This document shows positions 1-64,000 of a stretch of DNA of 64,000 bases, in pieces (within the stretch, counting starts at the first letter, position 1; each line of letters opens with the position of its first letter). A model generated the notes under the pieces. That model saw only the letters and a list, made by a program, of their open reading frames with translations. It was not told the DNA's origin and searched no databases. The position numbers were made by a program, and so were the translations under genes. The DNA comes from Carcharhinus longimanus (lineage: Eukaryota): positions 15,528,634 through 15,592,633 of the forward strand of contig JASCQW010000072.1 of NCBI GenBank assembly GCA_030264375.1. The letters run 5' to 3'.

Positions 1-369
1 GCCTGTCTTTTCTCCTGACAGTGAGATAGTCGATAAGATGCCAATGCTTAGAGCAGGGGTGCATCCAGGAGGTCTTGTTATGGGTAGGCAGACGGAAGGT
101 TGTGTTGGTGATGAGGAGAAAGGTAGGGCAATCAAAACCAGTTTTCTCTGGCTGACAAAAAGAATGGCAAGTAAGAGGAAGCAAAAATAGGGATTGAGTG
201 ACAGATGTCAGATTGACGATATAAGTGAGAACCAGCTTGAATATAGAAAGTCTGGGGAGGAAGTGAAAAGGGAAATAAGAGGAGTAAGGAGAAAGTCTGA
301 GAACAAGAAACCAATTAACATTAAAAAAACCAAACATTTTCTATAGGCATATAAATCATCAGTGGGTAT

Positions 370-1083
370 TGTCCCATTGTACACACTTTAGTTTTCCCTT
401 TTGGCCTTTCGCTACTAACCCCACAAGATGATCAACAAATGTTAAACTCCCTTGTTCTTGCTCCATCACGGCTGGGCGGGCAGGCGGTTAGACTCATGAT
501 TGCATTTTCTTAAACTGCATCTCACATGTTCTGTTTCTCCTCCGGCTTGCGCAGTACTTTGGTTACTATAGCAATGGCTCAGTTCCAGCATTGCAGGCAC
601 CAAGTATAACGTTCAATAATAAGTCCAATGAGCATTGCACAAACACCGAAATGCGGGAAGCAATTCTGATCCAGGGATGAATGTCAGCCTAATACCCTGG
701 TCCCAAACCATCTGCCACTATAATGCATCCTCCAGTTCAACCTTCACATTTCCTCCCATTTGCCCGATTACCTATTGGATTCAGTGATGCTGCCTCTTTG
801 GCAACCGGGCCTCTTTCCTCAACTTCAGTGCATGTTCCAGCAGCTTTGTGATTCACTTCTGCTTGGAATACAGGTCCTCCTTTAAATCAACGGTTTTATT
901 CATTGGTTCTCTGTGAGGAGGCCAAAAGTGGTTTATTGCCTTGCTCTATCACTGCTGGCCAGGCAAGCAGTGACTGTCCGATTGTTGTTGGGGCCCAGAG
1001 GTAGAAGCAGAAACTTGAGTTGATCACTGGATGGTGGATATTAACCTAATGGTATCGAGGTTGAGTCACACAATATTCCCCTT
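370..1083 (-). mobile_element. Decayed env-like 3' fragment of an LTR retroelement / endogenous retrovirus
   Basis: Minus-strand broken frame GEYCVT..NSSFCF..TIGQ ... WQMVWDQG/DIHPWIRIASRISVFVQ, followed by a purine tract AAAAGGGAAAA (392-402). Stops and frameshifts are present. Confidence 0.4.
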
Positions 1084-1430
1084 TTCCACAGTATTTTACC
1101 TGTGTCAGTTCATGACAAGTGCTGGAAATTTTAAGAGTACAATTTAGGGCGGTGTTAAAACTGCACATAAGTCAGGTCCCCTTTCCTACGATCAAATAAA
1201 ATCCAGTAGTCATAAAAAAGTAGGCTTGTGTAATTTTAAAGGAAGTTGCACAAATGTTGTATTATTGTATTTTATTGCAGACCAGGGTTGGCGTCCATTT
1301 CCATTAGACTGAATTAGTGAAAGATGATGGTTACAGTAAGATGCAGTGCTTTATTTTCAATGTTATGTTAATGATACCATTTTTCTTAGTCTCTGAGTAC
1401 TTTGCCCTAATTTAACCAGGAAAATATATT

Positions 1431-1629
1431 AATAAGAGCAAATTGCTGCGGATGCTGGAATCTGAAAATAAAAGAGAAAATGCTGGAAAATCTTAGCAGG
1501 TCTGGCAGCATCTGTAAGGAGAGAAAAGAGCTGACGTTTCAAATCCAGATGATGCTTTGTCAGCTCTTTTTTCTCCTTACAGATGCTGTCAGACTTGCTG
1601 AGATTTTTCAGCATTTTCTCTTTTAGTTT
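1431..1629. mobile_element. Penelope-like-element-derived palindrome with 14-bp target-site duplication
   Basis: ~70-bp inverted arms. CAGGAAAATATATT is duplicated at 1417-1430 and 1630-1643. The spacer holds a hammerhead-like core on the minus strand. Confidence 0.75.
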
Positions 1630-1780
1630 CAGGAAAATATATTGTAAGTATGACTGCTCATTTATAAAGGGGCTTTGAAAATGTTCAGTCAGTTTTTAAT
1701 CTTAGTATGTCATTTCTTGATATCTCTCGTTCAGAAATCACTTGCATAATAATTGATTTCTGTATCCAAACAAACAGAAG

Positions 1781-2090
1781 GGGTGGCGCAGTGGTTGACA
1801 TTGCTGCCTCACAGCATCAGGGACCCAGATCCAATTCTGGCCTCTGGTCACTGTCTGTGTGGAGTTTGCACTTTCTCCCCATGTCCCCATGGTTTCCTAT
1901 GGGTACTCCGGTTTCCCCCCACCCTCCAGAGGTGTGCGGGTTAGGTTGATTGGCCGTGCTAAATTGATATTAGTGTCGGGATTAACAGAGTAAATATGTG
2001 GGGTTATAGGAATATGGTTTGGGTGGGATTGAGGTCGGCAGAGTCTCGATGAGCTGAATGGCCTCCTTCTGCGCTGTAGAGATTCTATGA
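1781..2090 (+). mobile_element. HE1/V-SINE-type tRNA SINE with CR1(HER1)-like tail
   Basis: GGTGGCGCAGTGG A-box head, central GTCTGTGTGGAGTTTGCAC body, tail ending GATTCTATGA. Confidence 0.85.
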
Positions 2091-2159
2091 ATGTGATATT
2101 TTCGTACCAGAATGCTATTGCAAGTGAAGTATGTTTTAATTTAATTGTCTTTGTTACAG

Positions 2160-2239
2160 TATGTCTGGATTTGGGATGAACAGGAATCAGGCTTTTGGGA
2201 TTAATAATTCACTTTCAAGTAACATTTTCAATGGCACAG
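2160..2239 (+). CDS. CNOT2: CNOT2 internal coding exon (S)MSGFGMNRNQAFGINNSLSSNIFNGT; upstream exons lie outside the window
   Basis: ttgttacag acceptor and G|gtaaat donor. Translation is nearly identical to recalled vertebrate CNOT2 (MSGFGMNRNQAFGMNNSLSSNIFNGT). Confidence 0.95.
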
Positions 2240-3199
2240 GTAAATTTGTTTTTCCGTTTGGTTTTACCACTAAAACTTTCCTTTAACATTATTCCATATA
2301 CTAGACTCCCGTGTCTGCACAAGTTTAATTAAATTGCATTTTTTTAATTCCATGGCTCAGGGCACGCACTACTATTTGTGGTGGTTATCAATGGAATATG
2401 TAGACCTGGAATGGCACAAATGACCATTATTTCCATCATTTCATGTCCTGCTCTTCCTGTTCCAAATATGATCGCTCTGCTGGGAGCATGATGAATCGTT
2501 CTTTGCAGATCTTTTTGTACCATTATTTAGAAAACAAAGATAATAATTTAAGTCACCTGGAATGTCTTAAGATTAAACACCATGACATGAAATGAGTTTG
2601 TATTTATCACATGTGAAATTGGCAAGAAGGCACAATTTTGAGGTGGTGTGATCCATTCCCTAAGGATTCCTCAAATGTGACTGATGGCATATTAATCAAT
2701 TTTAAGTGGGCATAGGGCTCTTGCATATGCTTATTATCTAATGCCTGTTTAAGCACCTGCCTTCTGACATTGGTCAAAAACTGAGGCATGATCCATTTCA
2801 ATCTCCTGGTACTTTCTGGTGTTGAGCAAGCTGAAAGTTAAAGTTTTTTTCTTTGTAGCTTATCTTAATATGCATTTTTAACCTGTGTTTGATAATTGTA
2901 CATGACAAATCAATTGCATTTTCTAATTAAGGATATAGTGACATAGTAAATCAAAATCCATTTGCATGTGAATTTGTTAGATTATTGGGGTGATTGGAAT
3001 CCACAAATCTGTTCTTTTCCCTCTGGAAGCTGTAAGTCTAGATAACTACTGCTCTATACAACTTCACCAATGAACTGACCTATTCTTGTTTTGCAGACAT
3101 GGCTGCACAAATCCAATTTTAATTTGTTTTAATGTATTTTAGATACAAACAATGTAGCGATAGCAAAATATCCTTTGCATGTGTAGCATGATTGTATGT

Positions 3200-3945
3200 A
3201 ATAGATAACAATCGCACCACACAAATGCTAGACAATGACCACATCCAATGTGAATCTAATCATTGCCCCTTGACGTTCAATAGCATTGCCATTACTGAAA
3301 TCCCCATGATCAATATCCTGGGGGTTAGCATTGATAGAAACTGAACTTAGCTAGTTATATAAACACTGTGGCTATAAGAGCAGGTCGGAGGGCAGGAATT
3401 GAATGAGTAACTCGCCTTATTTCCCAAAGCATCCATTATCTACAAGACATAAGTCAGCAGAGTGATAGAATACTCTCCAAGTGCCTGGATGAGTCTGGCC
3501 CCAACAACACTCGATAAGCTTGAAACCATGCAGGACAAAGCAGTCTGCTTGATTGGCACCCCATCTACAACCATTCACTTCCTCCATCACTGATGTATAG
3601 TAGTAGCAACATGTATCATCTACAAGGTACGCTAAAAGAACTCATCAAGTCTCCTTAGACAACACGTTTTAAACCCATGACCATCTAGCAGGACAAAGGC
3701 AGCAGATGCATGAGAATGCCATCATCTAAAGTTCCCCTCCAAGCCATTTGCCATCCTGATTTGGAAATAGTTGCTGGATCAAAATCCTGGAACTCCCTTC
3801 TTAACAGCACTATGGGTGTACTTACAGTACACGGACTGTAGCAGCTCAAGAAGACAGCTCACCATCACCACCTCGGGTTATTAGGGATGGGCAATAAATG
3901 CTGGCCTAGCCAGTGAAGCCCATCCTCATGAATGCAATTTTAAAA
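3200..3945 (+). mobile_element. Decayed CR1-group LINE 3' fragment (GGGATGGGCAATAAATGCTGG-tailed family)
   Basis: Degenerate RT C-terminal coding (IYK..VR..EYSP.AW) and a 3' tail shared with copies near 33280 and 35880. Confidence 0.65.
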
Positions 3946-4055
3946 ATGTATCAGTATGAAGGTATAGTTAAAAACACTTCTTAAAACCATTTTTGTTGCC
4001 CTATTTTAATGTTACTACTTTAAATCAGATCTGTTCAAATTGTTTTGTGTTTTAG

Positions 4056-4181
4056 ATGGAAGTGAAAATGTTACAGGGTTAGACCTCTCAGAATTTCCAG
4101 TACTAGCAGACAGAACCAGAAGGGAAGGAAGTGGTAATCCTACTCCACTAATAAATCCGTTGGCGGGAAGGACTCCTTATG
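4056..4181 (+). CDS. CNOT2: CNOT2 coding exon DGSENVTGLDLSEFPVLADRTRREGSGNPTPLINPLAGRTPY
   Basis: tgtgttttag acceptor and G|gtaaga donor. 126 nt, phase 1-1, matches CNOT2. Confidence 0.96.
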
Positions 4182-4647
4182 GTAAGACATCTTCTTTAAC
4201 TCTACCATAATTGTATTTTTTTCACTGCTTTAAAAAGGGAGTCTTGCATGTAATTTCCCATTTAAACCTAACTTCTATACTAGTGATAAATACACAGCAC
4301 AGAGTCACACTGTTTTGTGCAAAGAAGAAAGGTTTCAGATTCAACACCTGGTCTCTGATGAATTTGACTGACTTTAGATAGACTAGAAGATGTGGTGGTA
4401 CAATTAGCTCCTGGGAATACAGACTAATAAAAGGGAATCTTGGCAGATTGTTGCTCATGGAAAGTATTCAGCTAGAAATACACCTATATAGATCCGCTTC
4501 CTTAATTCCTGTGTTGTTTATGTAGATGGACCAAGAAGACAGCAGGTTGAATACATGGTCTATGATACATGGTTCAACAAGGTAGTAAAGGAAGTATTAA
4601 AAGTGGCCTCAGTGGTGTTAAGCTGGTGGGGGAGGAAAGCATAATAC

Positions 4648-5989
4648 AGTCATAGAGGTTTACAGCATGGAAACAGGCCACTTAGCCCAACTTGTCCATG
4701 CCACCCTTTTTATTTAAACACTAATCTAGCCTAAATTGCCCGAGTTTGGCTCATATCCCTCTACACCCATCTTACCCATGTAACTGTCTAAATGTTTTTT
4801 AAAAGACAAAATTATACCCGCCTCTACTACTACCTCTGGCAGCTCAGTCCAGACATTCATCACCCTGTGTGAAAAAATTGCTCCTCTGGATTCTTTTGTG
4901 TATCTCCCCTCTCACCTTAAACCTATGGCCTTTAATTATAGATTGCCCTACCTTTGGGAAAAGATGTTGACTATCTTATCTGTGCTCCTGATTATTTTAC
5001 AGACCTTTATAAGCCTCCCATGCTCCAGGGGAAAAAATTCCAATCTATCCAGCCTCTCCTTATAATTCAAACCATCAAGTCCCGGTAGCATCCTCGTAAA
5101 TCTTTTCTACACTCTATAGTTTAGCAATTTCCTTCCTATAATACAGTGACCAGAATTGATTTCAAAGTGTATTGTACAACTTCAACAAAAGATCCCAATT
5201 CCTGTATTTAATGTTCTGATCAATGAACCCAAGCATGTCAAATGTTCACCACTCTGTCCACCTGTGACTCCAGTTTCAAAGAGCTGTGAACCTGTATACC
5301 TAGATCTCTTTGTTCTATAACTCTCCCCAGTGCCCTACCATTAACTGAGTAAAATCTTGCTCTGGTTCGATCTACCAGAATGCATTAGCTCGCATTTATC
5401 GAAATTAAACTCCATCTACCATTCATCAGCCCACTGGCCCAATTGATCAAAATCTCATTGCAATCTTAGATAACCTTCTTTACTGTCTACTAAGCCACCA
5501 ATCTTGGTATCATCTTCAAACTTACTAACCATGCCCCCTAAATTCTCATCACTACTGTAAATGACACTGATCCCTCAGGCACACCGCTGGTCACAGGCCT
5601 CCAGTTTGAAAAACAACTCTCTACAACCTCTTCTGTCATCAATGCACGCTGGATCCCGTAAGATTTAACCTTATGGAACAACCTATAGTGTGGAACCTGT
5701 CAAAGGTCTTGCTAAAGTCGATGTAGATGTCAACTGCATTGCTCTCATCTACCTGCTTGGTTATCCCTTCAAAAAATTCAGTCAAATTCATGAGACATGA
5801 TTTTCCACTCACAAAGCCATGCTGACTGTCCTATTCAATCCTTTCCTCTTCTAAGTGTCTGTACATTCTGTCTCTCAGAATACCTACTTACAACTTTCCC
5901 ACTACCGATGTTAGGCTTACCACCCAGTCATTCCCAGGCTTTTCCCTGCAGCCCCTCTTAAACAAAGGTACAACATTTGCCACCCTCCA
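4648..5989 (-). mobile_element. CR1/HER1 LINE 3' portion
   Basis: Minus-strand ORF2 motif WRVANVVPLFKRG.REKPGN (ORF 5888..6109) and a CR1-type 3' tail at 4648. Confidence 0.85.
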
Positions 5990-6719
5990 TAAGTTGAATC
6001 TTATGTGACTGATCGTTGTCCAGTCCAATCCAGCTTTTGCTGCTTGTGAACGTGGACATAGTGCGAACCAGAAAGGGATTCTGCTTTGCTTCTCCTGTAG
6101 TTTAAGCAAGTTCCACGTGAAGAATTGCTTGGTAAAGTACCAGAAGACTGCACATATCTATGGAGTAATACCGCTGCTTGAATTGTAGCTCTTGAGAAAG
6201 TAGTAGTAACGGAAGAAAATTACGATTAGTTTTTTCCTGACTAGGAGCTTTTACAGTGGAAATTGTTCACCAGAACTAGCTGTTTATTGACACCACCTCA
6301 TGATCATTCCTTTTTTTCATCTCATGGAGGAAAGGAATAGGTTCTGTCATTCCTCAGTATGCAAAGTAAGGAACTTAGAAAGTGGTGATGTACTGATACT
6401 AGTCTGTGTCTACTTAGTCTGTTGGAGAAATAAAACATTTGGTTTCCCACAGAATCACGATTTACCTTCACATTCTTTTTGTTAATATCCATTTCCTAAA
6501 TTATAAATACTGTTTTAAAGGAGGGTTTTGAAGAATTCGTTGAGGAAGCTATATGTGAAAATGAGTTGCCATCCTAGTGAAGCTGCAAGAGAGGTTCACG
6601 TGCATGCTAGCAGTTAAAGCAGAATGCTGTGGCCAGAGCTAAGTGATCCTGCAACTAGCAGATCAAGTCAAAGCTCTACAGCTTAGCTACATTTATTTAT
6701 GAGTAATGGCGGACGAGTA

Positions 6720-7420
6720 AGCATATGGGAGGAGATGATACCACAGTGGCTGAATCCAGCACTTGAGGACAACAGTCGAGCCTGACACACGTGCAACTAT
6801 TTTCAATTACGAGTGCCAAGTGGATGATTCTCTTGGGCCTCCTTTTGAGGCCCCCACCATCAAAGATGACAGTCTTCAGTTCGATTCACTCCATCTAACA
6901 TCAATAAATGGTAGAATACATTGAACACAGCAAAAGCCGCAGGCCTTTACAGCATCTGTTATATTGCTGAAGACTGTTGGTTCTGAATTAGCCACATTCC
7001 TAGCTAAGCTATTCCAGTGCATCTACCAACACCAGCAGCTACCTGACAAGATGGAAAATTGTTTAACTATGCCACATCCACAAAAATAGGAGAAATCCAA
7101 CCCAATCAATTACCACCTTTTGGGCTTACTCAAAGTCATTAGCAAAGTAATGGAGAGAATTGCAATACTGCAAGCAAGTTATACTTGCTCGCCAGTAACC
7201 TGCTCAGTTTGTTTACTTACCCCAGAATCACCTGGCTGCAGACATAATTAAGATGCAGGAATTGAATTCCAGAGATGACATGAGAGTTATTGCCCATATC
7301 ATAAAAGGAGCATTCTACCAAGTGTGGCACCAAGGTACTCCAGTGAGACTGGAGGCAGTAGTGATGTGGGTAAACCTCAGTGGCAGGAGGCATATCTGGC
7401 ATAAAAAAGATTGATTATAG
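6720..7420 (+). mobile_element. Decayed CR1-group LINE RT fragment
   Basis: Degenerate coding AKAAG...ELATFLAKLFQ...WKI...HKK..KSNPINY. Confidence 0.6.
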
Positions 7421-9083
7421 TTGTTGGAATTCAATTCCATGGAATCCCTACAGTGCAGAAGGAGGCCATTCAGCCCATGGAGTCTGTACCGGACTCTCTC
7501 AAAGCGCATCTTAACCAGGCCTTAGAAACATTAGCTGCATGAACTGGTGCCAGTTATGGATGGGGATGGGGAGCCCACCTTCACGGATTCCTGGGGGAGA
7601 CAGTCTCCCCCAGGACATTTTCCCCTCATAACTGTCCCGCGGCCTTCTGAACCAGGCCTCCCAACCCCAACCCTGGACAGGGTCTGCCTGTAGTCCTATG
7701 GCCACTTCCACACGGCTGGTGCTGCTGGGACGATAAAGCCTCCAGCCAAACGACTGACCAGCAGCTCACTTAAGGCGAGACTTGTTCTTGAGAAAGAGAT
7801 AGAAGTCTTGCCTTAAACAATTAACACTGTTGCCATTGTTAACTTCAAGGCTGTTGTCAGGATAGTCAGCCAGGATAATGGGTGCTCTAAACCCTTCAAA
7901 TTTTTAGCTGGAGGGTGGGACTGCATGGCTCCCTAAAATCCAGTTCTGTGTGTGGGTTTGAACTGAATTCTACAATACCATAAAGCAACATGATTATTTA
8001 AGTACTGTAGGCATTGTTGCTTTTTGTAATCATTTAATATGTTTACACCATTAAACTTTGTGACTCTCGCAATTATTTTGCCTCCACAATACCATTGGCA
8101 TTGACTAATAAAATTATTCAAATAATTCAAACTTACTTTAATGATTGATTTTTCTTCAAAGCATTCCTTTTTTTAACATCTTGACTAGTAGCAAGACTTC
8201 CTCTTTAAAGAACGCAATTAATAAAAGTGTAATCAATGTTCTCAACTGTATCGGTATGCGACAGCACAGCAATCTGTAATGGACTTCACACTTTAAAAAA
8301 TAGGCCATGCAGTACTCGGAAGAAAATTAGAGGGAACATTGAGTGTAACTAGTTTTATTTTTTAAGAATTCAGAATTTTAGAAATAAAACTGCAACCTTG
8401 TTCAAACATTGCTTTTCTAAAGAGGGGAGAAAAAAATCAGCGAATTGAGATTTTTGAGGTGGTGATACATAATCTTCCCCAACCTGTACTTGACAATTAT
8501 TTTGTTTTCTTTTCATTACAACTAGAGTTCCCTAACAAATTGCTTCTGATCCATATTAAAGAGGAACAGATGGCCCATTAAGGGATAGACTTATACCATT
8601 CTCCTTGCAAATAACTGACTCTTAGATCAAGACAGCCATTGTTGAAAGCAATTTCACCTCTTAGAGGTGTGTAACACCAATTGAAAAGGATTGTATTACT
8701 GGTCATATTCTGTGAGTCACCAGCTGAGACATGGCAAATTAATAATGGAGGTGAATAATCTAGTGCTTCCAGTCTTGGTGAGGTGTGGATTTTATTTTTA
8801 TTCCATAGTTAGGATAAACTATAGCCAAATTTAAATTCATTCATAGATTTGAAAAACACAATAAATTTCCTGAGAAGGAAATGTTGGAATTGGCTGTTCT
8901 GTCCATTGTCTTGTCGCATTAACAGCATTGTGTCCAACCACACTCCATCTCCACCATGTGTACTTTCATGTTGTCACATGGGGAGTACCTTTTATATTGA
9001 AATTAAATGATATAACTATATTATAATCCCATTCCTGAGGCAGGGCTTTTCTAAAGAGTCCACTGGCAATTAACTTCACATAT

Positions 9084-9161
9084 CTTTTTCTCTGAGGCAT
9101 ATGTTTTTCTAATCAGTTAGCTCTTTTTCTCTGAGGCATATCCTTTTCTAATCAGTTAGCT
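9084..9161 (+). repeat. 39-bp tandem duplication
   Basis: CTTTTTCTCTGAGGCATAT(GT/CC)TTTTCTAATCAGTTAGCT occurs twice, with 2 mismatches. Confidence 0.9.
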
Positions 9162-9339
9162 CACCTGAGGTAGTTCAAAATTCGGTGAAAGTTAATGGTA
9201 TCTGAAAGCTCAAACGTGCTTGCACTGGGATAATTTCATAGCTCTTAAGATAACCAAGCACGTTGGTTGCACGTTGTAGTTGAGTTTCTATACAGAACAA
9301 GTAGGAATTAATTAGATACATTCAAGCTTTTGCACTTCA

Positions 9340-9730
9340 ACCTTGCCTCAGTGGTCGTGGTCATGGATTCAAGTCAAAACACAAAATCTAGGTGGACATT
9401 TTATTGTATTATTGCTGCATTGTTGAAGGTGCTGATTTTCAGATGATGATGTAAACTGCTCCATCTGCCCACTCACATGGTTGTCAAAGAGCCCATGACA
9501 CAATTCAAAGAGGTGTTCTCCCTCTATCCTAGTTAACGTTTGTTCCTCAACCAATTTTTCTAAAAGAGATTAATTTTCATTAGCTAATTGTTATTTTGAG
9601 AGATCTTGTGTACATATTGGCTATATTGCAGTTCAGACTATGATGCAAAGATACTTAATTAGCAGTGGAAAGCTTTGGAATTACCTGAGGTTGTGAAAGA
9701 CATCTAGTTAAGTCTAAGTGCATTCTTTCT
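9340..9730 (+). mobile_element. Old Deu-domain SINE (SacSINE1/AmnSINE1-like)
   Basis: Degenerate match to the Deu core (GCTGCATTGTTGAAGGTGC..TTTCAGATGA..TAAAC) and an L2-like tail (GAGGTTGTGAAAG..). Confidence 0.55.
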
Positions 9731-10984
9731 TCTTGTAAGTCAGTTTCATATCTTTACATCTTGTAACTCATTGCATTACAATCCTACCTAAGAATCCTGA
9801 AATTAATCATTGACATTTTGTTTGTTGTATCTGAGGTTGTCATGTGGTGTATGTACCTGAGCCCTGATGAAACAGTGATCTCAAACATTTACCTGTGGCA
9901 GAATGATCTCCCAATAATGGGGCAGCAGAATGTCTAATGGTTGATGTAACATTATTACTTTTTTCCCTTCCCAGTTTTGGCTTCCAGTTATATTGACTTC
10001 ACTGATCTTTCCACTTCACCAGAAAAAAAATTGTGTTGCAAGTGATCTGTCAATGCATTATTTTCTAGCTCCAGTCCAAGGATCAGCCAGTCATTTGGAT
10101 AGGTAGTGCTATTGTAGTCAGGAATAGCGACAAATGGGAAAACTAAAATTTCAGTTTTCTATGGAAAGATGAGCCAGAAATACAAACCTTGGAGATCGAG
10201 TACCACACGATGCTGAAATTCTAAAAAAACTAGTGAGGAAAGCCAGATGATGAGTTTGCTCAGCAGTATTGTTATGCCTCATAGATAACTGTTATTTATG
10301 TGACCTTGAATCTTTAGTCTTTATCATTTCTCTGCCATTGATAATGGGTAAAATGAGGTATAGCTAGGAATTATTTGTAATTATTTTTTGTTTGCCTTGC
10401 AAGAGCAACTTTTTTTCTTTCCTCTGCTCTCTCTCCAATTTCAACCAGAGCATTTTCTTCTTTCTCCCCAACTCTCTTTCTGCCACATCAAGTTATTGTT
10501 ACATTCCCTGTTTACAAAAGGGATGACCGTTGTCTAATTGGGATTTGGAAGTACTTCATAGGAATGTTCCTCTGTAAAGGCTTAAGATTTAATAAGACAT
10601 GGACTGGATTTTGCATCAGTAGTGAAGCAGCAGTAGTTGCTGCTAATTTCAAAGGAATTGCCCACATATTGAACTTGGTGGGACAGGCTCCTCCTCTTCC
10701 CTTATCATGTTTCATGCAACAGTGCATGTCATCAACCAGTGTAAATAGCCAATCAAGTTGAAGTATTCTCGTGGACCACTAACCAGGAAGTAAAAGCCAT
10801 TGAAGCCTTATGGTTTTAATTTTTTTCAGTTTTACAGATAGCAAGATAAATGGGAAGTAAATATTTGTTAAGGTAGAAACTAAAATATCATAAACACTGA
10901 AATTTTTCATGAAGAAATTTGAGATTCAAACACATCTCCACATCATGGCTATACAGACAAAGCACAGAAAAGGAGTTATAAGTT

Positions 10985-11410
10985 TCAGCTATAAGGAGAG
11001 GCTGGCTAGACTGGGATTTTTTTTCTCTGGAGCACCGGAGGCTAAGGGATGATCTTATAGTGGTCTACAAAATAATGAGGGGCGTATACGAGGTAGATAG
11101 ACAACATCTTTTCCCAAAGGTAGGGGAGTCTAAAACTAGAGGGCCATGGTGACAGATTCAAAAGGGTCCAGAGGGGCAATTTTTTTCACACACAGAGTGG
11201 TGAGTGTTTGGAACAAGCTGCCAGAGGTGGTGGTAGTGGCAGGTTCAATTTTGTCTTTTAAAAAGCATGTTAACAGTTACATGGGTAAGATAGGTTTAGA
11301 GGGATATGGGCCAAAACCAGGCAATTGGGACCAGTTTAGGGGATGAAAAAAATGGGCAGCACGGACAAGTCAGGCTGGAGGGCCTGTTTCCATGCTATAA
11401 ACCTGTATGA
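10985..11410 (+). mobile_element. CR1/HER1 LINE 3' end
   Basis: SYKERLARLG..GDLI.VYKIM and FFTHRVVSVWNKLP coding, followed by the CR1 tail. Confidence 0.85.
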
Positions 11411-13889
11411 CAAAGGAACATATTTCATGGACTGAGAGCCTGCTTAGCAGCAAAAATGATCTTGGGACACCATTCAAAGCCAACTTGCACCTCATTCAAT
11501 AAGGTGTAACTTTTTAAAGTATTTTTAAAGTGAAATCACCCAATAGAATGGAAGTTTTCAGTTTAATGATTCCAATTAACTGAAGTTAAGGGGCCCTTAG
11601 TGCGTCCTCTGGAGAATCACTAATTGCAAATTCTGCTTTTCTGTGTTTAACTGAGCAGACTCCAAAAGTTGCTGGTTGTTTTAAAGGAGTAATGATGGCA
11701 AACACTGGCAGTTCCATTACTGCTAATGTGACTACCACTGTAAAATGTGGGCCTTTAATTTTCTGTTTTAAGTTTTAGTACTAAAATCATTGTAATGGCT
11801 TAGGCAAATAGCTGCTCAAATCAAAACAATTTTCAAAAACAGTAAGCGTGGACATTGAGCCCTTGGCAAGGCAGGAAGTCCCTTCTTTGTTATTTGTTGA
11901 TGTCCTAATAACATTTAGTATTCAGACAATTCTATGTGGACCTCTATTTTAAGATGCGAGAAGAAAAGTCACACAGTTCACCCTCAAAAGTCACTTTAAA
12001 GAGCATAAGGCCCTTTGTTGTTTTTTAGTTAAATCTCATTCATGTCGAGTGAATGTTCATTGGAAAAATAATTGACAGAGCTGAACGCCTTTAAACTTCT
12101 GAATTGCTGTGCAATGTGTCATTTACAAAATAGTTAACAATGAACACAAATTGGATGATTTCAGTGGGTTCCATGTTAATCGTGAACCTGAAAATTTGAA
12201 TTGTGAACCAGCCGATTTGCTTTCAGAAACACCTGATCAGATATTGCATATTTTGTAATGCACGTTTTTTTGGTTTCTACGAAGATGTACTTTATGAAAT
12301 GTTGTTGAGCAGAAGATAAAGGATTTGTATTCTTATCTGAGCTCTTTACGTGCTCCTTTGCCAGTAAAGTTTGCTGAGTAGTGATTTGAAATGCAACACT
12401 GGGTACGATTTCATCGACAATCACCCCTCCCCAACCCATTATGTTAGCCAGTTAAGTTGCCCAATTGCCACCCCCATCTGAACGTAGCTAATTCAGCTTG
12501 GCAAGGTGGTGAGCCCCCAAACATTTCTGGTATGTACATCTCATCAAGTGATGAAGTGTATTTATTTATAGCCACAAATATAGCCTTGCATACATGCCTT
12601 TTGGTGACAAAATAAACAAAATTTAGTATGGAAAATCAAAGCTTGTACAGCTTTTTATCCATTATCTTCTATCTGTCTCCCCTTCCCCCTCTCTCCCCTC
12701 AGGATTTTTGTGATTTAATGTTTTTAGACAAAAAAATTCAATTATACAAGGATCAAAACTGGATACAGGCTATATGCGCAAAGCTGCTTAAATCATCTGC
12801 TCTTGCAAATTAATTTGTTAAATAATCCTTTATGTTGTGAAAATGATACATTTTGATGCTTTTTTTATTTCTCATTCGCTAATCAGTTTTATATTTTAGT
12901 AGATATTCAATCCTCAAAAGCCTTCAATCTTATAGAAACTACAATATTGGTAACATTTCACAGCACAAATGTCACACTTAATCACAGATTTTTAATATTA
13001 ACATAATTTGGAGAATTTATTTGAATGTCAATCAAATCATTGTCTCAGTTAAAGATTATACAAAACTCCAAATATAGTAATGAAATTTCCCTGTTTTTTA
13101 AACTGGTTAATAAAAAGATGCCACATATACAAAAACTAAGATGTTCCCTTTTGAAATTCCCTTGCTGAATAGCATTTCTAAATTCTCTATTATTGTTCTG
13201 ATACATTATTAAATGGATGCAATATTTGTGATTTATGTAAAGCATTATAATTGTCTGATGCTGTTTTTCAGTTGTCACTTTTGCTATTATTGAGATCACG
13301 CTGTTAACAGAATAAGTCATTGCGACTCCCAAGAATTTAAAAATGAGTGAGCAAGAATGTTTTTGAGCTGTAGATTTTTCTGTTTGCCTGCCAATTGAAA
13401 TTCATTATTGTATAAATCAGTATACTTGTACATGTCAGGGTATATTTCCAATTCAAGTGTGTAGCAAAGTATGATGGCGAAAATGGATGGGGGCCAACTG
13501 ATTTGTATTCAATAATGGCACCACCAGTATGTGGCATACTTTCACGATCTGTGTTAAAGAAATATGGCTTATTTCAATTTTAAAAGCAAAAATGGTATTA
13601 GATTGAAACCTTTTGATAAAAGTTTTATTTGGAAAGTATTTTCTCCCGAAAGATTTATCAAGGTTTTGAGGATTATATTTCCAGTATTACAATTTACCTA
13701 ACGAATACGTCTTTCATTATTCTAACCTGAATGCTTCTGTGTACAATAAATTTAGCTAGGCAACTAGACAATTGCATTTTTGTCCAAATATGATTTTAAA
13801 ACATGTTTGAGCCATTTTGATTACAAAATATCTGATGTAAATCAATAGATGAGGGTCTGTACATTTATCTGGCAAAAGTGATGTTTGTT

Positions 13890-14530
13890 CTGTGGGGAAA
13901 CCGGAGCAGAGCTAAGAAGGTCAATTGGATATTTAATGGATGTGTTCAAAATTATGAAGTGGCTTGACAGCATAGATGAGAGAAATGTCTCCAGTGGCAA
14001 GAAGGTCGTCAGCCAGAAGACAGATTTAAGATAGTTAAAGGACCTATGGAGAGATGAGAATATTTTTGAGCAGTTGACTATTATCTGGAATATGATGAAA
14101 GCAGATTCAACATTATTTTTCAGAAGTGAATTGGATATATTCTTGAAAAGGAACAGCATGGTGGCACAGCAGTTAACACTGCTGCCTCATGGCACCAGGG
14201 ATCCAGATTTGATTCTCAGCTTGGGTCACTGTCTGTGTGAAGTTTGCACATTCTCCCCATGTCTGTGTGGGTTTCCTCTGGGTGCTCTGGTTTCCCCCCA
14301 CAGTCCAAAGGTTAGGTAAATTAGCCATACTAAATTGTACCTCAATGTACTCTAACAGGTGCCGGAGCATGGCAACTAGGGGATTTTCACAGTAACTTCA
14401 TTGCAGTGTTAATGTAAGCCTACTTGTGATGAATAAATAAGTAAATAGGGAGAAAATTGCAGGGCAATGAGGAAGGGACAGGAGAATGGGAAGATTAGAT
14501 AGCTGTTGGGTTGAGTGGCCTCCTGTGTGG
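13890..14530 (+). mobile_element. Old CR1 3' fragment interrupted by a SINE
   Basis: Degenerate LRRSIG..VFKIMKWLDS..FRSELDIFLK coding resumes after the SINE at 14154-14445. Confidence 0.6.
14154..14445 (+). mobile_element. HE1-like tRNA SINE with alternative (non-CR1) tail
   Basis: Same head and body as the copy at 1781. Tail is CTAGGGGATTTTCACAGTAACTTCATTGCAGTGTTAATGTAAGCC...AATAAA. Confidence 0.85.
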
Positions 14531-14805
14531 TAAGATATGTGCTGATATCACAAATCTTACCACAGCAGCTACTAAGATTTTAGATTTGGACGAGACAGAT
14601 TTTGGTCACATCTTGTGGAGAGGTATAGTTCGGTAAAAGGTTGGTGTGAATTATACTGTAAGGAGAACCCAGGTGAGAAGGCAAATGAGGAAAAGCAGAA
14701 ACTGATCATGTGCGACAGATGCAATATACTTATTACCCATGAGAATAAGGATAGAGACTGTCAGAAGGACAGCTGGAATAAAGATCTTAGAATCGTAGCG
14801 TAAAA

Positions 14806-15103
14806 TCATAGAATCCCTACAGTGTAGAAGGAGGCTATTTGGCCCTTTGAGCTGCACTGACCACAATTCTACCCAGGCCCTAGCTCTGTAACCCCATGCA
14901 TTTACCCTACTAATCCCCCTGACACTAAGGGACAAATTAGCATGGTCAGTCCAGCTAACCTGCACATCTCTGGACTGTGGGAGGAAACTGGAGCACCCGA
15001 AGGAAACCCATGCAGACACGGGGAGAATGTGCAAATGCCACACACACTTTCACCGGAGACTGGAATTGAACCCAGGGACAGCAGTGCGAAGTACTGTGCC
15101 ACC
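14806..15103 (-). mobile_element. HE1-type SINE, CR1-like tail
   Basis: Reverse complement of the family consensus, from ATCATAGAATCCCTACAGTG to CTGTGCCACC. Confidence 0.85.
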
Positions 15104-16156
15104 CAAACCTTAGAATCAACCAGTCACCTTGAAGGAACATTGGAGGGGTGAGATCTTGTCATTGCGATCCATGTTGGGACCAGTAACATAGGGATGAACA
15201 GACAGGAAGTCCTGCTTCAAAAGCAGCAAGAACTAGGAACTAAGTTAAATAATAGAACTAAATGCAAAATGGTGTAGCTATAGACAGATGAGGATGGTGA
15301 ACATGTAGCTGAAAATGTGTGGGAAAGGGAGGTTCCATTTTATGGGGTACTGGCACCAGTACTGGGACATGAAGAAATTGNNNNNNNNNNNNNNNNNNNN
15401 NNNNNNNNNNNNNNNNNNNNNNNNNNNNNNNNNNNNNNNNNNNNNNNNNNNNNNNNNNNNNNNNNNNNNNNNNNNNNNNNNNNNNNNNNNNNNNNNNNNN
15501 NNNNNNNNNNNNNNNNNNNNNNNNNNNNNNNNNNNNNNNNNNNNNNNNNNNNNNNNNNNNNNNNNNNNNNNNNNNNNNNNNNNNNNNNNNNNNNNNNNNN
15601 NNNNNNNNNNNNNNNNNNNNNNNNNNNNNNNNNNNNNNNNNNNNNNNNNNNNNNNNNNNNNNNNNNNNNNNNNNNNNNNNNNNNNNNNNNNNNNNNNNNN
15701 NNNNNNNNNNNNNNNNNNNNNNNNNNNNNNNNTGGGGTTATGGAGATAGGGCCGGGGTGGAATTGTGGTCAGTGCAGACTTGATGGGCCAAATGGCCTCC
15801 TTCTGCATTCTAAGATTCTATGAAGACGAATTGATTGATTTACAGCAATGAAACCAGAGAGAAGAATAAGATATGTGAGTAAAACCACATAGCAGAAGGA
15901 CAAATAAAGGGTGTGCATGAAAAAAGTATTTCTTCATAGAAACGTACAGAGGGTAAAGAGCGAATTCATTATGGGGGATGTGACATGAAAGCTTTTACTG
16001 AGACATGGCTGCAAAACAGTCAAAATTAGGAACCAAATACATCAGATTTAAAGTCTACAGAAAGATTGAGAAAATGGTAGAGAGGAGAAGTAGCTTTAGT
16101 GATTAAGGATGAGGTTATAATGAGACAAAATCAGGCAGTGAAGACAGTTGAATAAA

Positions 16157-16465
16157 TGCTGGTACAATGGTTAGCACTACTGCCTCTCAGTGCCAGGGAC
16201 CTGGATTCGATTCCCGGCTTGGGTCACTTTGTGGAGTCTACACGTTCTCCCCGTGTCTGCGTGGGTTTCCTCCAGGTGCTCCAGTTTCCTCTCTCAGTCC
16301 GAAAGATGTGCTGGGTAGGTACATTGACCCTGGTAAAATTCTCCCTCAGTGTACCCAAATAGGCACTGGAGTGTGGCAACTAAGGGATTTTCACAGTAAC
16401 TTCATTGCAAATAACTTAATTGCAGTGTTAATGTAAGCCTTTTTGTGACAAACAAACAAACAAAC
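16157..16465 (+). mobile_element. HE1-like SINE, alternative tail
   Basis: A/B-box head (GGATTCGATTCCC), body, TTTCACAGTAACTTCATTGC tail and (AAAC)n end. Confidence 0.85.
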
Positions 16466-17280
16466 TTCAAAAAAACCTTTAAAGGAAATGAAAAGTATTT
16501 AAAGTTGTAGTGGAAGGTATGTAACAATCATCTGAAGTGGTAGAAATGTGTTAATGCAGATGTTGCACAAACATGCAGTAACTCAGAGTGCTTTCAATTG
16601 GGAGTTTTAACTTTCATGTAGATTGGGATCTGCAAAAGTTAACTTGTCAGAAAATTAGTAAATTTCTTGGGTGTATTCTGGATAGTTTTCTGCACAAAAT
16701 GTCCTCGGGCTAGCAATGGGCAGGCTATAATAAGTAATGAGCCAGATTTCATTGTTAGCCTTGTTGCATGAGTGTTTATCAAAATGCGATCATATGATTG
16801 CTTTCAACGTTGTGTTTGAAATAAAACTTGAAAATTGGCTGCTAAGATTCTAGATTTAGGTAAAACTGAGTTCAGTGTGATGAGATGGAGACTCCACAGT
16901 AAGCTGGGCAAATCTATTAAACAGTATAACAACAGAAGATCAGTGGGAGGTATTTAAAAATAATTTAATGTGTTACAAAACCATTTTCTATCCCTAAGAG
17001 ATAAAAGCTCTACTTGCCAAAAATGCATCTGTGAATATCTAAAGCGGTAGGAAACAGCACAAGACCAAAGAAACAGACATGCAAAATGCAAAAAAAAGGC
17101 ACACCTCCTGGAAAAAGTGAAAGATACAAAGGACAAATGATGACACAACATTAGCAGGATGTTTTAAAAGAAAATTGCAAGGATTATCAAAATCAACACG
17201 TTTTATACAATAAAAACAGGGTGGTCAGGAGCAGGGTGGGCCCTTGAAAATTGATAATTGTGATATTGTCAATAGAATAA

Positions 17281-17787
17281 ACGATGGCACAGTGTTAGCA
17301 CTGCTGCCTCACAGCGCCAGGGATCTGGTTCGATTCCCAACTTGGGTCACTCTCTGTGCAGAGTCTGCACGTTCTCCCCGTGTTTGTGCGTTCCTTCTGG
17401 TTACTCCCGTTTCCTCCCACAGTCTGAAAGATGTGCTGGTTAGATGCATTGGCCATTGGGCGGCATGTTGCCACAGTGGTTAGCACTACTGCCTCCTAAC
17501 GCCAGGGACCCTGGTTCGATTCCAGCCTTGGTCACTGTCTGCGTGGAGTTTGCACTTTCTTTCTGTGTCTGCGTGGGTTTCTCCGGCTGATATGGTTTCC
17601 CCCCACCCCCACAGTCCAAAGATGTGCTGGTTAGATTGATTGGCCGTGCTAAAATTGACCATACTGTTAGAGGGATTAGCAGGGTAAATATGTGGGGTTA
17701 TGGGAATAGGGCTTGGGCGGGATTGTGGTTGGTACAGACTGGATGGGTTGAATGGCCTGTTTCTGTACTGTAGGGATTCTGTGATTC
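17281..17787 (+). mobile_element. Head-to-tail SINE pair: tail-less copy (17281-17457) followed by a full copy (17459-17787)
   Basis: Two consecutive tRNA heads and bodies; only the second has the CR1-like tail. Confidence 0.85.
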
Positions 17788-18644
17788 AATGAAAATATAG
17801 AAATGCTGAATAATTACTTTGCATTGATATTTTAGTACAGCACGTTAGAGATACCAGGGAAGCCAAGATTAAGTCAGGAACAGGGAATTGAAGTAGCAGC
17901 TATGAAGAAAATAATGACATAAAATAGGTTTCCATCCCAGGATTTAAAATTAAGTAATTGAGACATTTGCACGTGCCCCAGCTATAACCATGCAAATTTT
18001 CTTGATTTGGGAACCATTCCTTTGGATGATAAAATTGGTCATGTTACTTTGCTATTTCAGCAATGTGAGAAAGGCAACCCAGGAACCGAAATAACAGTTA
18101 GCCTAACATCTGTTGTCAGGAAATTACAGGCATATATGATTAAGAATACAGTGACTGAACACCTTGAAAATTTCAGCTGATCAGAGAACACCAGCATGAG
18201 TTTGGAAAGCTCAAACCTAATTGAATTTTTTTTTTTAAGAAGTGACTGAAGAAACAGACCAGGGAACGTGTATGGGTATTGTTTATGTGGACATCCGGAC
18301 AATATTAAGTATCTCATAAGTGACTGCTAGCTAAAGTTATTGCTCATGGAATTGAAGACAAATGATTCACTTGGTTAAAAAATGGCTCAAGTGGCAGGAG
18401 AGAGAGTAGGGATAATAGGCATGTTCTCTAATTAGCCATATGTCACTAATGGACACCACAAGGGGACACCCTGTGTAGATCAGTATTGGGGCCTCAACTA
18501 TACCATATTCATCAATGACTTAGATTATGGGATAGAAATCTACATATCCAGATTTTCTGATGATACAAATGTTGGTGATGTTGGAAGCAGTGCAGATGGA
18601 AATGTAAATTTACAAAGATATAGTGATAGATTAAGTAATCTAAT

Positions 18645-18940
18645 AATAGTAAGGGGCACACACGTAAGGTGAGAGGGGGAAAGTTCAAAGGAGATATGAG
18701 AAGCAAGTTTTTTTTTTACATGGAGAGTGATAGGTGGCTGGAACACGCTGCCAGGGGTGGTGGTGGAGGCAGGTACGATAGGAGCATTTAAGGAGCATTT
18801 GGATAAGCATTTGAATATGCAAGGAATAGAGGAATATGGATCAAGGGCAGGCATAAGGGATTAGTTTGATCTGGCATCTTGTTCAGCGCAACATCGTAGG
18901 CTGAAGGGCCTGTTCCTGGGCTGTACTGTTCTATGTTCTA
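18645..18940 (+). mobile_element. Younger CR1 3' fragment nested in the older CR1
   Basis: Interrupts the DRLS|WAKLWQM coding of the host element and ends CTGTTCTATGTTCTA. Confidence 0.8.
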
Positions 18941-20304
18941 AATAAATGGGCAAAACTTTGGCAAATGCATAGCAGTGTGGACATATGTGAAGTCATCATT
19001 TGGACCTAAAATGGATCAAACAATGTACTTTGTAAATGGTGAAAGACTAGAAACAGTAGAGGTTCGATCCAACTTGGGGATCAGGTACATAACTTGTTAG
19101 AAAATCATGAATAGAAAATAATCAAAAAATCTCATGGAATGCTGGCCTTTATATCTGGAAAATGTGATTACAAGGGGATTGAAGTCACGCTTCAGCTGTA
19201 CAAAGCCCTGGGTTGGACCACACCCTGGAATACTGCAAGCAGTTCTGGGTGTCAACATACAGGAGGAAGATTTTGGCCTCGGTATGAGTGTAGTATTGAT
19301 TTTCTGCAATACCTTGGCCTCGAGATTTCAAGAAGAAATTAATTTTTTTTTAATTTATAAGGTTAAGAAGTGACTTAATCGATGTTTTTCAGATATTAAT
19401 AGAAACAGATGTGTTATAGCAGAAACTATTATCGCTGGTGGGAAATCTAGGACAAGGAAGCATTGGTTAAAAATTAGAACAAAACCTTTTAGGACTGAAA
19501 TTAGGAACATTTTTAGCTTGGAACTCTTCTGCAAATGATCTTTTGCTATTGATGCTACCTCATTTGTTAATTTTAAAAATGTGATTGGTAGATTTTTGTT
19601 AATCAAAGGTATTGAGGGGTGTGGGGAAAAGGTGGGTTTATGTAGTAAAGTAGCAGACCAACTATGATCTCATTGAATAGGCTTGAGGGAGTTTATACAA
19701 TAGCTGCATGCCTATCAATTATTCTAGGCAAATACTCCAGTGATTTTTTTTTCTGCAAAAATTAAATGTTAATCTTGGGGAAAAAAGCATTAATTTGAAA
19801 TCCAGGGATGGGCTTTGCTCCATATAATTTAACAGTATTACAGGATATTTACTAATGAGTATGTGTCAGTTCATCAAAATTTTGGGACTTGATAATAACC
19901 AGTGAAGAACAGATTGTTGTTCTAGCCAGTATTTTTAAATGAACCTTACTATTTGATTAGCAGTTTGACCAGTGTTGTATACTTACCAGAGTAGGGTATA
20001 CTTGATTGAGTCTAAAGTTACATATCGGGAATAAAAGCGTTCCATCACCCCAACATGTGCCACTTTTTTGACTAATTTTAGCTCAGCTTTCAATTCTCTT
20101 CTGATCTGTTCCCATCTTCAAGTGTTACAACAGCTAAAATACTTCCTTTCCTTTAACCTTCTAGTGTTCAACACCTAGGGCCCAACCAGAGGCCTGCCCG
20201 TTGATTTCATTCAAAGGCATTGTATGACTGGATGTCAGAACCTAACACAAGTGACATAAAATGGCTCTTTGATACTTCATCAGAGAGGTAGATAGTTGGA
20301 AACA

Positions 20305-20430
20305 AACTTAACATTTTGAGCTGAATATGACCTTTTCTGTTCTGAAGAAGAGTAATATTCGACCTGAAACATTAACTCTATTTCTCTCTCCATCAGTATT
20401 GCCAGCCCTGCTGAGTATTTCCAGCATTTT
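20305..20430 (+). mobile_element. Penelope-derived inverted-repeat remnant
   Basis: Imperfect inverted arms, a CTGAAGA...GAAAC core and the family motif CTGCTGAGTATTTCCAGCATTTT. Confidence 0.6.
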
Positions 20431-22130
20431 GGATTCTGAAAATCTTAAATGAAAACAATATTTTTATTTTAGTTGGACTTTACTGGCTGTCTCCCCCAAG
20501 AAAAGTTTTGGATCTTGGGGGACAAGCCTATAAAAGATTTTCGTTTCAATTTAAAATTTTCCCAACGAAAATATCTTGTCAACTTTTTACTGTATAGCTA
20601 ATTATTTTCTGATAGGATCTTAATTTTTCTAACTACAATTAATTCCTAATAGCAGCATTAACGTAACCATCAGACCTTCTGCTAACTTTTGTGATCATTT
20701 CTGCACCATAGCTTCATATCTGCGCACATCAATCAATTCTTATTGTATCATACATCATGCCTTATACCAGTCAGATTTCTGATGTGAACAAGCTTGTTTA
20801 TGATACTTTTTTAGTTTTGTTATAGTTGTACCTACATCAGTTATCTATTCATTAAAATGTCCGAGGCAATGTATCGGGCAGCTCTATTAAATTAACTGCT
20901 CCCTGAAAATTTTGAGACTTCCCTGTAATAATCCTGAATAGAAATGCTAGTGATTTTCCTGATTGCTGTTATGTAGAGGAACAGGAGCAATCCATTCAAC
21001 CTGTACTTCAAATTCATTTACCCATTTTATATCCCAACATAGCCTTTTGAAAAGAAAAAGTGGGCCGATCTCAGTCTTGAAACTTTCAATTGAACAATGT
21101 ACACAAACTTTTTTTGAGGAGAGTGATCCAGATTTCCACTGATCTTTGTGTGCAACACTGCTATCTGATTTCACTCCCATTATCGCACAAATAGTGAGTG
21201 GTGCAGCGCCACCGATGGAGACAATATATATTTCAAGCAATACATACCCATTGCAGTCATTAGCAGTTACAGCTACTGTCTGTTGCCTGCCCTTCGGGTT
21301 TGTAAAGTGATTAAGAGATTCTTGCCAAGCATTTCTGCTGTTATGGCACTGCGTGCTTTAAAAGTTAAATGTGTTGCCTGGTCATACGCTAAGTATCTTG
21401 TACTACTACTACATGGTATTCATTGTGATGCAGTGAGCATGTTTAATGATTACCCCTTTGCAGGACATCAGTAATATGTGTCTGCACATGTCAGAGTTCT
21501 TCAACAAATGATTAATCTTAATGGGCGCAATTCCAATTTATAACGCTAATGCCAGATGAGGAATGGGTTTCTAGCCCATGTACGTTTGTTTTCAGTTGTC
21601 TTTTAAAACACTATTTCTGGAAATTAATGTTAATGACATTTCCATGTAATTCAGTTGGAAAGAGTTTATGTAATTACATATTTAAGCAAAGCATGGTGAA
21701 ATCACCACAGCCAAGATCCCAAATTGGGCTGCATATTTCAAGTTCCATTTTATTCCCTATTTTCAGGATTTAAGTGGAGTGAAATTCTGAGCTGTGATGT
21801 AATCCTACTGGCTGTTTACTGCATAATAAGTAGCAATAAAGTAAGAAACTTTAAAAATGTTTAAAACATTGTTGAAGCCTCTTAAAGTAACACGCCTTTG
21901 TGGAAAGCTAAGTTTTTAATCTGAACATTCTATGTGAGGCATAGCTTATGATATTTGTACATTTAAATGCACATTTAATGCGCATTTAAATAATTTTGTT
22001 TTATGTTGTTTTACCTTTCTTTCCTCTATTCTTCACTATTCTGTCTTATTTTGAATGTACTGCTATATTTTAAATTGTCTGATTTATAATAATCATTTAT
22101 TGATCTTTAGCTCTTTTTTCAGTAACCACG

Positions 22131-22152
22131 CACATACACACACACACACACA
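22131..22152 (+). repeat. (CA)n microsatellite
   Basis: cacatacacacacacacacaca. Confidence 0.85.
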
Positions 22153-22893
22153 AAGTTAGCTGTTAGCAGCAAGAGACTGGGACCGCTGCCAGTTGAAGCT
22201 AAGTACATTAAAGACTGACGTGGTTGCTTAATTGAAATGATTTGTGATTAGTTTTTGATGTCTCAGCATAGTATCTGGCATTTGCTTGTTGAAATAATGT
22301 AACGGCCCAGTCACTGTCTTTTAATTGGCATCCAAGAGTTAAAAGCAAGTCCCAGTATTGGTGAGTTATGTAAAGCAAAGTAAAATGAAAATTATCACCA
22401 ACAGCAAAATTGCATTTTAAAGTATAAGACTTGCCTATTGAGTCCCTTTGGTGAATGATTACCGTCACAGTGACAGTAACTTGCAAAAGGAAACAGTACA
22501 ATACACTTCTTCAAAGTAATGAACTGGCTGCTGTGTTGCCATAGAAAATGGCCCTAACAAGTGAGATTCAATAAACTACTTTTAATTGAATTGATGCGTG
22601 TCAGAATATTTCCTTTAATAGAGCAACGATATAAGTTTACTTTCGACTTGATGTATAAAATGCAATGAATTGTTTTCTTCCTGTTTTAAAAATATATCAC
22701 AACAGACTTGATGCCATTTCTGATGCAATTTAAGAATCATAGTGATAAAGAATATATCAGTCAAGTGCCATCTTCTGAATTGAAGTTAATGTTTTCACGA
22801 TGTGAGTTGCAGGGTTATTCACTGTTTTATTTTATATTGTGTAAGCTCATGATACCATCGTAATTGGCACCCTAGATTCCTCTAGTTTTGATG

Positions 22894-23100
22894 CAATAAG
22901 AAATCTCACAACACCAGGTTAAAGTCCAACAGGTTTACTTGGAATCACGAGCTTTCAGAGCTCTCGCTTTTGAATCTTTCACCTAAGAAAGGAGCAACGC
23001 TCTGAAAGCTCCTGATTCCAAATAAACCTGTTGGACTTCAACCTGGTGTTGTGAGACTCCTTATTGGGCCCATCTCTGTCCAATGTTGGCATCTCCACAG
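22894..23100. mobile_element. Penelope-derived palindrome (CACAACACCAGGTTAAAGTCCAAC family)
   Basis: ~70-bp inverted arms and an imperfect direct repeat AGTTT(T/A)GATG at 22884 and 23104. Confidence 0.75.
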
Positions 23101-24992
23101 TAAAGTTTAGATGAGTCATGATTAGGTAGTTTTCCACTATATTGAGAATGAGAGAAAGAGACAGTGGTGAGAAGGAATTTTAATGCAAAACATTTCCACT
23201 TTAGAGTTTGAATTTCCTAAANNNNNNNNNNNNNNNNNNNNNNNNNNNNNNNNNNNNNNNNNNNNNNNNNNNNNNNNNNNNNNNNNNNNNNNNNNNNNNN
23301 NNNNNNNNGTGACCTAATCTTACATCACTTCCCAGCTGAGGGGGTTTTCAGGGTAACCAAGTTGGATGATGTAAATATCCAATATGGAGTGTGGATTTTT
23401 ATTACTGTCTGGAGTGGGGCAAAAGCAAGACTTGACAGATCAGTTCGCAATCTGTTTAAATTGATAGTTGCCACCAGATATCATTTGGTGAAGTGTTTTG
23501 AATACTCAGGTCCCCCGCCCATGACTATTCAAACTTGAGATGAAATTTTGGAATGTTTGAAAGTATTTTTAAATCTCCTAATCACATCTTTAGTACATTT
23601 TATAATTTATCCTGTAATAGTCATTTGCATTTTTAACATTTGAAATGAATTGAAATGTTTTCAAATATCTGCTGTGGTCATTGTATGTGAAGCATGGTAG
23701 TAAAAACGTGCTTAATGTTTTTAAAATCCTCCCACGTCACTGCACACCTGTGCTTTGTTGCACCTCGTTATGTCAGTTTATCTCAGCACAAGCTGATCGC
23801 TTTTTGTTAAAATCTGGTCTCCTTTTGAAAATGGTCATGTCAGAAGCCATTTGTATATGCCTTTTGCGCCAAAACACTGTTGAATTACCTCAGTGTACCG
23901 CACCTTATTGGATTGTTACTAGGTTTTTCACAACCTTTTTACATTAAATCTGCTGGAAACCCCTGCCATAATACTCTATCTGTATAAATGTTAAGTACTA
24001 ATTTTACCACCTTAATAAATTATTGCATTTTCACTCAACTTGAATTAGGGATGTTGTCTTCTCTGGCCCTTGGTTCCTTTTGAAAATAGATGTGCTGAAG
24101 AGATTGCATACATATGTGTAGGACTTGTCACCTCAGTAAGTTTTAAAAAAACGCTTTTAGATTTTAACGAAACTTCATAAGTGACTTCCTCTCATCAGAC
24201 ACTGGGTTCCTATCGAAAATGGGCATGCTGGGAACTGTCCGTGTGTCCCGTCTTCAGAAATCAGGTAGGGACCTTCATTGTCAAACGCCGCCAACATTCA
24301 TTTAAAAAATGTCTTGACCTATGTGATTTTAGTTTAAAGCACATTCAAAAAGTGAAGTGTTTTTTTACCATGTTCTGATGCTGATTTGACACAGAAGTAA
24401 AGCATCCACGAGTTGATAAGAGTTCTGAAGCAGTTTCTTAAAAGTAACTGCATCAGGCCAAACAATTGAAAATCAAAATTTTCAGAACATGTAGAGCACA
24501 ATATTTAATATTTTTATTCTTATACTGTCAACTGTTGATGAGAATGGTTAAGCTAACATTGTGATTATTTTGTATTGTTTTATGTTTAATCATTTACATC
24601 CTTTATGATTATGCATATGGCTGATGTTCATGACAATGTCCTACATCTGCCTGATGCTTTAGAGACAGTTACTTTTCCCTGAAAATTTTGAAAGCTTTTA
24701 AATAGAAATTTGGAAGAGAAGTTGATGTATTTTCATCATCACAGAAGCTTTTCTATACTTGATCTCTATTGAAATGAACATGGCATTTCCTATCATATTG
24801 TGTTTGGTGTTACTCCAACAGCTTTACATTTTTTAAAATATACCAAATTCAGTGCTATATTACAAGGAACATAAACTCTTGTGAGTGTGTTTCTTCTTTA
24901 ATATAATTGTGACACTGCTTTAGCTGTTACCACAGCTAAAAAGACATTTTGATCATTGATTTGAATCTGCTGAGTTGCGTTCAAATGTTAAA

Positions 24993-25245
24993 TTATTAGT
25001 CACAAGTAAGGCTTATATTAACACTGCAATGAAGTTACTGTGAAATTCCCCTGGACGCCACACTCCGGCGCCTGTTCGGGTCAATGCACCAAACCAGCAT
25101 GTCTTTCGGACTGTGGGAGGAAACAGAAGCACCCGGAGGAAACCCACGCAGATACGGGGAGAATGTTCAAACTCCACACAGACAGTGACCCGAGCCGTGA
25201 ATCGGACTGGGTCCCTGACGCTGTGAGGCAGATACTGTGCTACCC
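24993..25245 (-). mobile_element. HE1-like SINE, alternative tail
   Basis: Reverse-complement tail TTAGTCACAAGTAAGGCTTA..GCAATGAAGTTACTGTGAAA plus body. Confidence 0.85.
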
Positions 25246-25811
25246 GCGTGTCCCAAATGTTCCTTTGTAGGAATTATTAATATATATCACGACTCAGGCT
25301 TTCATTTGCACTTTGTGACATTTTCAAAATGCTACTTGGATATCGTTGGATCAGGAAGGAGGGACTTTATATGTGGCGTACTCATTTGTTGAAGATGAGA
25401 TGCAGTGACTTGAAAGTCCTAAATAAATTCACATAGGGTACTTGGGTTGAGGGATGAAGAAAATTGGAGTTGGCAGGAGTTGAGAGAAGAGGCTTTGCTA
25501 TTGACAGTTCTGTTTCCCTTCAACTTATTTTGTAGAATACCTTGAGAAAGAGATTTTCAGGATGAAATATCCAACACCTATTCGTGGGTGTTGACCTTTT
25601 TATTATCTCGCTTATTTGACAAACTTTTTTTTAATTTAAACCACTTCTCATTTAAAGCACATCCAATTTTTAAAAAAAATGAATTTATGTCATGAAAATC
25701 AAGCTTGCTGAAGTTTGATTTTGCATTAAATTTCATGCATAGATATAATATATTTTAATTAAATTTTGAAAACTGATTATGGTACTAAAGATCAGTTTGT
25801 TATTTACCTAA

Positions 25812-26022
25812 CAGAAAATCAAAATATTGCTAATGCTGGAAATTCAAAATGAAGACTGAAAATGGTGGAAATAATCAGCAAGTCAAGCAGCATTTGCGGA
25901 GAGAGAAACAGATCTAACATTTTAGACGTCCTGATGAAAGGATCTAAATGTTAACTCTGTTTTTCTCTCCACAGATACTCTCTGAGCTGCTGAATATTTC
26001 CAGTATTTTCTGTTTTTATTTA
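25812..26022. mobile_element. Old Penelope-derived palindrome
   Basis: Degenerate inverted arms related to 1431-1629, with central CTGATGA at 25931. Confidence 0.65.
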
Positions 26023-27311
26023 TGGCTGTATCTGTTATTTTTTGATACTGTCCTCACAATAGCTTGTCAAGTTTCATAAAGTAAACAATTAATTTATGAT
26101 GTGCGTGCTATGTGCTATGTTGTATTCTTCCTTCTGTTGGCGCAAGTAATACTCTTATCTTGCTTGAACAAACAATTTATTAATCTTGCATGTATTAAAC
26201 TTTTAATGTTAATTAATGGCCATCAACATAATGCAATCCATTAAGGCAACATTTCAGTTCATAATGTTCTGAAATTTTCTATGACATAGCAGTGCAACAA
26301 ACCATTGTAAACTACAGAAAATAGAAAACTCAGCCAACCATTAATTCTCCAAACTTCAGTTACTTTTCAGCTACACACTTCGATAATAAATCTTGCTTTG
26401 CAATTGTACAATTTTTGGTGACAAAACTTGCTGATGTGGGAGGATTCTTAGTTTTTCCAAAATTATTTTTCTGATGGCTTGAATACCCAACAAACTTTCT
26501 CCCCCTCGCAATTAATCATTTCGAGAAATATATAAAGAGCTGTGTTCTGAATAATGTTTGCTATAATTTTGAATTCCAACTTACTGTACCTGTTGCATTT
26601 TTTTGTACATTTCATTATGTTTAAGCTACTTGATAACAATGCCATAGATGCTTCATTCAATAAGTTTTACGCCTAGGCAAGGGTAGCATTATTGAATTGA
26701 GAATATGGACAATAGCAATTCTTTTGCTGCAATAATTGAAGATTAATCTGAGCTCAGCAGTGGAAAACTTTAATGCATTTAAATGTTATCTAGCTTTATA
26801 TAAGATATGTCAAATGCTGTTGCATTTCTCACTGAAGATAGCTCCTGGGTTTAAACCTACCAAAGGTTTATACTATGGTTGCTGATTATAATCTGCACTC
26901 ACTGGTAGGTAGAAGATCTAATTTTCTAAATATTTCAGCAAGTAGTCCTGCTGCATCAGGTACGTAGTGGCATTCTGATAAATAGAATTCGGGTAGAGTG
27001 CCTTCTTGAGTTAAACCAAGAGTTTGTATGTTAAATTAGAGTAAGTCACCTATACTTGCAATTGTTTTTCGAGACAAAAAGAAACAATTTTTAGATATGA
27101 AATAAGGTGTTGCATTCTTTTTTTGAACAGATGGTTGTCATTTCAAACCTGATTTAAAACTACACGTTTCTAAAAAGGATTATGTTGCTGAGGTTTTTCC
27201 TGTTGCTGGATTAGATTAGGGCCAGAAGGTCAAGTGTAGTATTGACATGCTGTGCTTGGTTGAAGTCAGTAGGTTACAATTTTGCTTCATTTGAAGCAAT
27301 TTTTAAAAGTG

Positions 27312-27517
27312 GCATCTCGGCCTTTTCGCTAAGATGCAAATGAGATCAAGCCTTAGAGGAGGAACTGTGCCTGCTCCAATTAGCTTGGATCATGTAGATC
27401 AAGCCCAAGACAGGAGGTGAGAGCCCTGTCTTAGCGGCTTGGATCGGAAATGTCTCAACTTGTTGAGACTCTGAATTGGACTTGATTTGATTGAATTGGA
27501 ATAAAAACAAAAAAAAA
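27312..27517 (+). mobile_element. U2 snRNA-headed, poly(A)-tailed short retroposed element (candidate SINE)
   Basis: 27315-27335 TCTCGGCCTTTTCGCTAAGAT matches U2 nt 7-27 at 20/21. A non-U2 body with three hairpins follows, then AATAAA at 27500 and an A tail to 27517. Confidence 0.7.
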
Positions 27518-28082
27518 CTGCATTTCTTAAAAAAAAATTGTGTCAGATACAGTCTCTGTTGGATAAAGTAAATCTAATTTAGCCAAAAGATTACTTTGTA
27601 GTTCTTGTGGAGAATACTGATGATTAGCAGTTACTATGAATTGTGTTTTATAATGGGAGGACTGATTATCATTAATTTGAGGTGATGCTTAGGGACTAAA
27701 CATAACTTCACTGTTTGGATTTTTCCACAATACTTGGATAGTTTCATTATATCAGGAGTTGCATTTTATTCGCTCACGTAGCATGTGAATTTGAATGAAG
27801 AATTTTGCACTCGATGTCGTTAAATTCTAAAGTATGTTGAAAAATGCTACCTTTACGTTTCTGGCACATGATATTAAAAGAACAGAAATGTTGGGCTTTG
27901 TGTATTATGTTCACCACCTTAAATTTCAGTTCCTGTATTTGTTTTTTGAAGAATTTGGCCGAATGCTTAATTTTAATGGGTGAAACACTTCTCTAAATTT
28001 AAATACAATACGCAACATCTCGCATGCACTTTCAGCTCCTGTCACACTTCAGTGGATGCTCCACCTCACTGCAATTATCACT

Positions 28083-28398
28083 GGGGTGGCATGGTGGCAA
28101 CAGTGGTTAGCACTGCTGCGTCACAGTGCCAGGGACTCGGGTTTGATTCTTGGCTTGGGTCGCTGTCTGTGTGGAGTTTGCACATTCTCCCTGTGTCTGC
28201 ATGGGTTTCCTCCAGGTGCTCCAGTTTCTTCCCAAAGTCCAAAGACGTGCAGATTAGGTGGATTGGCCATGCTAAATTGCCCCTTAGTGTCAGGGGCTAC
28301 GGTAAATGCATGGTGTTATCGGGATAGGGCCTGGGTGGGATTGTAGTTGGTGCAGACTCGATGGGCCTATGGCCTCCTGCAGTGCACGATTCTATGAT
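28083..28398 (+). mobile_element. HE1-type SINE, CR1-like tail
   Basis: Full head, body and tail ending GATTCTATGA. Confidence 0.87.
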
Positions 28399-29921
28399 TA
28401 GTGAGGGAATACTATGGTACGTACTGAACTGATTGTTAGGATTGGTAGGTGCTAAGATTTGATAACAAGTTTTGTCTATTGTAACATAATATTGTAATTT
28501 AAATGAAAGAGAGATAGTTATTAAATGATAAAGTATGTGGTCATGTGTTTGTAACACAAGGGGACATGGTTGAAGATGGACTAATAAATGGATTATCAAT
28601 AGTTTTCCTGCAATTGTAGCAGCTTAATTTAGCTTTTAGTGCAAGCTGTAGCTCACATTAACAAGTTCCAATCAGAGTAAAGGTGCCAGAAAAAGTCTTT
28701 TGATCGAAGAGAATCGTGAAGGCATCTTTTTCAGGGAGAAGCAATTTGAATTGGAACATGTAAACATTGTTTCCATTTTACAGTTTTATTTAAATTACCT
28801 AGCAAAAACTCCAGCTAAGCTAACTTTAAATCAGTTTTACATGGATGGGAACATTATACCAAAAGGGAAACTATTGACCTTTCAAAGCCGTAAAAGTCTG
28901 ACTAAGTCGTTAAAGAGTTTTATTATGGTTTGAAACACACTGGCTGCTTTCATCCTCTAGAGCATTGATCGGTAATCTTTTTCTCCCCAAATTGTTTTGC
29001 ATCAGGAACAAAGTGTGACCTCTGATGTGTGACGGATATGTGGTAGATACAGTGCTTTTATTTATGAGTGGATCTCCCATGGTACATTTAGGTTGTCTCT
29101 GGCAGCCTTACTCTGGACTATTGGAGCTGCCTTGAAGATTATCATATATCCGCTTCAAAACTACAACTTCACAAGATTATAGGTGATTTTTAACAATGAA
29201 CCAGGATTTTTAAGTGTTTCGTTGTGATATTTAAACATGAATCAATGACTGTTGGTGACGGAAAATTGCAAGGCTTTTGAGACTGATGATTAGAGTACGG
29301 AAGTTGCGCAGCAGTAGAGTCCTGACATAAATTGGCTTTTGTACATTCCCTGGTTAGTTGCTTAAATCTAAAATTAGTTTAAACTTTCCTTTTATGTCAA
29401 AATTTTAAATTGCTGGTGTTGCTGTTTATTTGGTGTTTGGCTGTAAAGTGATTCAATGAATCAACGTGATAATCCATTTTAATCTAACTGAATGGATATT
29501 GTTGAGTAGCCAAAAAGTCAGATTTCTTGCAGTCACCCTTTTAAAGGCTGTCCATTTTTCTTTCATTGGCATGGGGCCAGCTTGTCAAATTCCTGCAGGC
29601 ATAGACCAGTCTTTTGCACTGATGACTTCACATCAGTGCTAGAACCAATGTAGCAGCTGGGTAGGTTGAGTTTGCTTGAGATAAGTCCCTTGCTCAAGGG
29701 GATTTCGCATATTGAAATGTTTTGGCAGTGAGGGGATTTGAATCAGGAACTCCCTGGTTTATTGAAAACTAAGATTTAAAAACCGAATCAAATCAGATGA
29801 TTCGAACAATGGTGTAAAAAAAGTTGTCACGATTAACAATAGGAAACAACATATTCAGTACATGTTACAAGGGTATTATAATCATATTTGAAGCTAACAT
29901 GGCTTTGTTTGCGTGATGTAG

Positions 29922-30046
29922 TTGGGATGGTGACAAAGCCAGCAAATGAACAGTCCCAGGACTTCTCAATCCATAATGAAGATTTCCCTGCACTTCCTGG
30001 CTCCAACTATAAGGATCCAACTTCAAGTAATGATGACAGCAAATCT
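29922..30046 (+). CDS. CNOT2: CNOT2 coding exon VGMVTKPANEQSQDFSIHNEDFPALPGSNYKDPTSSNDDSKS
   Basis: gatgtag acceptor and TCT|gtaagt donor. Lies within ORF 29888..30070 and matches CNOT2. Confidence 0.96.
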
Positions 30047-30899
30047 GTAAGTGTCTATAAAACATGTTAACACTAATGATCTGTTCAGAAATTGGAAAAA
30101 CGGTATCCTGTTTAATAATTACCACTTACTTTCAACGTTGTAAAGAAAGGCATGAAGAATAAACTATTCAGTCTTTTAAAATGTTGAATTGCAAGAATAC
30201 ATATTTTTAGAATGCAAATAATTTGTACATTCAGGTCCTCTGTCAATTTTATAGGAGACAAGTTTATTTCAGCAATGTATAAAATTGCCAGTTGAAGATT
30301 TGTCTTCTGGAAAAGAACAAATAAAAAGTTAGGAGAGCAAACAGCGGATGCCGAAGAACGTGCTGCTTTCTTGCAGTCGCTTGTGAATTATTCTGACCAC
30401 AAAAATAATGTACAACCATGTAGAGTTTACAGCACATGTTTGGCCCTACTGGTATGTGACAGTGTTTAGGCTCCACAAGAGCCTCTTCCAACTCTACCTC
30501 ATCTCATTGTATCAACATATACTACTTCTTCCATTCTCCCTCATTTGTTTATCTACCTTCTCCAATTTTCTTTTCTTTCTGAATGATAAAGCAATTACAA
30601 TTCAATTTTGAGGTTAGTGTCAGCTGACTTTGAGTGGTCGTGATGGCACCAGGAATAGACATCTCAGAGAAGAAGTTCAGTACACGGACGATGATGGAAC
30701 TTGGATGACCATAGACACAATTTGAGCTATTCCTCTGTGGAATAAGCCCAAAGAAATCCCTCATGTCACTTGGGAGTAGCTGAGCATCAATCACACTAGC
30801 AGCCCAGAATGAATGCTGATGCTGTCCCTATAAACTCAAAGATACTGACCAGCAGGGAAACACCCCTGATGCAGTCTCTCAAGAATGTCTCAAAACAGA

Positions 30900-32200
30900 C
30901 AGACTTCTCAAGCCTTTGCACACAAGAGAAAATGGACAGCACCCTGATGGCAGCAAATATGGCAAAGTAGGAGAAGTCAATGGGATTTACCCAGAATTTC
31001 AGAAGAACCTCAGATCACAAGGAAGGAATTGGCTAGCAAATATGCTTGCCAGCTTCCATAGTACAGACACTATTCCAAACATCTGGCCCCAATCCAAATG
31101 GTGGTCATTGCCAGTCCTCTCAACGACTATCTTATTGTTCCGCTTTCAATAATATTTAAGGTCCCTGAATGCTTCCTGGAAGTGGTGATACTTCCCTCCA
31201 CCTCTTCCACCTGCAGTTGGCAGGTTTTTGGTTCATGCAGGTCCTGAACTGCCCTCGGATGTTGAGGCCGATTTCTAGAAAGACTTGAGGACAGGAACCT
31301 CCTTTATTGACTATTCCTGTGCCCCTGACAGTGGTCCACAAGCTTGCTGCTGGAACTCTCAAATGATTTGCTGTATGAAAACCCTACAGCTAATCAATTC
31401 TATGATCAGAAATCGACAGTTCTTGCATATGCTTTCATCAACATGTATACCAGTAACCTTTCTCCCACAAAGTCACAGCTCTTTGCACATGTTGAAGACA
31501 TGACTCTGGCTTTCCAGTCTAAAGAACTTTAAGATATTGAGAAATCACTTGCTGAAGGCCTATGTTCGCTGGAAACCTGTTTCAGAAAACGGAGACTTTG
31601 ACCAAAGACTTCCAGGATTGCTGCTTCAGCATTCCACCTGAGCAACTTGAAGATCAGGGAAGGACTTCATATATATTTCTGTGGCTGACTACTCAGCCAT
31701 GACTAAACAGCAAAATACCTGGACATCACTCTTGACTGTACATTGATCTTCCAGCAATATCTCCAGAACACCGGAGCCAAGCTAAAGAGAGTGAATTTCA
31801 TATCGAAACTGGCAGATAATACCTGGTGCAGCAGAGAAACACTGTCCACAGCTTCACTCATCTTGGGTCTGCCCAACACCAGAGTACTACTGCCAAACCT
31901 GGCTCAGGAGCTACCGTACAAGCATGCTAAATATCCAGCTCCAGGAAAGATGAGGATTATTTCTGCGATGTTGAGAATAACACAGCTTTCTCTGCTAGCA
32001 CACATTGAACTGGAATTCACAGGGAAAACATCATCTTCAAAGAACACCACTGGATGGCAACTAACGAAGCAGTCCCAGAAAAACCCATACACGTCTGAAT
32101 TCTTGCAGCTCCTACTGGAATGCACTCCCAACTCTACAAACTGACAACAATCCTGCCCCTCAAGCATACCTTCTGGTTTGTTACAAACATCACCAACCAC
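30900..32200 (+). mobile_element. Decayed non-LTR retrotransposon RT region, Ingi/Vingi-like
   Basis: Broken frame FINMYTSNLSPTKSQLFAHVEDMTLAFQ (YADD-equivalent), KYLDITLD, AKLKRVNFISKLADNTW, EYYCQTWL and MRIIS. Confidence 0.55.
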
Positions 32201-32599
32201 AACCTGATAGCTAGCCTTAGTGTTGTAGTCTTCCCCTAAAATGCTATTCACCTCAACCACATGGCAGCGAGCACCACATTCTCACCACTCTCTTGAGTAA
32301 AGAAGTTTCTCTGGAATTCCTCCTTGGATTTAGTAACTATCTAATATTTATGGCCCTAGTTTTAGACACCAATAGTGAAGAATAGAATTTTTTTATCTAC
32401 ATCTACCTATGGAACATTTAGGAAAGTTAACAAGGGAGAATGTATTTCAAAGCAATTAACATTGATCAATACCATCATGGTAAACTCAAAAACAAAGTGG
32501 TAGAATGCATCAACATTGCCTAAATTGCTTTATACTACATTAAAACGTACCTGTGAGTGCCTTATTACCCCAACTTGTACGATTTGCACTGACTCATAA

Positions 32600-33310
32600 T
32601 GAAACAGTTCATGGCTGCTTGCAGCAAGACTTAGCATCCAGACTTGGGCTGATCAGTAGCAAGTGACATGGCTGACAAGCTTCAAGCAAAGAGAGCTTCC
32701 GTCAACCCCCTTTTGATGTTTAATGGCAATACCATTTCTGAATCTTCCACTGGTGGTTCTCATTGACCACAAACTCGACAGGACTGGCTACATAAGTGCT
32801 GTGGCTACAGTAACAAGTCAGAAACAGGGTATTCTGCAACCCATCCATCACATTCAACATTATTTCTTCTGCCAGCAGCATACGATGGCTGCAGTGTGTG
32901 CTATTTGCAGGATGTGCCACAGCAACATGCCATGGTTTCTTCAACACACCTCCCAAACCTGCACTTCCTGTCTTTGTCNNNNNNNNNNNNNNNNNNNNNN
33001 NNNNNNNNNNNNNNNNNNNNNNNNNNNNNNNNNNNNNNNNNNNNNNNNNNNNNNNNNNNNNNNNNNNNNNNNNNNNNNTTGTCCTTTTCGGTGACACCAT
33101 GCACACTTCAACAGTCACCTCCAAGTTACACACCATCCAGATTTGGGCACATACTGTTGTTGCTTCAGTTGCTGGCTCAGAATACTAGGACTTCCTATCT
33201 AATGCACTGTATGGGAGTACCCTCACCATGCAGACTGGTTCAAGAAGGTGGCTCACCACCACATAAGGAAATTTAGGGTGGGCATTAAGTGCTGGTGTCG
33301 CTAATAATCT
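32600..33310 (+). mobile_element. Decayed CR1-group LINE 3' fragment spanning a gap
   Basis: Colinear similarity to 3200-3945. Confidence 0.55.
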
Positions 33311-33504
33311 TTTAAAAATCAGTGCCCCTTCCTTTGGAGAGTTCATTATAAAATTAAGAACTATTTGATATCAAGAAACACATATTTTATAGTTTGGATT
33401 GGGATACAATATCTTGGATAAAAATGTAACATATTACTTCAAGATTGCAGTTTTTCCTTAGTGTGGCTTATTCACTGCAGTTTATTTATATATTCCAATT
33501 ACAG

Positions 33505-33625
33505 AACCTGAATACACCAGGAAAAAATGTATCTAATACAGACGGGCCCAAATTTCCTGGCGATAAGAGCTCAACAACGCAAAACAACAATCTGCAGAAA
33601 AAAGGGATCCAAGTGTTATCTGACG
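33505..33625 (+). CDS. CNOT2: CNOT2 coding exon NLNTPGKNVSNTDGPKFPGDKSSTTQNNNLQKKGIQVLSD
   Basis: attacag acceptor and G|gtgggt donor. Lies within ORF 33445..33657. Confidence 0.95.
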
Positions 33626-33729
33626 GTGGGTGGTTCTGTTTGTCATTAAAATTCTAACTTATTTGGAAATATTTAAAAATAATATACATTGGAAGATCAC
33701 TTGTTAGTGTTTCTTTTCTTGTTATTCAG

Positions 33730-33886
33730 GGCGAGTCACTAATATTCCTACAGGAATGGTAACAGATCAGTTTGGAATGATTGGACTTCTAACGTTCATT
33801 CGAGCAGCAGAGACAGATCCCGGCATGGTACATCTCGCATTAGGCAGTGACTTAACAACACTAGGCCTCAACCTAAACTCTCCAGA
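33730..33886 (+). CDS. CNOT2: CNOT2 coding exon GRVTNIPTGMVTDQFGMIGLLTFIRAAETDPGMVHLALGSDLTTLGLNLNSP (NOT1-anchoring region)
   Basis: ttattcag acceptor and GA|gtaagc donor. Contains the conserved NOT2 motifs DQFGMIGLL and LALGSDLTTLGLNL. Confidence 0.97.
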
Positions 33887-34139
33887 GTAAGCAGCATTCC
33901 TAAATTTATAGCTAATCTATCATTCTGATGCTAAGATGAGTTGCACAATGTGGAAAGAGCTCTGTGTATAATTTTTGTTATATTTTTGTTTAAGTATTTA
34001 GTAATAAACGTGTTGAAGTGCAGTGTTAGATGCAACTATTCCGTTGAAAGAAGTTTGTAATGTTCCAACTTGTATATAAATTGATGCTGGTTAAAAAATA
34101 TTGTAGAATAGAAGAATGCAAAAGTGTACTCTATTTGGA

Positions 34140-34830
34140 ATAGAAAGCTAGTCTTAGTCATGGTGACCATAAATTACAGGATTGTCAGAAAACCAACTGG
34201 TTCATTACTGCTCTTTAGGGAAGGAAATCTGCTATTCTTCCTTGGTCTGGCCTGCATGTGATTCCAGACCTATAGAAAATTGGTTGACTTAACTGCTCCC
34301 TGAAATGGTCTGGCATGCCAACTGCTGCAGAGAAGTCAAATAAGCATAAAATTGGACAAGCAACTGCAGCATTGACTAAGTCACACCCTGCCCAGTTGAT
34401 ACTGCAAAGCTCCCCCTCACTAACTGGGCTGGGAGAGCAGTCCACAGCCTGATGTTGTCATGCTCACTGAATCATGCTTTGCAGCCATCTCTGTCCCACT
34501 GGCAGGACATAACCTATTAGAGGTGATGACACAATCTTGGGCCTGGGAGTCCTCAACATTGGCTATTGATCCCATGAAGTGTCATGACTTTAGATCAAAC
34601 ATGGATAAAGAAATCTCTTGCCAGCTACTAACTATTGCATCCTCAGCTGATGAAATGGGCGTTTCTATGTTGAACACCATTTGGAAGAAACATTAACAGT
34701 ATGTAGGATGTAGAATGTGTCCTGATGGAGGACTTTAATTTCCATTACCAAGATGGCTCAGTAGCACCACTGCTTACTGAACTGGCTGAGTTCTGAAGGA
34801 CCTTCTCTGTATCATGAGGTCAGAAGTGGG
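34140..34830 (+). mobile_element. Decayed shark SINE/CR1 5' region
   Basis: Motif GGTGACCAT..CTGGTTCA..TTTAGGGAAGGAAATCTGC..GGTCTGGCCT, followed by endonuclease-like remnants (DFNSH..WL.STT). Confidence 0.5.
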
Positions 34831-34869
34831 GAGTTATGGATTAAAATCTTAAAACTTTTTATTCTGTAT

Positions 34870-35264
34870 TGGTAGGATCAGTAAGTTTGCCGATGACACA
34901 AAGATTGGCCGGGTGGTTAACAGTTCAGTTGAGTGTCTTGGGTTACAGGAAGATAAAGATGAGATTGTCAAATGAGCATTTAAGTGGCAGATAGAATTTA
35001 ACCCTGAAAAGTGTGAGGTGATACACTTTGGAAGGAGTAATTTGACAAAGATGTATACAATGAAAGGTCTGACTCTAGGAAGTTCTGAAGAACAAAGGGA
35101 CCTTGGCTTGATTGTCCATTCATCTCTGAAGGCGGAAAGACAGGTTATAAGAACATAAGAATAGGAGCAGGAGTAGGCCATCTAGCTCTTCAAGCCTGCC
35201 CCGCCATTCAATAAGATCATGGCTGATCTGAAGTGGATCAGTTCCACTTTCCCGCTTTCTCCCC
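34870..35264. mobile_element. CR1 RT fragment (+) fused to an inverted CR1 tail (-)
   Basis: ISKFADDTKIG...FNPEKCEVIHFG on the + strand. ATAAGAACATAAGAATAGGAGCAGGAGTAGGCC (reverse tail) begins near 35146. Confidence 0.8.
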
Positions 35265-35399
35265 NNNNNNNNNNNNNNNNNNNNNNNNNNNNNNNNNNNN
35301 NNNNNNNNNNNNNNNNNNNNNNNNNNNNNNNNNNNNNNNNNNNNNNNNNNNNNNNNNNNNNNNNCCCCCCCCCGCCCCCCCCCCCCCCCCCCGGGGGGG

Positions 35400-35515
35400 A
35401 GAGAACGTGCAAACTCCATACAGTCAGCAACCCAAGCTGGGAATCGAACCCGGGTCCCTGGCGCTATGAGGCAGCAGTGCTAACCCACTGTGCCACCGTG
35501 CACCTGTACCGTGCC
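35400..35515 (-). mobile_element. HE1-type SINE head (rest lost in gap)
   Basis: GGGAATCGAACCCGGGTCCCTGGCGCT...CACTGTGCCACC. Confidence 0.8.
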
Positions 35516-35849
35516 ATGTTTGATTGGTTGGGCACAATGAATAAATGAATGCTCACTCTTCACATTGTGGAGAAGATTTTCTGGTTGCCAGTAACGCTGG
35601 AGGCCTTTAAATGTTTAACTGAGAACTGTGAATTGCTTCTGTGCCGATGAGACATGCAGCCTGGTTATGGGTGGATCCCAGAAATAATATCTTAAAATAA
35701 CCTCGGGAAAAGCTTTATACAATGACTGTATTGTAGCTTTAAGGAAAGGTTCAGTTTACTTTTGGCTGTGACAGATGAGCATTGGGCCATGCAATCTTTT
35801 ACTTCAAATGAGCCAGAAGCACACTCTCTCACAACGTGCATTTTACATT

Positions 35850-36165
35850 TATTTGTTGACGAGATGTGGGCGTCATTGGCTTGATTCAGTGTTTATTGCC
35901 CATCCCTGATTGCCCTTTGAGAAGATGCGGGTGAGCTATCTTCTTGATCCGCTGCAGTCCATACGGCGTAGATACACCCACAGTGCTGTTAGGGAGCGAG
36001 TTCCAGGATTTTGACCCAGTGACAGTGAAGGAACGGCCGATATATTTCCAAGTCTGGAGTGGCTTGCAGGGGCTGGTGTTTGCATGTGTCTGCTCCCCTT
36101 GTCTTTCTGGACAGTAGAGTTCACGAGTTTGGTGAGTTGCTGCAGTGCATCTTTGTAGATGATGC
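35850..36165 (-). mobile_element. CR1-group LINE 3' end
   Basis: Reverse complement of the tail family at 3600-3945. ORF 35886..36167 contains SKSWNSLPNSTVG. Confidence 0.75.
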
Positions 36166-36194
36166 ACACTTTTAGTTTCAGAATCATGGGAATC

Positions 36195-36500
36195 AAAGAA
36201 TCCTTACAGTGCAGAAAAAGGCCATTTGGCCCATCGAGTCTGCACCCACAACATGCCCCTATCCCCATTACCCCACACGTTTACCCTGCTAATCCCCCTG
36301 ATAAGGGTCAATTTATCATGGTCAACCTTCCTAACCTGCACATCTTTGGAGAGTGGGAGGAAACCAGAGCACCCAGGGGAAACCCACACAGACACAGGGA
36401 GAATGTATAGACTCTGTGCAGTCACCCAAGGTCGGATTTGAAACCAAGTCCCTGGCACTGCGAGGCAGCAGTGCCAATCATTGTGCCACCATGCAGCCCC
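36195..36500 (-). mobile_element. HE1-type SINE, CR1-like tail
   Basis: Reverse complement of the family consensus. Confidence 0.85.
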
Positions 36501-36516
36501 TGGTAACTATTGGCAT

Positions 36517-36689
36517 TCATGATGTGGAGATGCCGGCGTTGGACTGGGGTAAACACAGTAAGAAGTCTCACAACACCAGGTTAAGGTCCAACCAGTTTAT
36601 TTGATAGTAAACCCACAAGCTTTCAGGTTTACTATCAGATGAATTGGTTGGACTTTAACCTGGTGTTGTGCGACTTCTTACTGTGTTTT
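36517..36689. mobile_element. Penelope-derived palindrome
   Basis: ~63-bp inverted arms (36551-36613 and 36626-36689), same family as 22894. Confidence 0.75.
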
Positions 36690-37045
36690 CTGTGGAGCAG
36701 AGAAGACCGAGGGGTGACCTGATTGAAGTGCTCAAGATTGAGGGGCTTGAACATAGTGGATTGGGAGCAGCTGTTCCCCTTAGTTGATCGGGGGGATTTG
36801 AGGAAAAACGTTTTTACCCAGAGAATGGTGACGTTCTGGAGTGCACTGTCTGGGAGGGTGGTGAAGGTGGGATGCCTCACATCCTTTAAAAAGTACGTGG
36901 ATGAGTACTTGCCCTGTCATAACATTTAAGCCTATGGGCCGAGTACTGGCAAGTGGGATTAAATGGGCAGGTCAGGGTCTTTCATGCATTGGTGCAGACT
37001 CAATGGGCCGAAGGGTCACATCTGCACTGTAGTATTCTGTGATTT
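36690..37045 (+). mobile_element. CR1 3' end
   Basis: EQRRPRGDLIEV and FTQRMVTFWSAL coding, then tail CTGCACTGTAGTATTCTGTGATT. Confidence 0.8.
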
Positions 37046-37724
37046 AAACTGCACAAATCTAATTCTTGCAGTTTAATATACCTTCTGAACTGTGGCACTG
37101 AAGTATGGCTTTGTAACTTCTCCTTGGATAATCTGAATTATACACAAAGATTAGACATTGCAAAACAGTTGATTGGAGTTGCAGATTATGCTATTAGCTT
37201 GTCTTTTAATTACTTTTGATTGTAGGTTTATCATCTGTGTATTCTCTTTTTTTTGCTGTTTTGCAAGGTTGATTGGCTAAAGGATTTCATCGTATTTAAC
37301 CATATTATTTGTTAATTTTTTTGCTGTAATGTGCACTCAATGTTATAACAAATGGGTTCTCTTTTTGCTAAAAACATTGTTCTGGTTCAAGCCTGTATGC
37401 TTTCTTGTGTCAGATTTGTCCGGCGGGGGGCGGAATTATATACATTATTAATACAGTTCTGACCATGGATGTTGTAGAGTGTTGTTTCAGCATTAGATTC
37501 TTACTTTGCTGGTTGGCAGCTGGGAGAAGCACTACCAGTTATTGATAAATAATTAGAATTTCTGATTCTTGATCAAGAAAATCTTATTTTAGAATTTAAC
37601 AAAATTGAAAGAAATGTTGAAATAACTTGCTGTAACATGGACACATTGGGTCACAGCTGGTGACTAGCATTTGGCTGTTTTGTTTGATCAGGAATCTGTA
37701 TGATTAATTGTCAGTATTTTACAG

Positions 37725-37786
37725 AAATCTCTATCCCAAATTTGCATCTCCTTGGGCTTCAGCACCCTGCCGACCTCAAGATATTG
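37725..37786 (+). CDS. CNOT2: CNOT2 coding exon (E)NLYPKFASPWASAPCRPQDI
   Basis: ttttacag acceptor and G|gtgaga donor. Phase 2-1 fits the neighbouring exons. Confidence 0.96.
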
Positions 37787-37881
37787 GTGAGAATGGCTAT
37801 TTTATCATTACTGTAAAACACAGTGGGTCTTTAAAAGTTGTGTAACTTTTGAATAACTGAAACAATCATCTTCTTTCACAG

Positions 37882-37931
37882 ATTTTCATGTTCCATCGGA
37901 GTATCTAACAAACATACACATTAGGGACAAG
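37882..37931 (+). CDS. CNOT2: CNOT2 coding exon DFHVPSEYLTNIHIRDK
   Basis: ttctttcacag acceptor and AAG|gtgagt donor. Confidence 0.96.
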
Positions 37932-38789
37932 GTGAGTGTAGATGTTAAGATGAGAACAAATGATTTTAAATGTATATAAGGCAATATATTGTGTGCGCGC
38001 GTGTCTCAGAAATCTGACGCACTAAAGTTGTTTAAGTGACAAGTTTTGTGTGTCTGAATTTATTTGAAACAGTTATTTGTCAATCTGCGATATGGATGTT
38101 ATTGCCAAATGCTGTCATTGGCTGGCTTGGTAAGTGGATGCGCAGTGTGCAACTGAGTCATGCAAGCATTCTCTTTATTCAGTCCCCAGTGTGTGCTGTG
38201 TTAGCTAATCACAGGGACAATAGGAATGGATGTCAGTGCTTGGGTTAGGTAGGAATAGGAAAAATTAGGCAGTGCCCTACCCCATTTAAGAAAGTATACA
38301 TGGACAAATGTTGTGTGAGAATATTATTAGGTTTGGTTGTGATGTACCTCAACCTGCTATCTGATTATGGCAAGGTATATCCCAGGGCACCGAGCAAATT
38401 CAGGTGTGAGTTTGATCCTCAGGGGTGTGACTGTGAACTTGCAGAGGCAATACTGCTGCTGTTTTGTTTAGCCTCTGCTCAGGATGTGTGAGTGGCATTG
38501 GCAAAGTGGCATTTATTGTCCATTATACATTTGCCAGAGAGATGGTTTAGTGTCTTGTACTACTGCAGTACTTCTAGNNNNNNNNNNNNNNNNNNNNNNN
38601 NNNNNNNNNNNNNNNNNNNNNNNNNNNNNNNNNNNNNNNNNNNNNNNNNNNNNNNNNNNNNNNNNNNNNNNNNNNNNGCAGTACCTCTAGTGTGGGGTAC
38701 TGTAGCAACGATGAGCAAGCAGTTGACCCAGTGATGATGAACTAATGAAAATTTGCCAAATCTTCTGTCAGATTGCCACTTTGCTGCAA

Positions 38790-39035
38790 TGAGGAGATAT
38801 TATTTATTCTGCGGATAGTGAACTTGTGGAATTCTCTATTATAAGGTTGTGTCAAGACCAAGTCAAAATGTATTTGAGGAAGAAATAGCAGGGTTTCTAG
38901 ATACCAAAGGTATCGGGGGATATTAGGGGAGAACGGAAATATGGCGTTGAGATAGAGGATCAGCTATGATCACATTGAATAGCAGAGCAGACGCAATGGG
39001 CTGAATGACCCTACTCCTATTTTTTCTATTTCTGT
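38790..39035 (+). mobile_element. Old CR1 3' fragment
   Basis: Degenerate RIVNLWNSL coding and GATCAGCTATGATCACATTGAAT tail. Confidence 0.6.
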
Positions 39036-41606
39036 TTAACACAGCACTGGAGGCCCACTTTTCTGGCCTGGACTTCATAACTGGGCCTCTTCAGAAATGC
39101 AGTTTACCTCTTCTGGAAGTCCTCCTTAATAGGACAAGATTGTAAGGAGAAGCCATGCTGTGCCCATTTTTATGGCACCAGCTGCAGTATTTTGCTAAGT
39201 CATCAGNNNNNNNNNNNNNNNNNNNNNNNNNNNNNNNNNNNNNNNNNNNNNNNNNNNNNNNNNNNNNNNNNNNNNNNNNNNNNNNNNNNNNNNNAGGGTG
39301 AGTAAGGTGCCAACTGGGCAGGATAGCGAGGCTGGGCTAAGGGGAGTTGGAAAGGAGTCGGAAGGGTTTTGGGGGTGAGGGGAAAGTCAGAGGTAGGTCA
39401 GGCTGCGGGATGTTGAGTTAAACCGTTGAGAGGGGGAATTTTCTGTCTATTAGTGCTTCAGCACATCTTTCATCTGGACCTTCTTGGTAGAATGGCAGTA
39501 TAGGGATTTTGAAATGATGCTGCTCTCATGACATAACTTCTACAAAGAAAGGATGCAAGCAGCTATGAAGCTTGGGGGTACTGCTGAAGAGCTGTAGTGC
39601 ATCCTGAGTGATAGATACTGCAACCACAGAGTAGAGGGTACAGAGAGGAATGATTTAATGCAATGGTTAGTGAAGGCGAGGTCAGGATGATCCTGAAGTA
39701 GTGAGCAAAGGGTTAATACTAACTAGCAGAGTAGCCAATCAAGTGTTTTTTTAATTGTTGTGGATGCAATAATTTGGGTGAGAAGGGATTCTGTCACACT
39801 CCTGAAGTGAAACTAGTCATTGAACATTCTGCTGTATAGTCTAAAATTTAAAATTGAAATGTGATGATTAGGATGCATTTGTGGGATAATGTTGTGAAGA
39901 ATTGTTCCAGAGTTTGAAACAATAATGTAACCAGTCATGTTCTACCATCTTAACCTTGAGTATATACTAAAGTGATATTTTTGCTAAAAGATTTAGATGT
40001 TTCTTTCGGTGGCAACGTTCTTTTGGCAGATAAATCCAAATTTGTTTTTTTGTTCTTGAATACCAAATTATTATATCAGAAGTGCTGAGAATTGGACTAA
40101 TTTATGCATGGAATACCTTTGCTTTCAATTAGATGTAGTGCAATATTTAACTAGCAGTGATGTTGAGTCTTGTATGCTTCATACGTTTGAGCATGTTGTG
40201 AACTGTAAACCCATAAGCATTGTAATAAATATTGGTCAAAGAATATTAGGTGAATCTTTTATTTTCTTACCTTAACCCCTTGACAAAGAACCAGCTGTGG
40301 ATTTATTATCTAGAGTTTGAGATATCTAAAATTTAGCTTACTTTGAATCATCTTCTATTAACAATTGTAAATTGACCCTGCTTCTAAATTCACTCAGACA
40401 AACTGAAAAATTGTGAAGATTTTTATTAGCACAGTTATGATAAGCAAATCAACATTGTGTACAGGTCAAACATTAAAGAGTGTGCTCTGTAATGAGCATG
40501 TGTAATTTGTAACCCTGCTGGTACATAAACAGCTTTAAATTTATCACACCAACTCAGTGTCAACTGGACTATATATTTTGCACAGAATAACCTTATGCTC
40601 AATGCCCAAGATTGGCATGAAGTTAGTATGGTTAACTTATGTCGAGATTCCTTGATTAACTGAAACATTAAAAGCATTGAACAGCAACTATGTTTAAAGT
40701 CAAGTCAGTATATTCCTTCTCAACTCACAGCTTGTTCGCCTATATTAAGTTGACTAGAAGGCAAAAGTTAGTTGATAGTTTTGCTTCCTGATTACATCAG
40801 GGGATGTCAGAGTAACAAACCTCCATCCATGTATGTGATATCATTCACGTGGATTATCTGACTATCATCTGTGTAGATCCAGTTTTGCACATCTGTTGTT
40901 TCTTCTGCACTAGAACTGGTTCAAATTTGTTTCGTTGTACTTAGGGAATCTGAACTCTTGTATACAAGTGACAGGTTTGTCTCTCTCTAGCTAAACTTCT
41001 TAAACCTCAAGTGTCACTTCTAACACCCTTGGAGCTTTTGCTTCATGAGCTATTCCTTTCTGGACCAATTGAACTTTCTCAATGTTCTTAATTCTTGGAA
41101 TCTTTTATTTCCTCATAACCGTTTGTGTGGGACATATGAAAACCCAACGGCTTAGCCATTGGTCCTCCATTTACAACAATTGCTCTGCAGCTTGGCAATT
41201 AGCTCAACCATTTTCACTTCCTGTTCTCCTTTTCTTCTCCCTCCCCCCGCAACACCTTTGCTCTCTCCTATCCTGCTTTTTCCCCTGATACAGTTCCTGA
41301 CTTTGCTTTCTCAAGGTCAAAGACATAAACATATCATGTGTGCAACTTGCATGCTCATGAAGTACTTTGTCCGTAATATTGAACATATCTGTCAGCTCTC
41401 TGTGTTGTGTTCACTCCTCCCCGCCCCACTCCCCTAGACCCAAGCTTGTATTTGTCTCTGTTTTCTCATAATACCCTCTCTCGGCTTGAAACCTATCTTC
41501 TTCCTTGATGCCATTTCTACTAGATTACAATAGCAATTTATGTGGTGCCTTTAATGGTGGTTAAAATCCCATGGTGTTTCTTAAGTTTTGTTTGACAACA
41601 TTTCTA

Positions 41607-41897
41607 AAGTTTATTTATTAATATCACAATTAGGCTTACACTGCAATGAAGTTACTGTGAAAATCCCCCTAGCTGCCACACTCCGGCACCTTTTCGGGTA
41701 CACTGAGCGAGAATTTAACATGGCCAATCCATCTAACCAGCATATCTCTTGGACTGGGGGAGGAAACCGGATCACCCAGAGGAAACCCATGGAGGCATGG
41801 GAAGAATATACAAACGCCACACAGACAATGACACAAGCCGGGAATCGATCCCAGGTCCCTGGCGCTGTGGGCAGCAGTGCTAACCACTGTGCCATGG
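41607..41897 (-). mobile_element. HE1-like SINE, alternative tail
   Basis: Reverse complement of head, body and tail. Followed by a single Penelope-type arm (41907-42000). Confidence 0.85.
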
Positions 41898-42009
41898 TCC
41901 ATTTGGCACAGATGCTGTCAGACCTGCTGAGACTTTCCAGCATTTTCTGTTTTTGTTTTTGTTTCAGATTCCAGCATCTGCAGTATTTTGCCTTTGTATT
42001 AAAATTTGG

Positions 42010-42905
42010 TATAGACTCACGAAAGATGATATTGGAATAGATGACCAAAAACGTGGTTTAAAAAAATATCATTTAAGGAAGAACGAGAGACAGAGAGGTT
42101 TAGTAGGGGAGCTTCAGACCCTGCAACCTTCAAAGCTGAACGTGCAGTGACGGGGTGATTAAAATCAGGGATGCTCAAAAGACCAGAATTGGAGGGCTGG
42201 AGGAAATCACAAAGATATGGAGGGTAAGGCCATGGAAGAATTTGAAAGCAAGGAATTTTAAAATTGAAACATTGCTTAACCAGGTACCATGTCAGTGAGT
42301 ACAAGGGTGGTTATTGAATGGAACTTTGAATTCTCAGTTTTTCAGTGACCTGAAGTTTGCGGAGGATAGAAAATGGGTGTATAGCACTGGAATAGTCAAA
42401 TCTGGAGCTAACAAAAGCTGTGTCTTTTTCCAGTTAGACATCAGGAAAAATCCGTTATCATCCCCCACCNNNNNNNNNNNNNNNNNNNNNNNNNNNNNNN
42501 NNNNNNNNNNNNNNNNNNNNNNNNNNNNNNNNNNNNNNNNNNNNNNNNNNNNNNNNNNNNNNNNNNNNNTCATCCCCCACCACCATGTCACCTCTCCCTA
42601 ATGATTTACATTGGTTTCTGAAGTTGTAAACCCTATATAAAATTTCTATTGAAATTTCCATGGTCTTTCCTATCTATGTAACCTCTTCAAATCCTATAAG
42701 CTCACACTCCCTTCAAGAAATGGATTCTTCCTACTCTGGCCTCTTATGCATCAACCTCTCCTTTGGCATTGTTCCCCACTATTGCTGACTGTTCCTATAG
42801 CCCTTTAGGCGTTAAGCTGTATATTCATTCTAAACCTTTCTGCCTGTCTATTTTCCTCTCCTCCTTTAAGATCCTCCATAAGATCCACCTCTTTGCCTGA
42901 GCTTT
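42010..42905. mobile_element. Decayed L2-like LINE fragments on both strands
   Basis: Purine-rich minus-strand L2-type 3' region (42010-42460) and pyrimidine-rich plus-strand counterpart (42570-42905). Confidence 0.45.
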
Positions 42906-43960
42906 TAAGTACCTGGTCTGTTCCACCTTTCAGTTAGATCTTGGTTGATCTGTATCTTAAATCTATTTACCTGCCTTGGTTCAATATTTCTTACCAAACA
43001 AAAACAAAAAAAAATCTGTTTTGAAACATTGGTTGGGCTACCCTCTGTGTTTATTTTGGCGGGGAAGGGGAAAGAGTTCCAGGTTTCCACTACCGTTTAT
43101 CTGAAAAAGTGTTGCCTGACATTCTCTGAACAGCTTAGTTCTAATTTTAAATTTATAATCCCTTGTTCTGGATTCCACCACCAGAGGAAAAAGCTATGTT
43201 ATGAAATCCTTTAATTACCTTAAACATGTCAATTAGACCATCCTTTAATCACCTCTGTTTCAATCCATCTTTTGCAGCGTGCCCTGTTTTAATCTTGGTA
43301 TCATTTTGGTGAGTCAGCACTGCTCATGCTCCAAGGCCAGTACATCCTTGCTGTGGTGCAGTGCCCAGAACTGAAATTGGATGTGATCTAGCCAGAGCTT
43401 TGTGCAATTATAGTGTAACTACCTCCATCCCCTATGACTGAGTTGAATACCAACATTCATTAGATTTTTAAATCTTTGCTTCTCCACAGTTGCTGGCTTC
43501 TCACTATTTAGAAAATGTTCTGATCTATCTATCTTGAGGACAAAGCAGATGACTTCACACTTCTCTGCATTGAATTACCATCTGCTACAGTTTTGCCCTC
43601 CCATTTAATCTATTAACAACTCTTGTAACTTTCTGCTCCCATCTACACTAATGTGCCATCTAACTTGGTGTAGTTTGGATTCTTACATTCATAGCTCTTT
43701 GATCCTCCTAAGTTATTAAATTTCATAAAAATTGAGACCCCAGTGTAGGCTCCTAGGAGACACCACTAGTTATATCCCACCAATAGAAGTGCATTGTAAT
43801 TAACTACTCTGGTTCCTCTCTCTCCCCTACATCCAAATCAATTCTCTTCCTTTTTAATAGGTTGCCTTGAATTCCACTCAGTTTCATTTTTGCAATAAGT
43901 TCTTGTGTGGAATATTGGTCACACATCCTTTTATCAAAACCTTTGCCAGCCATTCATTTG
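42906..43960 (-). mobile_element. Old CR1 3' portion
   Basis: Degenerate reverse-strand CR1 tail and RT remnants (VETWNSFP; CCAAGGCC..CAGTGCCCAGAACTG). Confidence 0.6.
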
Positions 43961-43984
43961 ATATTGGATTATGCTTCTGTGAAG

Positions 43985-44289
43985 TGCCTCATGGCACGGT
44001 GACTAGTGTCCGGGTTCAATTCCAGTCTCGAGTGACTATCTGTGTGGAATTTGCATATTCTCCCCATGTCTGCATGAGTTTCCTCCAGGTGCTCTGGTTT
44101 TCCCTCACAATCCAGGTATGTGCAGGATAGATAGATTAGCCATGCCAAGTTGTTCCTTAGTGTCCCAAGATGTGTAGGTTAGGGAGATTAGCAGTGTAAA
44201 TGCGTGGGGTTACAGGGATGGGGCAGAGGGTGAGATGCATACTCAGTGGGCCGAATGGCCTCCTTCTGCACTGTAGGGATTCTATGATT
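43985..44289 (+). mobile_element. HE1-type SINE, CR1-like tail, damaged head
   Basis: GGGTTCAATTCC B box, body, and GTAGGGATTCTATGATTC tail. Confidence 0.8.
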
Positions 44290-44339
44290 CAAGCTGCTCT
44301 TCTATGTTAGCCTTTATATAAATATAAAATTGTTTAGTG

Positions 44340-44720
44340 TGAGAAACAGAATTTTTATACATTTTAAGTGGTGGATTTAAGCCCCACTGTAATGGCTTGA
44401 GACTTAACTTAGGCCTCAGTGTAATATTGAGAGAGTGCTGCACTGTCCAGAAGGTGTGTTTTCGAGGAGACTTCAAAATTGAGGACCTTTCTATTCTGAG
44501 ATGGGTGTGAAAAGATTGCATGACATTTGATGTAGGGCAGGTTGGCCTTCTGGGACCTGATCGCTAGCTAGCACTATCAAAGACAGATAAACTGCTGAAT
44601 TTGAGATCTTACTGTAATAAAATCAACTTTCATGTTTGCCTACATTACAATAGTGATAATAGAAATGCTTTGTGACATCCTGGGATTGTGAAAGCTGCTA
44701 GATAAATGCAAATTCATTCA
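44340..44720 (+). mobile_element. Old Deu-domain SINE
   Basis: GAGAGTGCTGCACTGTCCAGAAGGTG...CCTACATTACAATAGTGA...GTGAAAGCTGCTAGATAAATGCAA. Confidence 0.6.
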
Positions 44721-45699
44721 ATTCCATGTGCTAAATATTTTTTCCATCTATTCAAAGAGTGCTGTATTTTAGGACAAGATTCAACTTTTAGATGTCATTT
44801 TAAACAGATATGCCAATAACTTAGAACTTCAATTTTAACTTGCTTGTAGCTGTTAATTTCTTTTACTTCCCTGGCTTAAATAATAAAGTCTGGGTAGCAC
44901 TAGACATAAGTGGAATCCTTTTGACTTCCTCCTGGTTTTGCTTATCTTGTCCAGACAGTGTAACCTATACATTATCTTTGAGCTTATGACCTTGACAACC
45001 TAGGTCTGCCAGCACTGGTTGCGAAAGCTTCTTTGTCCTTGGACTTCTTTCTGAAATATGCATAATTTTTAGTCTGTCTCTCTTGCGCTGACATTTTTGC
45101 CATTGTGATTTGTACATATCTAAAGCAAGAGAAAAAGATCACTACTTTAAATCATTTTCCACAAATCTTATTTTTATAACTAGTTCGCGTCCCATGGTGT
45201 TCCCCATACACAGTCAAAACCAAATTTTCTGGTGCTGAGATTAAAGTGCGGTGAAAATTGAATGTGTGCATGCAGGCGTAGTTCAGCTCACATTTTAAAA
45301 TTTACTTATGTAAATATTAAAATGCGGGTGTTCTATCAAGTAGAAAAATTTGCTGCAATTTGGCAAGCAGAACTGGAATGTTTGTTTTTAGGAGTGCAGC
45401 AATTTCTCTTCAGTACAGGAGGAGGAGCTGGGGGATGTAAAACTTAACTATTGGTGGAATGATGCAGTGAAAAGTATGTAACTCGATTCCAGTAACATTG
45501 ATATAGTACCATTAGCCTAGAAAATGCTGAGCAATTTCAGACATCAATTAATGTCAAGTCAAAGGAGGATATATTAGGAGGGTTNNNNNNNNNNNNNNNN
45601 NNNNNNNNNNNNNNNNNNNNNNNTAAGCAAGGGAAAGCAAGGATATTTATAGTAGAAAAAGTTGTCAAAAAAGTGCGCCAAAAACATGAAAGCAAGAAG

Positions 45700-46005
45700 T
45701 AATGTTTTGTCCGTCTTTCGGATGAAATGTTAAACTGAGGCACCATCTGCCTGTTCGGGTGGATGGCATTATTTTGAAAAACACCAAGGGAGTTATTTCT
45801 CAGCCTATATTCATCTCTCAGTCAACATCACTAAAATGAATTTCTGCTCAATATCATATTGCTCTTTGCTGAGTTTGCTATGTGAAAGTTGGCTTTGTTT
45901 CCTTTATTTATAACAGTGATCCAACTTCAAAAGTACTTAATTAGCTGTAAAGCACATTGAGTTGTCCGGTGACCACAAAAAGCGATTTACAAATGCAAAT
46001 CTTTC
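45700..46005 (+). mobile_element. Deu-domain SINE 3' part
   Basis: CCGTCTTTCGGATGAAATGTTAAACTGAGG...CTTCAAAAGTACTTAATTAGCTGTAAAGC...AAATGCAA. Confidence 0.7.
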
Positions 46006-46370
46006 TGAACAAAGTGCGTTGCAATGATATTTTTAATACATTATGTGGATACGTTCACTTGCATTGACAGCTATATTTCATTTTTGCTCAAGTTTCATTT
46101 GCTGTCAGTGGCCAGAACTTTAGGAGTAGGTTATGTAATGACATGCACTTTGAAGATCAACAATTGTGATATAGCCAGAGTGTGAATATTTAAATGGACA
46201 TCTTTTTGTATACTTTGTGGTAGTTGGACATTTACGGGCCATGTTGTAGAATTCCTGTTGATTATATCCTGTGGCATGTATTCTTATAAAATATAGTTGC
46301 TTGTTATGTTAAGATCTCTAAGCATCGTTTTATCTTACATTTTAAATACAAACGATGATTTGTTTTACAG

Positions 46371-46471
46371 CTTGCTGCAATAAAACTTGCCCGCTATGGA
46401 GAGGACCTCCTTTTCTATCTATACTACATGAATGGAGGAGATGTCTTACAGTTACTTGCAGCAGTAGAGCT
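46371..46471 (+). CDS. CNOT2: CNOT2 coding exon LAAIKLARYGEDLLFYLYYMNGGDVLQLLAAVEL (NOT box)
   Basis: tgttttacag acceptor and CT|gtatgt donor. Contains the NOT-box motif LLFYLYY. Confidence 0.97.
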
Positions 46472-46642
46472 GTATGTTCTTTTAAATATATAACATTTAT
46501 ATTTGAACTAAGTTTATTTGTAGCATGATTGTTAAAATGTAATGATTCTGATTCATGTTTTTAAATGATTTGCCATATCTAAGTCCATTTACTGGATATG
46601 TTTGATATTCATACATGTCTTTTCTTGCATTGTGAATGATAG

Positions 46643-46787
46643 ATTTAACCGAGACTGGAGGTACCACAAAGAAGAGCGAGTCTGGATCACCAGGGCCCCA
46701 GGAATGGAGCCAACAGTAAAGACCAACACCTATGAAAGGGGGACATACTATTTCTTTGACTGTCTTAACTGGAGAAAGGTGGCAAAA
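46643..46787 (+). CDS. CNOT2: CNOT2 coding exon FNRDWRYHKEERVWITRAPGMEPTVKTNTYERGTYYFFDCLNWRKVAK (NOT box)
   Basis: gatag acceptor and AAA|gtaaga donor. Lies within ORF 46602..46820 and carries the NOT2/3/5 signature WRYHK...GTYYFFD..W. Confidence 0.97.
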
Positions 46788-47523
46788 GTAAGAGCTGATG
46801 CGCTAATTGATTTTATATGATGCAGAAATTGTTGGCCTTCGATTGTAAAGGAGTCCGATGAATTTACTGACTTGATGTTTCCTTGAGAAATTAAGAATGA
46901 TTTGTTTGCTGGAAACAACCAATGTGTTTTTGTATGCAACATTGTGTATTTTTTTCTGCCCAGCAAATCTGATCTGTGGTTCTCAATAATAAAGATAGCT
47001 GAAATAGCCTAGATTTGTGTGCTGTTGTTTTAACTCTTGAGACTGTTGGATGCTGTAGCAAGTTCTGCACTCTTGAAGGTATCAGTTTTTGAAGACTTAA
47101 ACTCGTGCACTGAAGAATTATAGCATCTACAGCATAAGATAAAATGATGGGCTCAACATGACTATGCAACTGCTAGCTTTAAGTCAAGTATTTTTGATTA
47201 CATATCCTTACTCTTACTATGTTATTTTCCTTGCTAAATTATAGTAATACTTAGTAGATTTAGTGCTGTAATATTAACTGTTATTACAAATGTTATTTTT
47301 ACAAGTTAAATAAGGCTATTTTTGAAAAACTGCTGGTCCCCCTTTTTTCACTCCACCACATTTTATCTGCCTCCCTGTTCAGTTTTATATAATTACTTAA
47401 AATTATATTTGATATTAATTACAGTACTTGGATTCTATTTTTACTTTCGTTTCAAGGTGTAATGATGGTTCCATTTTTCCCTATGGTTCCTCCATCCTCC
47501 TGTTTTAGGTTCAGCCGAGATAT

Positions 47524-47810
47524 TATAGAATTCCTACAATGCAGAAGGAGGCCATTCAGCCTGCACCACCAACAATCCCACCCAAGCCTCATCCCCATAA
47601 CCCCACATATTTAGCCTGCTAATCCTCCTAACACTAATGGTTAATTTAGCATGGCCAATCAACCTAACTCACACATCTTTAGAGTGTGGGCAGAAAACGG
47701 AGCACCCGGAGGAAACCCATACAGACATGGAGTGAAAGTCACCCAAGGCTGGAATTGAACCCGGGTGCCTGGCGCTATGAAGCAGCAGTGCGAACCATTG
47801 TGCTACCGTG
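47524..47810 (-). mobile_element. HE1-type SINE, CR1-like tail
   Basis: Reverse complement of the family consensus. Confidence 0.85.
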
Positions 47811-49054
47811 ATGCTCTCTCCCTGTTAATAAGAAGGGGGCAATTTGGAGATTAGTTTTTTGCCACCGGCAAAGTGCATCGCCTTATCGGATCTGTACTTC
47901 CCTAGCATCCGAAATCTGATCCTAATTTACTAATGAAATGCCGTAGGAGCCTATTTTAGCCATAACTTTACTGGATGTGTTATTGTGGGGAGTAAGCCAA
48001 CATACAAGGTAAATTGGACTGACACTCAACAGTCTGATCAACCCAGATACCTAAACGAGATCACAACAGCTGTGCTTGAAGAGGCAATTGGAAAAGTATT
48101 TACTTAGGGCTTAGTACTTTATGTACTTAGTACTTAGATTTCGAGCTTCGTAGATGACATGCAGCAAGCATTGTACTTCATATTCATCAGGTGCAGATCA
48201 TTATTTAACAAAACCAATGATAACTAAAGCATTACTTAATTAACTCCTAGCCAATTGTTTTGATTTAAAACAGAAAATTGATGGAATCTCAGTCAGATCC
48301 CCACAACATTGATTACATTGGCATCAGGGCTTTAAACAATGAAGAATTTGTTTATTTGGTCCCTGTAAACATATCTTGTTCATAATAGTCCCTGATTTCA
48401 GTTTCTATTTGACCAAGAGAAAAATTTAATTGTTTTGCTGAACATTCCACTGAGTTTCAATGCAACAAACTGGCATATGTTGCGAATGATGAAGTATTCT
48501 AATAATTCAATTAACTTACACATCCAGCCTCTGTGCAGTTTGAGAAGTGCAGTAAAGATGTAGTGGAAGCAAACCAGTTTTTGGAGGAGATAATCTTGCA
48601 TTGTTTCAGTTTTAGACCAGTTGGAGTAAAACCGGAGTAATTGCAACTCTCTAGTGGTCAGCTGTCTGATCTCCGAGCTGAAATGTTGGAAGTTTTATTA
48701 TAAACAAGCAAACAGGACAATGAAAAGGTTCTGTGGCAATTGGTGAGCAGATCTCTTGTGAATGCATTGGAATATCATACAATGCTTTTGTTTCCCTGAT
48801 AATCCAACTGCAATGTAAGCATCTAATGTAAATCTGCACCTTTCATTCATATTTCCCTATATGCTGATAAAGTTTTGTCTGTTTGCAGTGAAGAAATGTT
48901 TTTTTTTGCATAAACCATTTAATGATTTGAACAGTTTGCAAATTAAACTCCAAGGAGATCTCAAAGTATACTTTTAAGGAAGATAGTACCTTTACTCTCA
49001 GTACGCTTTTTTTTAAAAAAACTGACTTTTATGAATTAAAATACAATCCTATAA

Positions 49055-49321
49055 TTTATCTATTAGCCACAAGTAAGGCTTACATTAACACTGCAATGAA
49101 GTCACTGTGAAACTCCCCTAGTCACCACACTCTGGTGCCTGCTCAGGTCAATGCACCTAACCAGCACATCTTTCATATTGTGGGAGAAACCAGAGTACTC
49201 GGAGGAAACCCATGCAGACACGGGGAGAACGTGAAGATTTCACACAGAGCATGACCCAAGCCGGGAATCGAACCCGGGTCACTGGCGCTGTGAGGCAGCA
49301 GCGCTAGCCACCATGCCGCCC
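49055..49321 (-). mobile_element. HE1-like SINE, alternative tail
   Basis: Reverse complement, with GGGAATCGAACCC B box. Confidence 0.85.
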
Positions 49322-49534
49322 ATAACCTTTGGGCTGGGAAGCATTTCGCCACTGATCGGAGTCAGGTAACATTTTGTGAAGGCCCGGCTGATTTCTAACC
49401 GTTGGCAGTGTAGTATAAAGCTGAGTTATCATCTTGATCAGACACTGGATTTTCAGTGAAGGTGTGTGTGTGTGTTGGCAACCAAACAGCAATCTTAGTG
49501 ACATTTCAGGTCTTTTGTTTTTAGATGAATTTCT

Positions 49535-50140
49535 AGAACATTACATTACAGCGCAGCACAGGCCCTTTGGCCCTTGATGTTGCGCCGACCTGTGAAGCCA
49601 ATCTAAAGCCCATCTAACCTACGCTATTCCAATATCATCCATATGTTTATCCAATGATTACTTAAATGCCCTTATTGTTGGCAAATCCACTGCTGTTGCA
49701 GACCAGGCATTCCACACTCTTACTACTCTGTCCTGTATCTATCACCCTTCAGTTTAAAGCTATGCCCCCTTGTGCTAGCCATCTCCATCCGAGGAAGAAC
49801 GCTCTCACTATCCACCCTATCTAATCCTCTGATCATCTTATATGCTTCTATTAAGTCTCTCCAACGTAAACAGCCTCAAGTCCCTCAGCCCTTCTTCATA
49901 AGGCCTTCCCACCGTACCAGGCAACATCCTGGTAAACCTCCTTTGCACCCTTTCCAATGCTTCCACATCCTTCCTATAGTGCGGGGCCAGAACTGTACGC
50001 AATACTCCAAGTGTGGCCGCACCAGAGTTTTGTACAGCTGCAACATGATCTCATGGCTCCTAACCTCAATCTCTCTACCAATAAAAGCTAACACACTGTA
50101 TGCCTTCTTAACAACCCTATCAACCTGAGTGCCAACTTTC
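49535..50140 (-). mobile_element. Relatively young CR1 3' fragment
   Basis: ORF 49885..50094 MLAFIGREIEVRSHEIMLQLYKTLVRPHLEYCVQFW is the canonical CR1 ORF2 C-terminus. Confidence 0.9.
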
Positions 50141-50779
50141 TGATCTCATAGAAGTTCCAGCTTCACATTAGATATTCCTAAAGGCATCGTTTAGTAATAC
50201 TTTTGTGGAACAAAGAGACAACACAAACCATTCTCAAAATTAGTCAGACTTGCTTGATTAAAGCACCAAGTGGTGATATCAGTCCATCACTGTCATTGAC
50301 AAGTGCCATTGGGTTCCACTGAGATTTGAACATATCAAAAATCTCTTCCTGTTAATGGTCTCCTCAAAATAAAGTTCAAACATTATTGTGGCAATTATTA
50401 GTACCTTTGCTTTCATAAAATATTTTATATGGTGCAATGCATCAGTTTTCTTTAAATGCAAATGCTTACTTTTTAATTCAAAGGATGATGTGTACTTGTT
50501 ATGGTGTATCATTTTTGTAATTGGGTTATGTGTTCTAAAGGAATAAGGCAAAAGGAGATTACCACCATGAAAACAAAAGCTGTAAATGACAGCTACTTTG
50601 TGGCATGGAGTATGCTATGCATGCCAATAAGTAATTATATTTCAGATATTTAATATATGCATCAGAGATGCTTGATAAGGGGCTATAAAAATGCAAGCCA
50701 GTTTCTTAAGCTTGTTGAAATGCTGTGAATGAATTATTCTGTAATTGATGCTTTATCCCTCCACACCATTAAATATATT

Positions 50780-52125
50780 GGACAATGCCACCTTTCTCTA
50801 ATGCTTCATCATCCAACACCTTGAAACCACCCTTGTCTGACATTATTCCTGCGGATTTGAATAATGGCTTCTCTTCCCTCCCGCACAGTCATATTCGGGA
50901 TTTCCAAGAATTTGGCCCTAGGTCCTTTAACTACTCAGCGCTCTCATCCACAAACATAGATTTGTGCATAGCTTTCATTTATAAAGTGCCTTTCATTAGC
51001 TCAATACTTCATAGCCAAAGAAGTGCTTTTGAAATGTTGTCACTGTTGTAATAGAGGTAAATGTGGCAGCTTATGAGTCTGCAAACAATGAAGTAAATGG
51101 TCAGATGATCCATTTTTGGTGATTTTGGTGGATGAATTAAGTTTCAGTGAGATCTCCTACATCTATTAGAGGGGGAAAATTGGTTTAACATCTCATTAAA
51201 AAGACACTACTCCTACCTCAGTACTGCAGTGAAGAGTAGCTGCTCAGATAGCTGGCTTCAATCTTGGGGCACTTTCCATTGGGCCAAGTCTGACACAATG
51301 TCTACTGATAATCTCTAATTCTTCGTCATTTTTCTCAACCTCTTGGCTGCTTCTCTACAATCAAATTGCATGCCCAACAGCATCTTTTCTACCTCAGTGT
51401 GAAGAATCTGAAGCAATCATTTTCATTCCCATCCAGAACTCGGTTGACTTACTATTTATTCCATCTCCCTCCATGATCATTCTCCCAAGTTAATCGGACA
51501 ATGCCACCCTATTCAACCCAACAACTTAGTCATCAAGAAAATTTCTCGCTTTTGCCCTTACTTCAACTACTACCTTGTTTGAAACCCTTACATGTGCCTT
51601 CCTAAGCACCAGTCTTCTTAGCATCCATAACTGCTCTATAATTGAGACACTGTCAGACGTATCCTGTTCTTTGTTACCACTCATCCTTCATCTCTTGATC
51701 ATCCCTTACCCAACATTTTCTGCTTCCTTCTCCTAGCTCTATGTCCCATAAAACAATTTAAAAATCTGTCTCCTTATATCTGTGTTCTCTCTGAGCGCAC
51801 CTTATGTTTGTCATCTCTTCCAGTCCTGTATACCTGTCAAAGTAATTTGTTCCCTTGAATCAGATTTCTGTCTCTCCCTAGTTTTCCTTCCTCCCCCGGT
51901 GGCAGAGAGCTAAGTTACCTCAGTGCTTCTCTTTGGAACTCTTTTCCGAAACCACTCTGCCTCAACTCATTTAAGAATCTTTTCAAGAAACATATTTGAT
52001 CAGACATTCATTCATTTTTAAATAAAAAAGACTTCCATTTATATAGTACCTTTCATGACTTCAAGACATCACGAAACACGGAATAGCCAACTAAGTATTT
52101 TAGAAGTGTAGTTCACTGTTGTATT
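50780..52125. mobile_element. Mosaic of old L2-like fragments and minus-strand Deu-SINE remnants (50975-51300, 52025-52125)
   Basis: Pyrimidine-rich L2-type remnants and reverse-complement Deu tail (CATTTATATAGTACCTTTCATGAC..GAAGTGTAGT.CACTGTTGTA). Confidence 0.45.
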
Positions 52126-52345
52126 ATAATCTCTCCCTTTTTGTCTTTGTCTGCAGTTTCTACACCTATTTCCTCCACTCTTGGAAGTCTCTTTCATTAC
52201 AGATGCTATATAAATTCAAGTCGTGTGGTGTTTAATCTGTGAATATGTACCAATATTGTACATCGTTAGAAGTCACTAAGTGTCTTGTATTGCTTTCAAG
52301 TGGAAGTTTGCTGTCACATGACTGACTTTCTCTTTTGGGTTTTAG

Positions 52346-52432
52346 GAGTTCCACCTGGAGTATGATAAACTAGAGGAAAGACCTCATCTGCCGTCATCTT
52401 TGAACTACAACCCTGCTCAGCAAGCCTTCTAA
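52346..52432 (+). CDS. CNOT2: CNOT2 terminal coding exon EFHLEYDKLEERPHLPSSLNYNPAQQAF*
   Basis: ggttttag acceptor and TAA stop at 52430-52432. Matches the CNOT2 C-terminus. Confidence 0.97.
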   Translation, partial: EFHLEYDKLEERPHLPSSLNYNPAQQAF

Positions 52433-53490
52433 AGACTTAACTGTTCATGGGGTATGGCTGTCTCAGCACAATACTCAAACTGCGGAAACCGAAGTGGCTC
52501 AGGCATCCTGGTTTTTATTCTTTGAGGATCTGGCAATTGGCTCATGTGGATGGATCGACATTTTGAAGTCCTGCCTTAGTAATTATGTGCTGCCCAACAC
52601 AACTGAATTTGTATTTTTTTTTCTGTTTTTTTTTATTATTTTGAGCAGGGTATGTTTAAAAACGACACACAAAATAATTTTTCAGCCTACAGGCAGACTT
52701 TGTTCTGCCAAAGGACAAGTGGACCGACAACATTTTCATTGCTAAATTTCCAAAGTGTAAAAATTTAAAAAGTTTGCATTGTTCATTGTAGCATTACTGG
52801 TAATAATAAAAAAATGTTTAGTGCATTTTTATGTGAAGATCCTCCTTGTATTTCATTTGGAAAGATAAGCAGCCTGCATTTGATTTGTCCATTTTACTAC
52901 CCCTAATGTTTTTGAATGGCATTTCCGCCAAGTTAAATGCAAGAACATTTGACTGTTTAAGTGAACGTTATTGCCACGACCTCTGGACATTTTCCACGGT
53001 TGTGTATCACTGGGCTTCATCTTTCCAGAATGAGCAAAACACTGTCCAGTCTTTGTTACAATTTTGTAATAAAAGTGTACATTTTTTTAATTTTTGGACA
53101 TCACATGAATAAAGATATGTATGTACGAATGTGTATATATTATATATATGACATCTATTTTGGAAAATATTTGCCCTGCTGTACCTCATTTTTCGGAGGT
53201 GTGCATGGATGCAATACATGAAAACAGGACATTTCGGGAACTGCTGAGCAGGGGACCGCTGTGTCGCCCTGTGCACTTAAGGGCCAGATTTTCAGCAGCC
53301 AAGGACATCCATACCCAATTGAACATGATGGGACTTCAGGAAGTGAACTGAGACAATTCACAATGGCTGGTTGAACAGCAGCATTTCATAGGAAAAAAAA
53401 GAATTAAAAAAAAATCAATCTTGTATTTTCTGACCACATTAAAGCTTCTTCTCTTTGTAATAAAGTAGAAAAGCTGTCCTAACTGCAGTG
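52433..53490 (+). promoter_or_regulatory. CNOT2: CNOT2 3' UTR with candidate polyadenylation signals
   Basis: Repeat-free AU-rich sequence after the stop codon. AATAAA at 52805, 53068, 53108 and 53459. Which signals are used is inferred. Confidence 0.75.
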
Positions 53491-54868
53491 TTGCCTTTAA
53501 TTTGAAATTGCTACGCAATAATGTATTTTAATTGCTTGCCTTGAATACAAATGAAAGACGTTTTGCAGTATTTGTTGGAATTTTTCACTTCATGACTGGT
53601 GTCTTAGTGTTCTGCTCACCAGGTAAGTGTTTGATTTTGTATTAGTCGTGGTTCATTTAAAAACTTTAAAAAGGCGGAGAGCCGTTAAGTGATCTTTAAC
53701 AATAAGGAAGTGCAGTCATGAGTTACTGTACTTCAGTGATAATTTTAGATTTGTTAATACAGTATTTCAGTTTTGGTGAAATCCTTTTAAGGATGGAGCA
53801 CCACATCAAGGCACATCTCTAAGTAAGAGTACATTTGATTACTAAATTATGCTCAGTGGTAATCCATTAGTGACCACCTCCTAAAGAGCCAGAACTAACC
53901 TATAACAAGTCTCTCAACCACAACAGACATGACTGCAGTCGTTTAGCAGCAATTAAAGCAAGCTGTTGTCATTTTTCTCCATCAGAAAACCAGACACATT
54001 TATTGCATATGTCAAACTGTAACCCAATGTCTGTTCAGAATTTATAAACAACCTTTTCTTTCTTTTCTGTTTCTATAATCGATCATCGTGAGTTAGTGGA
54101 GCAAACCTTCATGTCCATGATTTTAGCGCCGGGTGACTAGTCATCTTTTGCTCTAACAAATCTTTCTTTTGATTGTATAAGAATAGCGCACAAATATTTA
54201 GGATTTAAGTGTCAAATGATTAAAGCATGTCCAAATCAGATTTTCCCCCTTATAAAAAAAAGATAGTTTGCACACAAGACTGACTGACTGACTTTAAAAA
54301 AAAAAATCACTAACAAAGACATTTAATATTATAAATTCAGTAGTCCCAAATCATGTGAATTTTTCCTGCACTTATTTCCTTCATCTCTTCATAGTTTCCA
54401 GTTTGCATGTATAGAAACGAGTGTATTTCAATGCATATTTCTAGCTTAATTTCTTGCAGCCATTCCATTTTTTGTTCCTGTAAAATGGAAAAATTCTGGC
54501 AAATCTGGGAGCTCTCAAGTTCAACTTTACCAAGCAGTGAAATTTGGACCCATTTCTTTGGCTGTATTTTCATTTGAATATAAAATAGGTTAAAAAGTTT
54601 ACTTAAAAAAGAGATCAATTATTTGCACCTTTGATTACATCACTTATAAACATTAGATGAAAGTTTAAGAATGCTTTGAAGAAGAAAATCAGGACTGCTG
54701 GCCTGAGCCTGAAAAATGAAATATCTAAATTACTGGTTTAATCAATCATCACTAAAGTAGTACATTAGATTTCTAAATAAACTAACTAAAAATTTGGGTT
54801 AAGCATTTTTGAGAGATTTTGGATGCTTCTACTAATCAGTCCCAAATGATTTTTCTGTTCAAAAATTG

Positions 54869-55150
54869 GGTGGCATAGTGCTGCCTGACAGCGCCAGGGA
54901 CCCGGGTTCAATTCCGAGCTTGGGTCACTATGTGTGGAGTTTACACGTTTTCCCTGTGTCTGTGTGGATTTCCTCTGGGTGCTCTGATTTCTTCCCATAG
55001 TCTGAAAGACATGCTGGTTAAGTGCATTGGCCACGCTAAATTCTCTCTTGGTGTACCGGAACAGGTGCTGGAGTGTGGCAACTAGGGGATTTTCACAGTA
55101 ACTTCATTGCAGTGTTAATGTAAACCTACTGTGACAATAATGAATAAATT
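54869..55150 (+). mobile_element. HE1-like SINE, alternative tail
   Basis: CAGCGCCAGGGACCCGGGTTCAATTCC head and GGGGATTTTCACAGTAACTTCATTGCAG tail. Confidence 0.87.
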
Positions 55151-56224
55151 TTAAAAAACAATGAATTTGAGTGATTGCAGTATTATTCATTTTAATAATC
55201 GTCATACAGTGAAGCATTCTTTTTAGAAATGTAATTTAATCCAGAAGTTGGCTGTTGCCAACTGAGTTTGCACTTGCAGCTAAGGAATATTGAGAACTTT
55301 AGTGATTAAGTATCTGGGATGTTCTCAGTTATTGCTTGGAGTGTGTAATTTCTCCAATTCTAGATTGTTATGCATAATGTATATAACTAAATTTAATCCC
55401 CTGAAGTCAAACTTTCAACAAGTACGTGTCTGGGCTCAGGAAAGCACAGCTAGGACAAAGATTAATTAATAGATGAAGTGGAAAAACGGTATTCAGTCTC
55501 CCAGCTTACTCTAGTAAAGTACAACTTTCTAGTGCCACAACTGATGAACAATAGATCCTGCCAGACCTCAGTGGTTCTCTACACAACCCATATTGTCACT
55601 TTGTGAAATATTTTACCTGCATCTGCCAAATGTACATATTTTTAAACATAGATTTATCATTTACTCAATGCAAGTTAATTTTTATTTGCAATATGAGAAT
55701 ATCATTTTTTTCCTATTAAACTCTTAATTTCAATGAAGTAGAAGCACATTAAGGTGAAGTGTCTGAAAAGAAAGATGGGTACCTATTATGTTTGCACTGT
55801 TTAGTGCCACTCCCACGTTCCTGTAAACCAAAATTTTGAGAAAGCTTTGGTGGGGAAAGGTGTGAATTTAAGAAAATTGCTTGCATCGTGGCTGTTAGCA
55901 GAACAAATACTTTTAGTTGTTGTTATGTTTTTCAACAAGACTGATGATCCAAACTAAAATGCATGTTGACTGCATCGTTATCTTCTTCCCCTATCTTTAA
56001 GATGCTGTTTGAACGTTGCAGGCACAACATCCAAGGTAAGTCTAACAAACTAATTAAATTGTACTTCGTCATTCATAATTTTTCTCACTATTAATGAAGC
56101 AGGTTATGGTATAAACTGGTATGGTAAAACCAGATGTAACATCTGTGAATGCAGTTATTACTAGATAGCAAGATATATCAGTGAGCTGCCTGCTGTTTCA
56201 TAACAATTAGTGTGGCATTTTAGG

Positions 56225-56510
56225 TAAAGAAAATCTTGCACCCTTCACAGCCAAAGCACTTTATGGCCAATGCAGATTTTTAAAAATGGATTCATCTTTG
56301 TAATGCTGGAAACAGCAACTAGACTGTTTATAATATGATCCCATAAACTTGAATGTGGTAGAGTTCAGATTATCTGTTTTATTGATTCAAGGATAAACAT
56401 TGACCAAAGAACAAATCCCCTATTAAACTTTAAATGATGTCGATTTTAAAATATATGCACCTAAAATGACGGATGAAGCCTCAATTTATCAGACCTGAAA
56501 GACGGGTAAT
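56225..56510 (-). mobile_element. Old Deu-domain SINE remnant
   Basis: Degenerate reverse complement (CAAAGCACTTTATGGCCAATG...CAGATTATCTGTTTT...CTGAAAGACGG). Confidence 0.45.
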
Positions 56511-59493
56511 GATGTTTAACCCCAATTGCATCATAGCAATTCTTTCATCGCGTGCAATCACAATGACAACTTATGTTTTTGATTTGACATGTAAAATTCA
56601 CATCAGAAGTTAACCTGTTGGGAACTTGGTGCAGTCAGTCACAGTTAGTTTTCAAGCAAATTTAAATTCACCCCAGAATATTAATTGGAAAGTCTCTGGT
56701 TGCAAAGGTCTGATGAGATATGAAATCCAACAACCTCCCTCAACTCCTAGGGGTATTTCTTGGCTCCCCTAATTTAACACTAACTGAGTCTCGGGCAAGA
56801 GACCATATGATTAAAAAGTCACTGGTGTGAGGAGCTGATTTTCTGAAGTTTAAATTTAGTACCTGAAATTGAGCACCAGCACCACTAATCCCACATTTAA
56901 ATTCAGACTAAGCAGATTATCTAACTGGTTTGTTAGCAAAGTAGAATTGAGACGTTTTCTGAAGTGAACTGTATCTTTTTAAATGTATATGTAACGTTAG
57001 TAGTACTTTCCGAAAAAAAAGTTCCGAACACTTATGATTTACATACTGTTTTTGTTGGTAGTATTTTGATTCCCCCCCTCCCTTTCTGGAGATGTTATGT
57101 CCCTCTATTGCCTCACCAAACTGCTCGCGAGTAGGCTGTTTGATTTTGGGGGGCATCAAAACCAAGTTCGGTTCACCATTCGCAAGTGCACTTTGTGCAA
57201 ATAGCTTTTCAATGATTTAGCTCTCCCATCAGCTTTGGAGCCCTGACGAGAATAGCACTCCATCTGCTGCTGGAGTCACAATTAACTAACACAAACCTAG
57301 AATCTTGGTGCCACCCAATGTGTGATATTCCATTCACTAGTTTATCAAAAGCGCCATAATTAATTTGAAAATGCAAACCCCCACTTCACTCAAATATGGC
57401 ATGTTCTATATTTAGAGCTGGTTGATGTGTACTGAAAATAAATCTAGGTCACCCAGTTTCCACATCAACTTAAATAAAATCAAAGGTTACATCATTTGAA
57501 GATGATGCACAGAAATGGAAAAGAAAATCTGTAAAGAAAAATACCGCCCTTTGACTGACAGGCTTGAGGAGCATCGATTCAAATGGACTGTAATTGTTTG
57601 GGGGCGGGGTGCAGGAGGGAGAGACGACACTTGGGGGAAGTGACCTAGTGAGACACCAAGTTCTACCAGATTCTTCAAACCGGTGTTTACAAATGTGCTT
57701 TTTTGACAAATCCATCCAAAAAAAATCTAACGATCAAGTCACTGCAAACATGGTAAGCCCAACTAATTGCCTGCCATGGTCTGTTGTTCTAGTTTGGGGT
57801 GTTGACTTCTTGCTAAATAACATTTTACTCACGTCACTCACCTTCGAATACCTCACTTGGATTCATTCCTCAGCCATGAATCTTGCAATAGGTATTACGA
57901 ACTGGCCATTTGTATGGACCTTCATTAGGAGTTGCTGGCTGGTGATTTTTTTTTCGGAGGGAGTGGGTTCCATCCCTCCTTCCGCGGGGATAATTGAAAC
58001 TACGATTGGCAAACCCAGTATACGGAGAGGTAAAGTGAATCTGGGCCTGTAGCTGCCCTTTGGCTTAACAACCAGAGCCATGGCAGGAGATTAGTTGAAA
58101 ATAGGCCAAACGAAGATATCGATATTAAGGTCAACGCATGACCTCTATACTTGAAATTGTTTTCTTGAATTCGTGTTCAGTGAAAAAAACTGAACTGGAC
58201 AATGGAGTATTCAATACCTTTGTCGGTTAGAGCTGTTTAAATGAGATCTTGAATTTAGCTTCCCTCAACATAAGGTGTTCTAAAACCACAAACCAGTTTG
58301 CTCTCATTGTGGTTTGGGGCGTTTGACCCTTTTATCAGCTGAAAGGCAAAATGAGAAGTCAGCAAACTGTTGGCTGACACCTTTGTTCCCACATTTCGAG
58401 TAACAGTTACAAATGTGAGGATAAACATGAGGGCAGATAAACAATAATGTTGCATGAAAGGTTCTCACTGCAAAATGGACTGCAGGGATTGAGGTACTGG
58501 TACCGAATGAGTCAACTTTACGGGTATATTCCTGTGCCTGCCCTGATTTGTGTGACCTCACACTTCGGTACATTTTTTTAAAAATCAAGAATTAGGTTGT
58601 AGTGGTGTACCACTCACTTCTAAAAATGATTTTGCGCTTGTAGTCTTCCCTTAGTGTTTAAAAGGCCCAGTAAACCAAACGAGCTGCTGTCTTGTTGGGA
58701 CATTTCCAGCATGTTCTATTATTTCAGATTTCCAGTACCTGCAGGATTTTATTTGTCCAAAGTTGTCCTCGGATTAATGTCGCTGTTGTGGGATAATCAA
58801 GTCCCGATTTTTTTTTTAAAAAGTGTGTTACTCAGTAATGTATGGCTAAATATTTCTGAAGGTATTTCTTTTGTACGGGGTGACATCTCTGGGCTTTTAA
58901 AGAAAAATCAACATTCAAAATGGAACAACCCTACCTTTTGAGGAAAGAGCTGATCAGAAGGAGCCAAGCGCGCTCTTCCACCTGCAGAGTGACAGTTCAA
59001 AAAAAAACAAGCACACTAGATTGATTGGGATATATTTAAAACAACGAAGATACCATCCTTCTTGGTGCTGTTCCCAAAGGAAGATGAGAAAACCATATGT
59101 ATAAATCTTTCTTACTTGTCCCCCATAGAGTGTGATAAAATGGTGAGCATGTACTATTCTTCCAATCCTGGTTAAATGAACTCCAAAGTGTTAAATAATT
59201 CATCAGCTCCACCCTGGAGGTAATTTGGGGAGTGGGTGGGAACAGAGCTTCAAGTCCATTAGCGGCACCTGTCTTCAGCTGTCAATCTTTTTAATCATTC
59301 TTTTTTGCTAACTAAATCCGATTAACTAAGGGACAAATTAAAAGGGGCAGGTCCCAAAAGCAGGAGAACTGCCCAAAACAAAGGACTGAGTAGAAAGGAA
59401 ACTTAAAGTATCAAATTAAAATGTGATTAATGGGGTCCACAATGCACCCCAGTCCCTTGCAGTGCTCAGTGGGCACAGAAGGTAAAAAGTAGT

Positions 59494-59769
59494 TCATTTA
59501 TTAGTCACAAATAAGGCTTATGTTAACATTACAATCAAGTTACCTTAAAATTTCCCATTTTAAAAGAGGCCGCATTCTGGTGCCTGTTTGGGTCAATGCA
59601 CCTAACTAGCACACCTTTCAGACTATGGGAGGAAACCAGAGCCCCCAGAGGAAACCCGTGCAGACATGGGGAGAATGTGCAAACTTTGCTTAGCCAGTGA
59701 CCCAAGCCAGCAATCTGGATCCCTGGCACTGCGAAGCAGCAGTGCTAACCACTGTGCTGCCATGCCACC
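59494..59769 (-). mobile_element. HE1-like SINE, alternative tail
   Basis: Reverse complement of the family consensus. Confidence 0.83.
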
Positions 59770-61275
59770 TATGTTAACAGTGCCCTTAGACAATTAGGGC
59801 CCCAATCTCTGCAGTGCATTCCATAAACCAATTTCAGGCCATTCACCCTCATGTGATTCAGTAGTAATTTTTCCAATATTCTTGCCAATAGGTTATTAGC
59901 TGTGTGAATTTTCTTGTTTCTATAACACAGTGAGTCATGCCTTTCTGCAGGAACCACCTGGTGTCAGCTCTATTGGCCGGAAAGCATATAGCGGGAGCAA
60001 CTATGCCCCCTAGGACCACTGCCAGCAGAAAAATGGGTGATATGTTGGACTAGTGTGAGTCTTCATGATGTGGCCATTGATCTTGGGGACGTAGTCACTG
60101 TACATCACTACAGTTGGCGCACAGCACCATTGGAACAAGAGTACACCCCTGCACAATGCTCAAACTTTTCAATGTGGTTAAATCAACAGTGCTGTGTTGC
60201 ATTCTGACTGGGATATTAACTTGTGGCATCCGCTGATCGTGAGTTTATTTCTTTCGAATGTCGACATACAATGTTGTCATGCTTCTTGTCAAATTTAAAG
60301 TGTCTCCATGTGTTTTAACTTGTACACCCACAGGAAGCTTATCATTTGCTGGTTNNNNNNNNNNNNNNNNNNNNNNNNNNNNNNNNNNNNNNNNNNNNNN
60401 NNNNNNNNNNNNNNNNNNNNNNNNNNNNNNNNNNNNNNNNNNNNNNNNNNNNNNNNNNNNNNNNNNNNNNNNNNNNNNNNNNNNNNNNNNNNNNNNNNNN
60501 NNNNNNNNNNNNNNNNNNNNNNNNNNNNNNNNNNNNNNNNNNNNNNNNNNNNNNNNNNNNNNNNNNNNNNNNNNNNNNNNNNNNNNNNNNNNNNNNNNNN
60601 NNNNNNNNNNNNNNNNNNNNNNNNNNNNNNNNNNNNNNNNNNNNNNNNNNNNNNNNNNNNNNNNNNNNNNNNNNNNNNNNNNNNNNNNNNNNNNNNNNNN
60701 NNNNNNNNNNNNNNNNNNNNNNNNNNNNNNNNNNNNNNNNNNNNNNNNNNNNNNNNNNNNNNNNNNNNNNNNNNNNNNNNNNNNNNNNNNNNNNNNNNNN
60801 NNNNNNNNNNNNNNNNNNNNNNNNNNNNNNNNNNNNNNNNNNNNNNNNNNNNNNNNNNNNNNNNNNNNNNNNNNNNNNNNNNNNNNNNNNNNNNNNNNNN
60901 NNNNNNNNNNNNNNNNNNNNNNNNNNNNNNNNNNNNNNNNNNNNNNNNNNNNNNNNNNNNNNNNNNNNNNNNNNNNNNNNNNNNNNNNNNNNNNNNNNNN
61001 NNNNNNNNNNNNNNNNNNNNNNNNNNNNNNNNNNNNNNNNNNNNNNNNNNNNNNNNNNNNNNNNNNNNNNNNNNNNNNNNNNNNNNNNNNNNNNNNNNNN
61101 NNNNNNNNNNNNNNNNNNNNNNNNNNNNNNNNNNNNNNNNNNNNNNNNNNNNNNNNNNNNNNNNNNNNNNNNNNNNNNNNNNNNNNNNNNNNNNNNNNNN
61201 NNNNNNNNNNNNNNNNNNNNNNNNNNNNNNNNNNNNNNNNNNNNNNNNNNNNNNNNNNNNNNNNNNNNNNNNNNN

Positions 61276-61545
61276 GGGAGTCTCAATCTCGGAGGGGGGG
61301 GGGGCACAGTTTCAGAATAAAGAGTTGCCCATTTAAGACAAGGAATTTCTTTGCTGATGAATTTTTGGAATTCTCTAAGGTAGGGGGCTGTGAAGGATGG
61401 GTCATTGAATATATTAAGAAAGGCCGAATAGATTTTTTTTAAAAAAAGAGTACTTTAGTCAATGATTATGGGAAGCAGGAGGCTCAAATCAGTCAATATT
61501 GAATAGTGGGACAGCCTCGAGGGGCCGAATGGCCACTGTCCCTCT
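61276..61545 (+). mobile_element. Old CR1 3' end following a large gap
   Basis: GESQSR..GHSFRIK..PFKT coding and CTCGAGGGGCCGAATGGCC tail. Confidence 0.65.
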
Positions 61546-62530
61546 CCTGCACTTGAGAGAGATTTGTTTCCACTCCGCATCTCTTCAAAAGCAACGCTGC
61601 TCAATCACTGGAGTAGGCAGCACCATGGTCAATAGATACAACTGGGTAGACTGTGCAGTTAGTGGCCTGCAGGGCTGTCTGTTCCAGGGAAGGATAGCCA
61701 CCAGTCTGCGTAGTGGCGCTGAGTGAATTTTATTTTGGCTTGGCGCTACAGAGAGAATGTGCCAGTTCCATCCATCAGCACGAAACAGATCTAAAAGTCA
61801 GCACACTTGAATCTGTGCTTGTGAACCGGGCAAGTGGGGGTCTTGCAAGAGACCAGGAAAAGCATTTTCCCCTTTCCGCGTGAAGCTGGAAATCATGAGG
61901 TAAGCTCATTTTCTCTGCTTTTGCAAACGCTTGCTCAATTCAATCATTAAAACCACACAGGGTAATTTATTGAAATCACTCTGAGCGATTATGCTTTGTC
62001 CTGCCAACTTTATCAAGCTAACGCGGCGGTGTATCAGAAGGCTGGATCAATTGAACTGGAATTAAACTAATTCCTGCAGCAGAAAGTGACTTGTGGGCGC
62101 AATTTACTGGCGCTTAAAATTCCGGAACCTGTTTGTTTTGCGCCGTTTTGTGTCCCTTCGGTAACCTGGATGGAAATGGCAAAGCTCTGTACTCGAGACC
62201 ACTGGAGGTGGGGGATTTGTGACGGTGAATAACTCTAGAATTAGGGTCTGATTCCCACACGGGGAGAGAGTTGGGGTGATGCTGGCTGTCATTTATTAGA
62301 CTTGGACAGTGAGCTTTTACTTGGCATAGGATGACCCACACGTCCTGGGAGGAGGGAGATCCGATTAGTTATTATAGTGAGGGAGATGGAATCAGGGAAA
62401 TGTGGTGCAAAATTCTACATGGAGGAGGTAAATACCTTCAGTTTTAGCCCCCGGAATGACTCTCTCCTTGTTTAGGAGGAGTTCTTTTGAGAGTCTTCTG
62501 CTTAACAAGCGTTTGACACCAACTGCAGCG

Positions 62531-62725
62531 TCCACATTCAAAAAATATGCATTTTAATCCATTCATACAGTTTACATGAACACCAGCAATGATATCCACG
62601 TGGACAAAAGTATGTATTTTAATTTGCTCAATAAATGATTTACATTCACACCAACAAAACTGTCCACATGGACAAAAATATTTATTTTTAATCTACTCAA
62701 TACAACATTTACATTGACAATGATG
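62531..62725 (+). repeat. Degenerate ~66-bp tandem repeat, three copies
   Basis: Units start TCCAC at 62531, 62595 and 62663 and share AAAA.TAT..ATTTTAAT...TTTACAT. Confidence 0.75.
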
Positions 62726-62799
62726 TACTCAAACTCTTAATTTGGCTTTTAGAATTCAATTCCGTGCGACTTAGATTTATTTTACAGTTTAACGAGTGC

Positions 62800-63449
62800 T
62801 TTGGCAGTACTTGTAGCGGACAGTGCGACGATCCCAGTACCTATTCCATTTCCAGGATTAAACATCATGTTCTTGGGACGCGCTGTACACTCTCTCACAA
62901 GCCGGAGCTTCCTCCCGGGGGAGTGACGGGGGCTTTATAATGGTGTTTCTATTGTCAAAGCAAGGCCAATCCATAAATGCCATCTGCCTCTGGAAGGGAG
63001 GGAGGAGAGGTGGCGGGGGGGGGGAATAATTACTATAGAGACACTCCTACCGCCTGGCACCCAATCTGGGAGAGAGAGAGACTGACAGCTTCAGCCATGG
63101 TACTTACCCGAGCAGGTGGTAAACAGCAGTCACTTTGGAGCTGCCGTGTGCTATTTCTATCTAAGAAGCTTACCTAATCCAGATGTAGAAGCAGCCTTTC
63201 AGCCGCTCCGGATCCCCGGGAAGGCAAGCCGCACGCAGAAGCTGCAGCTTACACGAGGAAGAGGAAAATGTGGCTCTTTCCTCTGCGGGAGCGAATAAGT
63301 TGTTCAATACTTGATTATCGGGGCTGAAGTGTGTAGCTGTCAGGAAGTTTTCCAGGGTAGTCGTTGGGGGGAGGGCGGGGGGGAAGCCTGCACTTCAGCA
63401 GTCGGATGTATTAAGACGCTCCTTTCTCAATCCCTCGGACCCCGAGCTC
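62800..63449 (+). promoter_or_regulatory. KCNMB4: KCNMB4 promoter / 5' UTR, CpG-rich region
   Basis: CpG and GC content rise locally. CCAAT at 62966, TATA-like TTTATAA near 62935 and CATAAA at 62972, GC box GGGCGGGG near 63373. The TSS cannot be placed. Confidence 0.6.
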
Positions 63450-63785
63450 ATGGCGAAGACCAGGGTCACTTATGAGTATTCCGAAGCCGAGGATAAAAGC
63501 ATTAGACTCGGGTTCTTCCTCATCGTCTCCGGAATCGTCTCCCTCTTCATCCTGGGATTCTGCTGGTTAAACCCCACGCTGAATAACATGCAGTGCAAGG
63601 CTGCGAACTGCACCGTGGTGTCGTTGCGGCAGATCGGGGAGATGTCTGAGTGCACTTTCACGTGTGGGGCAGATTGCAAAGGGACGTCTCTCTATCCCTG
63701 TCTCCAGATCTTTGTCAATAATTCCCAAACTTACAGCAAAGCGCTGCTCCATTATGACGAACAGCAACTCATTCTAAACCCCAAG
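63450..63785 (+). CDS. KCNMB4: KCNMB4 coding exon 1, calcium-activated potassium channel subunit beta-4 ([21 protein letters not shown]...LILNPK)
   Basis: [15 protein letters not shown]-terminus, TM1 and the [19 protein letters not shown] loop. 336 nt ending at AAG|gtaaag. The gene continues beyond the window. Confidence 0.96.
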
Positions 63786-63853
63786 GTAAAGTGGGCTGTG
63801 ACATAGATTAAAGAGGGTTTGAAATAGACCTGAAGACATTTAAGAGCAGTATG

Positions 63854-63995
63854 TTTAACCACATTATACATTGTTCTTGGAGTTGGCTTTAAGTTATATT
63901 TGCTTATATAGCAATGGGCACATCTTTAACCACATTATAAATTGCACTGTAATTTTGTCTTCGAATTATATTTTGCTATATAGATAAGGGCACAG
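63854..63995 (+). repeat. Degenerate ~71-bp tandem duplication in KCNMB4 intron 1
   Basis: TTTAACCACATTATA.ATTG at 63854 and 63925; both units end TATATAG....GGGCACA. Confidence 0.7.
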
Positions 63996-64000
63996 TTTCT

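Follow-up and report, generated by a model that had tools for sequence, protein, structure and literature searches.

The closest described systems are elements built from, or inserted into, small RNA genes. SINEU-1 to SINEU-3, short interspersed elements (SINEs) with a U2-derived head, are reported only from crocodilians in the available part of the describing paper (Kojima 2015, PMC4494074), which leaves open how they are transcribed without an internal promoter. According to the same part, they are shorter than 500 bp, end in a poly(A) tail, show recurrent 5' U2 additions, internal oligo-T and tandem insertion, often lack a target site duplication (TSD) and have no LINE-derived tail; SINEU-3 is nearly all U2, the preferred target is Mariner-N4_AMi, and a Tx1-type partner was deduced from a shared target. 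Keno (Tx1 clade) and Utopia are autonomous, protein-coding elements that insert in tandem in U2 genes with a variable 5' junction, and the U2 sequence on their 3' side starts with nt 39 (PMC4640811); the available part of that article contains no occurrence of non-autonomous forms or of sharks. U2 retropseudogenes, tailless or chimeric, are independent U2 copies with ragged 5' ends, U2 RNA being the LINE substrate (available part of PMC5322556). Alu and its monomers FAM and FLAM go back to one small RNA, the monomer preceding the multimer, and depend on the A tail for mobilization without a LINE tail (available part of PMC4494074, together with general knowledge).

The element studied here, designated family A, occurs in the window, a 64,000-nt stretch of the Carcharhinus longimanus contig JASCQW010000072.1. 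It is non-coding, shorter than 500 bp and has 3' poly(A). In the structural features tested, family A appears to work like the crocodilian SINEU: it shares the structural traits listed above, including a nearly all-U2 composition as in SINEU-3, and a shared target makes a Tx1-type element a candidate partner here as well. It is set apart by its host lineage, by U2 nt 38/39 as a recurring specific site, in place of Mariner-N4_AMi, by the preservation of both a monomer (designated family B) and the later multimer, and by transduced U2 sequence, which suggests that the source loci were U2 genes. Like Keno and Utopia, family A has its 3' junction at U2 nt 39, a variable 5' junction and tandem insertions in U2 genes, but it is 305 nt long, non-coding and mostly dispersed. 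With the U2 retropseudogenes it shares the U2 RNA substrate and ragged 5' ends, but its architecture is fixed and inherited from source elements. One small RNA origin, a monomer before the multimer and A-tail-dependent mobilization are common to family A and Alu. Alu derives from 7SL RNA and has a Pol III promoter within its sequence, whereas family A is U2-derived and its promoter is probably external. No shark U2-derived SINE was found in the literature searched, the scope of which excluded subscription journals and Repbase Reports. Family A adds a second vertebrate lineage to the SINEU-like class and seems to keep direct traces of its transcription route, namely U2-gene insertion, read-through and transduction; families B and A together suggest a monomer-to-multimer history like that of Alu.

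Structure of Family A

The preliminary description placed the 5' end of the element at 27312. This boundary had to be moved, as ~105 more nucleotides upstream of it are common to copies and begin with U2 nt 1–40 in full copies. The full unit comprises ~305 nt and an A tail and opens with U2 nt 1–40, branch-point motif included, followed by a ~68-nt spacer and an internal U2 piece. U2 positions are numbered throughout after L031, a U2 gene of the same genome located with Rfam RF00004, and the whole window copy was compared with nt 23–305 of the natural full-length family A copy L003. The features of the window copy are as follows:

27226..27517, + strand: whole family A copy, 5'-truncated by 22 nt, without TSD; 92.6% to L003
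27226..27243, + strand: true head, U2 nt 23–40; 16/18 to U2 gene L031
27244..27311, + strand: spacer with the inverted arm and a T run at 27300; without significant U2 or family B match
27247..27261, + strand: inverted wobble-type copy of U2 nt 25–39; predicted to pair with the head
27312..27335, + strand: second, internal U2 piece (nt 4–27); 22/24 to U2
27343..27395, + strand: hairpin module copy 1, degenerate U2 nt ~24–61 with a short insert; family B match
27396..27499, + strand: hairpin module copy 2, then degenerate U2 stem-loop IIb and the region to about the Sm site
27500..27517, + strand: AATAAA and A-rich tail, from the sequence; the flanks of other copies diverge beyond

In four sequencing runs, the rise and fall of read depth coincide with the ends 27226 and 27517, and loose ends at 27226 are followed by U2 5' sequence in 4/4 runs. 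The internal piece, reported earlier as 22/24 identical to U2 nt 4–27, gave the same value against L031 and is likely the ancestral head of an older monomer. Likewise, AATAAA at 27500 and the A tail reaching 27517 are present, and the fold of 27312–27517 is more stable than that of shuffled sequences (z = −3.38). Other parts of the initial anatomy were not borne out. The element was said to leave U2 before the branch-point recognition motif, but GTAGTA is present at 27236 in the true head. The TTTTTAAAA at 27300, regarded as a target, lies inside the element and is present in nearly all copies, and hence is no target site. The supposed left flanking duplicate is also internal and found in nearly all copies, and the TSD test of the window copy found none. 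The internal U2 piece of family A has the octamer motif ATGCAAAT at its end (27334–27341).

The 5' ends of 92 copies, unselected for an intact start, lie between nt 1 and nt 29 and peak at nt 1 and nt 4–9, a pattern that resembles plain U2 retrocopies. As for the features of a functional U2 snRNA gene, family A is rearranged after nt 40 and has no upstream flank common to copies. An Rfam scan of the window yielded nothing at the gathering score, and no U2 match at E ≤ 10 was present in 26800–28000. All five full family A copies scanned exceeded the Rfam U2 cut-off (50–62 bits vs. 46), so that many false U2 genes are possible in the annotation of genomes carrying family A.

The inverted arm (15 nt after the head) forms a mean of 14.5/15 pairs with it in 26 copies, compared with 5.1 when slid, and the median probability that the branch-point motif is paired was 0.92 in 31 copies vs. 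0.2 in U2. The arm is predicted to mask the motif and may spare splicing from interference by the RNA. In the MFE fold of the window copy itself, the head/inverted-arm hairpin is absent. Covariation supported 1/37 pairs in the alignment; its absence is expected for decaying copies.

Copy Number, Age and Target Site Duplications

Genome-wide exact matches to the head, middle and tail motifs numbered 1131, 977 and 1226, respectively, with 0 for the reversed controls. The search of the genome with the element gave 1021 candidates, of which 40 were scored and showed 91–94% identity over nearly the full length; thus, the element is multi-copy. Against the alternative that the body is a one-off never joined to a U2 head elsewhere, 29/30 sampled matches to U2 18–37 were family A copies with the same head junction. 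Capture–recapture on the lists for contig C1 (58 and 68 entries, overlap 15) gave ~4,200 family A copies, a minimum estimate, since assembly gaps affect many copies. The 106,159 first-look U2 candidates are rough and were left out of the copy number, and summed contig depth likewise yields no copy number.

Non-CpG divergence from the majority sequence had a median of 4.6% in 50 near-full copies (range 2.8–21%) and was 5.4% in positionally sampled copies (n = 22), with CpG-site divergence of about 25%; the value for the window copy is 5.1% (non-CpG). No young copy was found among the 50, the least diverged being 2.8% from the majority, and older subfamilies with diagnostic changes are present. 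Both age and decay are evident in the copies examined.

The expectation that copies share the U2 head, A tail and TSDs held for the first two, and for TSDs in a minority of copies. TSDs of 10–19 nt were detected in 12/70 copies with both ends readable vs. 0/300 mismatched pairs (9/48 copies in a smaller earlier set); a clear TSD is absent in 58/70, and the window copy has none. In the runs of three other organisms, single-copy contigs join unique flank to element on both sides, and these flanks differ by 1–4%. No empty site for the window insertion was seen in the three, and no joint skips the element. Since flank–element joints are present in all three and none bypasses it, the window insertion predates the split of these organisms.

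Origin of the Body from U2

The body of the element had been described as not U2. According to the comparisons made here, it is degenerate U2, which can be seen through the intermediate family B, an older relative located beside some family A copies. The search with family B gave 2846 candidates, of which 40 were scored. It is about 215 nt long plus an A tail, with a median divergence of 12.8% (29 copies), and is colinear with U2 from nt 1 to about 169. The Sm-site-like T run is kept, and stem-loop III still folds (−14.4 vs. −14.8 kcal/mol) despite many changes. The U2 heads of family B copies (L142, L205, L213–L242) are varied.

The score of family B vs. U2 nt 32–191 was reached by 0/2000 shuffles, whether the majority sequence or either of two natural copies was used, and the same result (0/2000) was obtained for window 27404–27506 and window 27351–27395 vs. 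family B. A profile of natural family B copies matches U2 nt 41–191 (E 1.3e-11), window 27396–27492 (E 1.4e-11) and window 27308–27395 (E 5.7e-07). Direct comparison of the window body with U2 is weak, its score being reached by 90/2000 shuffles, and the corresponding profile search was negative. The degenerate stem-loop IIb lies at 27452–27469 in the window copy. For the spacer, 1040/2000 shuffles reach the score vs. U2 and 1429/2000 that vs. family B; the spacers of four old copies also had no significant match to either (best 31/2000). At the level of sequence, family A reads as a B-type element that received a new U2 head and spacer, with the hairpin module duplicated and the 3' part shortened. 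An intermediate form with an internal U2 piece, one module and a shortened 3' end with AATAAA is present at L101:2026-2179.

Insertion at U2 nt 38/39 and the Probable Partner LINE

The motif A7 + U2 39–52 had 7 exact matches and 52 at up to two mismatches, compared with 5 for the control. Thirty of the 52 loci were read and comprised 11 family A copies, 2 family B copies, 8 LINE 3' ends, a single bare A run within a U2 unit and 8 loci without assignment. Family A is inserted at U2 nt 38/39 in two different U2 gene types and in an old subfamily (L060, L063, L245), and LINE inserts are found in U2 units with a long gene-like flank (L061, L248). The latter two (L061 at G000:C32:64.14 Mb) consist of U2-variant gene units with gene-like spacers and LINE insertions at nt 38/39; one of their units has only an A run at nt 38/39 and then a LINE piece after nt 58. 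One LINE junction extends to U2 nt 58. The segment U2 39–52/53 lies between tandem LINE copies (L253, L256) and between tandem family A copies (L247), and it forms the end of the extra heads in L004, L028 and the family B copy L142. Its recurrence between tandem inserts and at extra-head ends is consistent with one endonuclease making a 14–15 bp duplication.

The probable partner LINE is abundant (2907 candidates in the genome search) and contains RVT_1-type and zf-RVT parts, seen as RT-side and zf-RVT fragments. The best named relatives of its protein are from the sharks Cetorhinus and Hemiscyllium. The zf-RVT and RVT_1 relatives fit a placement of this LINE in the L1/Tx1 group; it is provisionally called Keno-like here, by its shared target. 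A family A copy was present within 1.5 kb at 4/30 LINE loci, some stacked at a single site. L171, L149, L010, L154 and L159 each have the SINE and the LINE nested in one another or stacked at one site.

Comparison of the 3' end with the LINE, proposed earlier as a check, revealed no LINE with the family A tail: all 30 tail-motif loci were family A, several of them cut by gaps, and no significant tail match was found in 34 LINE loci. LINE and family A ends are alike only in that one older subfamily has a short end of AATAAAGT type. Most copies of both family A and the LINE are dispersed. A U2-like target motif after the A tail was found in 3/39 dispersed copies vs. 92/1244 (p = 0.76); this extraction missed some copies, and a repeat on 75 flanks showed no clear motif. 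A SINE and a LINE, or two LINEs, also occur at matching positions of other repeats (L144/L105 and L161; L159 and L165), hinting at secondary preferred targets in these repeats.

Traces of U2 Genes as a Probable Transcript Source

In L251 (family B) and L246 (family A), the element is followed by U2 39–53 or 39–149 and then by a second A run, while the 1.5 kb upstream lack any U2 5' part. Such a pattern indicates 3' transduction, presumably by read-through from a source embedded in U2. L249 and L257 also end at U2 nt 53 plus an A run, and L060 and L244 end 39–40 nt past U2, where seven plain U2 retrocopies end. The plain retrocopies L036–L057 often extend 39–60 nt into the 3' flank of the gene, which suggests precursor U2 as their template.

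At the 5' side, L071/L176 carries 22 nt (20/22) of the 5' flank of the real U2 gene directly before +1. An extra U2 piece upstream of the head was found in 4/101 heads, and the head of L095 reaches U2 nt ~49. The U2 context predicted by the preliminary description was found in part: U2 nt 39+ lies downstream of several copies, but no copy with the full U2 promoter was detected, the U2 gene flank pattern matching only the U2 gene and L176. Among copies starting at nt 1–3, the flank matched in 1/34. The main U2 gene is located on a 3.5-kb contig, and the U2 array has probably collapsed in the assembly, so the missing promoter copy carries weak force.

Several other loci were recorded. L034 contains tandem divergent U2 genes with a ~1045-nt unit and an octamer about 250 nt upstream. 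The tiny contigs L032, L033 and L058 carry U2 genes of quite different sequence type, possibly contamination. At L063:1969-2087, a 5S rRNA copy (Rfam 86 bits) is joined 2 nt ahead of the U2 head in a family A copy that itself sits in U2; this is one case.

Proposed Mechanism and Alternative Explanations

Family A is a ~305-nt non-coding, mostly-U2 retroposon with, by estimate, at least 4,000 dispersed copies; its sources probably lay in U2 genes, used the U2 Pol II promoter and were mobilized by a Keno-like LINE of the Tx1/L1 type. The general idea of the preliminary description, a non-autonomous U2-derived retroposon with a U2-gene source and an L1/Tx1-type enzyme, gains support from the copies at U2 nt 38/39, the LINE ends at the same site and the transduced U2 sequence, although the anatomy behind it was wrong. 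We infer transcription from the U2 promoter. The LINE endonuclease would nick U2 DNA at 38/39 and near nt 53. An insert at 38/39 would be transcribed from U2 +1, the host gene thus supplying the head, and the RNA would be polyadenylated at the AATAAA of the element or continue through the remainder of U2. New copies would mostly end up at ordinary sites that lack a promoter and decay there, while re-insertion into U2 would give new sources and added heads. The inverted arm may hide the branch-point motif, so that the RNA would leave splicing undisturbed.

Several results weigh against this explanation. Insertion into U2 pseudogenes could also account for the single-headed copies in U2; the full-promoter copy is missing; most copies are dispersed without a U2-like target motif, and the TSD is unclear in the 58 copies noted above. 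In addition, the LINE and the element have no real shared tail, covariation is confined to a single pair, and the 50 near-full copies include no young one. A more far-reaching version can be proposed only tentatively: an independent all-U2 shark SINE lineage, first monomer and then multimer, that homes to U2 nt 38/39 by means of the Keno-like LINE and uses the host U2 promoter, with a head renewed by the host and a hairpin hiding the branch-point motif. If true, a transcription route for snRNA-headed SINEs would be worked out for the first time, in a lineage new to all databases.

Following the model for the crocodilian SINEU, the copies could instead be transcribed from unrelated upstream promoters and acquire U2 heads by template switching, the insertions in U2 being by-products of the LINE target. 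Template switching was proposed for SINEU in the available part of PMC4494074; the extra or longer heads of family A end at varied U2 positions (38, 40, 49 and 52), and the 5S rRNA piece before the head in L063 looks like a template-switch chimera. We regard this explanation as unlikely, as taken alone it does not account for downstream U2 without upstream U2 in L251/L246, for the gene flank in L176 or for the fixed +1 limit.

The colinearity of family B with U2 nt 1–~169, its Sm-site-like T run and its folding stem-loop III would also suit copies that are not a selfish element but processed pseudogenes of a functional small RNA gene, a U2 variant specific to sharks. This seems quite improbable: family A is a multimer that has been rearranged and has no intact Sm site; a parasite is suggested by the A tails, the succession of subfamilies, the insertion into U2 and the stacking with the LINE, and no conserved source locus is present among the loci read.

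A conventional Pol III SINE, with internal A and B boxes evolved from U2, is very improbable. U2 nt 17–24 are A-box-like, and each hairpin module begins with a match to GWTCRANNC, a permissive B-box consensus, but loose box counts are near those of shuffles (5 vs. 3.3; 6 vs. 2.4, the latter inflated by the duplicated module). The element has four T runs of 4–5, one at nt 14–17, and AATAAA precedes its tail. T runs of this length would stop Pol III. The same argument from internal T runs is made in the available part of PMC4494074. Finally, a one-off template-switch chimera or chance match has a negligible probability, being refuted by about a thousand exact matches for each of three motifs and by the fixed structure.

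Other Features of the Window

A tRNA-type SINE, which we take to be HE1-like, occupies positions 28085–28400. Positions 63315–63806 hold an exon for the beta subunit of a calcium-activated potassium channel (Pfam CaKB, E 4e-36).
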